64,000 nucleotides of DNA from a virus. This document shows, in pieces, positions 1 through 64,000 of the stretch. Position 1 is the stretch's first letter; every line of letters starts with the position of its first letter. The position numbers and the translations under genes are program-made. The stretch is taken from the IMG/VR virus record IMGVR_UViG_3300032294_001984, positions 3,967-67,966 of that record. One strand, 5' to 3'. The notes under the pieces are model-generated. The model saw nothing but the letters and a program-made list of their open reading frames with translations, was not told where the DNA came from and ran no database searches.

Positions 1-2
1 TT

Positions 3-704
3 GATAGACAAAATTTAAAGGAAATATGTGATGAAATCGTTAGAGTTAATAAAACCAAACAAAAGAAAACTTATTTATTTTTCGACCAAATTTATTCTGA
101 TTTAGTTCCAAATGAATTATTCGCGCATCCATTAGATGTTTGTCCTGAAATCCGTGATTATTTAATTTGTGTTGATGGAATTTCAAAATCTTTATGTGCG
201 ACCGGTGTTAGAGTTGGATGGGTTTTTGGTCCGGAATTTGTCATAGGCAAAATGACCGAAATTTTTTCACATATTGGAGCTTGGTCCCCAAAACCTGAAC
301 AAAATGCGGTTGCAAAATATTTTAATGAATATGAATTGATTGGAGAATTTATTTCAAACAAAATAAACCAATATTCAGAAATCTCTGATAAAATTTGTTC
401 AAAATTGGATGAATTAAAAGAAAAAAATTATAAAATTGATTATCAAAAACCTGAAGGGGGGATTTATATATCAATCTACATTGAAGACTCCATACATTTT
501 GATAATGTTGAAGATTATACAAAATTTTTAATTGAATCTTGTGGTGTAGGGTTGGTTCCATTTGAATATTTTGGAACCAATAAAAACCGGGGATGGTTTA
601 GATTATCTATGGGAGGAATTGATTTAAACAATATTGAAGATATTAACATTGGTTTGGAAAAAATTTGTATTAATTCAAGATTAGAAGTGATGCAAACATC
701 ATAA
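3..704 (+). CDS. PLP-dependent aminotransferase class I/II (5' end outside the window)
   Basis: The frame is open from position 3, upstream of the listed ORF 252..704. It contains FFDQIY (DEIY-like), the PLP-lysine motif GISKSLCATGVRVGW and a C-terminal WFRLS. Confidence 0.85.
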   Translation, partial: DRQNLKEICDEIVRVNKTKQKKTYLFFDQIYSDLVPNELFAHPLDVCPEIRDYLICVDGISKSLCATGVRVGWVFGPEFVIGKMTEIFSHIGAWSPKPEQNAVAKYFNEYELIGEFISNKINQYSEISDKICSKLDELKEKNYKIDYQKPEGGIYISIYIEDSIHFDNVEDYTKFLIESCGVGLVPFEYFGTNKNRGWFRLSMGGIDLNNIEDINIGLEKICINSRLEVMQTS

Positions 705-716
705 TCTAAAAAAAAA

Positions 717-744
717 TTGACATTTCAGGAACTTTTTCTACTAT
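717..744 (+). promoter_or_regulatory. Candidate promoter upstream of the leader ORF
   Basis: TTGACA (717-722), 16-nt spacer, TACTAT (739-744). Confidence 0.4.
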
Positions 745-785
745 TGAGATAGTTATATATTAAACAACAAAAATTTTAAAAAAAA

Positions 786-896
786 ATGAAACCAATAAAC
801 AAAAATATGATTAGTAAACGTCAACCCCAGATTAGTATCTGTTGGTATCCGCGTATTACGCATAGTTCGGTTATTGGTGAATCCAATATAAGTTAA
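786..896 (+). CDS. Putative leader (attenuator) peptide of the tRNA array, MKPINKNMISKRQPQISICWYPRITHSSVIGESNIS
   Basis: ATG786 (or ATG807) follows an A-rich tract and the ORF ends at TAA894-896. Codons at 807-857 match the anticodons of the downstream tRNAs. A terminator follows. Confidence 0.7.
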   Translation: MKPINKNMISKRQPQISICWYPRITHSSVIGESNIS

Positions 897-924
897 GATT
901 AAATTAATTAGTAATAAAATCGAG

Positions 925-965
925 AACCCCGAACTTCTAAAAAAAGTTTGGGGTTTTTTGTTTTT
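925..965 (+). terminator. Intrinsic terminator/attenuator between the leader ORF and the tRNA array
   Basis: Stem AACCCCGAACTT (925-936) / AAGTTTGGGGTT (944-955), followed by TTTTGTTTTT. Confidence 0.85.
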
Positions 966-989
966 ATACCCTGATAAAAAAAAAAGTTG

Positions 990-997
990 TAATTTTG
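990..997 (+). promoter_or_regulatory. Bacteroidota-type -7 promoter element (TAnnTTTG)
   Basis: TAATTTTG lies 20 nt before the boxA-like site, the same layout as upstream of the tmRNA. Confidence 0.5.
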
Positions 998-1017
998 TAT
1001 CGTCAAATAAAAAACGA

Positions 1018-1032
1018 AATTGTTCTTTGAAA
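1018..1032 (+). promoter_or_regulatory. boxA-like antitermination element
   Basis: AATTGTTCTTTGAAA. An identical 15-mer precedes the tmRNA on the minus strand (6827-6841). It resembles rrn boxA. Confidence 0.65.
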
Positions 1033-1050
1033 TAATGTAACCATAAAAAC

Positions 1051-1125
1051 AGGGGTATAGTCTCGGGGTGAGACGCTTGCTTTGGGAGCAAGAGGCGGGG
1101 AATTCGACTTTCTCTACCCCTACCA
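1051..1125 (+). tRNA. tRNA-Pro(TGG)
   Basis: Acceptor stem AGGGGTA/TACCCCT, anticodon arm CTTGC-TTTGGGA-GCAAG, encoded CCA. Confidence 0.92.
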
Positions 1126-1128
1126 TAT

Positions 1129-1200
1129 TGTCACGTAATTCAGTGGTAGAATCCTTCCCTGATACGGAAGTCGTCAGAGGTTCGAATCCTCTCGTGACAA
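1129..1200 (+). tRNA. tRNA-Ile(GAT)
   Basis: Acceptor TGTCACG/CGTGACA, anticodon arm CTTCC-CTGATAC-GGAAG, T-loop TTCGAAT. Confidence 0.93.
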
Positions 1201-1207
1201 CAAAAAA

Positions 1208-1273
1208 ATCGTTACTCGGTCACGAGTGAAGGTGTGTAATGATATCAACACCGCAGGTTAAGCGATATCCTGC
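1208..1273 (+). ncRNA. Unidentified small structured RNA (three hairpins) inside the tRNA array
   Basis: Stems TTACTCG/CGAGTGA, GGTGT/ACACC and GCAGG/CCTGC. It is a GC-rich island with no acceptor stem. Confidence 0.5.
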
Positions 1274-1278
1274 AATTC

Positions 1279-1349
1279 TCCCTCGAAGCTTTAAGGTGAA
1301 GCACGATACTTTTAATATCGAGAAGTTGGGTCGGTACCATCCGGGGGAA
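1279..1349 (+). tRNA. tRNA-Lys(TTT) with an atypical T arm
   Basis: Acceptor TCCCTCG/CGGGGGA, anticodon arm CGATA-CTTTTAA-TATCG, non-canonical T-loop GTCGGTA. Confidence 0.8.
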
Positions 1350-1359
1350 CAAATTTTAT

Positions 1360-1431
1360 GTTTGGATGGCCGAGTGGTTTAGGTTCTCGTCTGCAAAATG
1401 AGATAGGTCGGTTCGATTCCGACTCCAAACT
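1360..1431 (+). tRNA. tRNA-Cys(GCA)
   Basis: Acceptor GTTTGGA/TCCAAAC, anticodon arm CTCGT-CTGCAAA-ATGAG, U73 discriminator. Confidence 0.93.
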
Positions 1432-1442
1432 CAAAAAAAAAT

Positions 1443-1513
1443 GTATCTTTGGTGTAACGGTAGCATAAACGGTTCCAACCCGTTTGGTCAGAGTTCGAAT
1501 CTTTGAGGATATG
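1443..1513 (+). tRNA. tRNA-Trp(CCA)
   Basis: Acceptor GTATCTT/AGGATAT, anticodon arm AACGG-TTCCAAC-CCGTT, G73. Confidence 0.85.
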
Positions 1514-1524
1514 CAAATTTAATT

Positions 1525-1610
1525 GGAAGTGTTGAGCAAATGGTGTGCTCGCCTGTCTGTAAAATAGGTCCCTTGCGGTAAACTTGTAGGTTCAAGTCCT
1601 ACCACTTCCA
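1525..1610 (+). tRNA. tRNA-Tyr(GTA)
   Basis: Acceptor GGAAGTG/CACTTCC, anticodon arm CCTGT-CTGTAAA-ATAGG, long variable arm. Confidence 0.92.
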
Positions 1611-1617
1611 CATTTAT

Positions 1618-1688
1618 TGTTGGGTCGTCTAACGGTAAGACATCTCCCTTTGAAGGAGATTACGGTGGTTCGAATCCACCCCCGACAA
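1618..1688 (+). tRNA. tRNA-Gln(TTG)
   Basis: Acceptor TGTTGGG/CCCGACA, anticodon arm TCTCC-CTTTGAA-GGAGA. Confidence 0.92.
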
Positions 1689-1701
1689 CTTTTTTAATTA
1701 T

Positions 1702-1775
1702 AATCCCTTAGCTTAATGGAATGGAGCACTTGAATACGAATCAAGAGGTTGTGGGTTCGAATCCTTCCAAAACCA
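1702..1775 (+). pseudogene. tRNA-Arg(ACG) with an unpaired acceptor stem (chimeric or pseudo-tRNA)
   Basis: The D arm and anticodon arm (CTTGA-ATACGAA-TCAAG) are intact, but 5' AATCCCT cannot pair with 3' CAAAACC. Confidence 0.7.
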
Positions 1776-1780
1776 CAAAT

Positions 1781-1852
1781 TGCGATGTAGTTCAGTGGTA
1801 GAACGCTTGACTCATATCCAAGAAGTCGAAGGTTCAATTCCTTCCATCGCAA
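1781..1852 (+). tRNA. tRNA-Met(CAT) (Met, fMet or Ile2 identity not resolved)
   Basis: Acceptor TGCGATG/CATCGCA, anticodon loop CTCATAT. Confidence 0.88.
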
Positions 1853-1934
1853 CAATTTTTTCACAAATGATGTCCTTTTGATTTGGAAATTAGTGAGATT
1901 TTTTTTATATTTGCAGTTAATCAATTTTTATAAT

Positions 1935-2255
1935 ATGTTACAAAAAAGAAAAAATTCGTTTAAACGAATTGTTAAAGAATACAAAGATGCAACCACAAGA
2001 GAAATTATAGAAGCAATAGTGGATAATGCCTTATATGGGTTCTTAGGTGCGGTCATAGTAGTTGCGATTGCGACCAAAATGGATGTTGCGGTATTAGGTG
2101 CGTATTTCATTTATTATTCTTATGTCGGTAAAATAATCAATCGTCCTAAGTATGTTACCGACCTTGGTAAAATCGTTATATTCCCAACATCATCAGCGTT
2201 AGGAGCCTTTACCGGTTACAAATTGAGTTATCACATATTGGAGTGGTTAAAATAA
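1935..2255 (+). CDS. Hypothetical membrane protein inside the tRNA array
   Basis: Part of ORF 1878..2255, with ATG1935 the preferred start after a TATATTTG element. Two or three hydrophobic segments. Confidence 0.7.
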   Translation: MLQKRKNSFKRIVKEYKDATTREIIEAIVDNALYGFLGAVIVVAIATKMDVAVLGAYFIYYSYVGKIINRPKYVTDLGKIVIFPTSSALGAFTGYKLSYHILEWLK

Positions 2256-2256
2256 T

Positions 2257-2340
2257 GGAAGGTTGTCAGAGCGGTAATGAGGCAGTTTGCTAAACTGTGG
2301 TCGAGGAATCGGCCCGTGGGTTCGAATCCCGCACCTTCCG
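2257..2340 (+). tRNA. tRNA-Ser(GCT)
   Basis: Acceptor GGAAGGT/ACCTTCC, anticodon arm GCAGT-TTGCTAA-ACTGT, long variable arm, G73. Confidence 0.93.
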
Positions 2341-2437
2341 CAAAAAATAAAGTTAAAATAGTTGACAACGTTAGTAATATGGTCTATATTTATAATCTCA
2401 AGAATAATAATTTATAAACAAAAAAAATTTAGTAAAA

Positions 2438-2602
2438 ATGAAAAAAATCTTAGCTTTAATCACAATCGTAACATTGGTTTCTTGTGGTAGTGGAACATCA
2501 ACTGAAATTAACTCTGAAGATACGACAATGGTTGTTGATTCAATTGCGTCTATTGACACAACTTCATTAGTTGTAGACACAACAATGACCGAAAGTAAAT
2601 AA
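2438..2602 (+). CDS. Small lipoprotein (54 aa), absent from the ORF track
   Basis: MKKILALITIVTLVSC signal peptide with lipobox, then a mature part GSGTSTEINSEDTTMVVDSIASIDTTSLVVDTTMTESK. Confidence 0.8.
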   Translation: MKKILALITIVTLVSCGSGTSTEINSEDTTMVVDSIASIDTTSLVVDTTMTESK

Positions 2603-2625
2603 TTAAAATAGAAGATGATTAAATT

Positions 2626-2654
2626 AAAAAATCCACCAATTGGTGGATTTTTTT
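2626..2654. terminator. Bidirectional intrinsic terminator
   Basis: AAAAAATCCACCA-AT-TGGTGGATTTTTTT between convergent genes. Confidence 0.8.
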
Positions 2655-2655
2655 G

Positions 2656-3792
2656 TTATAGTAAACCTTTAATTCTTTTTATATTTTCTTCTAATTTATC
2701 TTTTTTATTTACCTTAAATAAATTATCTTTCATTTTTATAAATTCCCTCGCTAATTCGTTATCATAACGAGAATAATCTTTAGAATCACTCTTATCGGGA
2801 TAAGTAGTTGTTTTACTATCAGTTTTAAAAAAAGAACTAAACCCTTTGTCTGAATCAGTTTTCTTATTTGAATTAATTTTTTGTTTATCTCCTTTTGAGT
2901 TAAGTAATGTTACTTTAACATCAGAATCAGGAGAGCCTATTACTTCACCTTTTTTTATTTTTTGACCAATCCTAAATCTTGACGACTCAACACCACAATA
3001 ATTAAGATATGACGTTTTACCTTCAGACTCAAATTTTATAGTTAATCCATTACAATCATTAAAATATTTACTAACAACTCCTGAAACAGGGCTTTTAATA
3101 TTTGAATTTTCTTTTTTTGGTATGAGTATATCACCGAACCTTAAACTTGTTTTTTTACCAAGTGATTCATAATCTAAAGATTCTGTGATACCCATCTTCG
3201 CAACCAATCCCTTAGCGACTTGGGCTAGAAATCCGTCATTTTTATCACTTACTGAATTAGTATTAGTGTTTGAGGATGTATTTGTTGTGTCAGTATCCTT
3301 TGATGGTGTTGAGGTTGTGTTTGAAATATGTACGTGATTAAAATGGTTTCCTCCTGTGTTTGTTTGCCATAAGACCGCTTTAGGATTACCTGACTCTGTG
3401 TTCCAAACATATCCCATTGAAACCAACGCATCTTTTAATTTATTACCAAGTTCTCTAAATTTGGCATTACCATTAGTACTGTTAGTTGCTCCATTTGAAC
3501 CAATTCCATTTATCCTTGCAACATCCACCGCATCACCTGTTTCGTGTCTAGTACCTTTATCATGACCACTCACTGCCGTTGTAATATTTACTTTAAGACC
3601 AGCTGATTTTGCGGCGCTCTGAACATCTTGTAATAGTGAAGTATTAATGTTATCGGAGGCAGGATTACCCTGACCGATATTTTCAAAATCAACATTATCA
3701 TACACATCCGATGCCTCATTAACATTCTTGTTCTCAAGAATGACATCATATAATGATAAGATTTCTTTAATTGTTTTATTTCGAGTATTCAT
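2656..3792 (-). CDS. Putative peptidoglycan peptidase (M15/LAS-type domain plus degenerate M23-like domain)
   Basis: Zinc-ligand pattern RHETGDAVD (H-x6-D) and HFNHVHIS (HxH). The C-terminal IKSPVSGVV...GQKIKKGEVIG resembles the M23 fold. Confidence 0.6.
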   Translation of the reverse strand: MNTRNKTIKEILSLYDVILENKNVNEASDVYDNVDFENIGQGNPASDNINTSLLQDVQSAAKSAGLKVNITTAVSGHDKGTRHETGDAVDVARINGIGSNGATNSTNGNAKFRELGNKLKDALVSMGYVWNTESGNPKAVLWQTNTGGNHFNHVHISNTTSTPSKDTDTTNTSSNTNTNSVSDKNDGFLAQVAKGLVAKMGITESLDYESLGKKTSLRFGDILIPKKENSNIKSPVSGVVSKYFNDCNGLTIKFESEGKTSYLNYCGVESSRFRIGQKIKKGEVIGSPDSDVKVTLLNSKGDKQKINSNKKTDSDKGFSSFFKTDSKTTTYPDKSDSKDYSRYDNELAREFIKMKDNLFKVNKKDKLEENIKRIKGLL

Positions 3793-3813
3793 ACTAATAA
3801 ATACTCGAAATTT

Positions 3814-3996
3814 CTAAAATTCTTCTTTAGGGATAAAAAACCACAATATTAAATATATTGTTGTAATAGGAACCGGAGTGAAGATTAACCCAAAAAATAT
3901 AAGTTTAATGATAGTTCCATCAATACCAATGTAATTACCGATTCCTTCACATACTCCACCAATTGTTGATGATATAGGTCTTTTTAGTTTTTTCAT
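3814..3996 (-). CDS. PspC-domain protein
   Basis: IGGVCEGIGNYIGID...YLILWFFIP is the PspC signature. Confidence 0.85.
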   Translation of the reverse strand: MKKLKRPISSTIGGVCEGIGNYIGIDGTIIKLIFFGLIFTPVPITTIYLILWFFIPKEEF

Positions 3997-3997
3997 A

Positions 3998-4213
3998 TTA
4001 TTTTCTTTTTAATGTTACAATTATAAATGTATCTTGTTGAGTTGCTACAACATATCTCCAACCTCTTTTAGTCATGTATTTTACATCACTATCAAATGTT
4101 TCTTCTGTTGTTTGTATATAAATTTCTTTACCTACCCCACAACTATACATTAACCCTAATAGTAGTAGTGTTTTAAATTTTAACAAACACTTGATTGTAA
4201 TATTATTCAACAT
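3998..4213 (-). CDS. Hypothetical protein (possible lipoprotein)
   Basis: Lipobox-like LLLLGLMYSC segment, in an operon with its neighbours. Confidence 0.5.
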   Translation of the reverse strand: MLNNITIKCLLKFKTLLLLGLMYSCGVGKEIYIQTTEETFDSDVKYMTKRGWRYVVATQQDTFIIVTLKRK

Positions 4214-4220
4214 TTTTATT

Positions 4221-4793
4221 TTAATTTAAAAATTTTAAAATTTTTTCTTTAATTCCTGATTGTTTAATACCTTGATTACTTTTCGGTGTAAGAACAAAGT
4301 TATCTAACCCCCAATCTTTGCAAGGTTCCCCATTTTTACCCATATCTAAATCATCAATTGCAACCCAATGAGTAATTTCGGGATGGTCGTGTAAATATTG
4401 TTTGATTTCAATTGTACGAGGTTGTTCTAAATCAAATTGGAATAACCAAGGAAACGTGTCACTATCATACCAAGTACATTGCCCTAAGTTTGGAGTAAAC
4501 GCAATAGGTTTTTTAATAATACCTTTTGATTCATAGTATTCGCCCATTTCTTCAAGAGTCGCCCAACGTTTCCAGTCGGAGGAAACCACGATTTCTGCGT
4601 CGGTTTCAATTAATATTTCATTCAAGATTTTAATTGATTTAGTGTCAAAGTTATCAAATCGGTATTGTAATGGTATATCTTGCATACTCATTGATGAGGT
4701 TTTGCCACCCCATTTAGCCTGTTTTTTAAACCGACTACCCCAATTATTAGATAAACAAATTACACCATCGTGGTCTAGCATCAACACTTTCAT
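4221..4793 (-). CDS. HAD-family phosphatase (Swiss-army-knife RNA-repair type)
   Basis: Motifs LDHDGV, IVVSSDW and WVAIDD. Confidence 0.8.
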   Translation of the reverse strand: MKVLMLDHDGVICLSNNWGSRFKKQAKWGGKTSSMSMQDIPLQYRFDNFDTKSIKILNEILIETDAEIVVSSDWKRWATLEEMGEYYESKGIIKKPIAFTPNLGQCTWYDSDTFPWLFQFDLEQPRTIEIKQYLHDHPEITHWVAIDDLDMGKNGEPCKDWGLDNFVLTPKSNQGIKQSGIKEKILKFLN

Positions 4794-4872
4794 CCTACAA
4801 ATATAGTAAAAAGATAACTAATATCCAAATAATTTTTGAAAAGATATTGACATTTTGTGGATTGTTCGATAG

Positions 4873-6381
4873 TTAAATCTCTTTTAATTTACCTGATTTA
4901 AACAATTCAAAATTAGGTCCTTTTTTCAAATAAAACTGATTACCTTTTTTATCGTAATCTAATATTCCTGCTAATCTTGCTGAGTTAAATAACCCGCTTA
5001 ATTGTCCTCTAAATGCTTGTGGTATTTGCCAATTATTTCGATTTGTATGAGAATAATATGGTTTTCCGTTAACGTCTTTTTTCTGTAGTGAACCAATATC
5101 AACTAAAAAATCTAATTTTGTTCCTTTTTTATTAGAATCTAAATAATCAACTAGTTTTTTAATTAATCCAGAATCTTTTCTTTTAAATGTAAATCCGTAA
5201 CTACTTCTATTTGGAGTCCATACCGCATTTCCACCGTAAATAGATGACATAAATTCACTATTTGATTTCATTCTATAAATAACTTGTTTTGTAATTGTCC
5301 AACAAAGTTCATTAAACATTGATTTAATGCGGAAAGGACTTGTATTTTTAATAAAAGAACTAAATACTGACATATGAGTTGATACGTTTTCAATACCGAA
5401 ATCAAACTCAGGTTCAATTTCAAAATCATCACCTGAATAACCAATATTAAAATTTATTTTGTTTCCAACATCGTAAGTAATCATAACCAAATATTGGTCT
5501 ATATTTTCTCCATCCACAGAAATGTTTAATTCCATTGTTGCATGACCTGGCATATCAGGAACAAGGTCCGGTTTTTGAAACTCAAGACCGATTTTATTTT
5601 TTGTTCCTTTAAATGCTGACGACACATCTTCAAATTTATAGTTATTAAAATCAAATAGTTTTTTGAAAAATGATTGTCCGCTTTCTTTAAGGTATTGTGA
5701 ATAGTCGTTTCTGATGGTATCAATCACTTTTGGTGCTCCCAAATTAAAAACCTCTTTTTCTCTTTCACTCATTCTTTCATCTGTTGCATCATACCAAATT
5801 TCAGAACTTGGTGTTATATGGACTGCAATTTTGTAAAATTTGTTATCCCTGTTAAAGTTTTTAAGAATGATGTAATATAGTGCTTGTTCTTGAGATGTAT
5901 GACTTTCAAAATATGATGGGTTACCTGCCGTGGTGGTACACCATCTGGTACCTGAACCATATTTGCAAGAAGCCTCATAAGTTAAAGGTCTAACAATTAA
6001 AAGGTTATTATCTTCAAATATTTTTTTTGCACCAGATGCATCAAACGACTTCCTTTGTTGAGATTTTGAAGTCTCTTTGTGAAGTTCAATTTCAAGTTTT
6101 AACCCATCTAAATCATATTTGTTAATATCTTTAACCTCTAATGATTGTTTGAATCTATCAAAATCTTTAACAAGGTCTACAATACCTTCAACTTCTTCAG
6201 GTGATGCGTTTGGATGTGTATATTTTAATACGAAATCCGTATATTTGAAATTGGTGTCTGCCAAATCAGAAATACTCAAAATAAAATCCAAAGTGTCAAG
6301 ATACTCCTTAAATTTTTCAGTGTATTTTTTTCGTAAATCTTCTTTTCGACCCTCTTGTAATAGGATTTGTAATAATTTCAT
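4873..6381 (-). CDS. Hypothetical large-phage protein
   Basis: 502-aa ORF with the segment ASCKYGSGTRWCTT, preceded by the TATTTAT motif. Confidence 0.75.
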   Translation of the reverse strand: MKLLQILLQEGRKEDLRKKYTEKFKEYLDTLDFILSISDLADTNFKYTDFVLKYTHPNASPEEVEGIVDLVKDFDRFKQSLEVKDINKYDLDGLKLEIELHKETSKSQQRKSFDASGAKKIFEDNNLLIVRPLTYEASCKYGSGTRWCTTTAGNPSYFESHTSQEQALYYIILKNFNRDNKFYKIAVHITPSSEIWYDATDERMSEREKEVFNLGAPKVIDTIRNDYSQYLKESGQSFFKKLFDFNNYKFEDVSSAFKGTKNKIGLEFQKPDLVPDMPGHATMELNISVDGENIDQYLVMITYDVGNKINFNIGYSGDDFEIEPEFDFGIENVSTHMSVFSSFIKNTSPFRIKSMFNELCWTITKQVIYRMKSNSEFMSSIYGGNAVWTPNRSSYGFTFKRKDSGLIKKLVDYLDSNKKGTKLDFLVDIGSLQKKDVNGKPYYSHTNRNNWQIPQAFRGQLSGLFNSARLAGILDYDKKGNQFYLKKGPNFELFKSGKLKEI

Positions 6382-6406
6382 ATCTTATAAATATTACAAT
6401 ATGAAT

Positions 6407-6435
6407 AAAAAAAAAGGTCTCATAAGAGACCCTTT
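6407..6435 (-). terminator. Terminator downstream of the tmRNA
   Basis: GGTCTC/GAGACC stem with an A-tract on the plus strand, i.e. a U-tract on the minus strand. Confidence 0.75.
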
Positions 6436-6438
6436 ATC

Positions 6439-6821
6439 TGGTGGAGGTAGAGGTTTCGAAACCTCGTGTTGCCCATTTTGACCGTAAGTGACTACACGTT
6501 TAGGACAATCTTTTCTAAGATTCCGAAATAGTCGGTTTGTTCTTCACCATCGTAAACCTAACAACCAATGGACGACTCAATTTAAGGTTTAGTCATTTTT
6601 TCACCCGTCAAGGACTTCTGTTCCTGGGTTAATGTCCTCCCGACCCGAATGTAGTAGAGACTAGGCTACTGCTACAAGCTCATCTTGTTTAACAAGACCT
6701 ACTAGAGCCATTTTGTTTAGAACGTTGCCGTCTGTTGTTTTGAACCAGTTGATAACGAAGTTAATTCAGCTTCGACGTGCCACCTACACCCAACAATGCC
6801 AGTCAATTCCATTTTACCCCC
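6439..6821 (-). ncRNA. ssrA: tmRNA (about 383 nt)
   Basis: The 5' end GGGGGTAAAATGGAATTGAC and 3' end TACCTCCACCA form an Ala-type acceptor stem with G3:U70. There is a T arm (GAGGT-TTCGAA-ACCTC) and an internal tag ORF (6729-6661) ending ...LVAVA-stop. Confidence 0.92.
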
Positions 6822-6929
6822 ATATTTTTCAAAGAACAATTAAAATCGTTTCTTTCGATTTAGAATACAAAGATACAAATAAATATTTAATTTCCAAATC
6901 AAAAGAGTATTTATTATAAAAAAACAATT

Positions 6930-8024
6930 GTGAGGTTATACGAAGACAATGAGAATAACGAAGAGTTGCCTGATACTGACAACCTTATTAAAAATTTGAA
7001 AGATTTTGTTCGAGGTAAGATTAATGCTAGAGAGTTAGAAGACCTTTATGATGATATTGGTGTTAGGATTAGAAATCCTTTGGGTATGAGTGACATTATA
7101 ATTGAGTATAAAAATGATACGGATTTTTTTGAAAATGTGTTGGAATTAAGTGATGATGATATATGGTTTGAAGGAATGATGAATTCACCATATTCAGATT
7201 ATGATTTTTATGATTATGGTCAAGTTTTGGATGATTTTCTTGAAGGATATGGAATTTTAAATTACTTTAATCCTGAGAATATTGAAAAATTAAAGGAAAT
7301 TGCAGAAATAATCGTACCTGAGAAAGAATTTAATTTAAATGATGAAAAATACAGGATTTTATTAAGTAAAACTATTCTTGAATTGTTTGAGGGTGAAATT
7401 GAAGACATTATTCAAGATTGGACATATAAGAAAAATGATGAGATGATGAAGACTGCTCAAGATGAGGTTAATAAGGACTTGGAAAATTTTATGGAAAAAA
7501 TTGACTTTGAGTTTTATCGTAAATATGATGAAATTTCAACAACCGCGGCGAATTTATATATGTGGGCGATAAGATTAAATGCTCAAAACTCGGATATCAA
7601 AAGTTTAGTTAAAGAAATTATAGAAGCTAATGGCTCATCAAGGATAGGTGGATGGGCAGATGTTATGTATGAGTATCACAATGATGAAAATTGGGATGAT
7701 AAAGGGTTTAACAACTATGTTGAAAATAAATTAGATGACATTTATGATTCTATCGAAAGTGATTTTGATAATGAAAGGCTTAAAATAAATGAATTTATTC
7801 AATTTAGACAGCGTATTGGTAAAAAATTTAAATCGGATATATGGTATAAGTTACCTAAAGAACCAAAAGTTCAATTTAGAATTGAGGGATTTGATAGAGT
7901 CGATAATCGAGTAATCGTTCTTTTAATGCACCCTACTAAAGGAACTCGAAAACTTAGTTTAAGCGAAGAAAATTTTAACAATTTATTATACCAACCGGAA
8001 TTATTTGATAGATTTGACACTTAA
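6930..8024 (+). CDS. Hypothetical acidic protein
   Basis: 364-aa ORF with a GTG start after TATTTAT (6908-6914). Confidence 0.75.
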   Translation: MRLYEDNENNEELPDTDNLIKNLKDFVRGKINARELEDLYDDIGVRIRNPLGMSDIIIEYKNDTDFFENVLELSDDDIWFEGMMNSPYSDYDFYDYGQVLDDFLEGYGILNYFNPENIEKLKEIAEIIVPEKEFNLNDEKYRILLSKTILELFEGEIEDIIQDWTYKKNDEMMKTAQDEVNKDLENFMEKIDFEFYRKYDEISTTAANLYMWAIRLNAQNSDIKSLVKEIIEANGSSRIGGWADVMYEYHNDENWDDKGFNNYVENKLDDIYDSIESDFDNERLKINEFIQFRQRIGKKFKSDIWYKLPKEPKVQFRIEGFDRVDNRVIVLLMHPTKGTRKLSLSEENFNNLLYQPELFDRFDT

Positions 8025-8071
8025 AACATTTTTTTCATAACATTTAAAATAATTTTTATTATATTTGTGCT

Positions 8072-8914
8072 ATGGAAAAAAATACAAAATTACTTAGAGA
8101 AGTGTTGAGTGTCCCAACAAAGACATATCAAGAAGAAAAAATGGTTGAATTTTTGGTTAACTGGTTAACCGAAAACAATATTTCACATTTTGTGGATGAA
8201 TTCAACAATGTTTATGCCACAAAGCAAGAATCCCAAGATTTACCTGAAGATTTTTATTTCCCTTGTGTTATCTCACATACGGATACCGTTCATAACATTG
8301 ATACGATTAACATCTCTGAAGAAATGTTGCCGAATGCTCAAAATGAGTTAAAATTATCCTATAAGGCATACAATGACAAAGGCAATCCTACCGGAATTGG
8401 TGGTGATGATAAATGTGGTGTGTTCGCATGTTTAACCTTGTTACAAGAATTACCTTACTTGAAAGCGGCATTCTTCGTATCTGAAGAAACCGGTTGTCAT
8501 GGTTCATTAAAAGCAAGTGAAGATTTCTTTTCAAATGTTGGTTATGGAATCCAATTCGACGCTCCGGAAAACTGGATGATTACTGAAAAATGTTTCGGAC
8601 AAGTTTTATTTGATAGAGAAACCGAATTTTTTGAAACTTGTGATAAAGTTTTGACTGAAGGTATGAATCAAAATGATATGGAGTATATGGTTCATCCTTA
8701 TACCGACGTTTACGCTTTGAGAGGTAAGTTTGACTTTTCTTGTATTAATATTTCAATCGGGTATTACAACTACCATACCAAAAATGAATATGTTGTAGTT
8801 GAAGATGTATTCAATGGTATTGACATGGGTAGAAAAATGATTGAAAATTTGGGTAATAAATTACACTATAAAAAGTCAGTTAACTACGATTGGAGAAGTA
8901 GGTCGGTGTTTTAA
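8072..8914 (+). CDS. M28/M20-family zinc peptidase
   Basis: Motifs SHTDTV, GGDDKCG, SEETG, FDAP and YHT. Confidence 0.85.
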   Translation: MEKNTKLLREVLSVPTKTYQEEKMVEFLVNWLTENNISHFVDEFNNVYATKQESQDLPEDFYFPCVISHTDTVHNIDTINISEEMLPNAQNELKLSYKAYNDKGNPTGIGGDDKCGVFACLTLLQELPYLKAAFFVSEETGCHGSLKASEDFFSNVGYGIQFDAPENWMITEKCFGQVLFDRETEFFETCDKVLTEGMNQNDMEYMVHPYTDVYALRGKFDFSCINISIGYYNYHTKNEYVVVEDVFNGIDMGRKMIENLGNKLHYKKSVNYDWRSRSVF

Positions 8915-9091
8915 TTATAAGTCGGATGAGAAATCATCCGATTTTTTTTGCTCATTATCATGACCACATTTATGACAAATATACGGGTCATCACCACCAT
9001 CGGATAAATCCCAAGACCATCCACATCCATCACAAATAACTTTGTTGTTTTTGATGGTTTCTCTTAAAATTTTTCTAATTAATTCTTTCAT
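8915..9091 (-). CDS. Small zinc-ribbon protein (58 aa), absent from the ORF track
   Basis: MKELIRKILRETIKNNKVICDGCGWSWDLSDGGDDPYICHKCGHDN..., with two CxxC pairs. TATTTAT lies 4 nt upstream of the ATG. Confidence 0.75.
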   Translation of the reverse strand: MKELIRKILRETIKNNKVICDGCGWSWDLSDGGDDPYICHKCGHDNEQKKSDDFSSDL

Positions 9092-9141
9092 AACAATAAA
9101 TATGAATAAAAAAAAAAGAGGTCATAAAGACCTCTTCTTAA

Positions 9142-11154
9142 TTATCGTCCTTTCTTTTGGACTACCACATTCTCATCCACCACTTTGATGACATAGGTTT
9201 TACCCTCAATCAGTTTACCTGTGAGAACTTCTTCAGATAACAAGTCTTCAACCTTGTCTTGAATTGCTCTTTTCAATGGACGAGCCCCATACAATTCATC
9301 GAATCCGATTTTTGCCAAGTAATCAACCAAAGTTTCATCATAACTGATTGAGTATTTCATATCCGTAAGACGAGTCACCAATCTCTTCAATTCAATGTCT
9401 GTAATCTTCTTTATATCTTCTTGAGATAGTGAGTTGAATACAATCGTATCATCCAAACGATTTAAGAACTCAGGAGAGAAGAAATTCTTCATCTCTTTCA
9501 TCAACATTTGTTTTTTAGCTTCTTCGTTACTATAAGAATTAGATGAGAACCCAATACCATTTCCAAAATCTTGTAATTTTTTAACTCCCAAGTTTGATGT
9601 TAAAATAATCAAAGTATTCTTGAAGTTGATTTTACGACCCAAACTATCGGTAACATGACCATCGTCCAAGATTTGAAGTAAAATGGTGAATACATCTTTA
9701 TGTGCTTTTTCAACCTCATCAAACAAGATAACAGAGTATGGTTTGTTTTTAACTTTTTCAGTTAACATTCCACCTTCTTCATATCCTACATATCCCGGAG
9801 GAGCTCCAACCAATTTGGATACCGTATGTTTCTCCTGATATTCACTCATATCCACACGAATAAGAGCGTCTTCCGAACCAAACATTTCTTTGGCCATTTG
9901 TTTTGCCAAATAAGTTTTGCCAACACCGGTAGAACCCAAGAACACAAATGAACCAATTGGTTTATTCGGGTCTTTAATACCTAAACGATTTCTTTTGATT
10001 GATTTCGCAATCTTGATAACTGCATCATCTTGACCAATAACTTTACCCACCAAGTTTTTATCTAACTCTAATAATGCTTTAGTGTCATCAACACTCATCT
10101 TGTTAACCGGGATTTTAGTCATATTTGAAACAACATCATAAACATGTTCTAACAATATGATTTGTTTTTCTTTAGCCATTTGTTGTTCAAACCTCAATTT
10201 CTCATTATCAAGTTTGATTAACAATTTTTTCTCTTTATCACGAAGTTCTGCAGCTTGTTCGTAATTTTGTCTTTTAACTACATCAATTTTTTGTTCTTTT
10301 ATTTCCGCAGCTTTCTTCTTAAGTTCCTCAATTATTTCCGGAACTTTCAAATCGGTTTGCATTCTTGCTCCAACTTCATCCAAAATATCAAATGCTTTAT
10401 CCGGAAATTCTCTGTCCGTAATATATCTGTCCGCCAACTTAACACAAGTTTCAATTACCTCATCACTATAATTTACTTTGTGATATTCTTCGTATTTGTC
10501 ACGAACATTTTTCAAAATTTGAATTGTTTCAGCAACCGATGATGGTTCAACAACTACTTTTTGGAATCTACGCTCCAATGCTCCATCCTTTTCAATATTC
10601 TTACGGAATTCATCCAAAGTGGTCGCTCCAATACATTGAACCTCTCCACGAGCAAGAGCCGGTTTGAAGATATTAGAACCATCCATAGAACCTGAAGAAT
10701 TTCCTGAACCAACCAATGTGTGAATCTCATCGATAAACACAATGATATTTGGATTTGATTGAAGTTCTTCAAGAATTACTTTCATTCTTTCTTCAAATTG
10801 TCCACGATACTTTGTACCGGCAACAACAGATGTAAGGTCAAGATTCACAATTCTTTTATCCATTAAATTTCTAGGACATTCACCCTTCACTATTTTGATT
10901 GCCAAACCTTCAACAAGGGCGGTCTTACCACAACCCGGTTCACCGAGTATAATTGGGTTATTTTTCTTTCTACGAGATAAAATCTGAGCAATTCTCAAAA
11001 TTTCTCGTTCACGACCAACTACAGGGTCAAGTTTACCGGCTTCAGCAAGTTTATTCAAATCTCTACTGAAATTGTCCAATACAGGTGTACCGGAATCCGA
11101 TGATTTTGTTTTTTTACTCATCATTTTGTCGTCGTCGTCCATTAAATCGTTCAT
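9142..11154 (-). CDS. clpC: ClpC-like AAA+ ATPase lacking the N-terminal Clp-repeat domain
   Basis: Two Walker A motifs (GEPGCGKT, GSTGVGKT), a UVR-type middle domain (YEQAAELRDKE), the GAPPGYVGY pore loop and an IGF ClpP-docking loop. Confidence 0.92.
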   Translation of the reverse strand: MNDLMDDDDKMMSKKTKSSDSGTPVLDNFSRDLNKLAEAGKLDPVVGREREILRIAQILSRRKKNNPIILGEPGCGKTALVEGLAIKIVKGECPRNLMDKRIVNLDLTSVVAGTKYRGQFEERMKVILEELQSNPNIIVFIDEIHTLVGSGNSSGSMDGSNIFKPALARGEVQCIGATTLDEFRKNIEKDGALERRFQKVVVEPSSVAETIQILKNVRDKYEEYHKVNYSDEVIETCVKLADRYITDREFPDKAFDILDEVGARMQTDLKVPEIIEELKKKAAEIKEQKIDVVKRQNYEQAAELRDKEKKLLIKLDNEKLRFEQQMAKEKQIILLEHVYDVVSNMTKIPVNKMSVDDTKALLELDKNLVGKVIGQDDAVIKIAKSIKRNRLGIKDPNKPIGSFVFLGSTGVGKTYLAKQMAKEMFGSEDALIRVDMSEYQEKHTVSKLVGAPPGYVGYEEGGMLTEKVKNKPYSVILFDEVEKAHKDVFTILLQILDDGHVTDSLGRKINFKNTLIILTSNLGVKKLQDFGNGIGFSSNSYSNEEAKKQMLMKEMKNFFSPEFLNRLDDTIVFNSLSQEDIKKITDIELKRLVTRLTDMKYSISYDETLVDYLAKIGFDELYGARPLKRAIQDKVEDLLSEEVLTGKLIEGKTYVIKVVDENVVVQKKGR

Positions 11155-11211
11155 AATTTTATAATTTTATAATGCAAATATAATAACAAATTTCATTCCT
11201 ATCCAAAATAT

Positions 11212-11296
11212 TGACATATTGTCATGTTTTTTATTTTATATGACAATCTGTCATGACATTGTGTCATTCACTATTTAATTTTATGAAAAAATGTCA
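11212..11296. promoter_or_regulatory. Four TGACA-N3-TGTCA palindromic operator sites between divergent clpC and the UVR gene
   Basis: Perfect copies at 11212-11224, 11241-11253 and 11254-11266; one mismatch at 11284-11296. Confidence 0.75.
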
Positions 11297-11365
11297 TATA
11301 ATTGTTAGTGGAATAAAAATTGTTGAAGCAAAGATAAACAATAAATTTTAAAAACAAGAAAAAAT

Positions 11366-11797
11366 ATGTTTAACAGAAAAAACCTTAATGATTTATTTAG
11401 AGAATTCGATTCAATGTTTGGCGATTTCGATTCTATGTTTGGTGTAACACCAAATAATGGTAAAACAGAGTCAGGAACCGATGAATTCGGTGATTGGACA
11501 AAAGAAACTTATAAATCACCGGATGGAGGTGTTCTTATCACTAGTTTTGTTAGAACAGGTGGTAATTACAAACCTAACAAAAGTTCAGGGATTACTCCAT
11601 TAAAAAAGAAACTCCAAATCGCAATCGAGGAAGAGAACTTTGAAGAAGCGGTAAAACTTCGTGATGAGATTAAGAAACTTGAAACCAATCAAGATGAAAT
11701 TAAAAAAATTGAATTGGAACTTAAAAAATCGATTGAAGACCAAGATTTTGAAAAGTCCATCGAACTACGAGACCAACTAAAAAAATTAAAATCTTAA
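11366..11797 (+). CDS. Tandem UVR (UvrB/UvrC motif) domain protein, putative ClpC adaptor
   Basis: Two motifs, AIEEENFEEAVKLRDEI and SIEDQDFEKSIELRDQL. Confidence 0.8.
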   Translation: MFNRKNLNDLFREFDSMFGDFDSMFGVTPNNGKTESGTDEFGDWTKETYKSPDGGVLITSFVRTGGNYKPNKSSGITPLKKKLQIAIEEENFEEAVKLRDEIKKLETNQDEIKKIELELKKSIEDQDFEKSIELRDQLKKLKS

Positions 11798-11802
11798 CTG
11801 AG

Positions 11803-11827
11803 ACCCTCACTAAAAAGTGGGGGTTTT
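11803..11827 (+). terminator. Intrinsic terminator
   Basis: ACCCTCACT/AGTGGGGGT stem followed by a T-tract. Confidence 0.7.
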
Positions 11828-11877
11828 GTATTTATATGCATAAAAATTTTATGTATATTAAATAAAAAAAAATAGTT

Positions 11878-12123
11878 ATGGCAATAATAAAAGAAGAAAT
11901 CGATGGGACGAAAATTAAGAATCAAATTAAATCGTCAAACATTAAGTCAACCGAATACGATACAGAAACAAAGGATTTGGTTATTGAATTTAACAACGGG
12001 GTGAAATACAAATACGATAATGTCCCTCACCAAGTTTATACTAAATTTAGGTTAGCTGAGTCACAAGGCAAATTTTTTACAACTGATATTGCAAAAAAAT
12101 ATCAATATAAAAAACTTTCCTAG
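11878..12123 (+). CDS. KTSC-domain protein
   Basis: SSNIKSTEYD...LVIEFNNGVKYKYDNVP...SQGKFF. Confidence 0.88.
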   Translation: MAIIKEEIDGTKIKNQIKSSNIKSTEYDTETKDLVIEFNNGVKYKYDNVPHQVYTKFRLAESQGKFFTTDIAKKYQYKKLS

Positions 12124-12135
12124 TATTTATTGAGG

Positions 12136-12861
12136 ATGAGTAATTTTAAAAAAATTATTGATAGTTTTTCTGTCAAAGATACTTTGAATCCAAAAATTTG
12201 GGAGAACCCTGATGATGCTAGCAATTCGGTTATGAAACCAAAAGTTAGAAAGGCTCTTATGCGTATTGCGGAAAAATTTACCGAGTTTTTGGGGGAAGAT
12301 ATTTTTGTTGATGATATTCATCTTACGGGGTCTTTAGCAAATTATAATTGGTCTGAGTTCTCTGATTTTGATTTACACCTAATTATAGATTTCAAACAAT
12401 TTGAGGAACAATCTGAATTATATAAAGAATTATTCAATCTGAAGAAACAAGTTTTTAACGACAAACATAATATTAAAATTTTTGGATACGATGTTGAACT
12501 ATATGCTCAGGATGAAAGTGAACCTCATGTTAGTTCTGGTGTTTATTCAATAATGAATAATGAATGGATAACCAATCCAAAAAAATTCAAAGGTAATATC
12601 GACAAGTCAGTCCTTGAAAATAAAATAAAATCTTGGATTGAGAAGATAGACACTGCAATTGAGGAAGAAAAAGATTTGGAGTCTTTAAAGTCAAAACTCA
12701 AAGATTATCGAAAATCAGGATTAGAAAAAGATGGAGAATTGTCATACGAAAATTTGGTATTTAAGTTCTTAAGAAGGTCAGGACACATTGAAAAACTATT
12801 CGACATTTTAAATAAACAAACAGATAAAGAATTATCAATTGAAAGAACAATTCAAGAATAA
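12136..12861 (+). CDS. Pol-beta-superfamily nucleotidyltransferase
   Basis: GS...DxD motif (GSLANYNWSEFSDFDLH) and a third acidic residue in VELY. Confidence 0.75.
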   Translation: MSNFKKIIDSFSVKDTLNPKIWENPDDASNSVMKPKVRKALMRIAEKFTEFLGEDIFVDDIHLTGSLANYNWSEFSDFDLHLIIDFKQFEEQSELYKELFNLKKQVFNDKHNIKIFGYDVELYAQDESEPHVSSGVYSIMNNEWITNPKKFKGNIDKSVLENKIKSWIEKIDTAIEEEKDLESLKSKLKDYRKSGLEKDGELSYENLVFKFLRRSGHIEKLFDILNKQTDKELSIERTIQE

Positions 12862-12905
12862 GTAAATTATTTATATTTATCATATATTTATAATAAAAAA
12901 AAATA

Positions 12906-13397
12906 ATGGCATTAACTAAAAATTTCTACAGTTGTTGTAACCTTGATGGTATAATCTATAGCGCTAAGACTGGAACTGACTATAATGTTGGTGATGTTTA
13001 TATTATTAGTGCAGGTAATTGTTATCTTGCAACATCAGACGGACCGGCAACAGCTGAAGTAGATGATAGAACATGGTCACTTATTGCAAGTGATGGTTGT
13101 GAAAATCCTGAATGTCAACCTTGTCCAACACCAACGCCTACTCCAACTCCTGGACCAACTAGTACTCAAACTCCAACGCCAACTACTACTCCAACGCCAA
13201 CGCCTACCCGCATTACAATAATTAGTGTTAATGAACAATATGCAACAGATTTTATTGATTGTTGTGATGTTAGTGGGACAACAATACCTTCAGACTCCTA
13301 TGTACCACATCCTGTTTGGACGAATAATGATGGAGATATTTCAATTATACAACTAAATGCGGTGGCCTTAGGTGGGTTTAACGGTCTAAATAATTAA
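12906..13397 (+). CDS. Cys-containing protein with a Pro/Thr linker (probable virion appendage)
   Basis: Central PTPTPTP tract and several cysteines. Confidence 0.7.
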   Translation: MALTKNFYSCCNLDGIIYSAKTGTDYNVGDVYIISAGNCYLATSDGPATAEVDDRTWSLIASDGCENPECQPCPTPTPTPTPGPTSTQTPTPTTTPTPTPTRITIISVNEQYATDFIDCCDVSGTTIPSDSYVPHPVWTNNDGDISIIQLNAVALGGFNGLNN

Positions 13398-13415
13398 AAC
13401 TAAAACAATAAAAAT

Positions 13416-14651
13416 ATGTCAGGATTAAAACCAATTGGTAGTGAAAAACTAACAGGACAAGATAAAATCAACAGAATTATGGAAATTGCTCGTTTTAATG
13501 AGACAATCCCTCAAATCGTTAATGAAACGGCTAAATCAGAGTATTCTATATCTCTTGCAGATGGTAATAATTACCAAATTGTTAAAGAAAGACAAGGATA
13601 TATTATTAAGAAAACTATTTCTGAATCAGAAACTGATTATGTGGAGCCAATGAAAAATAGAAAATACTATTCTTCGTATTCTCAAGCATTCAAAAGGTTA
13701 AATTTATTAGCAGGAGAATTAAATCGTGTTAATGAAAATGAAGAAGGTGTTTCTTTATATGGTGAACAAAAAAAATTCACATTAAAAACTCCAAAACCTG
13801 CAACACCGGCAATTGAAGCTCCGGTTCCACCGGCAGCACCACCGGCAGTTCCATCTCCTGAATTACCACCATCACCTATGGATGGAGGTGAAGATATGGG
13901 AATAGAAGATATGGGAATAGAAGATATGGAAGTAGAAGATATGGGAACAGAATCACCTGAAGTTGATAATGTTGATGTAGATATCGATGTTGATACTGAA
14001 GAAGGTGGAGAAGAAGACCAAGTTACTTTCAAATCAATCCAAAAACTTACAGGTAAATTAACTCAAAAAATTAGAACTCTTGAAAGTCAAGAAGGAATGA
14101 CATCTGAAGATATTAAGTATGTTATCAACATGGTTCTATCTTCATTTGATTTAAATTCTTTATCTGAAGAAGATAGAGAAGATATTATATCTAAATTTGA
14201 GGAAGAGTCTGAAGATTTGGGTGGAGATGATATGGATGGTGAAGATATGACAGACGATACAGAAGTTGAAGATATTCAAGCTGATATGGATGTTGCGGTT
14301 GAATCTGAAATGGAAGAAGGAGATTATGGTAACGGAGCAATATTTGATAGTATCTTTGGAGAATCAAAAGTTGATAAAGTTATTTCAAAATATTTTGAAA
14401 TGTCTAAAAAAGAAATTAGAGAGAGTAAAGAAAAACAAGTTGAAAAAACTTTAAGAAAAAAAACACAAGTAAAACAAATAATGGATTCTGTTGTTAAAAT
14501 GACCGAAACTATTGAACAAGAATTAAGTGCTGAGAAATTCTTAAAAGAAAATATAAATTCTAATTTTGTTGGGAAAACAAATAAAAAGAATTTAGTTTTT
14601 GAAACTAAAAAAGGACAAATTAAAATTACACCGACAGGAGAAATTATATGA
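13416..14651 (+). CDS. Hypothetical acidic head-module protein
   Basis: 411 aa with Pro-rich and D/E-rich tracts, upstream of the terminase. Confidence 0.75.
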   Translation: MSGLKPIGSEKLTGQDKINRIMEIARFNETIPQIVNETAKSEYSISLADGNNYQIVKERQGYIIKKTISESETDYVEPMKNRKYYSSYSQAFKRLNLLAGELNRVNENEEGVSLYGEQKKFTLKTPKPATPAIEAPVPPAAPPAVPSPELPPSPMDGGEDMGIEDMGIEDMEVEDMGTESPEVDNVDVDIDVDTEEGGEEDQVTFKSIQKLTGKLTQKIRTLESQEGMTSEDIKYVINMVLSSFDLNSLSEEDREDIISKFEEESEDLGGDDMDGEDMTDDTEVEDIQADMDVAVESEMEEGDYGNGAIFDSIFGESKVDKVISKYFEMSKKEIRESKEKQVEKTLRKKTQVKQIMDSVVKMTETIEQELSAEKFLKENINSNFVGKTNKKNLVFETKKGQIKITPTGEII

Positions 14652-15043
14652 GTCATTTAATTTATGTTAATGGACTGGGTCCTAACTATAAAGGAGATAA
14701 CTTATATGAATTCATTTTTTCGGATAGTTTGGAGGTTTGGGGAGAATTGTGGGAAAGTAAACCTTCCAATGGATATCCGTCACCACCCGAATTACAATAT
14801 ATTAAGAGAGTAGGAGTTTTGAGAAATACTGATGTTAAATTAGAATTAATTCAAAACTCCGATTTTTTTTCTATGATAGACTCGATGGATGATGTGGTTG
14901 CCTTAGCGTGGGAACAAGATGAAACAGAAGGACAAAAAAGATTGGTATTTAGATTTGGTTGTTCTGAAGATGAAATAAAAGACAAACTCTATGAAAGAGA
15001 TTTAGTTTTAGAATTTGAAAAAAAGTTAATATATGAAAATTAA
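14648..15043 (+). CDS. Hypothetical protein
   Basis: ORF overlapping both neighbours in the operon. Confidence 0.75.
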   Translation: MSHLIYVNGLGPNYKGDNLYEFIFSDSLEVWGELWESKPSNGYPSPPELQYIKRVGVLRNTDVKLELIQNSDFFSMIDSMDDVVALAWEQDETEGQKRLVFRFGCSEDEIKDKLYERDLVLEFEKKLIYEN

Positions 15044-15818
15044 TAAAAAAGCACTTCAATTGATTGATAAAGGATTATCGTCTAAAACAGTTAGTAAGTT
15101 AACTGAATCACAAATTAATGTATTACATAAAAAATTGTTTTCAGAACAAACTATGGTTTCTAAGTCTGACACCGAAACAATCAATAAATTAAAAACGGAG
15201 AAAAAACCGTTCCAAGTTTACGAAAAAGAACTTGATGAGGACGACACATTAAATGTCGTAAATGACCCTGACGCAACAGAAGATGGGATGGGAATTTTTG
15301 AAAAAGATTATAAAGATGGTCCAAATCCTTGGGCTATATGTCACGCTCAAGTTGGTCCTAAAAAAACAAGGAAATTTGAAAGATGTGTAATGGCGGTAAA
15401 AAAACAATTGAAAGAAGGAAAAAATCCACTATCTTTGTTCCTTGAAACTCAAATAGAAAAAATCGTGGAAAAACACATACCCCCAAGAATAACAAAAGGT
15501 GATTTGTTAAAAGTTATAACAGAATCTGAACCGGCAAGTGAACCATCATCACCTAAAAGAAAAACTGATTCAACTAAGAAACCGGTATCTCCTAATTTAA
15601 AAAGGTATGAGACTAAAGAACAGGCGACTGCACCGGCACCGGCAAAACCGGCAACGAGACCAACAACAAAACCAACAGAAAAGCCGAAAGAAAAACCATT
15701 TCACCCAGCAAGGAATCCTCGTCCGGGGGTACAACCGGCTCCATTAGCCAATAGAGTTAGTCCTGAAGATGCTAAGGAAAAAGTAATTGACTTAATAATG
15801 AACATTTTAGAAAAATAA
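15033..15818 (+). CDS. Hypothetical protein
   Basis: 261 aa with an NPWAIC motif and a Pro/Lys-rich tail. Confidence 0.75.
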   Translation: MKINKKALQLIDKGLSSKTVSKLTESQINVLHKKLFSEQTMVSKSDTETINKLKTEKKPFQVYEKELDEDDTLNVVNDPDATEDGMGIFEKDYKDGPNPWAICHAQVGPKKTRKFERCVMAVKKQLKEGKNPLSLFLETQIEKIVEKHIPPRITKGDLLKVITESEPASEPSSPKRKTDSTKKPVSPNLKRYETKEQATAPAPAKPATRPTTKPTEKPKEKPFHPARNPRPGVQPAPLANRVSPEDAKEKVIDLIMNILEK

Positions 15819-15821
15819 TAT

Positions 15822-17126
15822 ATGAGAAAGAAATTCAATGAACAAATAGATTATGGGGATAGACCTGAAAGAATGGACCCAAATTTGGAACGAAAATTAG
15901 GTAGTCCTGAAAACCTTTATGCAAGTAATCCTGCATTGAAAGGAGGTATTGAAGATGTTCAAAAATTGGTCAGTAAAAGGTTTCAAAAAGTCGCTCAAAA
16001 ATTAAGTCAAGTTACTGGTATTGAAGACCTTAGTTCAAAACAAGTCCAACAAATGATTTACTCAGAAATGATGAGAAAACTTCCTAATATTATGAGTATT
16101 GAAGGTAGACATAGAGATGAGTTGATTCAATTAGCAATTGACGCTTCTTTGGATGAAACTGAAACACCAGAAGGGTGGTATCAAATTGAAGCTAATTTAG
16201 GTATGCCGGACGCATCTAATTTTAGATTTGAACCTGAAGATGAAGAAGATGAAGAAGAAGAGGAGAATAAACCAAGTTTCCCATCTTTTGATATTGAGGA
16301 TTTGACTGATGAAGAAATTTTGGAGTTAGAAAAACATAAGAGAAATATTATTAGAGCAATTGTCCAAGGAAAGGCGAAAAAAAGTCATTACCTTTTTCAA
16401 AAACCTGAAATAAAGGCGAGATTAGATGCAATTAACCCATCATTATACAATGATTATTTGGGGATTATGGCAATCAATGACTTTATGTATTTTAGTATGG
16501 AACAAATGATTGAAATGATGAGTCAAACAGGTAATGGAGTTGCAGGTAAAGTTGAAGTAACTGATACTGATGAGGATGAAGATGGTGAAGGGGGTGAAGA
16601 CCAACCTAATACTAAAATAATTGCAACAGGTCTTATATTTCCAATACTTTGTCATGAAATCGTTAAGGGGTTGGAGGATGCAACAGCACGATATGGATTA
16701 CCTCAAGACATAAGTCTCGCAAAAAAAGTTATCGGACAAACGGACACTTTATCAAATGAACCAATGCAATTAAGAATTGGCCCTGAGATAGTTGAAAGAA
16801 TTAGATTTGCGTTACCTGATGAAATATTTGACCCAAGTAATAAAGGATTAATAAATTGGTTCCACATTCTATTATACCAAATTGAGGCTCAAGAATTTTT
16901 AGATGTAATTGGTAATGCAATTTCTGACGATAAATCAAAAGTCAAACTAGCAACAAACAGATTTAAAGAAATCGTTAAAGAAGCAATGGTTATGAAACAA
17001 CAGTTTGAAGATTATAAAGAAAGTCAAGGTTCTGAATCTGAGGATGCTGATTCAAACGATGATGACGATGATATGTTAGATGACTTTTTAAGTGATTTAG
17101 GAATACCTAGAGCACCAAGAAATTAA
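15822..17126 (+). CDS. Hypothetical protein
   Basis: 434-aa ORF immediately before the terminase. Confidence 0.75.
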   Translation: MRKKFNEQIDYGDRPERMDPNLERKLGSPENLYASNPALKGGIEDVQKLVSKRFQKVAQKLSQVTGIEDLSSKQVQQMIYSEMMRKLPNIMSIEGRHRDELIQLAIDASLDETETPEGWYQIEANLGMPDASNFRFEPEDEEDEEEEENKPSFPSFDIEDLTDEEILELEKHKRNIIRAIVQGKAKKSHYLFQKPEIKARLDAINPSLYNDYLGIMAINDFMYFSMEQMIEMMSQTGNGVAGKVEVTDTDEDEDGEGGEDQPNTKIIATGLIFPILCHEIVKGLEDATARYGLPQDISLAKKVIGQTDTLSNEPMQLRIGPEIVERIRFALPDEIFDPSNKGLINWFHILLYQIEAQEFLDVIGNAISDDKSKVKLATNRFKEIVKEAMVMKQQFEDYKESQGSESEDADSNDDDDDMLDDFLSDLGIPRAPRN

Positions 17127-17129
17127 TGT

Positions 17130-18890
17130 GTGAATAAAGAACAACTAATAATTGAAGTTACGAAGTGTATGAGGAATACTCCTTACGCACTTCGAACTTA
17201 CTTACAAACTTACGATAATACCGTATCCAAATACGTCCCATTGGACTTATTCCCCGACCAAGTCAGTTTAATAGAAGATTACGATAGGTATAACGAGAAT
17301 ATTGCGTTAAAGTATCGTCAGGCGGGTGTATCCACAGTTACCGCAGCTTGGATATCTAAAAGGTTGGTCTTTGCCAAAAAGAATAAACCCGAGAAAATCC
17401 TTATTATTGCCAACAAGTTAGATACATCAGTTGAGATGGCAAACAAGGTAAGAGGATTTACCGAACAATGGCCGGCATGGGTCGGAGTTACTTTCTCAAA
17501 AGAAAAAAACTCGCAAAGACACTTTAAACTTAGTAATGATTGTGAAGTAAAATCAGTCGCAACTTCAAAGGATGCCTTGAGAGGTTATACCCCAACCATT
17601 CTTGTATTTGACGAGGCGGCGTTTATCGAAGCGGATTCAGATTTCTGGTCTGCGTGTATGGCGTCCCTATCTACCGGAGGTAAAGTTATTGTGGTATCCA
17701 CTCCAAACGGATACGACCCGATTTATTACGAAATTTACGACCAATCATTAAGAAACATGAATGATTTCAAAATATCTGAAATGTTTTGGTATCGTGACCC
17801 GAGATATACAAAAGATTTGTATATGGTTAAAACTAATGACTTGGTTCATTATTTGTTAAATCGAGAAGAATATTCTGAAAAAGATATCATCAACTTATCG
17901 ATGGAAAATCCATATGAAAGAGACCATTCGGTCGTAACGGATTACATTTCACAAGGATATAAACCATGTTCCGCATGGTTTGAGGGTATGGTTAAAAAGT
18001 TAAAGTTTGACCGAAGAAAGGTTGCTCAAGAGTTAGAATGTAACTTCTTGGGTTCCGGTGATAACGTATTTGAGTCTGAATTAATGCAGAATATCTCGAA
18101 AAATATGTTATGTGAGCCACAAGCTAAACTTATGGGGGGTTCATTATGGATATTTAAAGAACCCGTAAACGGTCACAAATACGTTATGGGTGTGGATGTA
18201 TCTCGTGGTGATTCTGAGGACTTTTCGTGTATCCAAATCATTGATTTTGATGAAAGAGAACAGGTGTTAGAATATGTTGCCAAAATTCCACCGGATGTAT
18301 TAGCAGAAATTGCATATAAATGGGGAACGATGTATAATGCTTATTGTGTAATAGATATTACGGGAGGTATGGGTATATCAACCGCGAGAAAAATGCAAGA
18401 ATTAAACTATCAAGGTGGTTTATATGTTGATAATGTTGATACAAGTAATAAGTGGAAATGGGACCCAAAAATAAATGATAAAATACCGGGTATTAATTTC
18501 AACTCCAAAAGAGTTCAAATTATTGCTGCTTTTGAAGAGGCCGTTAGACATGGGTTTAAAACCTATTCTAATAGGTTGTATAATGAGATGAATACCTTTG
18601 TTTATATCAATGGTAGACCTGACCATCAAAAGGGTCACCATGACGATTGTATTATGGGTATTTCCATGGCGTTATATGTTGCGGAAAAATCATTCCAATC
18701 TTTAGAGAAAGTAACTAATCATACTAAGGCGATGATTAACTCATGGGCAACCACAGTTAATGAAAATAAAAACTCTTCCGACTTCTTTAACCCAATGGTT
18801 CCACAAATGGGTAGGAATGGTAATTTAAACAATACCGGAGAAGCAACTAAAAGTGATTATCAGAAATATGGGTGGTTATTTGGGGCTTAA
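17130..18890 (+). CDS. Terminase large subunit (T4 gp17-like)
   Basis: KYRQAGVST Walker A, LVFDEAAF Walker B, VSTPNG, and nuclease motifs GVDVSRG and HDDCIM. Confidence 0.93.
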   Translation: MNKEQLIIEVTKCMRNTPYALRTYLQTYDNTVSKYVPLDLFPDQVSLIEDYDRYNENIALKYRQAGVSTVTAAWISKRLVFAKKNKPEKILIIANKLDTSVEMANKVRGFTEQWPAWVGVTFSKEKNSQRHFKLSNDCEVKSVATSKDALRGYTPTILVFDEAAFIEADSDFWSACMASLSTGGKVIVVSTPNGYDPIYYEIYDQSLRNMNDFKISEMFWYRDPRYTKDLYMVKTNDLVHYLLNREEYSEKDIINLSMENPYERDHSVVTDYISQGYKPCSAWFEGMVKKLKFDRRKVAQELECNFLGSGDNVFESELMQNISKNMLCEPQAKLMGGSLWIFKEPVNGHKYVMGVDVSRGDSEDFSCIQIIDFDEREQVLEYVAKIPPDVLAEIAYKWGTMYNAYCVIDITGGMGISTARKMQELNYQGGLYVDNVDTSNKWKWDPKINDKIPGINFNSKRVQIIAAFEEAVRHGFKTYSNRLYNEMNTFVYINGRPDHQKGHHDDCIMGISMALYVAEKSFQSLEKVTNHTKAMINSWATTVNENKNSSDFFNPMVPQMGRNGNLNNTGEATKSDYQKYGWLFGA

Positions 18891-18930
18891 TAACTATTTA
18901 TATTATCAAGGTAATTAGTAAATTTAAATT

Positions 18931-20784
18931 ATGAACGAAAACAATCTTACAGTTTGGCAGAGGTTGTCCAAGACATTCGGACCGAACTCTTTATTAAAAC
19001 AAGATTATCCAACTTTTAAGTTTGATAAAAAAGAACTTTTAAGAACTACAAATAGGGATGATTTTGAAAGAGAAAAACTTCAGGCACAACAAACGTTTTA
19101 TTTAACAAACCAATGGGCTAAAGTTGAAAACAACTTATACTCTCAAGCAATATATTACGAACCATCAAGATTATCCGCACAATATGACTACGAATCAATG
19201 GAGTATACTCCTGAGATTTCAGCAGCATTAGACATTTATTCTGAAGAATCAACAACAACAACTGAGGATGGTTTTATTCTTCAAATTTTCTCAGAATCAA
19301 AAAGAATTAAATCTGTTTTAGCGGACTTATTTAACAACGCACTCGATATTAACACCAATTTACCAATGTGGACAAGAAACACTTGTAAGTATGGTGATAA
19401 CTTTATTTACTTAAAATTAGACCCTGAAAAGGGGATTGTTGGTTGCCAACAATTACCAACAATTGAAATTGAACGTCATGAGGTAGGAGTTGCTGGTCGA
19501 ATTTCTCAAGATATTACCAAAGAAAAAGATGAGAACAAAAAAGGACTTCACTTTACTTGGAAAAATAGAAATATGGAATTCCAATCATGGGAAGTTGCAC
19601 ATTTTAGATTATTAGGTGATGACCGAAAACTTCCTTATGGTACTTCTATGTTGGAGAAAGCAAGACGTATTTGGAAACAATTATTATTATCTGAAGATGC
19701 GATGTTAATTTATCGTACATCAAGAGCACCTGAAAGAAGAATGTTTAAAGTATTTGTTGGAAACATGAATGATGATGACGTTGAAGCATATGTAAACCGT
19801 GTTGCTAATAAGTTTAAAAGAGAACAGGTTGTGGATTCAAAAACAGGTAATGTGGATATGAGATTTAATCAAATGGCGGTTGACCAAGATTACTTCATTC
19901 CTGTTCGTGACCCTTCGGCTCCGGACCCAATAACAACATTACCAGGAGCAACAAATTTATCAGAGATTGCGGATATTGAATACATTCAAAAGAAATTATT
20001 AACAGCTCTTCGTGTTCCTAAGGCATTCTTAGGGTTTGAAGAAGTTGTTGGAGATGGTAAAAATTTATCGTTACAGGATATTCGTTTCGCAAGAACTATA
20101 AATAGAATTCAAAAAAGTATGATTGCTGAGTTAAACAAAATTGCAATCGTTCACTTATTTCTATTAGGATTTGAAGATGAATTACAGAACTTTACATTAG
20201 GATTATCTAACCCATCTACACAGGCAGATTTATTAAAAATTGATGTTTGGAAAGAAAAGGTTTTATTATACAAAGACTTGGTTTCAGACCCAGGAAATGG
20301 TATCCAACCTACATCATCAACATGGGCTAAAAAACATATCTTTGGATGGTCTGATGAAGAGATTAGATTGGATTTACAACAACAAAGAATTGAAAGAGCT
20401 GTTGGTGAAGAACTTAAAGCAACCCCTACAGTTATCTCTAAAACAGGTATTTTTGATAATATTGATAAGTTATACGGAAATTCCGGAAAACCTGCGGCTC
20501 CGGGACAAACACCACCTGAGGGAACAGACGATACTTTAGGAGGAGGATTTGGAGGAGAATCACCATTACCTCCAGCAGGCGGAGAATCACCATTACCTCC
20601 AGCGGGCGGAGAAGCGCCTGAATCGGGAGGTGGAGCAGAAATCACTCCTGAATCCAAACAAAAAAACATGAACTTATTAATAGAAAATAATCTTTTAGAG
20701 GGGTCAAAAATACTCGATTTAGGTCAAGCGCAAGAATCTTTAGGAGAAATTTCAAAAGAATTGGATAAGTTACTAAATTCATAA
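18931..20784 (+). CDS. Portal protein (T4 gp20-like)
   Basis: EDAMLIYRTSRAPERRMF, DYFIPVR, ITTLPGA and ALRVPKAFL. Confidence 0.93.
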   Translation: MNENNLTVWQRLSKTFGPNSLLKQDYPTFKFDKKELLRTTNRDDFEREKLQAQQTFYLTNQWAKVENNLYSQAIYYEPSRLSAQYDYESMEYTPEISAALDIYSEESTTTTEDGFILQIFSESKRIKSVLADLFNNALDINTNLPMWTRNTCKYGDNFIYLKLDPEKGIVGCQQLPTIEIERHEVGVAGRISQDITKEKDENKKGLHFTWKNRNMEFQSWEVAHFRLLGDDRKLPYGTSMLEKARRIWKQLLLSEDAMLIYRTSRAPERRMFKVFVGNMNDDDVEAYVNRVANKFKREQVVDSKTGNVDMRFNQMAVDQDYFIPVRDPSAPDPITTLPGATNLSEIADIEYIQKKLLTALRVPKAFLGFEEVVGDGKNLSLQDIRFARTINRIQKSMIAELNKIAIVHLFLLGFEDELQNFTLGLSNPSTQADLLKIDVWKEKVLLYKDLVSDPGNGIQPTSSTWAKKHIFGWSDEEIRLDLQQQRIERAVGEELKATPTVISKTGIFDNIDKLYGNSGKPAAPGQTPPEGTDDTLGGGFGGESPLPPAGGESPLPPAGGEAPESGGGAEITPESKQKNMNLLIENNLLEGSKILDLGQAQESLGEISKELDKLLNS

Positions 20785-20808
20785 TATTTATATTGAAAAC
20801 ACAGTATA

Positions 20809-21507
20809 ATGACTTTCGGACAAATTAAATCTTTAATAGAGAAAAATCTTATTGAATCCTACAAGAGTGAAAAGGAATTCAAAAAATCTTTAAAAGAATT
20901 CAAACACAATGTTTTGAATAATAAACACATGGCAAAGTTGTATTCATTATACGACCAATTAAGTACGCCACAGGGTTTAAATGAATCCGACGCCAAAGAT
21001 TTTTTAGAAGAAGGTGTTAATTTAATTCAACAAATATTACCAAATATTAAGTTGCCAAAAACTTTATCGGAAAATATTGAAAACAAATATTCTGATATTG
21101 ATTCTCTTGTATATTCAAACAAATTAAATTTATTAGAAAGGGTAAATTCAAAAAAGAATATCACTAATGTTTTAACGTCTAATGAAACACCAATAAAAGA
21201 ATCTGTTAACTTACCACTAAAATCAATGGTAAGTATTGCAAATCAAACATTACAAAAATATATCGATACTTTGGATGAATCTTCAAGAAAAGAATTTATT
21301 CAATTGATTTCTGAAGACACAGAAACTCTTGAGAATAAGTTTGAAACAATTCGCGAAAGTGCAATTACAAAACTTAACTTGATGTTAGAAAAAGAGCAGG
21401 AGTTTGAATTAAAAACAAAATTGTCAGAAACTATTGATAAATTAAAAACTGAAAAGTTTGACCAATTAAATTTTCTTAAGTTAAAAAACTTAGAAGAGTC
21501 AATCTAA
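20809..21507 (+). CDS. Hypothetical head-module protein
   Basis: 232-aa helical ORF after the portal. Confidence 0.75.
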   Translation: MTFGQIKSLIEKNLIESYKSEKEFKKSLKEFKHNVLNNKHMAKLYSLYDQLSTPQGLNESDAKDFLEEGVNLIQQILPNIKLPKTLSENIENKYSDIDSLVYSNKLNLLERVNSKKNITNVLTSNETPIKESVNLPLKSMVSIANQTLQKYIDTLDESSRKEFIQLISEDTETLENKFETIRESAITKLNLMLEKEQEFELKTKLSETIDKLKTEKFDQLNFLKLKNLEESI

Positions 21508-21687
21508 GGAATTTTTAATTTTTTGAGTATAGGAAGCCTTTAATATTTGAGTTCTCCTACCAATAGATTTTTTAACAAATTCTTTTTTTTCTAAAAGAAT
21601 TTTATTCTGTTTAGTTTTATTTACCTTGTATTTGAAAGTCTTTAATGCTTTCTCAATCTCATTATTATTAATTTCTACGATAATCAT
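21499..21687 (-). CDS. rpsU: Phage-encoded ribosomal protein bS21
   Basis: From ATG21687: MIIVEINNNEIEKALKTFKYKV...KKEFVKKSIGRR, matching the bS21 pattern. Confidence 0.85.
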   Translation of the reverse strand: MIIVEINNNEIEKALKTFKYKVNKTKQNKILLEKKEFVKKSIGRRTQILKASYTQKIKNSLD

Positions 21688-21785
21688 ATATAACAAATAT
21701 CGCAATTTAGTGAAAAAATTTTGACAACACACAATATTTTTGTTACTTTTATAAAAAAAATAAACATAAGCAAGAATTATGATTA

Positions 21786-22217
21786 ATGAAAAAAGGTAAA
21801 AGTGTGAAATTGAATTTATTCAGTCCAATAAAATCAGTATATGGGACAGTGGATTCTAAAAATTTAAAATCATTATACATTAACATTCAGTCGTGGGTTT
21901 CCCCAAAATTTGAACACGATAATTGGAACCGAGTGGTAGGGGATTTAAATAAAGAAATAAAACATTCCGTGTTTAATTCAATCGATACTAATTTGTTTAA
22001 AGAACAAAGTATTGTTGATTTAGATTTAAGGTCGAGTGGATTATCTAAAGGTAAAAAATCATTTTTTAATTTAGAGGTTAATCTTTATACCACAAAGGAA
22101 TTGGACTTTAAATGTCCGGAATTAAAAGAGTCTGTTAAAAAAATAATAAAAAATATTGTTAAAGATAATGTAATTGAAAATAAATTCTTTACGTTTTCTA
22201 TATCAAAAAGTAAATAA
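21786..22217 (+). CDS. Hypothetical protein
   Basis: 143-aa ORF in the head module. Confidence 0.7.
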   Translation: MKKGKSVKLNLFSPIKSVYGTVDSKNLKSLYINIQSWVSPKFEHDNWNRVVGDLNKEIKHSVFNSIDTNLFKEQSIVDLDLRSSGLSKGKKSFFNLEVNLYTTKELDFKCPELKESVKKIIKNIVKDNVIENKFFTFSISKSK

Positions 22218-22254
22218 AGATTACATTTCGATATATTTATCTTAAAAACAATCA

Positions 22255-22977
22255 ATGAAACAATTAAGAATTTTAGAAGCGAATGAAATTGGTCATGGTA
22301 TTTTAATCGAAATGGATGCCGGTTGGGTATCTCCAAAAGACATACGTAATGCGGATATATTAAAAGAAGCCTCAAATTTAGATTATAGAAATCCATTTGA
22401 ATTTTATGCGGTTTTACAGAAATACGATACTCCAAATAGAAACGGAAGATTCTATCCTGAAAGAATATTAAAAAGAGAAGCTGACAACTATAAGAAAGCA
22501 ATTGCTAAAGGATTATCAACTTCAGAACTTAATCACCCTGAGTCATCTCTTATTGATTTAGATAGAGTATCACACATTATTACAGATATATGGTGGGATA
22601 AGAATATCCTAATGGGAAAACTTAAGTTATTAACATCACCAGGATTTCACGAAAGAGGTATTGTATCGACTAAGGGAGACCAAGCGGCAAATCTTATGAG
22701 ACAAGGTGTAACTATGGGAGTTTCTTCAAGAGGAGTTGGTTCTTTGAAAAAGGTTGGAGAAAGAAATGAAGTTCAAGATGATTTTGAATTAATTTGTTTT
22801 GACTTAGTATCATCTCCATCAACACCGGGAGCGTATTTGTTCACTAAACCTGAAGATAGAGAGAAGTATGAAGAGAATTTAGAGGAAGAAAAAAAATATA
22901 AATCACCTGAAAATTCAGAATTTCAAACGAAAGGGGTTGACTTAATGAGAAAATTAACCGATTATTTGGGAAAATAA
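22255..22977 (+). CDS. Prohead core protease (T4 gp21-like)
   Basis: NRNGRFYP, ELNHP, GVSSRGVGSL and DLVSSPSTPGA. Confidence 0.93.
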   Translation: MKQLRILEANEIGHGILIEMDAGWVSPKDIRNADILKEASNLDYRNPFEFYAVLQKYDTPNRNGRFYPERILKREADNYKKAIAKGLSTSELNHPESSLIDLDRVSHIITDIWWDKNILMGKLKLLTSPGFHERGIVSTKGDQAANLMRQGVTMGVSSRGVGSLKKVGERNEVQDDFELICFDLVSSPSTPGAYLFTKPEDREKYEENLEEEKKYKSPENSEFQTKGVDLMRKLTDYLGK

Positions 22978-22986
22978 AATTAAAAT

Positions 22987-23196
22987 ATGGAAGAAAAATT
23001 TTTTGTAGCAAAAGTTCAGTATGATTTACCAGATGAGAATAGTGGTAAGATTAAAAAAATCAGAGAGGAAAAACTTGTAAAAGGATACTCTGTTACAGAT
23101 GTGGAAGCAAAGGTAACTGAAAAATATCAAGGATTTACTCATGAATGGAGAATCACCTCAGTATCTGAAAGTAAGATTGATGAAGTTATTGATTAA
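22987..23196 (+). CDS. Small protein, DUF4494-like
   Basis: FVAKVQY...GKIKKIREEKLV..YSVTDVEAKV resembles this Bacteroidota family (recognised from memory). Confidence 0.6.
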   Translation: MEEKFFVAKVQYDLPDENSGKIKKIREEKLVKGYSVTDVEAKVTEKYQGFTHEWRITSVSESKIDEVID

Positions 23197-23240
23197 TCTA
23201 AAACAAAAAAATAAATTGGTTTATTTAAACCAATTAAGTT

Positions 23241-23268
23241 AAAGTGGTCTATTTTGACCACTTTTTTT
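23241..23268 (+). terminator. Intrinsic terminator
   Basis: AAAGTGGTC/GACCACTTT stem followed by a T-tract. Confidence 0.75.
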
Positions 23269-23394
23269 ATGCTCGGTGATATTTATCAAATAAATAAACC
23301 TACTAATATTCAAAAAAATAATATTTCCCAATCAATAAATGGGATTTTTAATTTTTTGGTAATATTTATTAGTTAAAATAAATATATTTCCGAT

Positions 23395-24903
23395 ATGAGT
23401 GAAAACAAATTAGTTCAAGAGGCCCTTATTCAAATGAAACAAGTTGAAGAAGCTATAGCCGAAAATGCAAAAGGAATACTTGCTTCTACAATGAAGGAAG
23501 AAATCAATCAATTAGTAAAGGAATCTCTTTCTGAACAAGATGAGGAAGATGAGGTTAATTTAGATGCTGACATGGAAATGTCCGCTGATAACGATGACGT
23601 AGAGACGGATATGGATTTTGGTTCGGATGATGATATGGAAATGGATTTTGACATGGAAATGGATTCTGATGAAATGCCAATTGACTTAACCAACGCTTCT
23701 GATGAAGAAATTCTAAAAGTATTCAAAGCTATGGGAGAAAATGATGGTATTATCGTAAAAAAAGACGGTGATGATGTTCATTTAACTGATAGTGATGCTG
23801 ATGTTGAATATCTTGTAAAACTTGGGGAATCTGAAGAAGACATGATGGAAGAATATGACGACATGATGGAAGAAGAAGATGATGAGACTACTAATGATAT
23901 TATCGACGCTATTTTTAGTGGTGATATGTCAGGTATCGACGAAGAGGAAGAAGACATGGACGAAGTTGTTTACGAAATCGAAATGGACGAAGAAGATATG
24001 GACGAAGAAGACATGGACGAAGTTGTTTACGAAATCGAAATGGATGACGAAGACATGGATGACGAAGACATGGATGACATGACTAATGAAACCTACAAAC
24101 CTAAAGGTGTTGGAATTGGTAAAGGTCCTAAATTCTCTTACAACGACAAAGCTGCAGGAGGATTTAAAGAAGACAAAAAACAAGGTCCTAAAACAATGGG
24201 AACCGGAAAAGCTAAATTCGAATACAAGAAAGGTGCAAACATGGAAGGTAAGTCCAAAGTTGTTAAATCTGAAACCAAAGAGGGCGATTACGGAATGAAT
24301 AAAGGTGATAAGTCCAAAACAATGAAAGGTAAAGAAGATTACACAACTAAAAAAGGAGACACTCTTAAAAGAAAGGCTTTCGAAAAAGAAGAAACTAAGG
24401 AAGCTGCAAGAACTTATGGAATGGGTTCTAAAGAAGGTAGAGGATTAAGAAAAGGTATAACACCTAACAGAAACTATGTTTATGGTAAAAATGGTGTTAA
24501 AACTGAATCTACTCAAGAAGAAGTTAGTATGTTGAGAGAAAAAAATGAAGAATACAGAAAAGCATTAAATGTTTTCAGAGAAAAACTTAATGAAGTTGCA
24601 ATCTTCAACTCAAACTTAGCTTACGCTACGAGATTGTTCACAGAACATTCAACTACTAAAAAAGAAAAAATAAATATCCTTAGAAGATTTGACAATGTTG
24701 ACACTTTAAAAGAATCTAAAACTCTTTATAAGTCAATCAAAGATGAATTATCTAAGGTAGAAACAAAATCAATCAACGAATCAGTAGGTACTAAATTAAG
24801 TAAAACCGTATCTACAGGTTCATCAACAACATTAATCGAAACTAAAACTTACGAAAATCCTCAATTATTAAGAATGAAGGATTTGATTAGTAAGTTGGGT
24901 TAA
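23395..24903 (+). CDS. Prohead core/scaffolding protein (T4 gp22-like)
   Basis: Highly acidic coiled-coil ORF between the protease and the major capsid protein. Confidence 0.75.
   Translation: MSENKLVQEALIQMKQVEEAIAENAKGILASTMKEEINQLVKESLSEQDEEDEVNLDADMEMSADNDDVETDMDFGSDDDMEMDFDMEMDSDEMPIDLTNASDEEILKVFKAMGENDGIIVKKDGDDVHLTDSDADVEYLVKLGESEEDMMEEYDDMMEEEDDETTNDIIDAIFSGDMSGIDEEEEDMDEVVYEIEMDEEDMDEEDMDEVVYEIEMDDEDMDDEDMDDMTNETYKPKGVGIGKGPKFSYNDKAAGGFKEDKKQGPKTMGTGKAKFEYKKGANMEGKSKVVKSETKEGDYGMNKGDKSKTMKGKEDYTTKKGDTLKRKAFEKEETKEAARTYGMGSKEGRGLRKGITPNRNYVYGKNGVKTESTQEEVSMLREKNEEYRKALNVFREKLNEVAIFNSNLAYATRLFTEHSTTKKEKINILRRFDNVDTLKESKTLYKSIKDELSKVETKSINESVGTKLSKTVSTGSSTTLIETKTYENPQLLRMKDLISKLG
23947..24044 (+). 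repeat. In-frame direct repeat in the scaffold gene (41 nt identical, period 57 nt)
   Basis: GAAGAAGACATGGACGAAGTTGTTTACGAAATCGAAATGGA at 23947 and 24004. Confidence 0.85.
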
Positions 24904-24939
24904 TAAATAAAAATAAATCTAAAACAAAACAATACTAAA

Positions 24940-26748
24940 ATGGGAGCATTATTAGAATCAGGTCTTGTTGGTAACATCGGGTTGAAACACCTTAAAGTTA
25001 TTAAAGAAGACACAATCAACAAATGGGACAAATTAGGATTCTTAGAGGGTCTTAAAGGTCACATGAGAGAAAACGTAGCACAATTATACGAAAACCAAGC
25101 ATCATATTTAATTAATGAGGCATCAACTACATCTGATACAGGTGCATTTGAAACAGTTGTTTTCCCAATCGTTAGACGTGTATTCTCTAAATTATTAGCA
25201 AACGACATCGTTTCAGTACAGGCTATGAACTTACCAATTGGTAAATTGTTCTACTTTGTACCTAACATTCAATCTTACGAAAACGGAGGGGCTAATAACA
25301 CAGGTATCCACTACGCACCATATGGAGCACCAGGTGCAACACAAACTAGTCCTAACGCAGGTTATGACTATAACTTAACTAAAGACCTTTACGATAGATT
25401 CTACGAAGGTAACGAACCGGCATTAGACCCACCAGGTTTATTTGATTATTCAAAAGGACAATATTCATCAATTACCGCACCTGATACAGCAGTAGTAACT
25501 GTTGCTTGGGATGGTAGTGTTTTAGTTCCAAGTGCTTATACTCAAACTGACTATAGAAAAGTATTAATCGCAATGTCAGGATTTGCATCGGCTGGAGCTG
25601 GTAAATTAATCGGTCCTGATGGTCAACCAATGGATAACGAATCGTTCTTAGCTGATTTAACAATTAGAGGAGCTCAAGGAAATACAACAACATCCGCAAA
25701 TACAAGCAATAATTATTTATTCAGAGTTGTAACTCAAAAATATGGTAGAGGTATTGTTCAGTATGGTAATAACAACGCATCATTACCATTTCCTAGTAGT
25801 GAAACTGGTGGAGGTCAATATGATAACCTATGTGACGCAAATGGTGTAATCTACTTAGAAGTTGATTTACAAGTACCGGTTTGTATTACTTGTGGTGGTT
25901 CATTAGACGGTTACACAGGTTCAACATTTTCATCTAATACCACAGTAAATACCGCATTTGTTGCGAGTTATAGAATCTACAAAAACTTAGAGTTTGAAGA
26001 TAGAATTGGTGAGGTTTCTTTTGACCTTCAATCAGTAACTGTTTCTGTAACAGAAAGAAAATTAAGAGCTCAATGGTCTCCTGAAATGGCACAAGACGTT
26101 GCGGCTTTCCATAACATTGATGCTGAAGCTGAGTTAACTGCATTGTTATCTGAGCAAGTTGCGGCTGAAATCGACCGTGAAATCTTAAGAGATTTACGTA
26201 AAGGTGCAGCTTGGAACTTGAGATGGGATTACAATGGTTGGAAACGTCTTGGTTCAAGTGCAGTTCCTTATACTCAAAAAGATTGGAACCAAACTTTAAT
26301 CACAGCAATCAACCAAATTTCAGCTCAAATCCACAAATCAACATTGAGAGGTGGAGCAAACTGGATAGTTGTTTCTTCTGAAATCAGTGCAATTTTTGAT
26401 GATTTGGAATATTTCCACGTATCAAACGCGGCTCCTGAACAAGACCAATACAACATGGGTATTGAAAGAGTTGGAACATTAGCTGGTCGTTACCAAGTAT
26501 ATAGAGACCCTTACTTCCCACCTAACCAAGTGTTAATGGGACACAAAGGAACATCTTTATTGGATACAGGGTACATTTACGCACCATACGTTCCATTACA
26601 ATTAACTCCAACTATGTACAATCCGTTTAACTTTACACCAATCAAAGGTATCATGACTAGATACGCGAAAAAAATGGTGAACAACAGATTTTACGGAAGA
26701 ATTACTGTAGATGGTGTTAGAACATTTGATTTAAGAGAATTGAGATAA
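24940..26748 (+). CDS. Major capsid protein (T4 gp23-like)
   Basis: VSVQAMNLPIG, RKLRAQWSPEMAQD, AEIDREI, YAPYVPL and GIMTRY. Confidence 0.95.
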   Translation: MGALLESGLVGNIGLKHLKVIKEDTINKWDKLGFLEGLKGHMRENVAQLYENQASYLINEASTTSDTGAFETVVFPIVRRVFSKLLANDIVSVQAMNLPIGKLFYFVPNIQSYENGGANNTGIHYAPYGAPGATQTSPNAGYDYNLTKDLYDRFYEGNEPALDPPGLFDYSKGQYSSITAPDTAVVTVAWDGSVLVPSAYTQTDYRKVLIAMSGFASAGAGKLIGPDGQPMDNESFLADLTIRGAQGNTTTSANTSNNYLFRVVTQKYGRGIVQYGNNNASLPFPSSETGGGQYDNLCDANGVIYLEVDLQVPVCITCGGSLDGYTGSTFSSNTTVNTAFVASYRIYKNLEFEDRIGEVSFDLQSVTVSVTERKLRAQWSPEMAQDVAAFHNIDAEAELTALLSEQVAAEIDREILRDLRKGAAWNLRWDYNGWKRLGSSAVPYTQKDWNQTLITAINQISAQIHKSTLRGGANWIVVSSEISAIFDDLEYFHVSNAAPEQDQYNMGIERVGTLAGRYQVYRDPYFPPNQVLMGHKGTSLLDTGYIYAPYVPLQLTPTMYNPFNFTPIKGIMTRYAKKMVNNRFYGRITVDGVRTFDLRELR

Positions 26749-26769
26749 TCAATCTTTAACAAATACACT

Positions 26770-26803
26770 AAAAGGAGACAATTTATTGTCTCCTTTTTTT
26801 TTT
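26770..26803 (+). terminator. Terminator after the major capsid gene
   Basis: AAAAGGAGACAAT/ATTGTCTCCTTTT stem followed by a long T-tract. Confidence 0.85.
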
Positions 26804-26854
26804 ATTATTATTTTAATAGTTGATTTTTTGGTCAAATAGTGTATATTTATTTAT

Positions 26855-27547
26855 ATGAGAAAAATAGAATTAACAGAATTACAAGTTAGTGAAATTATAA
26901 AACTTTACACTGAAGAATTATTAGGGTCCCCTACTATTAGCGAAAAATTAAAAATACATAAAACAATTATTCTAAATACATTAAGGGATAATGGTATTGT
27001 TCTTGGTTCATCTGGTAGAAGAAATATTGGAGGTAGAGAAGTTGCCACAAAAAAATATGAGTCAAAACCTGAAACAAAAAAAAGAAAAAGTGAAAACCAC
27101 AAAAAATGGTCTGAAAAAAATAGAGACCATCTAAATGAATACCATCAAAAATGGAGAGAAAAAAATATTGATAAACATAGGGAGTATAAACGTAAGTATG
27201 AAAAACATCGTAAAGATACTGACCCCCTCTATAAGCTAATCAGTAATTTCAGAACTGCAATATATCAGGTATTAAAAGAGAACCGGGTCGATAAGAATCA
27301 ATCATATTTTGATGTGTTACAATACACTCCTGAACAATTAATAGTTCATTTGGAAAAACAATTTACCGAAGGAATAACATGGGAAAATTATGGTGAATGG
27401 CATGTTGACCATAAACAACCTATCTCGTCATTTAATATCCAAGAAATGGGTGATAGTGAATTTATGAAATGTTGGTCATTAGAAAACCTGCAACCAATGT
27501 GGGGAGAAGAAAATATTAGAAAATCAAATAAAATTTTTAATAATTAA
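26855..27547 (+). CDS. HNH-type (homing) endonuclease
   Basis: WHVDH...ENLQPMWGEENIRKSNK, with a basic N-terminal DNA-binding region. Confidence 0.8.
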   Translation: MRKIELTELQVSEIIKLYTEELLGSPTISEKLKIHKTIILNTLRDNGIVLGSSGRRNIGGREVATKKYESKPETKKRKSENHKKWSEKNRDHLNEYHQKWREKNIDKHREYKRKYEKHRKDTDPLYKLISNFRTAIYQVLKENRVDKNQSYFDVLQYTPEQLIVHLEKQFTEGITWENYGEWHVDHKQPISSFNIQEMGDSEFMKCWSLENLQPMWGEENIRKSNKIFNN

Positions 27548-27586
27548 AAAAATTATATTATCTTTGTATTCTAAATCGTAATCATC

Positions 27587-28036
27587 ATGAAAAAAATATT
27601 AATCCTCGTTTCTTTTTTGACACTAACTACATTATCACTACACTCTCAAACATACTCATTTGTATTGGATACAATTCAACCTTTCAAATGCCCATCAAAT
27701 TTGAGTGTTAATGAAGCCGCAAGACTCAACAAGTTCAAATATTTTGAACTTTATGTTTTTCCAAAAAATGTTTGGAAAATAGACTTGGAAAAGAAAACTT
27801 TTATTGTTGGTAAGAAAACTATTAAAATAGTTAAGGGTGGGTATGATAATAAAGATGGATGGGTATATATTGAATTTATTGACCCAAACAATAATCAACA
27901 TAGATTAGGTATTGGGAATGAAAAAGGAACCAATAAGAAAATTGTTATTGTTACTGCCTTGGATGATGATATTACAATTCAGAAAGGTTATTTTGGGTAT
28001 CCTATGAATTATACTATTAATCCTTCATCCCGATAG
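27587..28036 (+). CDS. Hypothetical secreted protein
   Basis: Signal peptide MKKILILVSFLTLTTLSLHSQ, and TATCTTTG upstream. Confidence 0.7.
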   Translation: MKKILILVSFLTLTTLSLHSQTYSFVLDTIQPFKCPSNLSVNEAARLNKFKYFELYVFPKNVWKIDLEKKTFIVGKKTIKIVKGGYDNKDGWVYIEFIDPNNNQHRLGIGNEKGTNKKIVIVTALDDDITIQKGYFGYPMNYTINPSSR

Positions 28037-28574
28037 CTTTCCTTCTTGAGGAGATTACCTTACTGACAAATTTTTTAAATTCAGGTAAGGTTCCTATTAT
28101 AGGTAAAGTATTCTCAAGGGTCGACATCCAATTTGAGTCTAACTTATCTCCCATAACTTTAACGCCATCTAATTTGGCAAAATCATAACTTTTACCAAAC
28201 AAGTAACCATTGTAACCCTCATTTGCTGCGGCAGTGAGTGAGGATTTAACTGCATTTAAAAATTGTTTGAACACTTCCACATTTCCTTTTCCTGCAGTTT
28301 CTAATGATTTTGGGTCAAATAAACGTGGAATCCCGTAAGTTTTACTAATATATTCTTGAATTTCAGGGTAACTGCTTCCCTGATACCATTGTAAATATTT
28401 GGGCATTAGTTCCTTACTAACTTGTTGGAACTTAAAAGTTTTTCCTACGTCTTTTATTCGTTCTTGATACTTGTCTGTACTGGTAACTGGGCTCGATGGG
28501 TCATTTTGTTCATTAACAATTCTTTTAACGATATTAATTAAGTCATTTTCACTTAAACGTATTACTTTTTTCAT
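28017..28574 (-). CDS. Hypothetical protein (putative internal head protein)
   Basis: N-terminal MKKVIRLSENDLINIVKRIVNEQ motif shared with ORF 30443..30907. Confidence 0.7.
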   Translation of the reverse strand: MKKVIRLSENDLINIVKRIVNEQNDPSSPVTSTDKYQERIKDVGKTFKFQQVSKELMPKYLQWYQGSSYPEIQEYISKTYGIPRLFDPKSLETAGKGNVEVFKQFLNAVKSSLTAAANEGYNGYLFGKSYDFAKLDGVKVMGDKLDSNWMSTLENTLPIIGTLPEFKKFVSKVISSRRKAIGMKD

Positions 28575-28606
28575 TTTTGGTTTTTTATATAAATATCATG
28601 TTTATT

Positions 28607-28639
28607 AAAAAAAGAGTCCCGTGAGACTCTTTTTTTTTT
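28607..28639. terminator. Intrinsic terminator, possibly bidirectional
   Basis: AAAGAGTC/GACTCTTT stem flanked by A- and T-tracts. Confidence 0.7.
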
Positions 28640-28844
28640 ATTTTAATACTCTAAGTGATTTTGAAACTATTTCAGCTTCTGTAAGGGAATATAATCCATT
28701 TCTATAAGCCATTTGAACCGCTCTAATTAACATAAACTTTGCCTGCTCCTCAGTTAAGTTGTCAATTAAATTTTCAATATCTTCAGGTTTGTATATTGCA
28801 ACCTCTTCAAATAGATAAGCAATTGGTTGTTTCTCTTGTTCCAT
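28638..28844 (-). CDS. Hypothetical protein
   Basis: 68-aa ORF with plausible composition. Confidence 0.65.
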   Translation of the reverse strand: MEQEKQPIAYLFEEVAIYKPEDIENLIDNLTEEQAKFMLIRAVQMAYRNGLYSLTEAEIVSKSLRVLK

Positions 28845-28875
28845 AATGTAATATCAATATATTTATAATAAGTAT

Positions 28876-29565
28876 ATGAAAAGAAATAGTATTAGTGAAG
28901 CAACTGGGTCAGGAAACGCTGGAAATTTTAAAGTTCCTATTGTTTTGGTACCCCAAGATTGGAACGAGAAACAATTGGGTCCTTTTAGTGAACCTGTCTA
29001 TCATTATATAAATGCTGAATTGGCATACGAAGAAGCTGACGGAGATTTCAAAGAAACTCCAAGTCAAAGAGAAAAGATTGAGAAGAAAACTAAATTATTA
29101 TCCAAAGTTAGTATGTATTTGAAAAAATTTTATACCGGTCAAAATGATGAAGAAGGTAGTGATATTGCCAGTATAGAATCTCCGGACGATATTATTCATA
29201 AGGTAGTTGGTCCACTAAAAGAAGATTTGGCGGTATGGTTCGGAACGAAAAAGAAACCAAAAGGTAGTAAACAACCAAAAGGTCCTTGGGTAAATATTTG
29301 CAGAAAAAAAGAAGGTGGGGGACATCCACCATGTGGTAGACCTGAGGCAGATTCAAAAGGTTATCCTAAATGTAGAGCTGCAGGTGTTGCGTCTAAAATG
29401 ACGGATGCTCAAAAAAAATCTGCATGTGCTCAAAAAAGAAGAGAAGAGAAAAAAGACCCTAAGACAGGAAAAGGTAACAAGCCAACTATGGTATCGTACA
29501 AACCAAGAAATGAATCTCTACGAGAAATCATCATACAAGTCTTAAACGAGGTTAAAAATTCTTAA
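28876..29565 (+). CDS. Hypothetical protein with a basic Cys-rich domain
   Basis: EDLAVWF...GPWV...HPPCGR...YPKCR. Confidence 0.75.
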   Translation: MKRNSISEATGSGNAGNFKVPIVLVPQDWNEKQLGPFSEPVYHYINAELAYEEADGDFKETPSQREKIEKKTKLLSKVSMYLKKFYTGQNDEEGSDIASIESPDDIIHKVVGPLKEDLAVWFGTKKKPKGSKQPKGPWVNICRKKEGGGHPPCGRPEADSKGYPKCRAAGVASKMTDAQKKSACAQKRREEKKDPKTGKGNKPTMVSYKPRNESLREIIIQVLNEVKNS

Positions 29566-29972
29566 CCTACACTATCTCTAACCAATTCTGTTTTATTAGT
29601 TCTAATTGAAGATGTGTCATTGTCAGACATATCTACTTTAATAATTTTCTTAGGGTTGCTCTCAATCATAGGTATAATAGTTTTCTTAGGACTACTCTCA
29701 ACCATAGGTATAATAGATATTTTTGGTTGACTATCTACTTTAGTATATTTCTCAATAACCTCGAATTTTGTAGTGTCAGGTTCAAGAGTAAATGTCGACG
29801 TAGTTTCACAACTACTATCTTGTTGTTCTGTTTTGATTTTATTAATAGCGTCATTTACTTTTGGTCTAACATAATTGTAAATGTTAAACATTAATGATAT
29901 CATTAGTAAAATAACCACCACAACCATTAATGTACCAACATATAATGTGGATTTAAATGCCTTATTTTTCAT
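29562..29972 (-). CDS. Hypothetical membrane-anchored protein
   Basis: N-terminal transmembrane segment and a 12-aa tandem duplication (IIPMVESSPKKT/IIPMIESNPKKI). Confidence 0.65.
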   Translation of the reverse strand: MKNKAFKSTLYVGTLMVVVVILLMISLMFNIYNYVRPKVNDAINKIKTEQQDSSCETTSTFTLEPDTTKFEVIEKYTKVDSQPKISIIPMVESSPKKTIIPMIESNPKKIIKVDMSDNDTSSIRTNKTELVRDSVG

Positions 29973-30376
29973 TATAGTTTAGTTAAAATATTTTTTAAAG
30001 AATGTTGAATATTTGATGTTATTTCTCTTTCGAATTCAATTCTTCGTCTTTCAACTTCATTATTGAAATGACTTGTTAAGAATTCCCAAGATTTATCACT
30101 TAATAGAACATTGTAAGAATAAATATGATTAATTACTTGGACATTGTTCGAATCTAAAATAACAAATATGTCATTTTCTTCATTTCTAATATATTTCTTA
30201 TTAGAAATAGGTGTCGTCAGAAGAATAGAATCATCTTTGTTAATCAATTTTTTACAAATTGATATACATTCAGATTCATATATTGTTTTTTGGTTATTTT
30301 GATATTGAAGCGCTCTAAATAATGATATGTATTTCTTTTGAATTTTTCTTTTTAGTTTGTGAACTAAGTCTGTCAT
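29972..30376 (-). CDS. Hypothetical protein
   Basis: 134-aa ORF with TATCTTTG upstream on the minus strand. Confidence 0.7.
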   Translation of the reverse strand: MTDLVHKLKRKIQKKYISLFRALQYQNNQKTIYESECISICKKLINKDDSILLTTPISNKKYIRNEENDIFVILDSNNVQVINHIYSYNVLLSDKSWEFLTSHFNNEVERRRIEFEREITSNIQHSLKNILTKL

Positions 30377-30442
30377 AATATCTGTAAATTATTTTTTACA
30401 AAGATAAACAAAAATATAGAAATAAAAAATGTTTTTTAAAAA

Positions 30443-30907
30443 TTAACAATACGGTGATGAACATTTTTTCTTTCCATCTAGTCCTGGTTTTGTTCCTTTA
30501 CATACTTGAACACCATAACCATTACTATAAGCTGAGGGGTGAACTTTAAATTTTCCTTTAGCAGCAGCTAATCCTCTAGCACAAAGTTTTGTTCCCGTTT
30601 TTTTTCTACCTTCGTAAATGTCTTCGTATTCCGCTTCTTCGATTTCCATCTCATTTTTTAAAAAATCAAATACTTGGTCCATATTCGTTTTAGCTTCTGA
30701 AATATGGTCGTCAGCCCAATCATGACCATTTTGAATAATTTCATTAATTTTTTCAGGGTCCATGTCTAACATCATTTCGATTTGTCTTTTCATTTGTTGT
30801 AAATTTGAAAAGAACATATAATTTGCAAGTTCAACCTCCTGTTCGATAAGAACTTTTTTTACGATTCGGTTTAAATCTGATTCTGTTAATTTTACTATTT
30901 GTTTCAT
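30443..30907 (-). CDS. Hypothetical protein (putative internal head protein)
   Basis: MKQIVKLTESDLNRIVKKVLIEQ N-terminus and a basic Cys-rich C-terminus (KFKVHPSAYSNG). Confidence 0.7.
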   Translation of the reverse strand: MKQIVKLTESDLNRIVKKVLIEQEVELANYMFFSNLQQMKRQIEMMLDMDPEKINEIIQNGHDWADDHISEAKTNMDQVFDFLKNEMEIEEAEYEDIYEGRKKTGTKLCARGLAAAKGKFKVHPSAYSNGYGVQVCKGTKPGLDGKKKCSSPYC

Positions 30908-30908
30908 A

Positions 30909-32426
30909 TTATGTAGTATAATTTTGTTTTTTATTAACTATGTTAAATGTTAATTGTCTCTTATAAGTATCTTTCTCTCCCGAAGTATTCACCTGAATAT
31001 CAACATAATATTGATTTGGTATTTTATCTCTCATATCAAATATGAAATAATACTCATTTGGAGTTCGGTTAATCGGAGTCCAATCTTGGACTAAAACTTC
31101 GGTAGTTCCTTCCTTCACATACACTCGATAAAATGCCGAAACATTTTCTAAAGGAGCTTGTCCGGTATAAGCCTTTTTAATTGTAACCCCAACCTTTCTA
31201 ATGTCGGTATTAATAATTTGTTCATTTTGTAATATACCATAAAAATCAAACCCGTATTTTGATGGTTCTTTTGATTTGGAACCTATTTGTATTCCTGCAG
31301 TATATTGTTGTAATGTGAATTGATTTGTTACATTTGGAAGTGATTGTCCGTTAATTGTTAACCCTGACCACACATCATAGTATTGACAAGGTGTTGGAGA
31401 CCCTGAAAATCCATTTGGAACTATTACTTCATAAATCCCTTTTGTTCTCAAACAAGTTGACAATGTTGCCATTCCTGTAACCGCATTTCCATTTCGGTCT
31501 TCAATTCTAACAACAGGATTCGAATCTAAATTCGCAAAATCACCATTTTGATAAATGTATAGATATAATTTATTTTGTTGACTCTTTAGAAATAAATTTC
31601 TATCATCAGTAACTAAATCATTATATGTTGTCTGTAAGAATGGTTGATAAAATGTTTGAGTGTGTCTTGAAAAGAAGGCAACACTATAACTATCGGTAAG
31701 ACCTGTTATATTTTCTATTTGAGGTAAGTAGGCAATTCCCCACCCTGTAACTCCGGTTATTGTCCCATTTAGGATTCCGTTTATTTCATTGGTCATATCC
31801 ATCTCAAGATTTTCGTTCCCTAATTCAAAATGTTGTCTATCAATAATTGTTAGACCTGAAAAATTTACAAGACCTTGATTTTTATTATTGTAAAGTCCGG
31901 GTTCAGACCAATTACTTATTGTGGTTGACCCACTCCAATTTGATGGTCGAGTTGAATATGCTCTACTATCAACATAAGTTAACGGAGTTGACCCACCAGA
32001 TGGTGTATTTTGAGCAATATTAAAATCGGTGTAATCATAACCGACACCTTCATCCCAAAGTTGAGGATTCCCTGTACTTCCTGATGTTTTTGGAATTCTA
32101 AATAAAATCAAATCAAATGAAGTTGCTCGTCTTCTTTCATTTGACATAAATGTATTTAACAATTCATTATCAAATGATGAAGTATTTGTCATGAATAGAG
32201 AGTGAGTCATCCCTGTTGTGCATCCCGTGGATATAACTCCTGACGCGATATTTTCTCGTAATAAATCTAAATCTAAATCGAATAAAAAACGGGTGAATCC
32301 ATAATTTGGAACAACAAAGTTTGACGCTCCAAAATTCAACTCAATAACAGGGTTTCTTCCTGTATTAACCAATGAATTTGATATGATTGTATTATTCTTA
32401 TCTATGTATGACCTTAAAATTGACAT
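30909..32426 (-). CDS. Putative virion structural protein
   Basis: 505 aa, rich in T/G/N/S beta-type sequence, next to the baseplate-hub-like gene. Confidence 0.6.
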   Translation of the reverse strand: MSILRSYIDKNNTIISNSLVNTGRNPVIELNFGASNFVVPNYGFTRFLFDLDLDLLRENIASGVISTGCTTGMTHSLFMTNTSSFDNELLNTFMSNERRRATSFDLILFRIPKTSGSTGNPQLWDEGVGYDYTDFNIAQNTPSGGSTPLTYVDSRAYSTRPSNWSGSTTISNWSEPGLYNNKNQGLVNFSGLTIIDRQHFELGNENLEMDMTNEINGILNGTITGVTGWGIAYLPQIENITGLTDSYSVAFFSRHTQTFYQPFLQTTYNDLVTDDRNLFLKSQQNKLYLYIYQNGDFANLDSNPVVRIEDRNGNAVTGMATLSTCLRTKGIYEVIVPNGFSGSPTPCQYYDVWSGLTINGQSLPNVTNQFTLQQYTAGIQIGSKSKEPSKYGFDFYGILQNEQIINTDIRKVGVTIKKAYTGQAPLENVSAFYRVYVKEGTTEVLVQDWTPINRTPNEYYFIFDMRDKIPNQYYVDIQVNTSGEKDTYKRQLTFNIVNKKQNYTT

Positions 32427-32445
32427 TAATTTTTATTTATAAATA

Positions 32446-34257
32446 TCAATTAAGTCGAATATTGTTATTAAGAATTTTTGTTGCCGCGTTTTGTAGCTCA
32501 GTTAACATATCTGCAATGTTGGAACCATCTTGGGTTACAGACACTGGAGGTAGTCCAGGATATGCGTGAGTATGAGTTACAAGGAATCTGACAATCATAT
32601 TAATTAATTCTAAAAGTTCCTCTCCTCTAACCAAACTTGAAGTTTTTGGTAATATTTCATCGACAAATTGGTCTAAACTAATCCCATATAATGTATCGTC
32701 AAAATTAATTTTACCTTTTCCGGGGATTGATGAATTGTGAGATAATAAATACAAATTATCACTTGCTAATGCCCCGTATGTTGTTGGTCTATTTCGATAT
32801 GATGATTTCGGCACTGTTGTTGTTTTTGTATTAATAGGGGTACCAACTTTACCTTGAGTATAAATTAACCCATAACCCGGAATTTTAAGAGCGGGTAATA
32901 ATTTAATTTGATTATAAATTTCTGTAATATTTTTAAATGATTCTGTTGATTCTGCAACATTTATTGTTGTCGGGGCAATTATTGTTGTGCCGTTTAATTG
33001 GTTAATATTAGGTAGTAAAACATTCTCAATATTTTGAGATATCAATTTAGTAGTCACTTGATTAACAACGTTTTGATAAACTTCATCTAATGCACTTTGA
33101 AGACCATTTGAGGTCTCATTTGCGACAACTATACCTGTATTAATATCAATAACTTGTATGTTTATATCACAAATTATTGGTAAAAGTTGGGTACAAGTAT
33201 TAGTACCAATAGAATAATAATTTTGATTATATATTGGTGTTGGAGGTATCGAAGATTTTAAAATATTATATGTTAAATTATTAGGTCTATAAAATATTGG
33301 AAATTTATTATTAGAATCTGTAAATAATTTGATACCCGTCTTTGTTACATTAGAATTATTACACGTTTGAATGAAATTATTAATAAAAGCAACGACTTCT
33401 GATTTCGATAATAAACTAAAAGTTTCCGAGGCAATCAATGATTTCAAATTTTCTTTAATAATACTTCCAACAGTTAAATTCTTTGAGTTTGTGGATATGT
33501 CATTTTTTAAACTATATAAGTAAACAGTACCTGTAAATTTATTTTGGGTATTTTCAGGATTTGTTATTACCCACTCAATTAAATGTTTAACCGAAACAAT
33601 TTGTTCATTAAGTTCTGTAATAATCTTGTTAGGTTGTCTAACTTTTGATAAATTAAATCTTGATAATTGTAAAAATCCTCTTTGAGAGTTACCAACAGGT
33701 GGTATGTTTGGTTCAAGAGATGACCCCTTAAATTTACCGGCTCTAACAAGTATTTCATTTTCTTTAACAACGACATCCGCACTACCACGACCCAAGATTG
33801 CGTTATCTCCTGGTTCAGGAAAAACACCTTTATGAATTGCAGCATCAGTATATGTACCATCTCGGTTTTTTAGGGGTTTTGATGCCGATAATTGAAGTCC
33901 TGTTCCTGTAAGTTTATTTCCCCCAACATAATATTCAAAGTTTGTTGTAGTTGGACTTGAAAAATTATTTTGAACGTAATATTGATTTTGGAATTTAAAA
34001 TCTTTATTAACATACATTACTTGAATTAATTCATCATCTTTCGGGACTTGATATAAGAAATAAGGAATAAGTGGTCCAAAAACGAACGGGTCTCTCGGTC
34101 CCCACCTGTCTTTTTCTTCATTCCAAGGAGGACTTGTAATTGACCTTATAATGTCGTTATAATTGTCTATTAGTAACCTGGCTCTAACCCTACCCAACAT
34201 CAATGGGTCTTGATTATCAAGTACTTGTGCTTGAAAAAAAATTGAATTGTCTACCAT
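32446..34257 (-). CDS. Baseplate hub/spike protein (gp5/VgrG-like)
   Basis: N-terminal OB-fold motif VLDNQDPLMLGRVRAR and a C-terminal HTH (HxH) spike-tip motif. Confidence 0.7.
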   Translation of the reverse strand: MVDNSIFFQAQVLDNQDPLMLGRVRARLLIDNYNDIIRSITSPPWNEEKDRWGPRDPFVFGPLIPYFLYQVPKDDELIQVMYVNKDFKFQNQYYVQNNFSSPTTTNFEYYVGGNKLTGTGLQLSASKPLKNRDGTYTDAAIHKGVFPEPGDNAILGRGSADVVVKENEILVRAGKFKGSSLEPNIPPVGNSQRGFLQLSRFNLSKVRQPNKIITELNEQIVSVKHLIEWVITNPENTQNKFTGTVYLYSLKNDISTNSKNLTVGSIIKENLKSLIASETFSLLSKSEVVAFINNFIQTCNNSNVTKTGIKLFTDSNNKFPIFYRPNNLTYNILKSSIPPTPIYNQNYYSIGTNTCTQLLPIICDINIQVIDINTGIVVANETSNGLQSALDEVYQNVVNQVTTKLISQNIENVLLPNINQLNGTTIIAPTTINVAESTESFKNITEIYNQIKLLPALKIPGYGLIYTQGKVGTPINTKTTTVPKSSYRNRPTTYGALASDNLYLLSHNSSIPGKGKINFDDTLYGISLDQFVDEILPKTSSLVRGEELLELINMIVRFLVTHTHAYPGLPPVSVTQDGSNIADMLTELQNAATKILNNNIRLN

Positions 34258-34460
34258 TATTTTCTTAATTGATATTCATCTAATGATTTATTATATAATT
34301 CTTCCACTTTATCTAAATAAATGGTTAAACTAATGATATTATTTTTAGTTATTTCAAAATCAGTTGTTAATTTATCCATGATTTTGATTAACTCACTATT
34401 AGGTAAATTTTTTATATCACCTAAATCTTTTATTATGCTTTCGAATTCTTCTTTATTCAT
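34257..34460 (-). CDS. Hypothetical protein
   Basis: Preferred start ATG34460 (MNKEEF) directly after the upstream stop codon. Confidence 0.65.
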   Translation of the reverse strand: MNKEEFESIIKDLGDIKNLPNSELIKIMDKLTTDFEITKNNIISLTIYLDKVEELYNKSLDEYQLRK

Positions 34461-34461
34461 A

Positions 34462-36477
34462 TTATACTTTTTTACCTGAAACTTTAAATATTCCAAAAGG
34501 AGTTAGAGTTACACCTTCAACTTTACCATTTTCATCTTCTTCTTTTCCAGCACCTCTATGTGTCATTAAATTATAAACACCCATTAAATTTGCAGACCCA
34601 TCAGGAAGAGGCCCCGTTGGTATACCAACCGATTGTAATAATTCAATAGTATTGATTGTTGACCTTTCAGGTGAAGTCCCGGGTAACAAATCGGTTACAA
34701 GTAACAAAGGTATCGGTATTGGGGTTGTAGGTAATTGTGATATGGCTTGCAAAAGTGAAAGTATATTATCAATTAATGATTTACATTTTCTGTAGTCATC
34801 AACTAATTGGGATACAATTAGAAGTATATTAACCAATCTTAATATTATTCTATATTTTTTTAAAACTTTTGATTTTGTAATATCAAAAATAACAGAACTG
34901 ATTAAGTTTAAAATATCTTTTTTTAATTCTTCATATAAGGCAGATAAAAATAACGCCCCAATTTTTGATATAACTTGAATGTTAAAAGTTTTAAAAACTT
35001 TTAAAAAATCAGTTGGATTATCAACCTGAGTAGAACTTGTGGGAGGTGGTGGGCTGCCAGCAGGTGGATTTAATTGTCCCTCCACAACTTGTAATAATAT
35101 AAAAATTGGAAATAATACTTTAGGACTTAATACTGAGGATGCAACTGCCAATGGTATTTGTTTTAAAATATCTTTGTTAACCGCAATTTCCACATCAACA
35201 CCGGTTAAAAACCCCGACCAATCAGGATTTTGATATATTGTATCTAAAATATTATTAATACTTTTAACTTGTTCTTCAGGTGTTTGAGAATCAACAACTT
35301 CTCTAAATTTATCTAATTCATCCACTAACGTTTCAAAATCGACTGGTAATTTAACATTATCACAACTTTCAAATTCCATAACACCATTTTGGATATTAGA
35401 AATTCGAATATCGATATTTCTTAAATCTTGCTCCGTAAATTCAAAAAATGTGTCATCAACTCCATCTAATTCTGCAACTTTGGCGACACCACTAACATCA
35501 ATCTCTCTCCTACTATCAAAACAAAGACCTAATATCCTTTGGACAATTGTTGAAAATCTACTAGATTGATTAATTTCATTTGAACTTAAATTAGCTTTCA
35601 TACTAATTGCTCCTGAAATAAAGTTTACGAGATTTTCTGCAATATTAACACTATCAACTAATTTAATCGTCGAATAATAATCACTTAAAAATTCTATAAC
35701 TTTGTTAGGGCTATTATTAGGTCTGTTAATTAATTCTACTTTATAACAATCTTGAGTTACCCCATATTGATTCGTAGGACTATACATAAAGTCAAATAAG
35801 TCAGCTCCCGAAGTTCCTTGGTAATATTTCCCATATTCTTTAAAAAATGACCTACCATTATTATTATTTTCCAATCTAAGGTTTAACTCCTTATTCATTG
35901 GAAATGCTGTTGGTCCTGAAAACGGTTTATAAACTCCCGGTTGTGCGTTTGGATTAGGTTTTTCATATGATATTTTACCTAATTTACTATCAACGGGTGA
36001 TTTTAATAACGATGCAAAATCTAAAGATTGTATTGGGACATATATTCCACCATTACTTGTAAGTGTTAACGGATTTTGATTTAGAACCGCAGCGGTCACT
36101 CCCGTAAATGTTTGTTCTTGTGAACAACCTAATGCCTTTATAGATTCTTCAGTGATAATTTTTCTAACCTCCGGTTCTATCTTAACAACTACCTCTAAAA
36201 GTTTTCTTTTTAAATAATTTGTTGTACTTAGTCCACTTCCATTTGTGAGATTAATTAATTCTAAAATTTGGTCAAAAGATGTTTTTTGGTCTCTTAAATA
36301 TCTTTTTTGTTGTTTTGAAATATTTTCTAAACTAGTTGCAATTTTAGGTGCCGATTGAGTAAATGAATTTCCTGCGGAACTCTTTAATTGTTTCGCCGCT
36401 GATGAAATCTCAATAAATGTTTTGATTGAACTTATTTGACTTTTTGCACTATCAAAACTCGCACTTAAATCAGCCAT
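34462..36477 (-). CDS. Hypothetical (probably structural) protein
   Basis: 671-aa ORF in the late operon. Confidence 0.7.
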   Translation of the reverse strand: MADLSASFDSAKSQISSIKTFIEISSAAKQLKSSAGNSFTQSAPKIATSLENISKQQKRYLRDQKTSFDQILELINLTNGSGLSTTNYLKRKLLEVVVKIEPEVRKIITEESIKALGCSQEQTFTGVTAAVLNQNPLTLTSNGGIYVPIQSLDFASLLKSPVDSKLGKISYEKPNPNAQPGVYKPFSGPTAFPMNKELNLRLENNNNGRSFFKEYGKYYQGTSGADLFDFMYSPTNQYGVTQDCYKVELINRPNNSPNKVIEFLSDYYSTIKLVDSVNIAENLVNFISGAISMKANLSSNEINQSSRFSTIVQRILGLCFDSRREIDVSGVAKVAELDGVDDTFFEFTEQDLRNIDIRISNIQNGVMEFESCDNVKLPVDFETLVDELDKFREVVDSQTPEEQVKSINNILDTIYQNPDWSGFLTGVDVEIAVNKDILKQIPLAVASSVLSPKVLFPIFILLQVVEGQLNPPAGSPPPPTSSTQVDNPTDFLKVFKTFNIQVISKIGALFLSALYEELKKDILNLISSVIFDITKSKVLKKYRIILRLVNILLIVSQLVDDYRKCKSLIDNILSLLQAISQLPTTPIPIPLLLVTDLLPGTSPERSTINTIELLQSVGIPTGPLPDGSANLMGVYNLMTHRGAGKEEDENGKVEGVTLTPFGIFKVSGKKV

Positions 36478-36480
36478 ATG

Positions 36481-36849
36481 TTACTTCATTTTATACATTT
36501 CTTCGTCATTTGCAACATCTTTTTCAATTAGATTTTGAATAAGGTCATCATCTAAATCTGCAAGTGAAAATGATTCATTGTTATTGGTATTTGATTTTTC
36601 CCATATACTGGATTGTAATTTTGACAAACTAATCTTTTTTTCAACACAATCATTAACGATTTTTTGTTGTTTCTCAATGACAGGACCTATTTTAGTCATA
36701 TCAGATGGGTCTTTTAACATTGATAACATTTTATTTTGAATTCTTATTGCAGTTTGTCTCTGTTCAACAAGTTCATTGTAAATTTCCTGCATTAATGCTA
36801 AAATGGAGTCTTTAGTAAAATTAATTTCTTTTCTTTGTGGTCTAGGCAT
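36481..36849 (-). CDS. Hypothetical coiled-coil protein
   Basis: 122-aa ORF with TATTTAT 4 nt upstream of the ATG. Confidence 0.7.
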   Translation of the reverse strand: MPRPQRKEINFTKDSILALMQEIYNELVEQRQTAIRIQNKMLSMLKDPSDMTKIGPVIEKQQKIVNDCVEKKISLSKLQSSIWEKSNTNNNESFSLADLDDDLIQNLIEKDVANDEEMYKMK

Positions 36850-36864
36850 ACCTATAAATACTTT

Positions 36865-37614
36865 TTAATCGGTTTTCATTTTATTTTGAATCAAAATATA
36901 TAATTTTTTGAATCTTTTCATAGAACTTCGTATTTCTTTGGTACTAAGATTCGTCATTTCTCTTAATGACAATAAGATAATATTTTTATTAAATTTATTA
37001 TTATCAGCACTGGAAAATATGGTTTCGTAATTTTCAAATAAATCTATTAGGGCATAACCTAATTTTTTTTCATTGTCATTTAGGTTATCACCTTCAATAA
37101 ACAATTTTAATTCATTCGAATATTCACCAATAATTGTACTAGTGTCTGTATACTCTTCATCTATCCTATACGTCATATCAGGGCGTCGCTCAATACTTTC
37201 GGATACATCCTCATATGAAATTTTTCGATTAGTTTCTTTTTGGTCTTTTATTATTTGACCCATCAAATAATTTTTACATATAGTTCCAAAATAAGAATAC
37301 GCCTTCTTTTCTTTTGATGGTTTAAATTTGTCGACCTTAGTCATTAAAAATGAATGAGTGTCACAATGAATTTCTTCAAAGTCCATATCTTTACGATATA
37401 ATTTATATCTTCTTATGATTGAAGATATCATTTTATCTAAGGGTGCTTTTAAAAAGTCATTGTATATTCTATTTTTTTCTTCAGAAGTTTTTGCGATTAA
37501 AAATTCTTTAACCGCATCCTCTTCTCTTGTGTCAAAATAATTTACATTTACGGTTTTCCTACCTCTTTTTTTCGATGAAGTATCTTCCGTTATTGCTGAT
37601 AGGGTATCCTGCAT
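36865..37614 (-). CDS. Late-transcription sigma factor (T4 gp55-like)
   Basis: Sigma region-2-like KFKPSKEKKAYSYFGTICKNYL. Confidence 0.7.
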   Translation of the reverse strand: MQDTLSAITEDTSSKKRGRKTVNVNYFDTREEDAVKEFLIAKTSEEKNRIYNDFLKAPLDKMISSIIRRYKLYRKDMDFEEIHCDTHSFLMTKVDKFKPSKEKKAYSYFGTICKNYLMGQIIKDQKETNRKISYEDVSESIERRPDMTYRIDEEYTDTSTIIGEYSNELKLFIEGDNLNDNEKKLGYALIDLFENYETIFSSADNNKFNKNIILLSLREMTNLSTKEIRSSMKRFKKLYILIQNKMKTD

Positions 37615-38420
37615 TATTCATTTTCAACTTGATAATTTATGTTTCTATCTTCTACAAAGAAAAATTCTTTTTTTGCTGTTTGAACCCAAAATTTAACTTC
37701 ATCTTCTAACATTTTGGTTTCACCATGTTTATAATTCCAAAATATTGACCCTTCTCTCATATTAGTATGTTTATACCCAAGTTTAGGTATTGACATAATA
37801 TGAACCGAATTATAAGTTAATCTTAGTAAAAACTCATAAACAAAAGTTAATTTAATTGAAGGTTTAAAACCGCCGAAATCCTCAATAACTTGTTTTTTAA
37901 TTACCGCACCTGCAGTTTGGAAATTTTGATAGTCTTGTAATGTTTCATTAGTTAGTACTCCCATTTCTTGACTGAAGTTAGCAGCAAATGTTGCTTCGTT
38001 AGTAAACCCTGCAAATACTCCTTTCTCATCGGTTTCAACGACAACCGGTAAAAATACTTTAGATTCAGGATATGATTCGATATATTTTTTAACATTTTTA
38101 AACCAAATTGAGGAATATTCATCGTCAAATTCAAAAAGTGATATCCACTCACCTTTAGCCTTTTTAATTCCGTAATTAACCTGTTCAGCGTAACTAGGTT
38201 CTTTATCCCATAATAATTTAACAACGTTTAATGAACCAAAATCGTAGTTGTTTAAAAATTCGATTAACGATTCTTCAGATGTGTGGACAATAACTAATTC
38301 CTCAACACCTACTGATTGATTATTGATTGATGTTATTGCTTTTTCAAAATATTCATTAAAATCTCTAGATTTAGACGATTTTATCGGTAATATAATTGAT
38401 ATTGATAATTTATTTTCCAT
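37614..38420 (-). CDS. Glycosyltransferase family 2
   Basis: ISIILPI...NYGIKKAKGEWISLFEFDD. Confidence 0.8.
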   Translation of the reverse strand: MENKLSISIILPIKSSKSRDFNEYFEKAITSINNQSVGVEELVIVHTSEESLIEFLNNYDFGSLNVVKLLWDKEPSYAEQVNYGIKKAKGEWISLFEFDDEYSSIWFKNVKKYIESYPESKVFLPVVVETDEKGVFAGFTNEATFAANFSQEMGVLTNETLQDYQNFQTAGAVIKKQVIEDFGGFKPSIKLTFVYEFLLRLTYNSVHIMSIPKLGYKHTNMREGSIFWNYKHGETKMLEDEVKFWVQTAKKEFFFVEDRNINYQVENE

Positions 38421-38421
38421 A

Positions 38422-39474
38422 TTATTCTTCAGTTTTAGATATTTGTTGTTCGAATGAGTCAGCTCTTGTATTTAAGTAATTTTCAAATAATGAAATAACA
38501 CTAGTGTCAAATTCTTGTTTATTAGTGTAAGATTCTACCGTCTTCTTCATATTATCATAAAGTTCAGGTTTAATATTATCCTCTAACCAATTTTGAATAA
38601 AGTCGGCAATGAAATCACACATCATTGGTTTATTTGTTACCCATATCCCATTATCTTCGTTCATCCATTCAGGTTGAATGTAAGGAACTTTCCCAATAAC
38701 AGGAACTCCTGATGCCATAGACTCTAATGGAAAAGTCCCAAAACCACTTTCATCGTCAATCCAAACACTCATAAAACATTCTCTTAATGAATTACCAAAT
38801 TCTTTTTCTGAAAGACCTCTTAAGTCTCTAAAAGTGAACCATCTATATTGAGGGAATTTAAGGTAGAATGTTTTAATTATGTTAATCGTATCTGATTGGT
38901 CTTTAGTGTGAATGCCAATAATTGGCATCGGTGGAAGATTCTTAGGATAAAAATTATCAGTTATTAAAGGTTTGATTATGTCAAAAGACGATTGTCTCAT
39001 TACTGTCTCAATATACTCTTGTTGTTTTGTTGTTGTAGTTAAACATTTGAAAACACCATATTGAGCCCAATTTTGACCAGGTTGTAATGTCTCAACAATA
39101 TGATTATAGTTTTGGGTTAAAACAATTTTACCACAAGGTAAATTTTTAATTTGTTCCATAACATAACCAAATACCTCAGGAATGATTATGAAATCTTCCG
39201 GTGAAATTTCCAAATTTTGACCTTCAATTGATTTGTGAGGTATTGACATATATTCCTCATCTAACCAAGCAATAACACCTGAATATTCTTTTTTCTCGTG
39301 GAGAATTATAGGGTTAAACCCTGCATCTAATAGCGATTTCGCCATTTGATAAATTAATCTAACAGAAGCTTTAGCATTTCCTTTGGTGTCTTGAATAAGA
39401 AAATAAATTCTTGATTGTTTTTCCCTTAGGTTCTGTATCGATTTTTTTACTTTTTCATTTAATGATGTATCCAT
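38422..39474 (-). CDS. GT-B (GT4-like) glycosyltransferase
   Basis: ESGFGTFPLESMASGVPVIG motif. Confidence 0.8.
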   Translation of the reverse strand: MDTSLNEKVKKSIQNLREKQSRIYFLIQDTKGNAKASVRLIYQMAKSLLDAGFNPIILHEKKEYSGVIAWLDEEYMSIPHKSIEGQNLEISPEDFIIIPEVFGYVMEQIKNLPCGKIVLTQNYNHIVETLQPGQNWAQYGVFKCLTTTTKQQEYIETVMRQSSFDIIKPLITDNFYPKNLPPMPIIGIHTKDQSDTINIIKTFYLKFPQYRWFTFRDLRGLSEKEFGNSLRECFMSVWIDDESGFGTFPLESMASGVPVIGKVPYIQPEWMNEDNGIWVTNKPMMCDFIADFIQNWLEDNIKPELYDNMKKTVESYTNKQEFDTSVISLFENYLNTRADSFEQQISKTEE

Positions 39475-39475
39475 T

Positions 39476-39766
39476 TTAATATCGATTTATAAGTTTTTTA
39501 TTTAATAAGCTGTTGAATGCAATTCTAAAAGGTATGCTGGTATTACCTCCTGATTTTGAACTTGAGTTCAAAATTTTATCGTCAATGTCATTATGTTCAG
39601 TTAAAATAGTGTCAAATAACATTTTTACCATTTCAAATTTTAACATATTAATTTTTACTTCTGTTTCACCAGAAGATACATTTTCGAAATTTTGGTCTGA
39701 CATGTCCAAATATTCCTCCACTTTATCTAAATCAATAAAGTAGTTTTCACCTAATACTTCAATCAT
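39476..39766 (-). CDS. Hypothetical protein
   Basis: 96-aa ORF within the operon. Confidence 0.7.
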   Translation of the reverse strand: MIEVLGENYFIDLDKVEEYLDMSDQNFENVSSGETEVKINMLKFEMVKMLFDTILTEHNDIDDKILNSSSKSGGNTSIPFRIAFNSLLNKKLINRY

Positions 39767-40353
39767 AGTTCTTTTATTTTATTTTGTAATTCCTTTAATT
39801 TTGTTATTGAATGTTCTACATCAATTTCTTGATTATATGATGTTTCATATTTAATAACAACTTTATCTTTAGGATGGTTTAATAATAAGTTAGGATTTGC
39901 GGTAAGTAAAACATCTATTGATTCCCACATTGAATTTATTGTTGATTCACTATAAAATTTAACTGTTTCAACAAGACAACCAAATTTTGATATGAAAAAT
40001 AATGAAGCTGGTTTTGATTTACCCATTTCATCGGAAACTATCAGAATATCATGATTATCTCTCGTATCTAAATAAAAATCATTAAAGTCCATCATACTTG
40101 AAGTTTCTACTGAACCTGCGTGACCAAAAATTTCCATAGTGTGCTCCTTGTATAAAAAATTGTACAATTCATCTTCATCTTTAAACTTAAGATGTTTTGA
40201 AATATCTAAAGTTGTTAAATCAGAAATTACTTCGTAATCAGATTTTTCTTCGTCTTCTTTGAATGGGTTTTCTAAATACCACTTCTCATACTCTTGTTGT
40301 ATTTTTTTTAAGGTATCTCGTAATACTCCATTTAATTCTATTGCGATTCTCAT
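39763..40353 (-). CDS. HAD-fold 5'-nucleotidase-like protein with a degenerate catalytic motif
   Basis: MRIAIELNGVLRD, where canonical IDxDGVL would be expected. Confidence 0.6.
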   Translation of the reverse strand: MRIAIELNGVLRDTLKKIQQEYEKWYLENPFKEDEEKSDYEVISDLTTLDISKHLKFKDEDELYNFLYKEHTMEIFGHAGSVETSSMMDFNDFYLDTRDNHDILIVSDEMGKSKPASLFFISKFGCLVETVKFYSESTINSMWESIDVLLTANPNLLLNHPKDKVVIKYETSYNQEIDVEHSITKLKELQNKIKEL

Positions 40354-41099
40354 TCCGTTTCGTTATCGTATTTTTGTAAAATTTTACTAATTAAAGGATT
40401 TCTAACAATATCATTTCTGTCTTTAAACTCAAAAGTTGAGACGTATTCATCATTTCTAAACTTTTCCATTGCGTCCCATAACCCACTATGAGTTTTATTT
40501 TTATATCTATCGGATTGTTCAACATCTCCTGATATGAAAAATTTACTATTAAACCCTATTCTTGTCAATAGTAGTTTCATTTGACTTGGAGTGGCATTTT
40601 GACCTTCCTCAAAAATTAAAATTGAATTGTCAATATTCATCCCTCTCATAAATGCCAAAGCAAATACTTCGATAACCTCAATTTCTTTTAATTTTTCTCT
40701 ATTCTCTTTACCGATTATTTTGTTTAATAAGTAATAAGATGGAAAAATATACGGGTCTAATTTTTCTTCAACATTTCCGGGTAAACTACCTAATTTTTCT
40801 TCAGCTTCTACTGCCGGTCTAACTATAATAATTTTTTCATATGGGGTGGTTGGGTCTGCAAGTAAATCTACCGCAGCTTTCATTGTTATGTAACTTTTTC
40901 CAACCCCTGCAGGTCCAGAACATATTGTAATTTCACTCGAGATTAAAGTATCGTAATACTTCTTTTGATTTACGGTTAAAAATTTTTCTTTAGTTTTTTT
41001 CTTTAGAATTGTACAGATTAATTCTTTTCTTGTTTTAGTATTTACCTCTTGTCCTGTGGTTACAGTTGAAGATGGTCTTTTAGCTCTAGGATTCCCCAT
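40350..41099 (-). CDS. phoH: PhoH-family ATPase
   Basis: GPAGVGKS, RPAVE, LGSLPG, MRG, LLTRIG, GDVEQSD and DIVRN. Confidence 0.93.
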   Translation of the reverse strand: MGNPRAKRPSSTVTTGQEVNTKTRKELICTILKKKTKEKFLTVNQKKYYDTLISSEITICSGPAGVGKSYITMKAAVDLLADPTTPYEKIIIVRPAVEAEEKLGSLPGNVEEKLDPYIFPSYYLLNKIIGKENREKLKEIEVIEVFALAFMRGMNIDNSILIFEEGQNATPSQMKLLLTRIGFNSKFFISGDVEQSDRYKNKTHSGLWDAMEKFRNDEYVSTFEFKDRNDIVRNPLISKILQKYDNETE

Positions 41100-41116
41100 T
41101 TAAAATTTTTTTAAGT

Positions 41117-41500
41117 TTATTGATAATTAACATAATCTTTCTGTTCTTGCATTTCAGAATTAGTTAATTGATTTATTGTATTTTTAATAGTAAACCTAAT
41201 ATCGTTATTTTTATATACTAATCTAGATAACTCAATAAATTTATTATCGAAAATTTTTTGAGATTCAATTATTCTTAATTCATCTTCAATTTTCCACAAT
41301 GTGGTATTAACATTAACTAGTTGGTGATATAAATCCAAAAGTTTTTCATCGTTTAAATATGAAGATGAAAAATTATATAACAATTCAAATTCTTTATTAA
41401 TAAACTCTAATTTAGAGTTATCAGATATCATAGTTTGTTTTATATGGAGGATTGATAATTTATCGATTAATTCTCCAACACTAACAGGAATTTGTATCAT
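41117..41500 (-). CDS. DUF6165-like protein
   Basis: From ATG41500: IPVSVGELIDKLSIL...LWKIEDELR...NDIRFTIK. Confidence 0.7.
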   Translation of the reverse strand: MIQIPVSVGELIDKLSILHIKQTMISDNSKLEFINKEFELLYNFSSSYLNDEKLLDLYHQLVNVNTTLWKIEDELRIIESQKIFDNKFIELSRLVYKNNDIRFTIKNTINQLTNSEMQEQKDYVNYQ

Positions 41501-41525
41501 ATAGTAATGCTCTTTAATGTTAATT

Positions 41526-42614
41526 TTATTGGTGATTATTATCAACTTGAGTTTTAATCCAATCAAATGTTTTTATAATACCTTCAGATAATAACATTTG
41601 TGGTTCCCAATTCATTTTTTCTTTATATAATTTATTATCTGAATTTCTACCTTTAACTCCAACAGGACATTTAAACCCATATTTATCTTTAAATTCGTCA
41701 CCCCCAATATTTTGTATTGTAATATTTTTACCTGACGCAATTATAGCTAGTCTTGCTAATTGATTAATCTCAACCATTTCCTCGGAACCAATATTAACAG
41801 GACCTATAAAATTATCTTGTTTCATAAATCGTAAAACCGATTCTACACAATCATCAATATATAAGAATGAACGGGTTTGTTTACCATCACCCCAAACTTC
41901 AATCTCACCTCCATCAGGTGTTTCTGCCGCCTTTCTACACATTGCTGCAGGTGATTTTTCTTTACCTCCTTTCCAAGTCCCCATTGGTCCAAAAATATTA
42001 TGGAATCTTGCAATTCTAACATTTAATCCATAGTTTCTATGAAATGATAAGAATAGTCTTTCAGAGAACAATTTTTCCCAGCCATATTCTGAATCAGGAT
42101 TTGCAGGATATGCCGAAGATTCTTCACAATTTGGGTTATTAGGGTCTAATTGATTATGTTCGGGGTACATACATGCCGATGAAGAATAGAACACTTTTTT
42201 AACACCAGTTTTAACACACTCTTTTGCAACGTTTAAGTTAATCATTGCTGAGTTATGCATAACATCCGCATCGTGTTCTCCCGTGAAAATATAACCAGCT
42301 CCTCCCATATCTGCGGCAAGTTGGTATACTTCATCAAACGGTATCAACTGAGAATAAGCTTGTCTAAGATATGAAAATGGTAATATTCGATTTTTTCTAA
42401 AATCATCTCCAAATTGTTCTAACCTAATAACCGCCTCCACATTTCTTGGGTCACGTAAATCATAAGTTAAGAATTCGTTACACATTTCCTCTTCGGTGAA
42501 ATATTCGTGTTTTTTAATATCCACAACTCTAACCCAATTACCCTCATCTTTTAATTTTTTTGCTAAGTGACCACCAATAAACCCGCCACCCCCAAGGACT
42601 AATATTTTTTTCAT
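41526..42614 (-). CDS. GDP-mannose 3,5-epimerase-like NAD-dependent epimerase
   Basis: GGGGFIG, LAADMGGAGYI, SSACMYP, YGWEK and GGKEKSPAAMCRK. Confidence 0.88.
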   Translation of the reverse strand: MKKILVLGGGGFIGGHLAKKLKDEGNWVRVVDIKKHEYFTEEEMCNEFLTYDLRDPRNVEAVIRLEQFGDDFRKNRILPFSYLRQAYSQLIPFDEVYQLAADMGGAGYIFTGEHDADVMHNSAMINLNVAKECVKTGVKKVFYSSSACMYPEHNQLDPNNPNCEESSAYPANPDSEYGWEKLFSERLFLSFHRNYGLNVRIARFHNIFGPMGTWKGGKEKSPAAMCRKAAETPDGGEIEVWGDGKQTRSFLYIDDCVESVLRFMKQDNFIGPVNIGSEEMVEINQLARLAIIASGKNITIQNIGGDEFKDKYGFKCPVGVKGRNSDNKLYKEKMNWEPQMLLSEGIIKTFDWIKTQVDNNHQ

Positions 42615-42631
42615 TTTGTAACTTGTATTTT

Positions 42632-43240
42632 TTATTTAACTTTTGTAAAAATAAAATCAACTCCAAAAGTTTTATGTTGTTTATAACCTTTAGATAATAA
42701 TAAATTTGTTAGTCTATCGTCATGATAATTATTCTCAACACAAATTACAGATATATCATAATAATCAAAATTTATTGTTTCCAATATTTTTAACTCAGAC
42801 CCTTCGGTATCTAAAGATAAAAAATCTATTTTTTTTTGTGTTATAACCGAATCAAACCTTTTTGATTCAACTGTAAGTGTTTCACTATTCCCACCATACG
42901 CGGAAATTTCGTGGTTAATTCTATTCACATGTCTTGGGTCGTAAGACTCAATTATTCCGCTTAACATATCTACTTGACCATCTATGGATAAAAAGTTTAC
43001 ATTATCGTTTTTATTCCATATTGCCAAATTATGTACTTGACATTTTCTATTATTTTTTAATTTCTCAAATAGTTTTGGGTGAGGTTCAAAACATATTCCG
43101 TCCCATCCCTTATCTTCCAAAAATTGTGTGTTATTACCGGTAACCCCGTCGTGAGCCCCAATATCAATAAAGTAACCATTATTTTTATTACCGCAAAGAC
43201 TAAATACTTCGTCCTCTAATCCATCATGAAATGAACTCAT
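42632..43240 (-). CDS. FkbM-family methyltransferase
   Basis: FIDIGAHDG, FEP and SLDTEGSE. Confidence 0.88.
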   Translation of the reverse strand: MSSFHDGLEDEVFSLCGNKNNGYFIDIGAHDGVTGNNTQFLEDKGWDGICFEPHPKLFEKLKNNRKCQVHNLAIWNKNDNVNFLSIDGQVDMLSGIIESYDPRHVNRINHEISAYGGNSETLTVESKRFDSVITQKKIDFLSLDTEGSELKILETINFDYYDISVICVENNYHDDRLTNLLLSKGYKQHKTFGVDFIFTKVK

Positions 43241-44324
43241 AATTATTTTTTTTTATTTCGTTTATTGTTATTTCTTCAATAAGATTATCCAAACTAATAG
43301 TTATTCCCGGCCATTCAGGATAATCTTTTTTAAATTTATTTAAATTTGTTACATAATAAATGTGGTCACCAATTCTGTTTTCATCTACAAAATCAAAATT
43401 TGTCCAATCAACCCATTTTGGGATATTTTTTTTACAAATACTATTAACTTTGTTGATGGCTTCTATAATAGATGTAGAATTTTCTATACCCCCTCCCGCA
43501 TTATATACTTCTCCTTTTTTTGGTGATAAATGGAAATGGTAAAACATATTTACCAAGTCCCAAGAATGAATATTATCCCTTACTTGTTTTCCTTTATAAC
43601 CATATATTGTGTATTTTTTGTTATTTACAATACATTTTATCAGATAAGATAAAAATCCATGTAGTTCCGCACCTGCATGCTCAGGACCAGTTAAACATCC
43701 TCCCCTAAAACAAACACTATTTATACCAAAATATTTTCCATATTCTTGAACTAAGATATCTGCAGATACTTTTGAAGCTCCAAACACAGAATGTAAACAA
43801 TTATCTATAGACATGCTTTCATCAATTGAATGGTTATATGCGTCATCTTTTAGAAAATACCTTGTATTACCTTCTTGAATGTCTAGTTTGTTAGGATTGT
43901 CACCATAAACTTTATTTGTTGATGTAAAAATAAATGTTGCGTCTTTCGAGTAAATTCTAGTTAGTTCCAATAAATTAATTGTACCGACGGCATTTATATG
44001 GAAATCTGTAAGTGGTTCTTTAGATGCCCAATCATGTGAAGGTTGAGCTGCCGTGTGAATTACGATTTCAATTTTATTATTGTAATTACTAAATATTTTT
44101 TTCATTTCCTCATAATCCCTAATATCAACATTATAATGTGTGAAATTTTTAGGGTATGATAATTTTAATTTTTCAGTGGTCATTTCGGTGGAACAATCTT
44201 TCCCAAAAAAATACTCTCTCATATGATTATCCAAACCTAAGACATGATAACCTTTAGAAATAAAAAAATTCACAGATTGGGAACCAATAAGACCCGAACA
44301 ACCTGTTATCAATACATACTTCAT
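43224..44324 (-). CDS. CDP-paratose 2-epimerase (RfbE)-like NAD-dependent epimerase
   Basis: GCSGLIG, HTAAQPSHD, STNKVYG and GKQVRDNIH. Confidence 0.8.
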   Translation of the reverse strand: MKYVLITGCSGLIGSQSVNFFISKGYHVLGLDNHMREYFFGKDCSTEMTTEKLKLSYPKNFTHYNVDIRDYEEMKKIFSNYNNKIEIVIHTAAQPSHDWASKEPLTDFHINAVGTINLLELTRIYSKDATFIFTSTNKVYGDNPNKLDIQEGNTRYFLKDDAYNHSIDESMSIDNCLHSVFGASKVSADILVQEYGKYFGINSVCFRGGCLTGPEHAGAELHGFLSYLIKCIVNNKKYTIYGYKGKQVRDNIHSWDLVNMFYHFHLSPKKGEVYNAGGGIENSTSIIEAINKVNSICKKNIPKWVDWTNFDFVDENRIGDHIYYVTNLNKFKKDYPEWPGITISLDNLIEEITINEIKKNNYEFIS

Positions 44325-45148
44325 AAACTTAATATTTGTTCATTTACTCTATCGTACCAGAAACCGTAGTTTTTACTGGCAATCTCGTAATTTTCTTTTA
44401 TTACCGCCAAACGAGAATAATAATCATCTTCCGTTAAATTATTTAATATTTCATTTAGCTCTTCTTTTGTTTCAAAAAAAATAATACCTTTTTTATTGAA
44501 AAAATTTGAAATGGTGGAAGTCCCCCAATATATTGGTAAAGTATAAGACATAAAACAATCGATAACCTTTTCACTAATATAGTTATGGTTTTTAGTGTTT
44601 TCAATAGCAATGTGAAACATTGAATTTTCAAAAAGTTGATATTTTAAATGACCCTCAATTGAGTATGGAAAAAATAAATTAAAATTTCTTTCTTTTTTAA
44701 TGATATCTTTTACGGCGTGCCTTAAATTGTGACCAGGTAAAAAATTTTTAGTACTCATAACGTGACTCAACTCAAATTTTTTTTCCGTTGAGAAAATATT
44801 ATAGTAGTCTTCTTTTAACGATACTGACTTTTTATCTTTATCCGTTAATATCCAACACGAAGCATACAAAAATAATTTTGAATTTTCACATACACCTAAC
44901 ACTTCATTGTATGAAGTTAATATTTTATCAAAGTAATTTTTATTTTGAATAATTTCATTGGTTATATCGTTTAGTTGTTTAGGTTCCATGCCATGTATTA
45001 GCAGTAACCTATCAAATTTTTTTCTATCGTTTTTTAGTTGAGAGCCAAAATATTGTTTTGGAGGGTCAATTATAATTTTTATATTTAAACCATCAATGTT
45101 TACAAATTTCTCACCCGAACAACCAAATTGTGAATAAGTTTCCGTCAT
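44321..45148 (-). CDS. GT10 (alpha-1,3-fucosyltransferase-like) glycosyltransferase
   Basis: FHIAIEN...YISEKVIDCF...PIYWG. Confidence 0.82.
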   Translation of the reverse strand: MTETYSQFGCSGEKFVNIDGLNIKIIIDPPKQYFGSQLKNDRKKFDRLLLIHGMEPKQLNDITNEIIQNKNYFDKILTSYNEVLGVCENSKLFLYASCWILTDKDKKSVSLKEDYYNIFSTEKKFELSHVMSTKNFLPGHNLRHAVKDIIKKERNFNLFFPYSIEGHLKYQLFENSMFHIAIENTKNHNYISEKVIDCFMSYTLPIYWGTSTISNFFNKKGIIFFETKEELNEILNNLTEDDYYSRLAVIKENYEIASKNYGFWYDRVNEQILSL

Positions 45149-45162
45149 ATTTTATTTTTATA

Positions 45163-45879
45163 CTAATCGTTTAAAAAAATATAGTTAATTTTATGGTAAA
45201 TTTCAGAAAATTTACGATTACGGAATCTGGCGTTGACCCCCCATTCTAAACATTCAAACCCTTGAGATTCTATATATGTTTTTAACATGTCAGGTGTTTC
45301 ATGATTTTCATATTGTCCGTTAGTATTTGTCTCAACATCAAGATAAACAACACGTTCACTTAAATAATTTTCCATACCTCTTACAATGTTAAAATCTGAT
45401 GATTGAGCGTCAATCTTAACTTGGTCGATGTATGGTATATTTTCCCAAGGAAATAAATTAAAAAAGTCCGATAGTTTAATTACAGATACTTTAGTGATTG
45501 AGTCAATATTGTGTGCCTTTGGTTTATATAAACTAGATGTACCGGGATTTTCATTATCAGTACAATAAAAATCAACATTTTCTTCGGTAATATCTGACAA
45601 CGCACAATTAACGTAGAAGAAAGATTTATTTATTTTTTCTAAATCTAACTTTATTGGCCAAGAATGGATACCGGTGTTTAAAATTTGTAAATTATAAATG
45701 TTTGGTTCAAACCCAAAAACACATAATTCATCATCTTCACTTAACCATTGTTGTGAATTAGGTGCATTTAAGGATGTTCCAATATCTAATTTAACTCTCT
45801 TTGCCCACGTAGGGATTTTTATTTTTTCGTTTTCAAGTATGTGTGAAAACAATTCATTTTTAATTTTTTCATTCATCAT
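45163..45879 (-). CDS. FkbM-family methyltransferase
   Basis: LDIG, FEPN and KIDAQSSD. Confidence 0.8.
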   Translation of the reverse strand: MMNEKIKNELFSHILENEKIKIPTWAKRVKLDIGTSLNAPNSQQWLSEDDELCVFGFEPNIYNLQILNTGIHSWPIKLDLEKINKSFFYVNCALSDITEENVDFYCTDNENPGTSSLYKPKAHNIDSITKVSVIKLSDFFNLFPWENIPYIDQVKIDAQSSDFNIVRGMENYLSERVVYLDVETNTNGQYENHETPDMLKTYIESQGFECLEWGVNARFRNRKFSEIYHKINYIFLND

Positions 45880-46447
45880 TTCTATATATATAAATAACAC
45901 CTTGTCCTACATTATCAGATTCATTATTATAATGATATCCGTATTTTTTTTCACCATAAATTTTGTCTAAAAAATTTTTCACATAGTTTAAATCCAAAAT
46001 CTTGTCACCATATTTATCAAATCCAAATTTAGGATTCCCATTTACATCCGGAACAAAAAAATCATGAATTACAATAACAGGTTTTATGTTTTTTTCGATA
46101 CAAACACTCAATTCATCGTGTACCGGCCAATAGTCGTACCAATGAGCGTCTAAAAATAAAATAGTATTATTATCTTCTTCTGTTAATATTTCTTTCAATA
46201 CTTCAGGTGAATTACCTAAGATAGGTTTAATATTAGTTAATTTTGATTTTGAAATATTCTCGACCGCAATAGTATAGTTTTCTTCTTGGGACTCAATTGT
46301 AATTACTTGAACTCCTAATTCTGCCAATCTTATAGTTGACCAACCATAATAAGTACCCGTCTCAATAATTTTATTAATATTAAATTTTGAAACTAGATTT
46401 TTAAATTCTTGGTAAACAAAGTTATCCTCCAATGCTCCTTGTTCCAT
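45869..46447 (-). CDS. Class I SAM-dependent methyltransferase
   Basis: IETGTYYGWST, FLDAH and IHD. Start at ATG46447. Confidence 0.8.
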   Translation of the reverse strand: MEQGALEDNFVYQEFKNLVSKFNINKIIETGTYYGWSTIRLAELGVQVITIESQEENYTIAVENISKSKLTNIKPILGNSPEVLKEILTEEDNNTILFLDAHWYDYWPVHDELSVCIEKNIKPVIVIHDFFVPDVNGNPKFGFDKYGDKILDLNYVKNFLDKIYGEKKYGYHYNNESDNVGQGVIYIYRNDE

Positions 46448-46448
46448 A

Positions 46449-47066
46449 TTAAAGACTACTATTATGTATGAAAGTATGGTTTTCGTCATTGGTTACGTAA
46501 GCCAAAGAGTAATCCATGTTTATCAACCAATCAATCACCTCTTGTACTGTTGTATTTCTAAGATGAAGAGCATGATTTAACTCAATTGTAATTATTGGTT
46601 TCAATGTTTGTAATGTTTTCACAGCACCTTTCAATAATTCAAAATCATATGAGTCAACATCAACTTTCATTAAATCTAATTTTTGGATATTATTTTGTTC
46701 ACAATATTTGTCGATTGTTATAAAATCATAAACCATTCTTTCAGATGACTGACCCCAAATTCTATAAATATCATCTTCAATTTGACCATCTTTCTCACCC
46801 AACGCAAGTTTATTTAATGTAGTATTTGTAATACCATAGTGGTTTATATTATTAACCAACATCTCAAATGTTGATGTAGGTTCAAAAGAGTGAACAGAGC
46901 CGGTCTCACATAATTCTGAAAATAATAAAGTGAAAAATCCTGTTTTAGCGCCACAATCAAAGACTGTCCAATCACTTTTTATAAGACTTCTAAATAAATC
47001 TGCAGTTGCTTTTTCATAATCTTGGTAATCATCACCAGGATATAGACTAATTTGTGTGTATTTCAT
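46449..47066 (-). CDS. FkbM-family methyltransferase
   Basis: FDCGAKTG, SFEP and KVDVDSYD. Confidence 0.85.
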   Translation of the reverse strand: MKYTQISLYPGDDYQDYEKATADLFRSLIKSDWTVFDCGAKTGFFTLLFSELCETGSVHSFEPTSTFEMLVNNINHYGITNTTLNKLALGEKDGQIEDDIYRIWGQSSERMVYDFITIDKYCEQNNIQKLDLMKVDVDSYDFELLKGAVKTLQTLKPIITIELNHALHLRNTTVQEVIDWLINMDYSLAYVTNDENHTFIHNSSL

Positions 47067-47805
47067 TTTTTTTAAAAATTGGTATTTGAGTTATTTTATG
47101 TTTATTTTGTTTATTTAATTTATGATATATATTGTATACCTCAACTTCTCTTTCATTTAGATTATCGAGGGGTCCGGTATAATCCATTATTTTTTCTAAT
47201 TCATCATAAGTCGCACCTATTTGGTCTTCATCATTACGATTATCTTCCCATAACCCATCGGTAGGTTTTGCAATAAGAATTTCATTAATAATTCCAAGTT
47301 CTTTAGACATATTAAAAACTTCACTTTTATTTAAATCCGCGATTGGTGATATATCAACTCCACCATCACCATATTTAGTAAAAAATCCTATCCCAAAATC
47401 CTCAATTTTATTACCAGTCCCAACAACAATTCCGTTATTAGTTGAAGATACTTGATATAATGCTGTCATCCTAAGTCTAGCCCTTGAGTTCGCCAAAGAT
47501 AATTCATTTCGTACCTCAAATAACTTCTCAAATGACTTAAATGTTTCGGTTAAATCATACTCATTCGATTCTACATTCTTAAAATTATCTTTTAACCATG
47601 CAATGTGGTTATTCGCTCTCTCAAGTTGAGTTTTATCTTGTAAGATTGGTAGACTTATTACAATAGTTTTAAGTCCGGTCATGGCACATAATGTTGAGGT
47701 TAATGCGGAATCCACTCCACCACTAACACCAACAACAAAGCATTTTAAATTATTTTTTACTAAATAATTTTTTAACCATTTACTAATTTCAACTTTTAAA
47801 TCCAT
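47047..47805 (-). CDS. nadE: NH3-dependent NAD+ synthetase
   Basis: GVSGGVDS, NSRARLRM, GTGNKIE, FFTKYGDG, PTDGL and DEDQIGATY. Confidence 0.92.
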   Translation of the reverse strand: MDLKVEISKWLKNYLVKNNLKCFVVGVSGGVDSALTSTLCAMTGLKTIVISLPILQDKTQLERANNHIAWLKDNFKNVESNEYDLTETFKSFEKLFEVRNELSLANSRARLRMTALYQVSSTNNGIVVGTGNKIEDFGIGFFTKYGDGGVDISPIADLNKSEVFNMSKELGIINEILIAKPTDGLWEDNRNDEDQIGATYDELEKIMDYTGPLDNLNEREVEVYNIYHKLNKQNKHKITQIPIFKKNEIHTN

Positions 47806-47819
47806 AACTTATATTTTAC

Positions 47820-48599
47820 TTATTTTTTTATATTTCCATGAATATCAACAAGAATAGTTTCAGGATACCACGAATGGAAAAAATTATCTCTGGAGTAAAC
47901 GTATTTATTATTTCCAAATAAATGTGCGCACCAACTTAAAGAACTATTCGATGTTAAAAGAAAATCGGAATACATAAGGTGATAGAAAGTTGTAATAATA
48001 TCCTCATTAATATGTAACTTACAATTAAATTTATCAGTAAAAATTTTAAAACTTTCTTCATTACCTTGTGAAAAAATATGAATATCTAAATTTTCTTTGT
48101 ATGTATCTATTATATTTTCAATTAAATTAATAAAATAATTTTCTTTTGTTTTATCGAAATATTCTCTATTTTGATTATAACAAACATCTTCATTATTTAA
48201 AGCCCTTATATGAATAGAAACTGTCTTTTTTTCTTTACTGAAAAAAAACGGTCCATCATAAACTATCATTTCATTTAATTCTTGTATAAATTCTTTTTTC
48301 TCTTTATTAAATTTCTCCCCCCATTCTTTAATTAACCAATGTGGGTCAATAAAATCTCCCATTTGGGATTCATACGATGAGAAAGAAAAAAAATCATTTA
48401 ATTTTTTTGTGTAAGATTCGGGAGTTTCTGTAGTGTACTGATGATGGGAAATGTTACTTAGTTTTAACATACATGGATGGTAATTCATTATTCTACAATA
48501 AGCATAAAGATGTAATTGTGATTGTAATATCGAACCCAATCCTTCTTCATTATTTCCATCATTACGGGTATATTTTGATAACATATCTAACTCAACCAT
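47820..48599 (-). CDS. GT11/GT23-like glycosyltransferase
   Basis: GLGS, SIHIR and SNSSLSW. Confidence 0.65.
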   Translation of the reverse strand: MVELDMLSKYTRNDGNNEEGLGSILQSQLHLYAYCRIMNYHPCMLKLSNISHHQYTTETPESYTKKLNDFFSFSSYESQMGDFIDPHWLIKEWGEKFNKEKKEFIQELNEMIVYDGPFFFSKEKKTVSIHIRALNNEDVCYNQNREYFDKTKENYFINLIENIIDTYKENLDIHIFSQGNEESFKIFTDKFNCKLHINEDIITTFYHLMYSDFLLTSNSSLSWCAHLFGNNKYVYSRDNFFHSWYPETILVDIHGNIKK

Positions 48600-49396
48600 C
48601 CGTCTTCATATTTTACATCTAATACTGTCCAATTTGGCTCGTATATATCTTTATAATTTTGTGGACCCCTTGGACCAAACCAAATTGAAGGTGCAACAAT
48701 TTTTTTATTTGGGGTTGTGTTTAAGAATGTACCCCACCATGAAAAAGTAGAATTAACCATGATGTGATTTTCACATAAAGACATTAACCACATTTCTTTA
48801 TAATCTTCATCTTCAACATAGGTAACATTGTTAAATTTTAATTTATCCTTTACCCATTCTTTATCGTCACTAAAAACAAAAACATGTGAGTATTCACCAA
48901 TTTCTTTAAGAGCTCTTTCAACATATATTTCATTTGCAATAGGATGAATATCAGGATTCATAAAACAATCACCTCTACGAATGTGGATTGATAAAGTATT
49001 TTTTTGTTTTAGTTCAGGGTGTCTTTCATACATTTCGTTGATAAATTCTTCGGTTGGAGAAAATATTTTTTTTATTTCATCATCAAACCCTAAAAAATTT
49101 TTACTACTTTGAAAGTATCCGTCAAACACGGTATTATCGTCTTTAGGTGATGTGTCACTATATTCCCACGGACCTTCAAAAACTTTTTCAAACTCCCCAA
49201 TACTATCTACAAATTTTAAATTTCTAAAAACATTATTAATATAATTTGATGCTTGTCGACCTTGCATTGGTGTCCACGACTGAGGAATAAAAACAACTTC
49301 TCGATTGTGTTTCATTCCTTGAGCCAATGCGTGTGCCGCTTGAAATATTTGATTACCTAATCCTCCCATCAAATTACATGATATAAAGTTACTCAT
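48587..49396 (-). CDS. GT11 alpha-1,2-fucosyltransferase-like protein
   Basis: GGLGNQIFQ, HIRRGD, FSDD and NSTFSWWG. Confidence 0.9.
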   Translation of the reverse strand: MSNFISCNLMGGLGNQIFQAAHALAQGMKHNREVVFIPQSWTPMQGRQASNYINNVFRNLKFVDSIGEFEKVFEGPWEYSDTSPKDDNTVFDGYFQSSKNFLGFDDEIKKIFSPTEEFINEMYERHPELKQKNTLSIHIRRGDCFMNPDIHPIANEIYVERALKEIGEYSHVFVFSDDKEWVKDKLKFNNVTYVEDEDYKEMWLMSLCENHIMVNSTFSWWGTFLNTTPNKKIVAPSIWFGPRGPQNYKDIYEPNWTVLDVKYEDGWLS

Positions 49397-49403
49397 TCGA
49401 TTA

Positions 49404-50561
49404 TTATAATTTAATTTTATATCCTTGGGGTTCAGTTCCCGGTTTAAAAAATTTTAATCTATTATTGTATAATTCGCTCATTTCTTGTAATTTGTTAATG
49501 ACGGAATCTATCTCAATAATATGTAAAGTATAACCTTCATTTAATAAATCAATACACAATTGGAATTGTTGTGATTCTTCTAATATATCAGTCCCTTTTT
49601 TATATGTTATATATTCCATAACAAATGGGACTAATTTATCGGGATTTCTTTGCATAAAGTAATTTTTAATGAAGTTAGCGTGCTCCTTATTAAAATTATC
49701 AACAGTTAATGGTAGGTTTAGTTCCATACCAAGATTATTTGCAAAATGTCCTAAAGCTCTGTTGTCTCTTGGTAAACAAGGTCCACCAAACCCGAACCCA
49801 TATTTTAAATATTTTTTACCAACTCTTGAATCCCCGCCAATGGCACTTAACACTATGTTAATTTCATCTTGAATTCCGGATTTAATCATGATATCACCCA
49901 TCATATTAGCATAACTAATTTTTGTTGTTAGAAAACAATTAATCCCGATTTTAGTTATTTCTGCTGCCTTTGGTGACATTACATAAGCATTTACGGGAGT
50001 AGTTTGAATTTTGTCATAAATTCCAATTAATTCATTTGATAATTCTGTATACTCCGTCCCAATTAAAACAATATCAGATTGTTCAAGACCTTTCAAAATT
50101 TCACCTTGTGCAATAAATTCAGGGTTATAAGCAACTTGTATGTTAAACATATTTAATCTTGTTTGGATTTGTTCTACATCACCAGGATTTGTTGTACAAC
50201 CGACAATAAACTTTTTTTCGTGTAATGGAATATTTAACGAAGATGCTGTGTAAAAGTCCGAAACAACTTCAAATACTCTTGTTGTGTCATAATTTCCATC
50301 TAATGTTGATGGTGTTGCAACAAATGTAAAAATAATATCAGAATTCCTAATAATTTCAATATTGTTAGTAGTTGCACTAAAATTTTTTGAATCCAATAAC
50401 ATTGATTGGATTAGAGGTTCATTTGTATTACAAATTTTTTTATTTAAGTTAAAGATATAATCTTCTCTAACATCTGATACGATAACATCATATCCATTTT
50501 TTTCACATAATAATGCAAAGGTTAAACCTAATCTACCTGCACCGATAATACCTATTTTCAT
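49404..50561 (-). CDS. ugd: UDP-glucose/GDP-mannose 6-dehydrogenase
   Basis: GAGRLG, YNPEF, KISYAN and catalytic GFGGPCLPRD. Confidence 0.88.
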   Translation of the reverse strand: MKIGIIGAGRLGLTFALLCEKNGYDVIVSDVREDYIFNLNKKICNTNEPLIQSMLLDSKNFSATTNNIEIIRNSDIIFTFVATPSTLDGNYDTTRVFEVVSDFYTASSLNIPLHEKKFIVGCTTNPGDVEQIQTRLNMFNIQVAYNPEFIAQGEILKGLEQSDIVLIGTEYTELSNELIGIYDKIQTTPVNAYVMSPKAAEITKIGINCFLTTKISYANMMGDIMIKSGIQDEINIVLSAIGGDSRVGKKYLKYGFGFGGPCLPRDNRALGHFANNLGMELNLPLTVDNFNKEHANFIKNYFMQRNPDKLVPFVMEYITYKKGTDILEESQQFQLCIDLLNEGYTLHIIEIDSVINKLQEMSELYNNRLKFFKPGTEPQGYKIKL

Positions 50562-50613
50562 ATTATTTCATTTTATTTTAAAATTATAAATTAAGTTAAA
50601 TACTAATTTATTG

Positions 50614-51240
50614 TTATGTTATTAACCAAGTATAGTCAACATTCATATTTTGTATATTACTAAATCCTGGTGATTGTGTTGCGATTAAAGGGTTAAAACT
50701 ATAAAAATTGTAATTATTTTGTAATTTTTGGTACACAACATCAGATTGATAATTAAACTTCTTTAATTCCCCAATAATAATTTCAAACATTCTTTTATGT
50801 ATCAGAACACAATGGGCGGCATATGTATTATAAACTCTAATAATTTTATCATTAACCCTATCTAAATTTATAACACCAGAATGAGTATTATGATTCCCTC
50901 CAAAGTATACAAAATCCCAATCATTTGGTAACTTTTCAAAATACTCGTTTAGATTGTAGAGGTTGTTATTAAATTTACAATCATCCTCAATCATTAATAT
51001 TGTCTCATAATTGTTTTCTATTGATTTTTCTAAAATTCTAATAGTTGAGTAAATTATACCTAATTCCCCATTATTTAAATGTTTATATTCATTTTTTAAT
51101 GATGAGCCGTCTACAGCTTCAAAAACTTCAAACTCACCTAAATCATAATGATTAACTTGACTTATAAAATTATTTAATCTATCCTCTCGTTTTTTTAAAT
51201 TAATTAAGAAAGTTTTATCAAATTTATCAAAAAGTTTCAC
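50614..51240 (-). CDS. GT25-family glycosyltransferase
   Basis: INLKKREDR, EAVDG and IEDD. Confidence 0.85.
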   Translation of the reverse strand: MKLFDKFDKTFLINLKKREDRLNNFISQVNHYDLGEFEVFEAVDGSSLKNEYKHLNNGELGIIYSTIRILEKSIENNYETILMIEDDCKFNNNLYNLNEYFEKLPNDWDFVYFGGNHNTHSGVINLDRVNDKIIRVYNTYAAHCVLIHKRMFEIIIGELKKFNYQSDVVYQKLQNNYNFYSFNPLIATQSPGFSNIQNMNVDYTWLIT

Positions 51241-51252
51241 AGTAAATTATGG

Positions 51253-51816
51253 TTAATGGTTTATTTTATACATTACCTCAGGAGTGACAATATAATTATT
51301 AGTCAATGATTTTAATTTTAATAAAAAATCAAAATCCTCCCCATCTCTATTATTATCAAATCTAAGATTTTCGAATTTATTTCTATAACAATATGATATC
51401 CCAACATTCCCAAATTGTATTGAATCTCCTTGGGGTAACACCCTACCGTCAGGGTATATCATTTTCCATATAATAAAATCATAATCATTGTATTTATGAA
51501 ATAATGTGTCAACATATGTTGGGTCTAACGTATCGTCATCATCTAAGAATCCAATCCAATCAGTATCAACTAAATCTATTCCTGCATTTCTAACAAGTCC
51601 CGACATACCATGATAAGGACTGCTCCCCCCTAACTTTTCTATTTTTAAACATTTAATTCTTTCATCATTAAACTCAACACCATCTACACCATCATAAATG
51701 ATAATACATTTCCAATTGGGATTGGATTGATTTAAAAGTGAGTTAACACTATTTGTTAGTGTCGTTCGATTTACCGAAGGAATTATAAATGTAATTTTAC
51801 TATCAATTGTTTGCAT
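51253..51816 (-). CDS. Glycosyltransferase family 2
   Basis: FIIPS, RNAG, FLDDDD and GEDFDF. Confidence 0.85.
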   Translation of the reverse strand: MQTIDSKITFIIPSVNRTTLTNSVNSLLNQSNPNWKCIIIYDGVDGVEFNDERIKCLKIEKLGGSSPYHGMSGLVRNAGIDLVDTDWIGFLDDDDTLDPTYVDTLFHKYNDYDFIIWKMIYPDGRVLPQGDSIQFGNVGISYCYRNKFENLRFDNNRDGEDFDFLLKLKSLTNNYIVTPEVMYKINH

Positions 51817-53326
51817 ATAATAATAAATTTTTTATTTTATCTAAATTTTGATTAATGAATGGAATTAATTTAGTATTATAATCAATTAATTCTTGTTCAT
51901 TTTTATCCGAAGATTGATTTCTTGTTTGACTTTCTAAATGATATGCAACTAAATTACCATTAAAATAATTATTGTAACCTAGTGAAATACATTTAATATT
52001 AAGTTCAACATCTTCAAAACAACCATAATAAATTTCATTAAAAAATCCACACTTTTCAAATAAAGATTTTTTAACCATGAGTAATGCCCCTGTATTACCT
52101 AACACTTGTTTTGTTGAGTTATTATAGTTATAGTAACTATGGAGTCCGTCGTGAGTTACTTTAAGTGACCTATCAGGATATGCAATCATAATAATACCAT
52201 TATGTTGTATTGTATTGTCACCATAGTGGAGTCTTGCCCCAATAGTCCCTACATTAATATTATCTTTAAATGTCTTTAACATACCATAAATAACATTATT
52301 TAATACCACAATATCGTTATTACAGAATAATAAAAATTCAAAAGTATCATCAATATGGTTTTTAACCACATCGTTATTTATTTTAGCAAAATTATAATAA
52401 TCATACTCAATCAATTTGATTATTACATTCTCTTTGTTTTTAATAATGAAGTTTTTAATTTGTGTTTTTTCTTCTTCAGAAGACCCGGTATCGGCAATAA
52501 AGATTTCAAAAATATTTGTATTACAATGGGTAACTAATGAGTTAATACAATTAAATAACATATCAACATTTCCTTTTGTCGGTATGATGACCGCAACTTT
52601 TTTAATGTTTTTAATTGGTTTTTCCTTTATCTGGTCAACAAAAACTTTAGTTGGTTTTAAATCTATTGGCAAGACAGATTTGTATTTTTCTAAAAACTTA
52701 TCTTTACTATGAAAAAATTCTTCATTTGGTTGACCAACGGATTGATGAGTAATTTCAAATGAAGTTGTTACTCCAATTTTTATTCCATCCAAATAATTCG
52801 GTAAACAAAATCCATGGTCATAAAAATGAAATCTACCAAAACTTTCATCAAACAAATGTTTAATTTTTGTTTTATTAAATGAAATGAATAATCCATCAAT
52901 AGTTACAACAGGGATTAATTCAGGTAGTTTTGTGGAGTATTTGTTAATCCATTTCTTTTGTCCCGGAGGATGATGGTAAACTTGACCTACCATTGTTTGA
53001 TTCAGTCTTTCCCAATAAACACCTGACTCAGGGAAATAACAAGAACCCGCTTTTCCAATTACACCGAATTCGGGGGAATTAGAAAAATCCTGAATTAATT
53101 TCTTACCCCACCCATTCTCTAATCTAATATCGTTATGACAACATACCACAATATCATATTTTGATTGTGATATTCCTTTATTATACACCTCGGCAAGTGA
53201 ATATTGATTATGATTTTCAAATTCTAATATTTCATAATCTTTAATTCCGATTGTTTTAGATAAATGAGATTTGAATTCTTTATTGTAATTCAAATCTTTA
53301 TGTGTTGAGTAAATTATTGTTATCAT
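51803..53326 (-). CDS. Two-domain GT2-like glycosyltransferase
   Basis: An N-terminal domain with HNDI and FHFYD, plus a C-terminal GT2 domain (NNDI, FEDVE, HLESQTR). Confidence 0.85.
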   Translation of the reverse strand: MITIIYSTHKDLNYNKEFKSHLSKTIGIKDYEILEFENHNQYSLAEVYNKGISQSKYDIVVCCHNDIRLENGWGKKLIQDFSNSPEFGVIGKAGSCYFPESGVYWERLNQTMVGQVYHHPPGQKKWINKYSTKLPELIPVVTIDGLFISFNKTKIKHLFDESFGRFHFYDHGFCLPNYLDGIKIGVTTSFEITHQSVGQPNEEFFHSKDKFLEKYKSVLPIDLKPTKVFVDQIKEKPIKNIKKVAVIIPTKGNVDMLFNCINSLVTHCNTNIFEIFIADTGSSEEEKTQIKNFIIKNKENVIIKLIEYDYYNFAKINNDVVKNHIDDTFEFLLFCNNDIVVLNNVIYGMLKTFKDNINVGTIGARLHYGDNTIQHNGIIMIAYPDRSLKVTHDGLHSYYNYNNSTKQVLGNTGALLMVKKSLFEKCGFFNEIYYGCFEDVELNIKCISLGYNNYFNGNLVAYHLESQTRNQSSDKNEQELIDYNTKLIPFINQNLDKIKNLLLYANN

Positions 53327-54035
53327 TATGTATAAATTTTAGTGCTGTAACGTCTTCGATTTCATTTATATTATGAGCATCAAACTCATCTATATTTCTT
53401 TTTTGATAGGTATCTGACCTACCTCGATTTATTTTCTCTATAAATTCTTCTCTTGTTTTACAAAAATAATGATTAATTTGTGCTATATCATCTAAAGTAT
53501 TTCTATTAAAACTTCCGGAAAAAAGTTCTTTATTTGTATTACACAACATTTTATTATGAGGTGCGTGAACCCCCATAATTACATCATTGGTTAGTTTAAT
53601 CGTTGACTTAATGTGTTCATTAACACCTAATTGTCTTTTAGTAAATCTCTTTATGACACTATATTCATCGGTAACTCCGGTTAAATTATTATCACCAAAT
53701 AAAATCCAATTAACCCCAATCCCATCAAAATCTTGATAATCTTGTATAAATTCTTTTATGTTTTTATGTTTCTTTAAAACCAAAAATTCATCAACATCAA
53801 AAAACGATACCCAATCATAATTAGTTTTATTTTTTTGGATAAAATCATTATATGCAGGTACTTGACGAACTTCACCATCATATTCAATTTTAATAACATT
53901 AGGTTCTTCTATTTGACACCTCCAATTATTTTGATAAATAAAAATGTCATCATACCCTAATTTTTTATGATAATCAATCCATTCTTGGATATAATTATCT
54001 TCGTTTTTTGCAATACAAACTAACGCTATTTTCAT
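53298..54035 (-). CDS. GT92/GT2-like glycosyltransferase
   Basis: From ATG54035: CIAKNEDNYIQEWIDYH...FFDVDEF...INHY. Confidence 0.82.
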   Translation of the reverse strand: MKIALVCIAKNEDNYIQEWIDYHKKLGYDDIFIYQNNWRCQIEEPNVIKIEYDGEVRQVPAYNDFIQKNKTNYDWVSFFDVDEFLVLKKHKNIKEFIQDYQDFDGIGVNWILFGDNNLTGVTDEYSVIKRFTKRQLGVNEHIKSTIKLTNDVIMGVHAPHNKMLCNTNKELFSGSFNRNTLDDIAQINHYFCKTREEFIEKINRGRSDTYQKRNIDEFDAHNINEIEDVTALKFIHNDNNNLLNT

Positions 54036-54036
54036 A

Positions 54037-54663
54037 TTAAACAATTCCCGTTGAACCAAATCCATTATCCCCCCTATCTTTATCTTCGACTTTACCAACT
54101 TGTTCAAATATAACATATTTTCCTTGAACAACAGGGCATAACACACCTTGACCAACTTTCATTCCTTTAGGGATTGTGACAGTCGTATTATTTGTGTTGA
54201 AAACAATTACTTGTATTTCTCCTGTGTATCCTTGGTCTACAGTTCCCGGAGTATTAAGAACCGTTAACCCTTGTTTGATAGCTAAACCACTTTTAGGTCT
54301 AACTTGAATCTCATAACCTTCTTGAAATGAAACTTTTAATCCTGTTGGGACTAACGCTCTTCCAAATGGACCTATGATTACTTCTTCTGCGGCGTGTAAA
54401 TCAAAACCCGAATCAGACGGATAAGCATATTTTGGAAAAACAGAATCTTCATTGACTAATTCAACTTTAATGGTTCTTGACCTTAATGATTGGTTAATTT
54501 CGTTTTCCATTTCTTCAGTTGAAAGTCCTAGCAATTCTTCTAATTCTTTTTGATATTCTTCATCAGTTTCTATACCCAAATCTGATTTAATTTTTTCAAA
54601 TTGTTTTGCAATCTCTTCTCTTGTTTTTGGGTCAAATGCTCCCATATTATTTAACTCTAACAT
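54037..54663 (-). CDS. dut: Trimeric dUTPase with an N-terminal extension
   Basis: SGFDL, RPKSGLA, GTVDQGYTGE and RGDNGFGSTG. Confidence 0.93.
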   Translation of the reverse strand: MLELNNMGAFDPKTREEIAKQFEKIKSDLGIETDEEYQKELEELLGLSTEEMENEINQSLRSRTIKVELVNEDSVFPKYAYPSDSGFDLHAAEEVIIGPFGRALVPTGLKVSFQEGYEIQVRPKSGLAIKQGLTVLNTPGTVDQGYTGEIQVIVFNTNNTTVTIPKGMKVGQGVLCPVVQGKYVIFEQVGKVEDKDRGDNGFGSTGIV

Positions 54664-55364
54664 TATTTTAATTCATTTAATTTTTTTATGACATCGATTA
54701 ACACCGATACGTCTTTTTCACAATATTCTACAATACCCTTTATATCTTTTTTTACCCAAAATGCCTCATGAACTTTATTTCCGGTCACTTCCATATTTTT
54801 GGAAGACTCGACTCCCAAACATACACACATGAGTTCTAATGATGCGATTGAACCATATCCACCATATTGCCAAACTTCTTTGGTATCTAATGCTTTAATT
54901 TCCCATGGCTTAGTATCGTGTCCGGGTAATATTTTTGGCGGCATAATTCCATTCATTATCATTCGTTTTGCCAACATCGGAATATCAAATCCTTTAACAT
55001 TGTGTCCACATAAAAAGAAACCAAGTTCCCCAACTCTATGTAATAGTTTTTGAACTTCTTGTAACATCACTTTTTCATCGGGATTACTAAACGATTGCAT
55101 TTTGGTTTCCCCTTTGTCAGTTACGAAGGCAACACTCACACAAGCAATCCTTGCGAACTCAGGAACTAACGCTGAGCGGTTAACAAACATATCCCCGACA
55201 GGTTTGTCGGCATCTTCAGGAAATCTTTTTTGAAACCAATCGTGGTAATTTTCAAATTGAAATGCCAACTCGGGTCTGTTCGTTTTGAGAGATTCCCAAT
55301 CAGGTTGGACTCCAACCGTTTCAATATCTAAAAATAAAAGTTTTGTTAATGGTATGTTTATCAT
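54663..55364 (-). CDS. PolB-like 3'-5' exonuclease (DEDDy)
   Basis: LDIET, GHNVKGFDIP, LDT and YCEKDV. Confidence 0.87.
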   Translation of the reverse strand: MINIPLTKLLFLDIETVGVQPDWESLKTNRPELAFQFENYHDWFQKRFPEDADKPVGDMFVNRSALVPEFARIACVSVAFVTDKGETKMQSFSNPDEKVMLQEVQKLLHRVGELGFFLCGHNVKGFDIPMLAKRMIMNGIMPPKILPGHDTKPWEIKALDTKEVWQYGGYGSIASLELMCVCLGVESSKNMEVTGNKVHEAFWVKKDIKGIVEYCEKDVSVLIDVIKKLNELK

Positions 55365-56572
55365 TTGATTACTGATTTATAAAATGAAGCTCTATCTTTT
55401 GTCACATTATTCAAGTCATATTTGTCCTTTACGGTTTCATATAACCTTTCACCCATATCTTTAACCATGTTTGGATTTTTAACCAATTTTTCAATGTACT
55501 TAGACCAATCAGAGTGATTTCTTTTTTCGTCAACCAACATAGCATTTCCATCAACAAAATTACCATGTTCTAAACAATGTTTCAAATCTATGGTATATGG
55601 CCCAATATTTGACGCGATAATTGCTTTCTTGTAAAATCCTGCTTCAATCACTTTCAATTGAGATTTCATTCGGTTAAACATGTGGTTTTTAATTGGAGCT
55701 AAAGATATATCAAATTTTGAATAATTCTTCGCATAAGATGTTACAGGTTGTGTCCAAACTCTAACATATGCTTCATTTAACTCATTTGGGTATTTTGTTT
55801 CTTGGGTATATTGTAACAAATATTTTTTATACTCTTCAGAAACCGTTGTAAGATTTTTTGTGAATATCTTCTCATATTGAGCCCAAACCGTTTCGTGAGG
55901 TAAAATGTTTCTTTTTTTATGTTCACCTGTTTGTTGATTAATCTCGGTCACAGTTCCTCTCGTATCAAATCCACATAGAACAAATTGTAGTTTGTCTTTA
56001 CATTGAGAAATCCTTGTAAAATCTAATAATTGTAAATCGTGTAAATGTGATGACCCACCTAACCACCCAACTCTCATTCTATCTGATTCTATTGTAGGTT
56101 CTTTGAATTGAGGTTCGTTTGGATTAATTGCATTTGGAAAAACCACAACATTTTTATTGTATTTACGAACCTCGTCCGCAAATAATTCGGTTGTTGTTGT
56201 AACATATTTGGAAACTCTAAGATTTGCGACGATTTTTTCATTAATCTTATTAACTCGAATAATATCGTGAATAGGGTGTTCTTTACCCGGCATCCAATAA
56301 TCATCAATATCACAAATAGTTACAATTCCAAGGTCATTTAATTTTTGAATTAATGCGTGAGCTCTTTCAAAATCATGACCAATACTTCTATGATATGCAA
56401 CGATTTGATACTCCTTCCAAAAGTTCATATCATCATATGATGGGTCATAAACTATATCAACATGGAATTCATTTCCGTATAAATTTTGTAGGAAGACATG
56501 AGGGTCAACTGACCTGAATTTACCCACACCTGTTCTATCAGATGGGACAACTAATACTTTGATTTTAGACAT
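55361..56572 (-). CDS. GT-B glycosyltransferase
   Basis: DIDDYW, GWLGGSSH, DISLAP and FNRMKSQLKVIEAG. Confidence 0.8.
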   Translation of the reverse strand: MSKIKVLVVPSDRTGVGKFRSVDPHVFLQNLYGNEFHVDIVYDPSYDDMNFWKEYQIVAYHRSIGHDFERAHALIQKLNDLGIVTICDIDDYWMPGKEHPIHDIIRVNKINEKIVANLRVSKYVTTTTELFADEVRKYNKNVVVFPNAINPNEPQFKEPTIESDRMRVGWLGGSSHLHDLQLLDFTRISQCKDKLQFVLCGFDTRGTVTEINQQTGEHKKRNILPHETVWAQYEKIFTKNLTTVSEEYKKYLLQYTQETKYPNELNEAYVRVWTQPVTSYAKNYSKFDISLAPIKNHMFNRMKSQLKVIEAGFYKKAIIASNIGPYTIDLKHCLEHGNFVDGNAMLVDEKRNHSDWSKYIEKLVKNPNMVKDMGERLYETVKDKYDLNNVTKDRASFYKSVIK

Positions 56573-56629
56573 AATTAATTAATATATTTTTTTAAAATAT
56601 AGTAATTTTAGTCTAAGAATAAAGGGGGG

Positions 56630-57256
56630 CTAAGATAATTTTTTAATTTTTGTCACTTTTCCTTCAAATACATGTTTACCTACTTTGAATGTAAAAACCT
56701 CATTAGATTTTTCAGAACTTTCAGTGATTAAACCATTCTCGTGTAATGCTTCATTTACCGCCTCATTAATCATTTTTTTAATTAAATCGTAATCAATACC
56801 CGATGTAGATGATTGAGTTTGTTGTTTTGGTTTTGCGGATTCAGGAATATAACTACCTTCATTTTTTTTCATTAACCTTGATGCCTTCTCAATTAACTCA
56901 TTTGAAATAGTTGTTGTTTGTGATTGAGGTTGAGCAATCGGATGTTCCATCATTAACCTTTTAATTTCATCAGGTAACTTAGAATTTTTAATAGCGTCTA
57001 CAGTAGGAACTCCAACAGGTTTTGTATTTTCTCTTGGTTCGTTTGAAACAAAAGGTTGATTTCTTTGTTGTGATTCACCTAAAAATTCGCTTGGAATATT
57101 ATATTTTGCATTCGGAATGTTAAATGTTTCCGGGGTGTTTAATTGTTGTAACGATGTTGGTGGTAACCCTCCGTTTAAAGAATTAGAACTTTTTATTCCA
57201 TCTGCTTTATCCATAATTGCTTTTGATAAAGCTAATTTTTCCATTAATCTATCCAT
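56630..57256 (-). CDS. Hypothetical protein
   Basis: 208-aa ORF. Confidence 0.7.
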   Translation of the reverse strand: MDRLMEKLALSKAIMDKADGIKSSNSLNGGLPPTSLQQLNTPETFNIPNAKYNIPSEFLGESQQRNQPFVSNEPRENTKPVGVPTVDAIKNSKLPDEIKRLMMEHPIAQPQSQTTTISNELIEKASRLMKKNEGSYIPESAKPKQQTQSSTSGIDYDLIKKMINEAVNEALHENGLITESSEKSNEVFTFKVGKHVFEGKVTKIKKLS

Positions 57257-57274
57257 ATTATATTTATTTTCTTG

Positions 57275-57673
57275 TTATGTCGCCGGAGTTCCTTCAAATT
57301 TAGCATTAATAATTACACTAGTCATGCTTTTGTCTCCATTAAAATTATAATTAGGTCGTGGAGTATTGTAAATCTCACCAGTTGGTTTACTTGAAAGTAT
57401 TTTATCTAATCTAAAAATCCTCCATCCGGGTAAAGGTTGTTCTCCTTTAAATCCTGTATAAGAAGCTCCTTCACTATCCCATACTCTTAAAATTTTGTTA
57501 CCTGCTTTACTAACTCCTAAACACACAGGTTCAATTTGACGTAACCCTCTACCACCCGGTTCATCACCATCATAATAGATTATTAAAACTTTTCTATTTT
57601 TTATTGCATCAACAATACTATCGATTGAGGCAATCTCACAAATTAAACCTTTTAATGCTCCTTGGAGTTTCAT
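57275..57673 (-). CDS. Stand-alone WYL-domain protein
   Basis: AIKNRKVLIIYY...RQIEPVCLG...GWRIFRLDKI. Confidence 0.8.
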   Translation of the reverse strand: MKLQGALKGLICEIASIDSIVDAIKNRKVLIIYYDGDEPGGRGLRQIEPVCLGVSKAGNKILRVWDSEGASYTGFKGEQPLPGWRIFRLDKILSSKPTGEIYNTPRPNYNFNGDKSMTSVIINAKFEGTPAT

Positions 57674-57966
57674 TAGAAATTAGGGTAAGTTTTAGATGGG
57701 TTAAATTTATTTTTAACAATTGTATTTTTACGTTCAGTTACATCTTCAATTGTTCCCGCACCATTATTATACACATCTAAAAATATTCCCGTTCCTCTAC
57801 CTCTAGAATCCCCATCAGCAAGAGCGTCTTTATTAACTGCGGAATATTCATTACCAACTCTATTATAATCGTTTCTAGGGATTAAACTTATTCTTTGTTG
57901 GTCTGAAAGTGCCGTCAATTGATTATTTTCTGTTTGATTTAAATTTACTGGAATTTGAGCTGGCAT
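57673..57966 (-). CDS. Hypothetical protein
   Basis: 97-aa ORF containing DALADGDSRGRGTG. Confidence 0.7.
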   Translation of the reverse strand: MPAQIPVNLNQTENNQLTALSDQQRISLIPRNDYNRVGNEYSAVNKDALADGDSRGRGTGIFLDVYNNGAGTIEDVTERKNTIVKNKFNPSKTYPNF

Positions 57967-57970
57967 AGTT

Positions 57971-58438
57971 TTATAGTTTTGAAATTAATTCGTTTATTCT
58001 CATTAAACTTTCAGTAACTGCCGCATTGTATCTATCGATAGTTTTTGAATGTTCTTGAGATGGCCTTACATTTGTGAAGTCTTTTTTCTCATGAGAGTCA
58101 ATAAATTGATTCATCATACCAGCGTTCATTTTATTTGTCTTGGTATTTTTAAGATAGTCTCTCATTTTTCTCAATTCGTCGTTAACCCAATTTTTGATTT
58201 CAATACCACCATTTAAAACAAATGAAGGTTCATTTTGGTTACCTTTAAAATTGTCAAAAAAGTTTTTAATTCTTTTTAATTGTTTATATGTTATAAATTT
58301 TTGATTTTGGAGTTCTTTGTTTCTATTGTATCCTTCAGTATTGTTGTCTGCATTTTTTACCCGATGAAAACATTTTTTCATGTGTTCCCTTTTATCTGAA
58401 GGGAATTCAATCTCCTTATCGTATAAACTTCTATTCAC
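57971..58438 (-). CDS. Hypothetical protein
   Basis: 155-aa ORF containing LKRIKNFF...LNGG...WV. Confidence 0.7.
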   Translation of the reverse strand: MNRSLYDKEIEFPSDKREHMKKCFHRVKNADNNTEGYNRNKELQNQKFITYKQLKRIKNFFDNFKGNQNEPSFVLNGGIEIKNWVNDELRKMRDYLKNTKTNKMNAGMMNQFIDSHEKKDFTNVRPSQEHSKTIDRYNAAVTESLMRINELISKL

Positions 58439-59261
58439 CTTTTTTTATGAGTTTAATTAAATCTTCTTTTGAATAACCATTACTTTCAGCATGTTTCAAA
58501 AGAGATTTTAAATTTTTTCTAATTAATAATGGTAATTCATTGATATCTTTACCCATATCTTTTTTACCAACTTCAGAATTATCTGAATTTTTTTTACCCA
58601 TTAGAATATCTTCAACAACTTTAATCATTTTTTGTTTTTGAATTTCAGATAGAGTTGCTCTTGTAATAAAATTTTTATCGTGATAATATTTTGATTTTTT
58701 ATCTTTATTACCTGTTGGGTCTTGACCTTTTTGTTTTGTTCTTTCTTTTGCCTCGTCAGGGTCCATACCCATCTTTTTTACTAAATATTTGTAAGTCTGA
58801 GCTCCGTCCATATCTTCAGTTTCCTCATATCCAAATGCTCCGGACATATCAATTTCACTAACCTCTTCAACAGATTCTCCATAATATGTTCTATAACCAC
58901 GAGAAATAGGGTCATTCGTAATCCTTGCCGCCGCAACCGTTTGGTCCATAGTTTTATGTGGGTGTAATCTTGGGTCAAGAATCGGGATTTTAGAATTAGA
59001 TAATGCACCATCTAAATTTACCAATTCCTCTAAATCTTTTTTAAGACCTTTAGTTGTTTTAATTTTTTTCTCTTTGGCGACTTTCTTAAGATGGTTTTTA
59101 ACCTTAACACCTTTACTTTTTTCAAAATGAATTACTTCGTCTTTTTTACGAGCTTCTGTTAAATTTTCCTCTACAGAGTAGTATAAAGAGTATTTGTCTC
59201 CCTTATCTCTTAATAGAAAGTAGTATGGCGATGAATAAAATTCTGTATCTGTTGTAATCAT
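58431..59261 (-). CDS. Hypothetical protein
   Basis: 276-aa ORF with TATTTAT upstream. Confidence 0.7.
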   Translation of the reverse strand: MITTDTEFYSSPYYFLLRDKGDKYSLYYSVEENLTEARKKDEVIHFEKSKGVKVKNHLKKVAKEKKIKTTKGLKKDLEELVNLDGALSNSKIPILDPRLHPHKTMDQTVAAARITNDPISRGYRTYYGESVEEVSEIDMSGAFGYEETEDMDGAQTYKYLVKKMGMDPDEAKERTKQKGQDPTGNKDKKSKYYHDKNFITRATLSEIQKQKMIKVVEDILMGKKNSDNSEVGKKDMGKDINELPLLIRKNLKSLLKHAESNGYSKEDLIKLIKKGE

Positions 59262-59313
59262 CTCGTCTTTTTTATATATAAATACTCTCTTATCAAGTAT
59301 TTATCATAGTATT

Positions 59314-62208
59314 ATGGCATATCAAAATATTAATCAATATAATTTTAGAAGATTTGGTCTAAAACCGGTCAATGAAGTGACTGATTTATCTCTGGCGTCA
59401 GACGAAAAAAGTTACGACCAAGAAGTTATTTTTTCACCATTATTAATTGGGGAAGATGATGGCAATCGAATGCCATTCAAATTCAATTTTAATAGTAGTG
59501 GAACAACCTTATGTCAAACTTCGGCTTGTGTTTTCAGCGCGGATACTATCGTATCAGAAAATTATTGGAACCCAACGGATACTGACCCCAACTTTTGTCC
59601 AATAGTAACTAATCTTTGTGATGTTGGATTAACCGGTATTGATAATGGTTTGGTTCGAAATATGTCGGGAGAAACAATTCAAACAACAACAGGATTATAT
59701 ACAAATATAACAGATAAGTTTAGTAGATACAAATATGATAGGAGAATGAAATTACATCCTATCACCGGATTTACAACAACTCAAAATAGATTATGGAATG
59801 ATAATTCATATACATATAATTTATCATATACGAATGTCGGAGGAGATATTGGGTATGTTGCAAGGTTAAACGGAGGATTTTTTCAAGGTTTCTATAAACT
59901 TGCTGGATATGACTATCAAGTATTCCCGGAAAGAGTTAATTTGGGTTGGACAAGTGAGTTCGTATTACGATACCGATGGACGGGTAATACAGATGTTGGT
60001 CTTAATCAAAGATATCCCGACAATAAAGGAACCTTCTTTTATATGGGGGCGAGAGCCGAAAATAAATTTTATCATTATGCGGATGGTTCTCCAAAACAAG
60101 ATTCAGGATACACTAGGGTTACATCAGGTTTAACTTGTATGCACACCTGTGGTTGTGCGAGTAGTGCGAATACATCATCACAATGTCTTCAAGTTTACCA
60201 ACCATCAGGAGGGACAATAACAACTTGTCTTTGTGGTTGTCCATGTGAATGTAATACAACTGCTCAATATCCTGAAAAAGACCCATTATATGATGGTGTT
60301 TCAAATGCGTTATCATTAAGATTAAGTGGTGATACAGGTAGTCCAAGATTATGTGTTAAGACATATAGAATAACTGGTGGCTGTGAGAGCACCGGAACTT
60401 GTCTAACAGGATTAACTTATACGACAGGAACATCGGTTACCGAATGGTGTTCAACTAGAGGAATCTTTGATGATTGTTCGGGAACAACATACCCAAATGT
60501 TGAGCATTGGGTTCAAATTGATGCCGTATTTGAAAGATATGAATGGTTAGATACTTGTGATTTATCTCATAAAGGTGGTTTAGGGTTATTAGTTAAAGAT
60601 GTTTATTTTGCAACACTTGAGGGAAGGAGTGTTACTTTAATTGAACCTCCAATAACTCGTGAACAACCATATGACCCGGCATCAACTGAAGTCGTTACAT
60701 TTAATGACATGTGGACTGAAGAACAAAAGTATAGATTAGGGACTCTTAAGTTTTATGTTAATGGAAAGTTATTTTTAGTTACAGAAAATTTTGAAGAAAT
60801 AATCCCAAGATTATTAAATGTTGAAAAAGAAAAACAGATTGGGGTTGCATATAACATATCGGTAGGAGGGGGAACTCAAGGACTTCACGATAATTTAACA
60901 TTTTCGGGAGGATGTCCCGAGTCATTAAATGACTTGAAATATCAACAAGACCCTGAATGTTTAACGACTCATGATTTAAATAATACAATTTATTCGGGGT
61001 TGACCACACATATCAAATTAGAAGAATATTTTGGTGGTAGTATGATTGGAGATATCAGCACGTTTAGAATGTATACCGAACCATTGAACGCAGCACAAAT
61101 TAAACACAATTTTAGAATACTAAAAGATAAATACAATTTGTTAAATCCGGATTGTCCTAATTGTAGAATTGTAATACCTGCGAATGACTTATATTATGAA
61201 CTTATAACACCAACACCGACACCAACTGAAACCTCTATACCTGCACCAACACCAACTGAGACCGCCATACCATCTCCAACACCGACACCAACTCAAACCG
61301 CTATACCATCTCCAACACCGACACCAACACCAAGTAGTCGTCCATTTGTTTCTGTTTGGGACGCCTTCCCAAATATTGAACTTCCATATGACCCACTAGG
61401 AACTTATTCAGGAACAATAGATTGGGGTGACGGAAACTTTTCCGCCAACACATATAGTAACAGAACCCACACCTACGCATCTCCCGGTACTTACACTATA
61501 ACAATTACAGGAACGATTGAGGGATGGAATTTCTTTAGTTACGCAACAAGTTATGCAATAAATATTAGAGAAATAATAAGTTGGGGTACTTTAAACGGTA
61601 ATCCCATATTTATGTTCCTTAATTGTTCAAATCTTACATTAACAAGAGTGACAGATACACCTAATTTTATTGGTTTTGGAAATTTTTTTGGAATGTTTGG
61701 TAATTGTTCATCTTTGACTACCGTGAATAATATGAATAGTTGGGATGTATCAGGTGTTGGAACTATGGCTAAGATGTTTCAGGGTGCAACTTCTTTTAAT
61801 CAAAACATCGGAAATTGGGATGTATCAAGGGTTAGATTTATGTTTGAAATGTTTCGGGACGCAACTTCTTTTAATCAAAACATCGGAAATTGGGATGTAT
61901 CAGGGGTTACATCTATGAATAATATGTTTCGGGACGCAACTTCTTTTAATCAAAACATCGGAAATTGGGATGTATCAAGTGTTTTAAATATGGAGAATAT
62001 GTTTAATGGGGCATCCTCTTTTAACCAAGACTTATCTAATTGGTGTGTTACCTTAATACCTTCAACACCTTCAAACTTTAGTGCAGGTGCGACTTCTTGG
62101 ACATTACCTAAACCAGTTTGGGGTACTTGTCCAGCTCCCACACCAACACCCACCTCAACTCAAACTCCAACTCAAACACCGGCCCCAACACCCACCCCAA
62201 CACCTTAA
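59314..62208 (+). CDS. Large virion/adhesin-like protein: Cys-rich beta domain, Pro/Thr linker, PKD-like domain and DUF285 (BspA-like) repeats
   Basis: IDWGDG...[13 protein letters not shown] (PKD-like) and [25 protein letters not shown] repeats. Confidence 0.8.
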   Translation: MAYQNINQYNFRRFGLKPVNEVTDLSLASDEKSYDQEVIFSPLLIGEDDGNRMPFKFNFNSSGTTLCQTSACVFSADTIVSENYWNPTDTDPNFCPIVTNLCDVGLTGIDNGLVRNMSGETIQTTTGLYTNITDKFSRYKYDRRMKLHPITGFTTTQNRLWNDNSYTYNLSYTNVGGDIGYVARLNGGFFQGFYKLAGYDYQVFPERVNLGWTSEFVLRYRWTGNTDVGLNQRYPDNKGTFFYMGARAENKFYHYADGSPKQDSGYTRVTSGLTCMHTCGCASSANTSSQCLQVYQPSGGTITTCLCGCPCECNTTAQYPEKDPLYDGVSNALSLRLSGDTGSPRLCVKTYRITGGCESTGTCLTGLTYTTGTSVTEWCSTRGIFDDCSGTTYPNVEHWVQIDAVFERYEWLDTCDLSHKGGLGLLVKDVYFATLEGRSVTLIEPPITREQPYDPASTEVVTFNDMWTEEQKYRLGTLKFYVNGKLFLVTENFEEIIPRLLNVEKEKQIGVAYNISVGGGTQGLHDNLTFSGGCPESLNDLKYQQDPECLTTHDLNNTIYSGLTTHIKLEEYFGGSMIGDISTFRMYTEPLNAAQIKHNFRILKDKYNLLNPDCPNCRIVIPANDLYYELITPTPTPTETSIPAPTPTETAIPSPTPTPTQTAIPSPTPTPTPSSRPFVSVWDAFPNIELPYDPLGTYSGTIDWGDGNFSANTYSNRTHTYASPGTYTITITGTIEGWNFFSYATSYAINIREIISWGTLNGNPIFMFLNCSNLTLTRVTDTPNFIGFGNFFGMFGNCSSLTTVNNMNSWDVSGVGTMAKMFQGATSFNQNIGNWDVSRVRFMFEMFRDATSFNQNIGNWDVSGVTSMNNMFRDATSFNQNIGNWDVSSVLNMENMFNGASSFNQDLSNWCVTLIPSTPSNFSAGATSWTLPKPVWGTCPAPTPTPTSTQTPTQTPAPTPTPTP
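61741..62040 (+). repeat. Four 75-nt tandem coding repeats (DUF285 units)
   Basis: TGGGATGTATCA... recurs at 61741, 61816, 61891 and 61966. Confidence 0.9.
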
Positions 62209-62242
62209 ATAATAGTAACCTTAACTCAAGTTTAATATAAGA

Positions 62243-62806
62243 ATGTATACAACAGATTGTAATTATTTTAGAGTAACAAATTATAATAATGTCCAAGAGG
62301 GTTATTATAGATGGACGGGATGTACCGACATTATTAATGTAAGTTCTATCCTACCGTTACAAAGTATTAATTTCTGTGCAAAAAATGTAATTGTTGAAGA
62401 ATATGGTGCACCGCTTGATATTGTATTCATAGGTTTATGTCCGCCTCCAACACCAACACCAACTATACCTCCGACGCCAACTCCGATTGTTCCGACTCCA
62501 ACTCCTGGTCCGATTATTATAACACCAACACCAACATTAGGACCACCACCGCCTGTTATTTTCACATATAATTTACGAACTGGTGGGTATTATCAAAATG
62601 TTTGTGAATCGGTTAATATGTTTGCGAACCCAGCAAATGTGACAATTTATACAACAAAACCTTTTGAACTTTTAGTTCCGGGAGATAATGTATTCGGTAA
62701 TCCATCATTAACAATTCCACCAGTAAACGCAAACTTTACAATTTCAAATGGGGTGAGATTCATTCAAATAAGTGGAACTTTAATACTAAATGTAGGTGTA
62801 TGTTAA
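62243..62806 (+). CDS. Cys-containing protein with a Pro/Thr linker
   Basis: 187 aa with a central PTPTP tract. Confidence 0.7.
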   Translation: MYTTDCNYFRVTNYNNVQEGYYRWTGCTDIINVSSILPLQSINFCAKNVIVEEYGAPLDIVFIGLCPPPTPTPTIPPTPTPIVPTPTPGPIIITPTPTLGPPPPVIFTYNLRTGGYYQNVCESVNMFANPANVTIYTTKPFELLVPGDNVFGNPSLTIPPVNANFTISNGVRFIQISGTLILNVGVC

Positions 62807-62825
62807 AAATTAAGTATTTATTTAT

Positions 62826-64000
62826 ATGACAATAGGAGTAAGAATTTTAAGTAATAATTTAAGTGGTTTAACCACTAATGTAACATATCACCCCTTAACT
62901 GGAGGGACAATTAATTTGGGAGAAAAAGTTTTTCCATTTGAATATATCACAGACTATTATTACGGAACATATGCGTGTTATGTTCCAACATATGATTATA
63001 CATATAATCTAACTATTTTAGCTCCGACCCCTACTCCGACACCAACCATAACACCAAGTCCAACACCCACACCAACACCTGTCGCACCTATAAACCCATT
63101 TGTTTCTGTTTGGAACATCAGTACAGATATTGGGCTTCCGTATTCACCTACTGGTACTTATTCAGGAACAATAGATTGGGGTGACGGAAACTTTTCCGCC
63201 AACACATATAGTAACAGAACCCACACCTACGCATCTCCCGGTACTTACACTATAACAATTACAGGAACAATTGAGGGATGGGATTTCAATAATTATGCGA
63301 CAGCTTATAGAACGAGGTTACTAGAAATAATAAGTTGGGGTACTTTGAGAGGTGAGAACAATTCGAATCAGAATATGTTCCGGCAGTGTTCAAATCTTAA
63401 ATTAACAGGAGTCACAGATACCCCTGATTTGGTTGGAATTACATCATTAGGTTATATGTTTAGGAGTTGTTCATCTTTGACCACCGTAAATAATATGAAT
63501 AGTTGGGATGTATCAAGTGTTACAGATATGAGTAATATGTTCGATTTGGCCTCCTCTTTTAATCAAAACATCGGAAATTGGGATGTATCAAGTGTTACAA
63601 ATATGGATAGTATGTTTTGGGGGACATCTTTTAATCAAAACATCGGAAGTTGGAATGTATCAAGTGTTACAAATATGGGATTGATGTTCTACTTTGCAAC
63701 CTCTTTTAATCAAAACATCGGAAGTTGGAATGTATCAAGTGTTACAAATATGCGTAATATGTTCGACGGGACATCCTCTTTTAATCAAAACATCAGAAGT
63801 TGGAATGTATCAAGTGTTACAAATATGGATGGTATGTTCGCTAGAGCATCCTCTTTTAATCAAGACTTATCTAATTGGTGTGTTACTTTAATACCTTTAC
63901 CTGCCATCCAATTTGATGCAGGTGCAACTTCTTGGACATTACCTAAACCAGTTTGGGGTACTTGCCCACCACCACCGGCTCCAACACCTACTCCAACACC
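62826..64000 (+). CDS. Pro/Thr-linked PKD plus DUF285-repeat protein (3' end outside the window), absent from the ORF track
   Basis: ATG62826 ([11 protein letters not shown]...) opens a frame that runs to the window end. It is paralogous to the C-terminal module of 59314..62208. Confidence 0.85.
63504..63875 (+). repeat. Five 72-75-nt tandem coding repeats (DUF285 units)
   Basis: TGG(G/A)ATGTATCAAGTGTTACA... units. Confidence 0.9.

What the first reader, a model, noticed from the sequence alone, without database searches (positions are those of the whole stretch)
786..2340. Leader peptide that lists the tRNA array: a candidate multi-tRNA-sensing attenuator
SEEN: A short ORF missed by the ORF track (786-896) lies between a candidate promoter and an intrinsic terminator (925-965), directly upstream of the tRNA array. 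From its second ATG (807-857) it reads ATG ATT AGT AAA CGT CAA CCC CAG ATT AGT ATC TGT TGG TAT CCG CGT ATT (MISKRQPQISICWYPRI). All 17 codons specify amino acids of the ten downstream tRNAs (Pro-TGG, Ile-GAT, Lys-TTT, Cys-GCA, Trp-CCA, Tyr-GTA, Gln-TTG, Arg-ACG, Met-CAT, Ser-GCT), and all ten are represented. The match is isoacceptor-specific: Ser is AGT not TCN, Arg is CGT not the AGA that dominates this phage's genes, and Ile is ATT/ATC not ATA. Only CCC needs extended wobble. The run Cys-Trp-Tyr is collinear with the gene order Cys-Trp-Tyr. About 21 of 61 codons qualify, so a 17-codon run has probability about (21/61)^17, roughly 1e-8, assuming uniform codon usage and no multiple-testing correction. 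KNOWN: trp/his/ilv attenuators use leader codons to sense charged tRNA, and host anticodon nucleases (PrrC, PARIS AriB, retron PtuAB) deplete tRNAs that phage tRNAs can replace. INFERENCE: This may be an OR-gate sensor in which loss of any of ten host tRNAs stalls the ribosome and allows read-through into the phage's backup tRNAs. I know of no description of such a phage system. CAVEATS: A possible internal promoter (TAATTTTG, 990-997) lies downstream of the terminator and could give basal expression. The Arg tRNA looks broken. tRNA-Ser lies beyond an inserted ORF.
Basis: partly seen in the sequence, partly recalled or inferred. Interest (0 to 1): 0.95.

Follow-up and report, generated by a model that had tools for sequence, protein, structure and literature searches.

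The report
Leader-peptide attenuator controlling phage tRNA genes
A short open reading frame in front of this phage's tRNA genes spells out, codon by codon, the very tRNAs that follow it, and with a switchable terminator it probably lets the phage make more tRNA only when decoding of those codons is slow.

Summary

**In the window.** A promoter (716-746) precedes a 36-codon ORF (786-896). A 7-nt segment (864-870) is complementary to the 5' arm of an intrinsic terminator (925-965). A 12-nt rRNA-operon-type (boxA-like) element (1022-1033) and the tRNA array (1051-2341) follow.

**In other viral contigs.** The same architecture precedes tRNA arrays in about 60 IMG/VR contigs and one 735-kb GenBank phage.

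- **Leader codons track the array.** This holds across 28 leader/array lineages. No permutation out of 200,000 reached the observed match. Two paralogous leaders in one genome each list their own sub-array (Fisher P=1e-5). One all-leucine array has a leader with all six Leu codons.
- **The signal is positioned as attenuation predicts.** It is frame-specific in 26 of 28 lineages. It is confined to codons 10-72 nt upstream of the antiterminator segment.
- **The antiterminator co-varies.** That segment changes with eight or more different terminator sequences.

**Best reading.** This is classical ribosome-mediated attenuation applied to tRNA genes, with many tRNAs as inputs.

**Limits.** No experiment exists. 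Two of the ten tRNAs in the window are sub-threshold or broken. A possible second promoter lies at 990-997. Nine literature searches found no prior description.

The parts
716..746 (+). Promoter P1 of the leader: ATTG, 19 nt, TACTATTG. It resembles the Bacteroidota -33/-7 type; that consensus is recalled from the literature, not tested here.
   Evidence: Sequence read. Conserved in the 18 aligned modules. TTG-N18-20-TAnnTTTG, or a form with one mismatch, lies upstream of 17 of 29 leaders.
786..896 (+). Leader ORF of 36 codons (MKPINKNMISKRQPQISICWYPRITHSSVIGESNIS) with an A-rich 5' UTR.
   Evidence: An ORF in the same place occurs in every module that has enough upstream sequence. It matches no PHROG family.
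807..857 (+). The listing run: 17 codons, all decodable by the ten downstream tRNAs or tRNA-like genes, with all ten represented.
864..870 (+). Region 2 (antiterminator strand) AGTTCGG, complementary to CCGAACT at 929-935 in the terminator's 5' arm.
   Evidence: GTTCG is invariant in the 5 homologs found by BLAST. In two of them it lies after the stop codon, so its conservation is not due to coding. It co-varies with other terminator sequences.
925..965 (+). Intrinsic terminator: 5' arm 925-936, loop 937-943, 3' arm 944-955, T tract to 965.
   Evidence: (15 pairs), (12 consensus pairs in 18 sequences; -15.9 kcal/mol).
990..997 (+). TAATTTTG, a candidate -7 box of a second promoter downstream of the terminator. 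No TTTG lies 19 nt upstream of it.
   Evidence: A TAnnTTTG box is present in 13 of 20 distinct spacers and absent in 7.
1022..1033 (+). GTTCTTTGAAAT, a boxA-like element shared with Bacteroidota rRNA operons.
   Evidence: Conserved after the terminator in all modules. The 17-mer form lies after tRNA-Ala in the 16S-23S spacer of Bacteroidota genomes.
1051..1853 (+). tRNA array: Pro-TGG 1051-1125, Ile-GAT 1129-1201, Lys-TTT 1279-1350 (sub-threshold), Cys-GCA 1360-1432, Trp-CCA 1443-1514, Tyr-GTA 1525-1611, Gln-TTG 1618-1689, Arg-ACG remnant 1709-1776, Met-CAT 1781-1853.
2257..2341 (+). tRNA-Ser-GCT, the last member of the array. It lies beyond an inserted ORF (1878/1935-2255).
   Evidence: The same layout occurs in L007, L008 and L051.

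Best explanation
This is a ribosome-mediated (leader-peptide) transcription attenuator that governs a phage tRNA operon.

**Proposed sequence of events.**
1. Transcription starts at P1 (about 752; inferred).
2. The 36-codon leader is translated while RNA polymerase moves on.
3. If every listed codon (807-857) is decoded quickly, the ribosome runs over region 2 (864-870) to the stop codon at 894. The 925-955 hairpin then forms and transcription ends at the T tract.
4. If the ribosome waits at any listed codon because the cognate charged tRNA is scarce, region 2 stays free. It pairs with 929-935, the terminator cannot form, and polymerase reads on.
5. Polymerase then passes the boxA-like element and transcribes the tRNA genes.

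The result is closed-loop control of tRNA supply with many tRNAs as inputs.

**Shown.** The parts are present and conserved. Leader codons co-vary with downstream anticodons. Region 2 co-varies with the terminator arm.

**Inferred.**
- The transcription start.
- Translation of the leader.
- The direction of the switch.
- What depletes the tRNAs.
For: **1. The module is a conserved unit.**
- A pattern made only of GTTCG plus the terminator found 36 IMG/VR loci. In these, 36 of 37 modules are followed within 33-264 nt by a tRNA gene on the same strand.
- 24 of 26 distinct upstream segments carry an ATG ORF of 25-36 codons. One exception sits at a locus start. The other has neither ORF nor tRNA.
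- A second pattern did not constrain the ORF, region 2 or the 5' arm. It gave 16 new loci, 14 of them with tRNA arrays.
- A third pattern (boxA-like only) gave 11 more distinct modules.
- GenBank LR756501.1 (735 kb) has one too.

**2. Leader codons track the array.**
- 12 lineages: diagonal match 235 against a permutation mean of 192.6 and maximum of 233. None of 200,000 permutations reached it.
- 28 lineages under a blind rule: 440 against a mean of 313, SD 16, maximum 384, again 0 of 200,000. P<0.05 in 17 of 28 and P<0.01 in 8 of 28.
- Two paralogous leaders in one contig (L007) list their own sub-arrays: [[19,1],[4,13]], Fisher P=1.4e-5.

**3. Striking single cases.**
- L191 has an array of only Leu tRNAs. 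Its leader carries CTG CTT CTC CTC CTA TTG TTA.
- L204 has Pro, Gln, Tyr, Thr, Gly and Lys tRNAs. Its leader reads TTGTTYQPKQYTQGGKP.
- L189 and LR756501.1 have Trp, His, Phe, Ser and Lys tRNAs. Their leaders read HSKHSSFSSKWF and SKHSKHFSSSSKWF.
- L184 has Pro, His and Gln tRNAs. Its leader core is QPQQHPQ.

**4. Coverage.** Every distinct anticodon within 3 kb is represented in 21 of 29 leaders.

**5. Frame specificity.** The ORF frame is best in 26 of 28 lineages: 440/906 against 267/878 and 227/878.

**6. Position.**
- Enrichment of 1.4- to 2.1-fold is confined to codons 72 to 10 nt upstream of region 2.
- It is 1.0-1.2 at -9 to +8, and 1.0 or lower in the first codons.

**7. Antiterminator.**
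- Region 2 is 6-9 nt of exact complement to the 5' arm. In most lineages it lies 30 nt before to 2 nt after the stop codon.
- It changes with the terminator:
  - GTTCGG/CCGAAC
  - GTTAGAGG/CCTCTAAC
  - GGATTTAG/CTAAATCC
  - GAAGAGGG
  - ATCGGGGT
  - GACTGGG
  - TGGGAGT
  - GAATGGGG
  - GGGTTTGA

.
- RNA lacking region 4 folds with region 2 paired to the arm in 18 of 19 lineages by my counter. In the 19th, the printed fold shows 12 such pairs.

**8. No separate promoter in some lineages.** In 7 of 20 distinct spacers only 32-39 nt separate the terminator from the first tRNA, and there is no TAnnTTTG box.
Against: - **No experimental evidence.** The one RNA-library contig covers only 724-929 at depth about 3. 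It breaks where DNA contigs break too, because the terminator is a repeat.
- **Few codons per tRNA.** Each tRNA is listed by only one to four codons. Classical leaders, as I recall them, use runs. Whether one slow codon gives useful read-through is unknown.
- **Ribosome masking in the window.** The stop codon lies 30 nt after region 2, so a terminating ribosome may not mask it.
- **Weak antiterminator in the window.** The 2:3 helix has only 7 pairs. The fold is -14.5 kcal/mol against -15.9 for the terminator.
- **Possible bypass.** A -7-like box at 990-997 could bypass the switch in this lineage.
- **Default state unsettled.**
  - A conserved 1:2 helix was not found by RNAalifold.
  - In ORF-only folds, region 2 pairs with the first 30 nt of the ORF in 14 of 23 lineages.
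  - In 14 of 19 untranslated leaders without region 4, the 2:3 pairing still wins.
- **Misses of the blind rule.**
  - L184: the longest ORF is in another frame.
  - L210: the ORF is open further upstream.
  - L281: 8/30, P=0.56.
  - In all, 11 of 28 lineages have P>0.05.
- **Non-independence.** Lineages share ancestry, so combined P values overstate independence.
- **Incomplete tRNA sets.** They are limited to the DNA fetched.
Confidence: 0.75

Rival explanations
1. The ORF encodes a small protein with its own terminator. The tRNA array is an independent unit driven by a promoter downstream of the terminator.
For: The window has a -7-like box at 990-997. Part of the peptide (M-K/R-T at the start, C-W-Y-P-R) is conserved within the closest lineages.
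Against: - Peptide composition changes wholesale with the array: all-Leu, or T/G/Y/Q/P/K, or S/K/H/F/W.
- The conserved GTTCG lies outside the ORF in L005 and L007b.
- 7 of 20 spacers have no room for a promoter.
- The peptide matches no PHROG family.
- Permutation tests reject independence of leader and array.
Confidence: 0.05
2. The module is an attenuator that senses general translation capacity (ribosome supply or coupling). It does not sense the individual listed tRNAs, and the codon match is a side effect.
For: The terminator, the antiterminator and the stop-codon geometry would work with any ORF.
Against: - A general sensor needs no codon list.
- The list is isoacceptor-specific: AGT versus TCN Ser between the L007 paralogs, six Leu codons in L191, and CAA plus CAG where both Gln-TTG and Gln-CTG are present in L184.
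- The list sits in the window where stalls would free region 2.
Confidence: 0.1
3. A translation-independent RNA element binds the tRNAs directly, like a T-box with many specifier triplets.
For: The leader RNAs tend to be structured: mean z = -1.5, with 9 of 29 below -2. T-box leaders also end in a terminator/antiterminator pair (recalled).
Against: - No T-box or other Rfam leader family reached threshold.
- The triplets are in one frame, starting at an ATG and ending at a stop near region 2.
- No element that could pair with the tRNA 3' end was seen.
Confidence: 0.05
4. The match in the window is chance, found by post hoc choice of start, end and codon set.
Against: - A run of 17 or more arose in 1 of 5000 random genomes.
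- The match remains significant under rules fixed beforehand.
- It is repeated in independent lineages with other amino-acid sets.
Confidence: 0.01

Closest known systems
Multivalent leader-peptide attenuators of amino-acid operons (E. coli ilvGMEDA, thr; recalled from textbook knowledge)
   Same: A short translated leader carries codons for more than one amino acid. An intrinsic terminator is present. An antiterminator strand sits near the leader's stop codon. A stalled ribosome favours read-through.
   Different: - The regulated genes are tRNAs, not biosynthetic enzymes.
- Up to 14 or more different anticodons are listed, with one to a few codons each.
- The list is specific to isoacceptors, not only to amino acids.
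- The element is phage-borne.
- A boxA-like element follows it.
pheST (phenylalanyl-tRNA synthetase) attenuator of E. coli (recalled)
   Same: A component of the translation apparatus is regulated by decoding speed at cognate codons in a leader.
   Different: It has one amino acid as input, its output is a protein enzyme, and it is cellular.
T-box riboswitches
   Same: They couple tRNA status to read-through of a terminator upstream of translation-related genes.
   Different: T-boxes bind one uncharged tRNA directly and are not translated. Here there is an ORF, a frame-specific signal, and no T-box match in Rfam.
rRNA-operon boxA antitermination (NusB/NusE site; background from passages of PMC10931766)
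   Same: The 12-17 nt element after the terminator is identical to one found after tRNA-Ala in Bacteroidota 16S-23S spacers.
   Different: Here it heads a phage tRNA operon and lies downstream of a regulated terminator. Binding of Nus factors was not tested.
Bacteroid-trp RNA motif (Rfam; recalled, not seen in any call)
   Same: It is a predicted leader-peptide attenuator in Bacteroidota, which suggests the mechanism operates in this phylum.
   Different: It has Trp codons only and lies upstream of trp biosynthesis genes.

Membership tests
Leader-peptide (ribosome-mediated) transcription attenuators | A short ORF with a start codon lies between the promoter and the regulated genes. | tested here: met
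   ORF 786-896. ORFs of 22-52 codons occupy the same place in 28 lineages.
Leader-peptide (ribosome-mediated) transcription attenuators | Regulatory codons are cognate to what the operon supplies, enriched over background and in frame. | tested here: met
   Frame control. Positional profile.
Leader-peptide (ribosome-mediated) transcription attenuators | An intrinsic terminator lies between the leader and the regulated genes. | tested here: met
   (-12 to -22 kcal/mol in 19 lineages).
Leader-peptide (ribosome-mediated) transcription attenuators | An antiterminator (2:3) is mutually exclusive with the terminator. | tested here: met
   6-9 nt exact complements that co-vary with eight or more terminator sequences. 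They are paired in folds that lack region 4.
Leader-peptide (ribosome-mediated) transcription attenuators | The stop codon is placed so that a ribosome that finishes the leader masks region 2. | tested here: inconclusive
   In most lineages region 2 starts 30 nt before to 2 nt after the stop codon. In the window the distance is 30 nt, at or beyond the edge of a terminating ribosome's footprint.
Leader-peptide (ribosome-mediated) transcription attenuators | An anti-antiterminator (1:2) or pause hairpin is present. | tested here: inconclusive
   RNAalifold found no consensus helix. Region 2 pairs with the first 30 nt of the ORF in 14 of 23 ORF-only folds.
Leader-peptide (ribosome-mediated) transcription attenuators | Read-through rises when the cognate charged tRNA is limiting. 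| not testable with these tools
   This needs reporter or Term-seq experiments.
T-box riboswitch | Conserved T-box sequence, specifier loop and stem I architecture. | tested here: not met
   No T-box hit in the Rfam scan of 600-2700 at E up to 1.
rrn-type boxA antitermination site | Sequence identity with the element in the host phylum's rRNA operons at the boxA positions. | tested here: met
   I examined 80 of the 120 loci returned; they held 81 matches. 33 lie 81-390 nt after tRNA-Ala, with tRNA-Ile and the 16S 3' end upstream. 2 lie 106-196 nt before the 16S 5' end.
rrn-type boxA antitermination site | Bound by NusB/NusE and confers resistance to Rho. | not testable with these tools

The most novel reading that the evidence does not exclude
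Phages of Bacteroidota carry a widespread class of 'tRNA-catalogue' attenuators, not found described in nine literature searches.

- Each tRNA operon is headed by a translated list of its own anticodons. Transcription of tRNA genes is therefore set directly by how fast each cognate codon is decoded.
- This would be the first case of tRNA genes under leader-peptide control.
- It would be a natural many-input OR gate on the host tRNA pool.
- It could also serve as an alarm for tRNA depletion by host anticodon nucleases or by the phage's own host shut-off.
- The leaders would then be a built-in record of which codons each phage tRNA is meant to read.
Probability: 0.65. Interest if true: 0.92.

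Novelty: new variant of a known kind. Interest (0 to 1): 0.9.

Why it matters
Why phages carry tRNAs, and how they time and dose them, is an open question. I am not aware of any known regulator of phage tRNA arrays, and my searches found none.

- **A sensor for the debate.** A sensor that reads decoding speed at each cognate codon would show that tRNA supply is actively balanced during infection. It would make the rival ideas (codon-usage compensation, replacement of degraded host tRNAs, escape from anticodon nucleases) directly testable, by asking what switches the attenuator on.
- **A wider mechanism.** Classical attenuation would extend from amino-acid operons to the decoding machinery itself.
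- **A predictive rule.** The leader predicts the array and the array predicts the leader. This is usable to annotate uncultured phages, to spot degraded or unrecognised tRNA genes, and to infer wobble rules.
- **A compact part.** The module is a natural many-input genetic switch.

Tried and rejected
**Searches that found nothing useful.**
- BLAST of 600-2400 against 50,697 phage records found only tRNA-to-tRNA hits and no leader homolog.
- Three other modules used as queries gave no cultured phage. They matched only the terminator of LR756501.1 and LR756503.1.
- An nhmmer profile built from 5 modules found only the copies already known.
- Rfam gave no leader family at threshold. The weak MicC, Phe_leader and NrrF hits lie far below gathering scores and sit on terminators.

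**Structure.** RNAalifold on 18 modules recovered only the terminator.

**Sequencing runs.**
- 19 DNA runs from lake or freshwater metagenomes hold the stretch.
- One poly-A metatranscriptome run holds a 204-nt contig over 724-929 at depth 2.7, and nothing over 966-2400.
- All runs are contigs, and DNA contigs also break at 925-955 because the terminator is repeated. This says nothing about transcript ends or about the array's expression.

**Rows dropped before counts.**
- In one search I kept one representative per near-identical leader. I dropped L003, L008, L028, L029, L032, L035, L037, L048-L051, L053, L057, L060-L063, L185, L188, L194, L196, L198, L199, L227, L249 and L299.
- I also dropped modules with too little downstream DNA (L038, L039, L043-L045, L052, L054, L055, L058, L059, L288) and L261 (no ORF, doubtful terminator).
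- The window was replaced by L007a in the permutation tests.
- ARAGORN calls with A34 other than ACG, or with odd anticodon lengths, were ignored.
- CAT was counted as Met only.
- For one search I read 80 of the 120 loci returned.

**Choices made by hand.**
- For L184 the reading-frame choice that gives QPQQHPQ was made by eye (an MKN start as in relatives). The blind rule picks another frame and scores it as a miss.
- For L185/L190 and L030 the automatic region-2 pick is not the GTTCGG segment.

**Literature.** Nine searches found no description of a leader or attenuator for phage tRNA genes. I saw only search listings and abstract starts, plus passages of PMC10931766. Subscription journals are not covered.

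Full report
**What is in the window.**

The window is bases 3967-67966 of a single 67,966-nt contig with 31.5% G+C. It encodes a terminase large subunit, a portal protein and a major head protein, so it is a phage.

At 786-896 there is an ATG ORF of 36 codons, MKPINKNMISKRQPQISICWYPRITHSSVIGESNIS. A 15-pair hairpin with a T tract follows at 922-965.

ARAGORN at its default threshold finds eight tRNA genes downstream: Pro-TGG, Ile-GAT, Cys-GCA, Trp-CCA, Tyr-GTA, Gln-TTG, Met-CAT and Ser-GCT.
- Lys-TTT (1279-1350) passes only a relaxed threshold and has no Rfam hit.
- Arg-ACG (1709-1776) is a remnant. It gives only a partial Rfam match. Compared with the intact gene of a sister contig (L007), it has lost the 5' strand of the acceptor stem.

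**Is the run more than chance?**

- A run that long arose in 1 of 5000 random genomes of the same composition and in 0 of 300 first-order Markov genomes.
- Under a rule fixed beforehand (all codons from the first ATG up to the antiterminator segment, compared with the codon usage of the phage's own long ORFs), the leader matches 21 of 26 against 0.32 expected, P=5e-7. Leaving out the broken Arg gives 19 of 26, P=2e-5.
- With default tRNA calls only and the whole ORF, it matches 18 of 35 against 0.23, P=3e-4.
AGA is 65% and CGT 11% of Arg codons. AGT plus AGC is 23% of Ser codons. ATA is 28% of Ile codons.

The choice of the second ATG was arbitrary. In homologs the conserved start is the first ATG.

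**Relatives.**

I used the neighbouring aminotransferase gene as an anchor and fetched 26 IMG/VR loci.
- The region 707-1060 is 98.9% identical in L007 and L008 and again precedes tRNA-Pro.
- It is 74% identical in L002 and L003.
- Two paralogous copies precede other sub-arrays, in L007 and L005.

Three pattern searches then widened the sample.
- **Pattern 1** was GTTCG plus the terminator. It found 36 loci holding 37 modules, and 36 of the 37 modules are followed within 33-264 nt by a tRNA gene. Of 26 distinct upstream segments, 24 carry an ATG ORF of 25-36 codons.
- **Pattern 2** used only the 3' half of the terminator and a conserved downstream element. It constrained neither the ORF, nor region 2, nor the 5' arm. 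It gave 16 new loci. 14 have tRNA arrays, with different terminators and different leaders. The other two (L193, L197) are matches inside coding-like sequence.
- **Pattern 3** was the downstream element alone. It gave 114 matches in 113 new loci. 47 have a tRNA within 200 nt, and 13 of those have a terminator by my crude rule. These yield 11 distinct modules, 10 of them with a leader ORF.

A BLAST hit to the terminator led to GenBank LR756501.1, a 735-kb uncultured phage. It has the same arrangement.

**Leader codons follow the array.**

The two paralogs in L007 are the cleanest contrast.
- The leader before Pro-Ile-Lys-Cys-Trp-Tyr-Gln-Arg-Met-Ser(GCT) uses 19 codons read only by that set and 1 read only by the other set.
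- The leader before Val-Glu-Phe-Phe-Leu-His-Ser(TGA)-Met uses 4 and 13.
- Fisher P=1.4e-5. Ser is AGT in the first leader and TCA/TCG in the second.

Independent lineages show the same pattern.

| Locus | tRNAs in the array | Leader or leader core |
|---|---|---|
| L191 | Leu only | CTG CTT CTC CTC CTA TTG TTA |
| L184 | Pro, His, Pro, His, Gln-CTG, Gln-TTG | QPQQHPQ, with both CAA and CAG (frame chosen by eye) |
| L189 | Trp, His, Phe, three Ser, Lys | HSKHSSFSSKWF |
| LR756501.1 | Trp, His, His, Phe, Lys, Ser | SKHSKHFSSSSKWF |
| L204 | Pro, Gln, Tyr, Thr, Gly, Lys | TTGTTYQPKQYTQGGKP |
| L259 | Tyr, Leu, Met, Asp, Arg | LYNIDLYLDMDD |

Formal tests agree.
- For 12 lineages the sum of own-array matches is 235. 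The permutation mean is 192.6 and the maximum 233 in 200,000 permutations.
- For 28 lineages I used a blind rule: the longest ATG ORF ending 20-130 nt before the T tract, the whole ORF, default ARAGORN, and tRNAs within 3 kb. The sum is 440 against a mean of 313, SD 16 and maximum 384.
- Against each locus's own long-ORF codon usage, 17 of 28 lineages have P<0.05 and 8 have P<0.01.
- All distinct anticodons are represented in 21 of 29 leaders.
- The signal belongs to the reading frame. The ORF frame scores best in 26 of 28 lineages, with totals of 440/906 against 267/878 and 227/878.

Misses under the blind rule are reported as they are.
- L184: the rule picks the wrong frame.
- L210: the ORF is open further upstream.
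- L281: 8/30.
- 11 of 28 lineages are above P=0.05. These are mostly arrays so large that almost any codon matches.

**The switch.**

In all five first homologs GTTCG is invariant. In two of them it lies after the stop codon, so it is conserved as nucleotide sequence and not as coding sequence. It is complementary to the 5' arm of the terminator.

Where the terminator differs, this segment differs with it:
- GTTAGAGG with CCTCTAAC (L195);
- GGATTTAG with CTAAATCC (L187);
- GAAGAGGG (L186);
- ATCGGGGT (L189);
- GACTGGG (L191);
- TGGGAGT (L192);
- GAATGGGG (L184);
- GGGTTTGA (L210).

Further points on geometry and folding:
- The segment lies 28-55 nt before the arm. In most lineages it starts between 30 nt before and 2 nt after the stop codon.
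- RNA that ends before the 3' arm folds with this segment paired to the 5' arm in 18 of 19 lineages by my counter. In the 19th (L185) the printed fold shows 12 such pairs.
- The excess of listed codons is confined to codons 72 to 10 nt upstream of the segment, at 1.4- to 2.1-fold. It vanishes at -9 to +8 and is absent in the first codons. This is where a stalled ribosome would leave the segment free.

A first strand that sequesters the segment is less clear.
- RNAalifold finds none.
- In ORF-only folds the segment pairs with the first 30 nt of the ORF in 14 of 23 lineages.
- In 14 of 19 untranslated leaders without the 3' arm, the antiterminator still wins.

So the default state without translation is open.

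**Promoters and the downstream element.**

A motif of the Bacteroidota type (TTG, 18-20 nt, TAnnTTTG; consensus recalled from the literature) lies upstream of 17 of 29 leaders when one mismatch is allowed. It is conserved in the alignment of 18 modules.

Between terminator and first tRNA, 7 of 20 distinct spacers are only 32-39 nt long and have no such box. In those phages the array can only be reached through the terminator. The window's lineage does have a -7-like box (990-997), which may give basal expression.

All modules carry GTTCTTTGA(A/C)AT after the terminator. In genomes, I read 80 of the 120 loci returned, holding 81 matches of the 17-mer form.
- 33 lie after tRNA-Ile and tRNA-Ala and downstream of the 16S 3' end, that is, in the 16S-23S spacer. 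Most are in Bacteroidota.
- 2 lie just upstream of 16S.

These are the positions of boxA in rRNA operons (recalled). The role of boxA in antitermination is described in passages of PMC10931766. I read the element as a device that keeps polymerase going through a long untranslated operon, and as a pointer to a Bacteroidota host. Neither reading is tested.

**Comparison with known systems.**

The anatomy is that of classical leader-peptide attenuation. Its nearest relatives are the multivalent ilv and thr leaders and the pheST leader (all recalled).

It differs in three ways: what is regulated (tRNA genes), the number of inputs, and isoacceptor specificity.

It is not a T-box. Nine literature searches found no description. 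Journals outside the library were not covered.

**Verdict.**

- **Shown:** a conserved module, and co-variation of leader codons with anticodons and of the antiterminator with the terminator.
- **Inferred:** translation of the leader, the direction of the switch, and the physiological trigger.

The idea that host anticodon nucleases are the trigger remains speculation. Simple feedback on tRNA supply is sufficient to explain the data.

Noticed in passing
window 1022-1033, and after the terminator in all related modules: GTTCTTTGA(A/C)AT(N)TTGG is identical to an element in the 16S-23S spacer (after tRNA-Ala) of many Bacteroidota genomes. It is probably a boxA-type antitermination site copied by the phage, and it hints at the host phylum.
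   Followed up: partly
window 1709-1776, compared with L007 5318-5395: The Arg-ACG gene has lost the 5' acceptor strand that the L007 ortholog has. The Trp, Tyr and Gln genes are strongly diverged from L007, while the leader and the Lys and Cys genes are identical. The array is a mosaic of swapped tRNA alleles.
   Followed up: partly
window 1202-1278: A 78-nt spacer between tRNA-Ile and tRNA-Lys is almost identical in L007 and present in L008 and L051. It is not called as a tRNA by any tool. Its function is unknown.
   Followed up: no
window 3-704 and L001 3426-4670; L017: The aminotransferase-like gene lies upstream of the leader here but downstream of the array in most relatives. In L017 a 99% identical copy is followed at once by tRNA-Met and tRNA-Ser, so the leader and Pro-to-Arg are missing there.
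   Followed up: partly
L001 1685-2898 (contig upstream of the window): Three tandem paralogous ORFs of 122-143 aa share motifs such as FRWFR and CLKKLIEIVK. They lie between an upstream tRNA cluster (His, Ser-TGA, Met, a doubtful Phe) and the aminotransferase gene.
   Followed up: no
window 1878-2255: An ORF of 106-125 aa with hydrophobic stretches sits inside the array, between tRNA-Met and tRNA-Ser. It is conserved in L007 and has no PHROG match.
   Followed up: no
L076 (780-nt contig of a MAG): The boxA-like element sits between tRNA-Arg-TCT and Leu-TAA, Pro-TGG, Met-CAT on a tiny contig binned with a bacterium. It is probably phage DNA in a bin.
   Followed up: no
window 724-929: A 204-nt contig from a poly-A metatranscriptome library covers the leader region at depth about 3. 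This is too weak to call expression.
   Followed up: partly
viral loci: 67 of 114 boxA-like matches in viral contigs have no tRNA within 200 nt. Many others lie inside arrays directly after a tRNA. The element is therefore not restricted to leader modules.
   Followed up: no

Follow-up and report, generated by a model that had tools for sequence, protein, structure and literature searches.

The leader described here lies near the start of a 64,000-nucleotide stretch of viral DNA (hereafter the window; positions 3,967 to 67,966 of IMG/VR record IMGVR_UViG_3300032294_001984) that is AT-rich (G+C 27-37%), encodes a tmRNA together with an array of tRNA genes (ARAGORN, Rfam), and is contained in lake and freshwater metagenomes from many studies. 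The source record is 67,966 bases long with a CheckV completeness estimate of 23%, and it thus points to a fragment of a jumbo phage. Along the window, the end of an aminotransferase gene (704), which adjoins the leader on its upstream side, is followed by a promoter-like site, a 36-codon ORF, a strong terminator and the tRNAs. The features of the region are as follows:

717-746, + strand: predicted promoter, TTG(ACA) at 717-722 and box TACTATTG at 739-746 (sigma-70-type scan, 10 of 12)
786-896, + strand: leader ORF MKPINKNMISKRQPQISICWYPRITHSSVIGESNIS, 36 codons plus stop, kept in relatives
791-798, + strand: candidate region 1, ACCAATAA, pairing with 871-878 beside region 2 in the minimum-energy fold
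807-857, + strand: putative sensing stretch, codons 8-24 (M I S K R Q P Q I S I C W Y P R I), defined by the tRNA-codon match
828-841, + strand: hairpin P1, CAGAT-TAGT-ATCTG, defined by covariation, its right arm reaching into the Cys codon
843-856, + strand: 14-mer TGGTATCCGCGTAT, codons W Y P R I, invariant by eye including synonymous sites
864-870, + strand: region 2, AGTTCGG, predicted 5' strand of the antiterminator and exact complement of 929-935
872-888, + strand: hairpin P2, TATTGG-TGAAT-CCAATA, within the antiterminator loop and predicted whenever the antiterminator forms
922-965, + strand: intrinsic terminator, stem 922-958 plus T run (consensus scan: 15 pairs, 5 G-C)
929-935, + strand: region 3, the shared strand CCGAACT, in the loop-side half of the terminator left arm
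966-1020, + strand: 55-nt insert, a promoter-like box TAATTTTG (990-997) then TATCGTCAAATAAA, defined by alignment of relatives
1021-1040, + strand: conserved motif TGTTCTTTGAAATAATGTAA, directly 5' of the first tRNA
1051-2341, + strand: tRNA array (ARAGORN, plus Rfam for the Lys-like and Arg-like genes)
1279-1349, + strand: Lys-like tRNA, anticodon UUU (Rfam 38.3 bits; cloverleaf folded)
1709-1767, + strand: decayed Arg(ACG)-like tRNA (Rfam 33.5 bits; cloverleaf folded)

The array runs in the order Pro, Ile, Lys-like, Cys, Trp, Tyr, Gln, Arg-like, Met, a 125-codon ORF and Ser(GCU), and ARAGORN calls eight tRNAs in it from 1051 on (Pro, Ile, Cys, Trp, Tyr, Gln, Met and Ser(GCU)). The motif TGTTCTTTGAAATAATGTAA ahead of the array is kept in every lineage that we found, whether the first tRNA is Pro, Gln or Ser.

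Homologous leaders were reached by several routes. One stands ahead of tRNA-Pro in four (L004, L005, L010 and L011) of the 26 related viral loci reached through the neighbouring aminotransferase gene; exact-motif scans added the leader locus L032; and a scan with a 17-mer of tRNA-Pro returned 39 metagenome stretches, 13 of which hold that tRNA, with the leader directly upstream in nine. No leader lies directly upstream of tRNA-Pro in the remaining four, where either other tRNAs precede it (L049, L056 and L059) or the context is unrelated (L068). This first collection comprised 15 loci, which represent 7 distinct sequences and 3 lineages. A profile built from four leader peptides was then searched against 1.84 billion protein representatives (E <= 0.001) and matched 11 cluster representatives of 30-58 aa, all of which have ...KHM...SQFxNC[W/S]YP...(I)GS. 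Finally, a scan of viral contigs with the alignment of these proteins matched 80 stretches, of which 19 were confirmed and 15 of these were new loci, with 11 distinct leader regions; in each of the nine new loci scanned for tRNAs, the first tRNA lies ~100-150 nt past the leader stop codon. The comparisons below use the resulting set of 18 distinct leaders from viral and metagenome contigs. Apart from known loci, other exact-pattern scans (L028, L029, L031, L036, L080, L081, L083 and L086) yielded chance matches only, and a promoter-pattern scan brought in no new leader lineage. A leader-pattern scan of genome contigs gave 0 matches, and megablast of window positions 1-6000 against a phage collection gave none. 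Three MAFFT alignments (A2, A4 and A7) split region 2 inconsistently, and pair counts were taken from motif-anchored scripts instead.

The leader ORF is a constant element of this family. An ORF of 32-40 codons is found in all 18 distinct leaders, with its start 54 or 57 nt ahead of a Cys codon, and in alignment A2 (8 sequences from three lineages) the three indels that fall within it are, by eye, each 3 nt long. The window's ORF ends at 894-896, and a second in-frame TAA follows at 900-902. A Shine-Dalgarno-like motif precedes just two of the 43 long ORFs of the window, so the A-rich start of the leader, which has none, is normal for this genome. Together, the conservation of length, start and frame indicates that the ORF is a real coding sequence, and we predict that it is translated. 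An antisense ORF at 753-1091 (112 aa) was rejected as a gene, being split into 55 + 45 aa in L004 and reduced to 57 aa in L042.

Signals for transcription flank the ORF on both sides. Upstream, TTG and the box of the predicted promoter are 19 nt apart, and the sigma-70-type scan reads the same site as TTGACA-16-TACTAT (717-744). A TAnnTTTG box occupies the promoter place exactly in 13 of the 18 leaders and with one mismatch in the four of the window's lineage, the last leader having no upstream DNA and hence no box call; in 12 leaders, TTG lies 19-20 nt upstream of the box. We tentatively take this box to be of the Bacteroidota -7 promoter type. As a genome-wide promoter signal TAnnTTTG was rejected, since it is not enriched in the window (119 found versus 110 +/- 10 expected). 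Downstream, a terminator is present at the same place, between ORF and first tRNA, in 18 of 18 distinct leaders. In the window it consists of a left arm (925-936), a right arm core that we call region 4 (944-955), and T runs at 954-959 and 961-965. A 204-nt metatranscriptome contig covers 724-929 (depth 2.7). It was set aside as RNA evidence because it begins upstream of the predicted transcript start, its library may contain DNA, and contigs cannot show transcript ends; stretches lacking coverage were given no weight either.

The leader ORF and the array match each other in codon content. In simulations against the codon usage of the 43 long ORFs of the window, the 10 consecutive leader codons that are read by the array's eight ARAGORN tRNAs have P = 7e-6, and counting the Lys-like and Arg-like genes lengthens the run to 17 codons (P = 5e-7). 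The leader of L004 has a 22-codon run (P = 3e-5), counting a Trp-like tRNA at L004 1420-1491 that is called by Rfam only, and 29 of the 32 codons of the L101 leader are matched to tRNAs of its array. For L100, L101 and L103, with a longer portion of the array available than for the other new loci, P ranges from 6e-3 to 6e-4. The match is not significant with the partial arrays fetched for L096 and L097 (P = 0.2) and for L098 (P = 0.2), nor for L042 against its seen array (P = 0.12). Those residues for which the arrays encode no tRNA, namely A, D, E, G, L and T, are concentrated past region 2.

A preliminary description of this DNA had singled out AGTTCGG at 864-870 and CCGAACT at 929-935 as complementary strands, the second lying in the left arm of the terminator, and the two are indeed exact reverse complements. 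Region 2 of the window is found 24 nt past the Cys codon and 23 nt ahead of the stop codon. Taken from the window alone, the complementarity is a modest signal: a 7-mer perfectly complementary to 922-939 arises in 838 of 20,000 dinucleotide shuffles of 753-915 (472 of 20,000 when restricted to 7-mers with at least 3 G/C), and an upstream 7-mer complement exists for two of the 12 terminator-like hairpins of the window, the other being a trivial CTTTTTT. It is the comparison of homologous leaders that makes the pairing more than chance. For this comparison, region 2 was anchored on an invariant GTTC 24-30 nt past the Cys codon and region 3 on an invariant GAAC in the left arm, so that the variable positions of the helix were not fitted to the structure. 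Across the 18 distinct leaders, the 7-bp helix is Watson-Crick in 126 of 126 cells and comes in four types: AGTTCGG/CCGAACT (n=4), GGTTCGG/CCGAACC (n=4), GGTTCGA/TCGAACC (n=2) and AGTTCAG/CTGAACT (n=8). Pairs 1, 6 and 7 of the seven have changed on both sides. Covariation among homologues thus bears out a pairing first read from one sequence: it is kept in all 18 leaders, with three doubly changed pairs. Swapping strands between helix types leaves 4-6 of 7 pairs, and sliding the register leaves 0.4-2.7 of 7. Positions 8-9 never pair in the 18 leaders, which gives the helix a sharp inner end. The same positions bear on an extension of the helix through TT871-872:AA925-926 that had been suggested for the window; these bases can face each other across C927-C928, but the extension goes unused in the folds, and its counterparts are unpaired in the relatives.

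Two further properties of the helix are informative. At pair 6, TCG has become TCA, a synonymous substitution that tracks a change in the terminator, and at pairs 1 and 7 the substitutions are non-synonymous (Ser/Gly and Val/Thr); together these argue that the constraint is on the RNA and not on the peptide. The placement of the strands is also fixed within narrow limits in the 18 leaders, with region 2 starting 24-27 nt past the conserved Cys codon, always within the ORF, 8-29 nt before its stop and 46-62 nt before region 3, which is itself always on the loop-side half of the terminator left arm. Because the leaders form a single homologous family in which just three of seven pairs vary, independent compensatory events are few, and we estimate that there were at least three. 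As judged from these comparisons, the mutually exclusive antiterminator and terminator pairings are real and under selection. The region 2:3 duplex has energies of -10.2 (window), -14.5 (L004) and -12.1 (L042) kcal/mol, and the terminator hairpin -15.9 to -19.3, -22.7 and -18.6 kcal/mol, respectively. With the terminator the more stable of the two, the choice between them must be kinetic, the antiterminator forming first.

Several competing pairings had been proposed for the leader as well, and these fared unequally on comparison. The hairpin CAGAT/ATCTG (P1) is present, conserved and covarying. Among its 7 distinct versions, pairing holds in 35 of 35 cells of the inner 5 pairs, where slid registers give 5-13 of 35, and several pair types occur at pairs 2, 3 and 6, which include the third base of the Cys codon; on three lineages, 3 of 7 pairs have changed on both sides, with none in the slid controls. 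In the codons for Gln, Asn and Cys, synonymous substitutions also act as compensatory ones within P1. The 14-mer that follows the hairpin begins with the codon TCG in the lineages of L103-L107 and L110. We suspect that P1 and the invariant 14-mer could together cause the polymerase to pause, in a hairpin-dependent manner, so that the ribosome can catch up. The other pairings are narrower in distribution. The strand ACCAATAA (791-798) can pair with TTATTGGT (871-878) in the window, but only some relatives have analogues, and these are differently placed; the best duplex between the 5' part of the ORF and the neighbourhood of region 2 has -13.6 to -15.1 kcal/mol in the window and -7.6 to -19.8 kcal/mol in relatives, in differing registers. 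TATTGG/CCAATA (872-888) is present in the window, but its sequence is kept in the window's lineage only. GCGT/ACGC (851-861) is present too, and by eye a similar small GCG...CGC hairpin can be read in the lineages with ...PRISH..., but not in the others.

The effect of ribosome position on these pairings was modelled by folding transcripts cut just past region 3, with a ribosome footprint of -12 to +15 around the P site. Stalling at any codon from Cys to Arg gives the region 2:3 helix a probability of 0.85-0.97 in the window and 0.98-0.99 in L004; in L042 the probability is 0.90-0.98 for stalling at the Trp codon or later. When the A site holds Cys, the L042 value is 0.13-0.17, and it is kept there by a property of the model, which permits a helix to close around the bound ribosome. 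In all three leaders, a ribosome sitting on region 2 brings the probability to 0, and one positioned at the stop codon brings it to 0.10 (window), 0.11 (L004) and 0.02 (L042). The difference between the stalled and the stop states was matched by 3, 13 and 0 of 150 shuffles in the window, L004 and L042, respectively. When 11 representatives were modelled, the stalled state proved general, with probabilities of 0.64-1.00 at the Cys to Pro codons except for L042 at Cys. The stop state did not: six of the 11 (L098, L100, L103, L104, L105 and L107) have probabilities of 0.71-0.98 with a ribosome at the stop codon, and L096 has 0.30. Without any ribosome, the probability is 0.65-0.99 in 10 of the 11.

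The low stop-state values of the window, L004 and L042 arise because the start region pairs at long range with the sequence around region 2, by 791-798 with 871-878 in the window and by GAACUAAUAAA with UUUAUUGGUUC in L004 and L042. In L004 and L042, the model has region 2 paired to the start region before region 3 emerges, at any footprint position. A region 1:2 anti-antiterminator of this kind is predicted in the window, L004, L042 and L101, and it is weak or ineffective in L098, L100, L103, L104, L105 and L107.

Of the geometry that the preliminary description had called that of a classical attenuator, these models recover the stalled state. A ribosome stalled at the sensing codons would leave 864-870 free, as it had proposed, since the footprint ends before 864 and the folding check gives the probabilities just cited. 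The state of release does not follow the classical scheme, for a ribosome terminating at 894-896 leaves 864-870 uncovered: the stop codon is 23 nt beyond region 2, which is covered only while a ribosome passes over it. Masking of region 2 by a ribosome at the stop codon is to be expected only for the L101 leader (8 nt) and, marginally, for those of L098 and L100 (14 nt). Termination in the window would therefore need either following ribosomes or the 791-798:871-878 pairing, and, because the stop-state result does not generalise across the representatives, the path from free translation to termination is the least settled step of the scheme.

We read the leader as a transcription attenuator of the ribosome-mediated (leader-peptide) kind, through which an uncultured freshwater jumbo phage gates its tRNA array, and we put the probability of this reading at roughly three in four. 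Comparative sequence analysis establishes that the pairings exclude each other and have a fixed geometry, that the ORF and P1 are conserved, and that the leader codons match the tRNAs. That the position of the ribosome sets the choice of pairing is what we infer from this, as is the direction of control, in which slow decoding would give more tRNA. Transcription would start at the promoter at 717-746, and the nascent RNA would carry the 36-codon ORF. Under slow decoding, the lead ribosome would halt somewhere from about codon 8 to codon 24, its footprint ending before 864, so that region 2 would stay free and pair with region 3 upon its emergence; the terminator stem could then not nucleate, and the polymerase would continue into tRNA-Pro and the rest of the array. 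Under fast decoding, ribosomes would cross region 2 within the ORF and leave region 3 for region 4, with transcription stopping at the T run. As region 2 lies within the ORF in all leaders, ribosomes must pass over it, and termination could be brought about by successive ribosomes or by pause-dependent timing. The tRNA genes are thus probably turned on when ribosomes read the leader slowly. For lineages without region 1, read-through would be the default in the absence of translation, as would fit a sensor of translation failure.

The same RNA switch could be worked by other means. Arrest by the nascent peptide, around QFxNCWYPR and perhaps with a cofactor, might halt the ribosome in place of tRNA scarcity. 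The peptide core is conserved beyond what a codon sampler would need: C, Y and P are invariant, Q-F-x-N-C-[W/S]-Y-P recurs with few exceptions in 13 of 13 aligned peptides, and TGGTATCCGCGTAT does not vary even at synonymous sites. Much of this conservation is, however, explained at the level of RNA, with P1 covering the Q-F-S-N-C codons, and the position past P is occupied by R, C, N or Q. The composition of the remaining sensing codons, moreover, tracks the arrays, the window's stretch being without N, V, F and H and that of L004 having them together with the matching tRNAs, and we consider peptide arrest unlikely. A switch that is independent of translation, set by the binding of a protein, tRNA or small molecule to a leader in which the ORF is incidental, would also be compatible with the pairing evidence, which alone does not require translation; the models without a ribosome, as given above, in fact favour region 2:3 in 10 of 11 representatives. 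Such a switch would not account for an ORF whose start and frame are kept in 18 of 18 leaders and which always encloses region 2, nor for codons that match the array. No Rfam family, leader families and T-box included, matches the element at threshold on 700-1400, where the best non-tRNA match has 28.6 bits against a threshold of 90; no T-box is among the 26 Rfam matches at E up to 10 on this segment, or at gathering score across the whole window. We therefore regard a translation-independent switch as very improbable.

Two remaining explanations would take the leader out of the control of the array altogether. In the window's lineage, the array might be driven mainly by the insert at 966-1020, which may be a second promoter feeding the array independently, the leader and its terminator then being minor or a relic. 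The insert is found only in the window's lineage and in L104, L105, L107 and L110, and the TAnnTTTG-type box and the conserved segment that follows are common to all of them. Against this, the box motif is common by chance in AT-rich DNA, as the count of 119 versus 110 expected indicates, and by eye there is no -33 TTG at the usual distance from the box. Seven other lineages (L004, L042, L096, L097, L098, L101 and L103) are without the insert; in these the terminator adjoins the pre-tRNA motif and the first tRNA, leaving by eye no room for a separate promoter. Variation within lakes also speaks against a relic: among the variants listed for four lake runs, there are some at 774, 778 and 783 in the 5' UTR and at 968-993 past the terminator, and none in 784-955, whereas the tRNAs and the ORF behind them vary. 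A dominant role for the insert thus appears quite doubtful. We give almost no credence to the leader being an ordinary small protein gene with its own terminator and a functionless complementarity; a 7-mer complement does arise in ~4% of shuffles of the window alone, but this explanation cannot account for 126 of 126 paired cells, three doubly changed pairs and the fixed placement of the strands.

The attenuator that we propose has much in common with the enterobacterial amino-acid leaders (trp, his, leu, thr, ilv and pheA), including a promoter, diagnostic codons within a short ORF, a strand able to pair either upstream or with the left arm of the terminator, and a terminator before the first regulated gene. 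In those leaders the choice is set by ribosome position, as we propose here, and in classical attenuators the terminator wins at equilibrium, as it does in the phage leader. The differences are nevertheless considerable. The regulated genes would be those of phage tRNAs rather than of enzymes for biosynthesis; with ~17 codons for about ten different amino acids, the sensing stretch is long and mixed; region 2 is inside the ORF, well before the stop codon; several lineages have only a weak region 1 partner or none; and an extra conserved hairpin, P1, sits on the sensing codons. Multivalent leaders such as those of ilvGMEDA and thr sense several (two or three) amino acids with one leader and control protein genes, and E. 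coli pheST is a translation-apparatus gene under leader-peptide attenuation. Both the sensing of several amino acids by one leader and the control of a translation-apparatus gene would be paralleled in the phage leader, but the product controlled in the phage, tRNA, would be the very molecule whose supply the leader reads, which would make a direct feedback loop. T-box elements bind uncharged tRNA directly and need no ORF; the phage leader has in common with them an antiterminator/terminator choice that would report tRNA status, but its readout would go via the speed of decoding. The Bacteroid-trp leader of Rfam, which we take to be a predicted Bacteroidota leader-peptide motif with a short ORF and a terminator, belongs to the phylum that the phage resembles in promoter type and in a start context devoid of a Shine-Dalgarno motif, but its codons and regulated genes differ; its name has 0 occurrences in the papers matched. 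Leader-peptide attenuation of tRNA genes has no description in the full-text literature searched, a body of work that leaves subscription journals outside its coverage, and PMC2965389 contains 0 occurrences of tRNA gene or operon terms.

Why phages carry tRNA genes has long been debated. A recent answer, given in two papers (PMC10264068, PMC11464382), is that phage tRNAs replace host tRNAs destroyed by defence nucleases. Decoding in an infected cell could falter, for example, after a host tRNA-cleaving defence or shut-off. We lean toward the view, held with less confidence than the attenuator itself, that the leader is a direct feedback device, which, being written in the array's own codons, gauges decoding in the infected cell and opens the terminator when decoding falters, and which is conserved and co-evolving with the array across a family of freshwater jumbo phages. 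If this interpretation is correct, the tRNA genes would be the output of a trp-type attenuator working as a sensor of translation failure, and leader-peptide attenuation, a textbook mechanism for amino-acid operons, would extend to RNA genes and to viruses. The element would also offer a compact means, ~250 nt in length, of measuring tRNA availability in vivo. Above all, the tRNAs of these phages would not be mere spares, but would be deployed on demand, under a sensor written in the same codons that they serve.

A conserved motif, GTTCTTTGA(A/C)ATA(A/T)TGGTAA (window 1021-1040), lies 12-25 nt upstream of the first tRNA gene in every lineage. It is present whether the array opens with a tRNA for Pro, Gln or Ser, and this pre-tRNA motif is part of the leader module. 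Between it and the leader terminator, the window carries a 55-nt insert (966-1020), in which a TAnnTTTG-type box is accompanied by a TATCGTCAAATAAA-like segment that is conserved. The insert is common to the window's own lineage and the related loci L104, L105, L107 and L110, is missing from the other lineages, and may represent a second promoter for the tRNA array. Within the leader ORF, the synonymous sites of the segment TGGTATCCGCGTAT (window 843-856) are invariant across lineages. This segment begins 2 nt downstream of P1, the hairpin at 828-841, and is a candidate polymerase pause site.

In the lake metagenomes, word depth climbs by a factor of 5 to 10 across the terminator region (window 905-965), and at about position 926 other upstream sequences are found joined to the terminator. 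Near-identical terminators therefore serve elsewhere, either in different contexts or in phages related to this one.

The window also encodes two tRNA-like genes (1279-1349 and 1709-1767) that were not called by ARAGORN, both of which are scored by Rfam. These are listed here with a gene from the related locus L004 and the tmRNA of the window.

Features of the window and of locus L004
Window 1279-1349: Lys(UUU)-like gene, folding as a cloverleaf whose T arm is odd, Rfam 38.3 bits
Window 1709-1767: Arg(ACG)-like gene, decayed, its acceptor stem broken, 33.5 bits
L004 1420-1491: Trp(CCA)-like gene, 47 bits, its odd T arm resembling that of the window's Lys(UUU)-like gene
Window 6439-6821, minus strand: full-length tmRNA, 73.7 bits

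At locus L088 (G000:C1), positions 380-1622 hold several tRNA-like units that contain long inserts and are nearly identical to one another at their 3' ends (CAGGTTCGAATCCTGTCCTGACT). Only part of these is called by ARAGORN, as His, Ser, Met and a doubtful Phe-aaa, and the units may represent intron-containing or long-armed tRNAs. At locus L002, a stretch of 600 nt (1427-2026) with higher G+C and no ORF separates tRNA-Ser from tRNA-Ile; it ends in a terminator-like hairpin and may be a structured RNA. Elsewhere in the window, a AGTATTTAT-like motif recurs 10-20 nt upstream of the start codons of several long ORFs, where it may serve as a phage promoter or translation signal.

The related locus L007 encodes an aminotransferase 99% identical to that of the window, which there is followed directly by tRNA-Met (L007 5242-5330 versus window 704-1853), such that both the leader and the first tRNAs are missing. 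In the majority of the remaining relatives, the aminotransferase gene is preceded, not followed, by the array. Together, these arrangements indicate that the array has been rearranged repeatedly.
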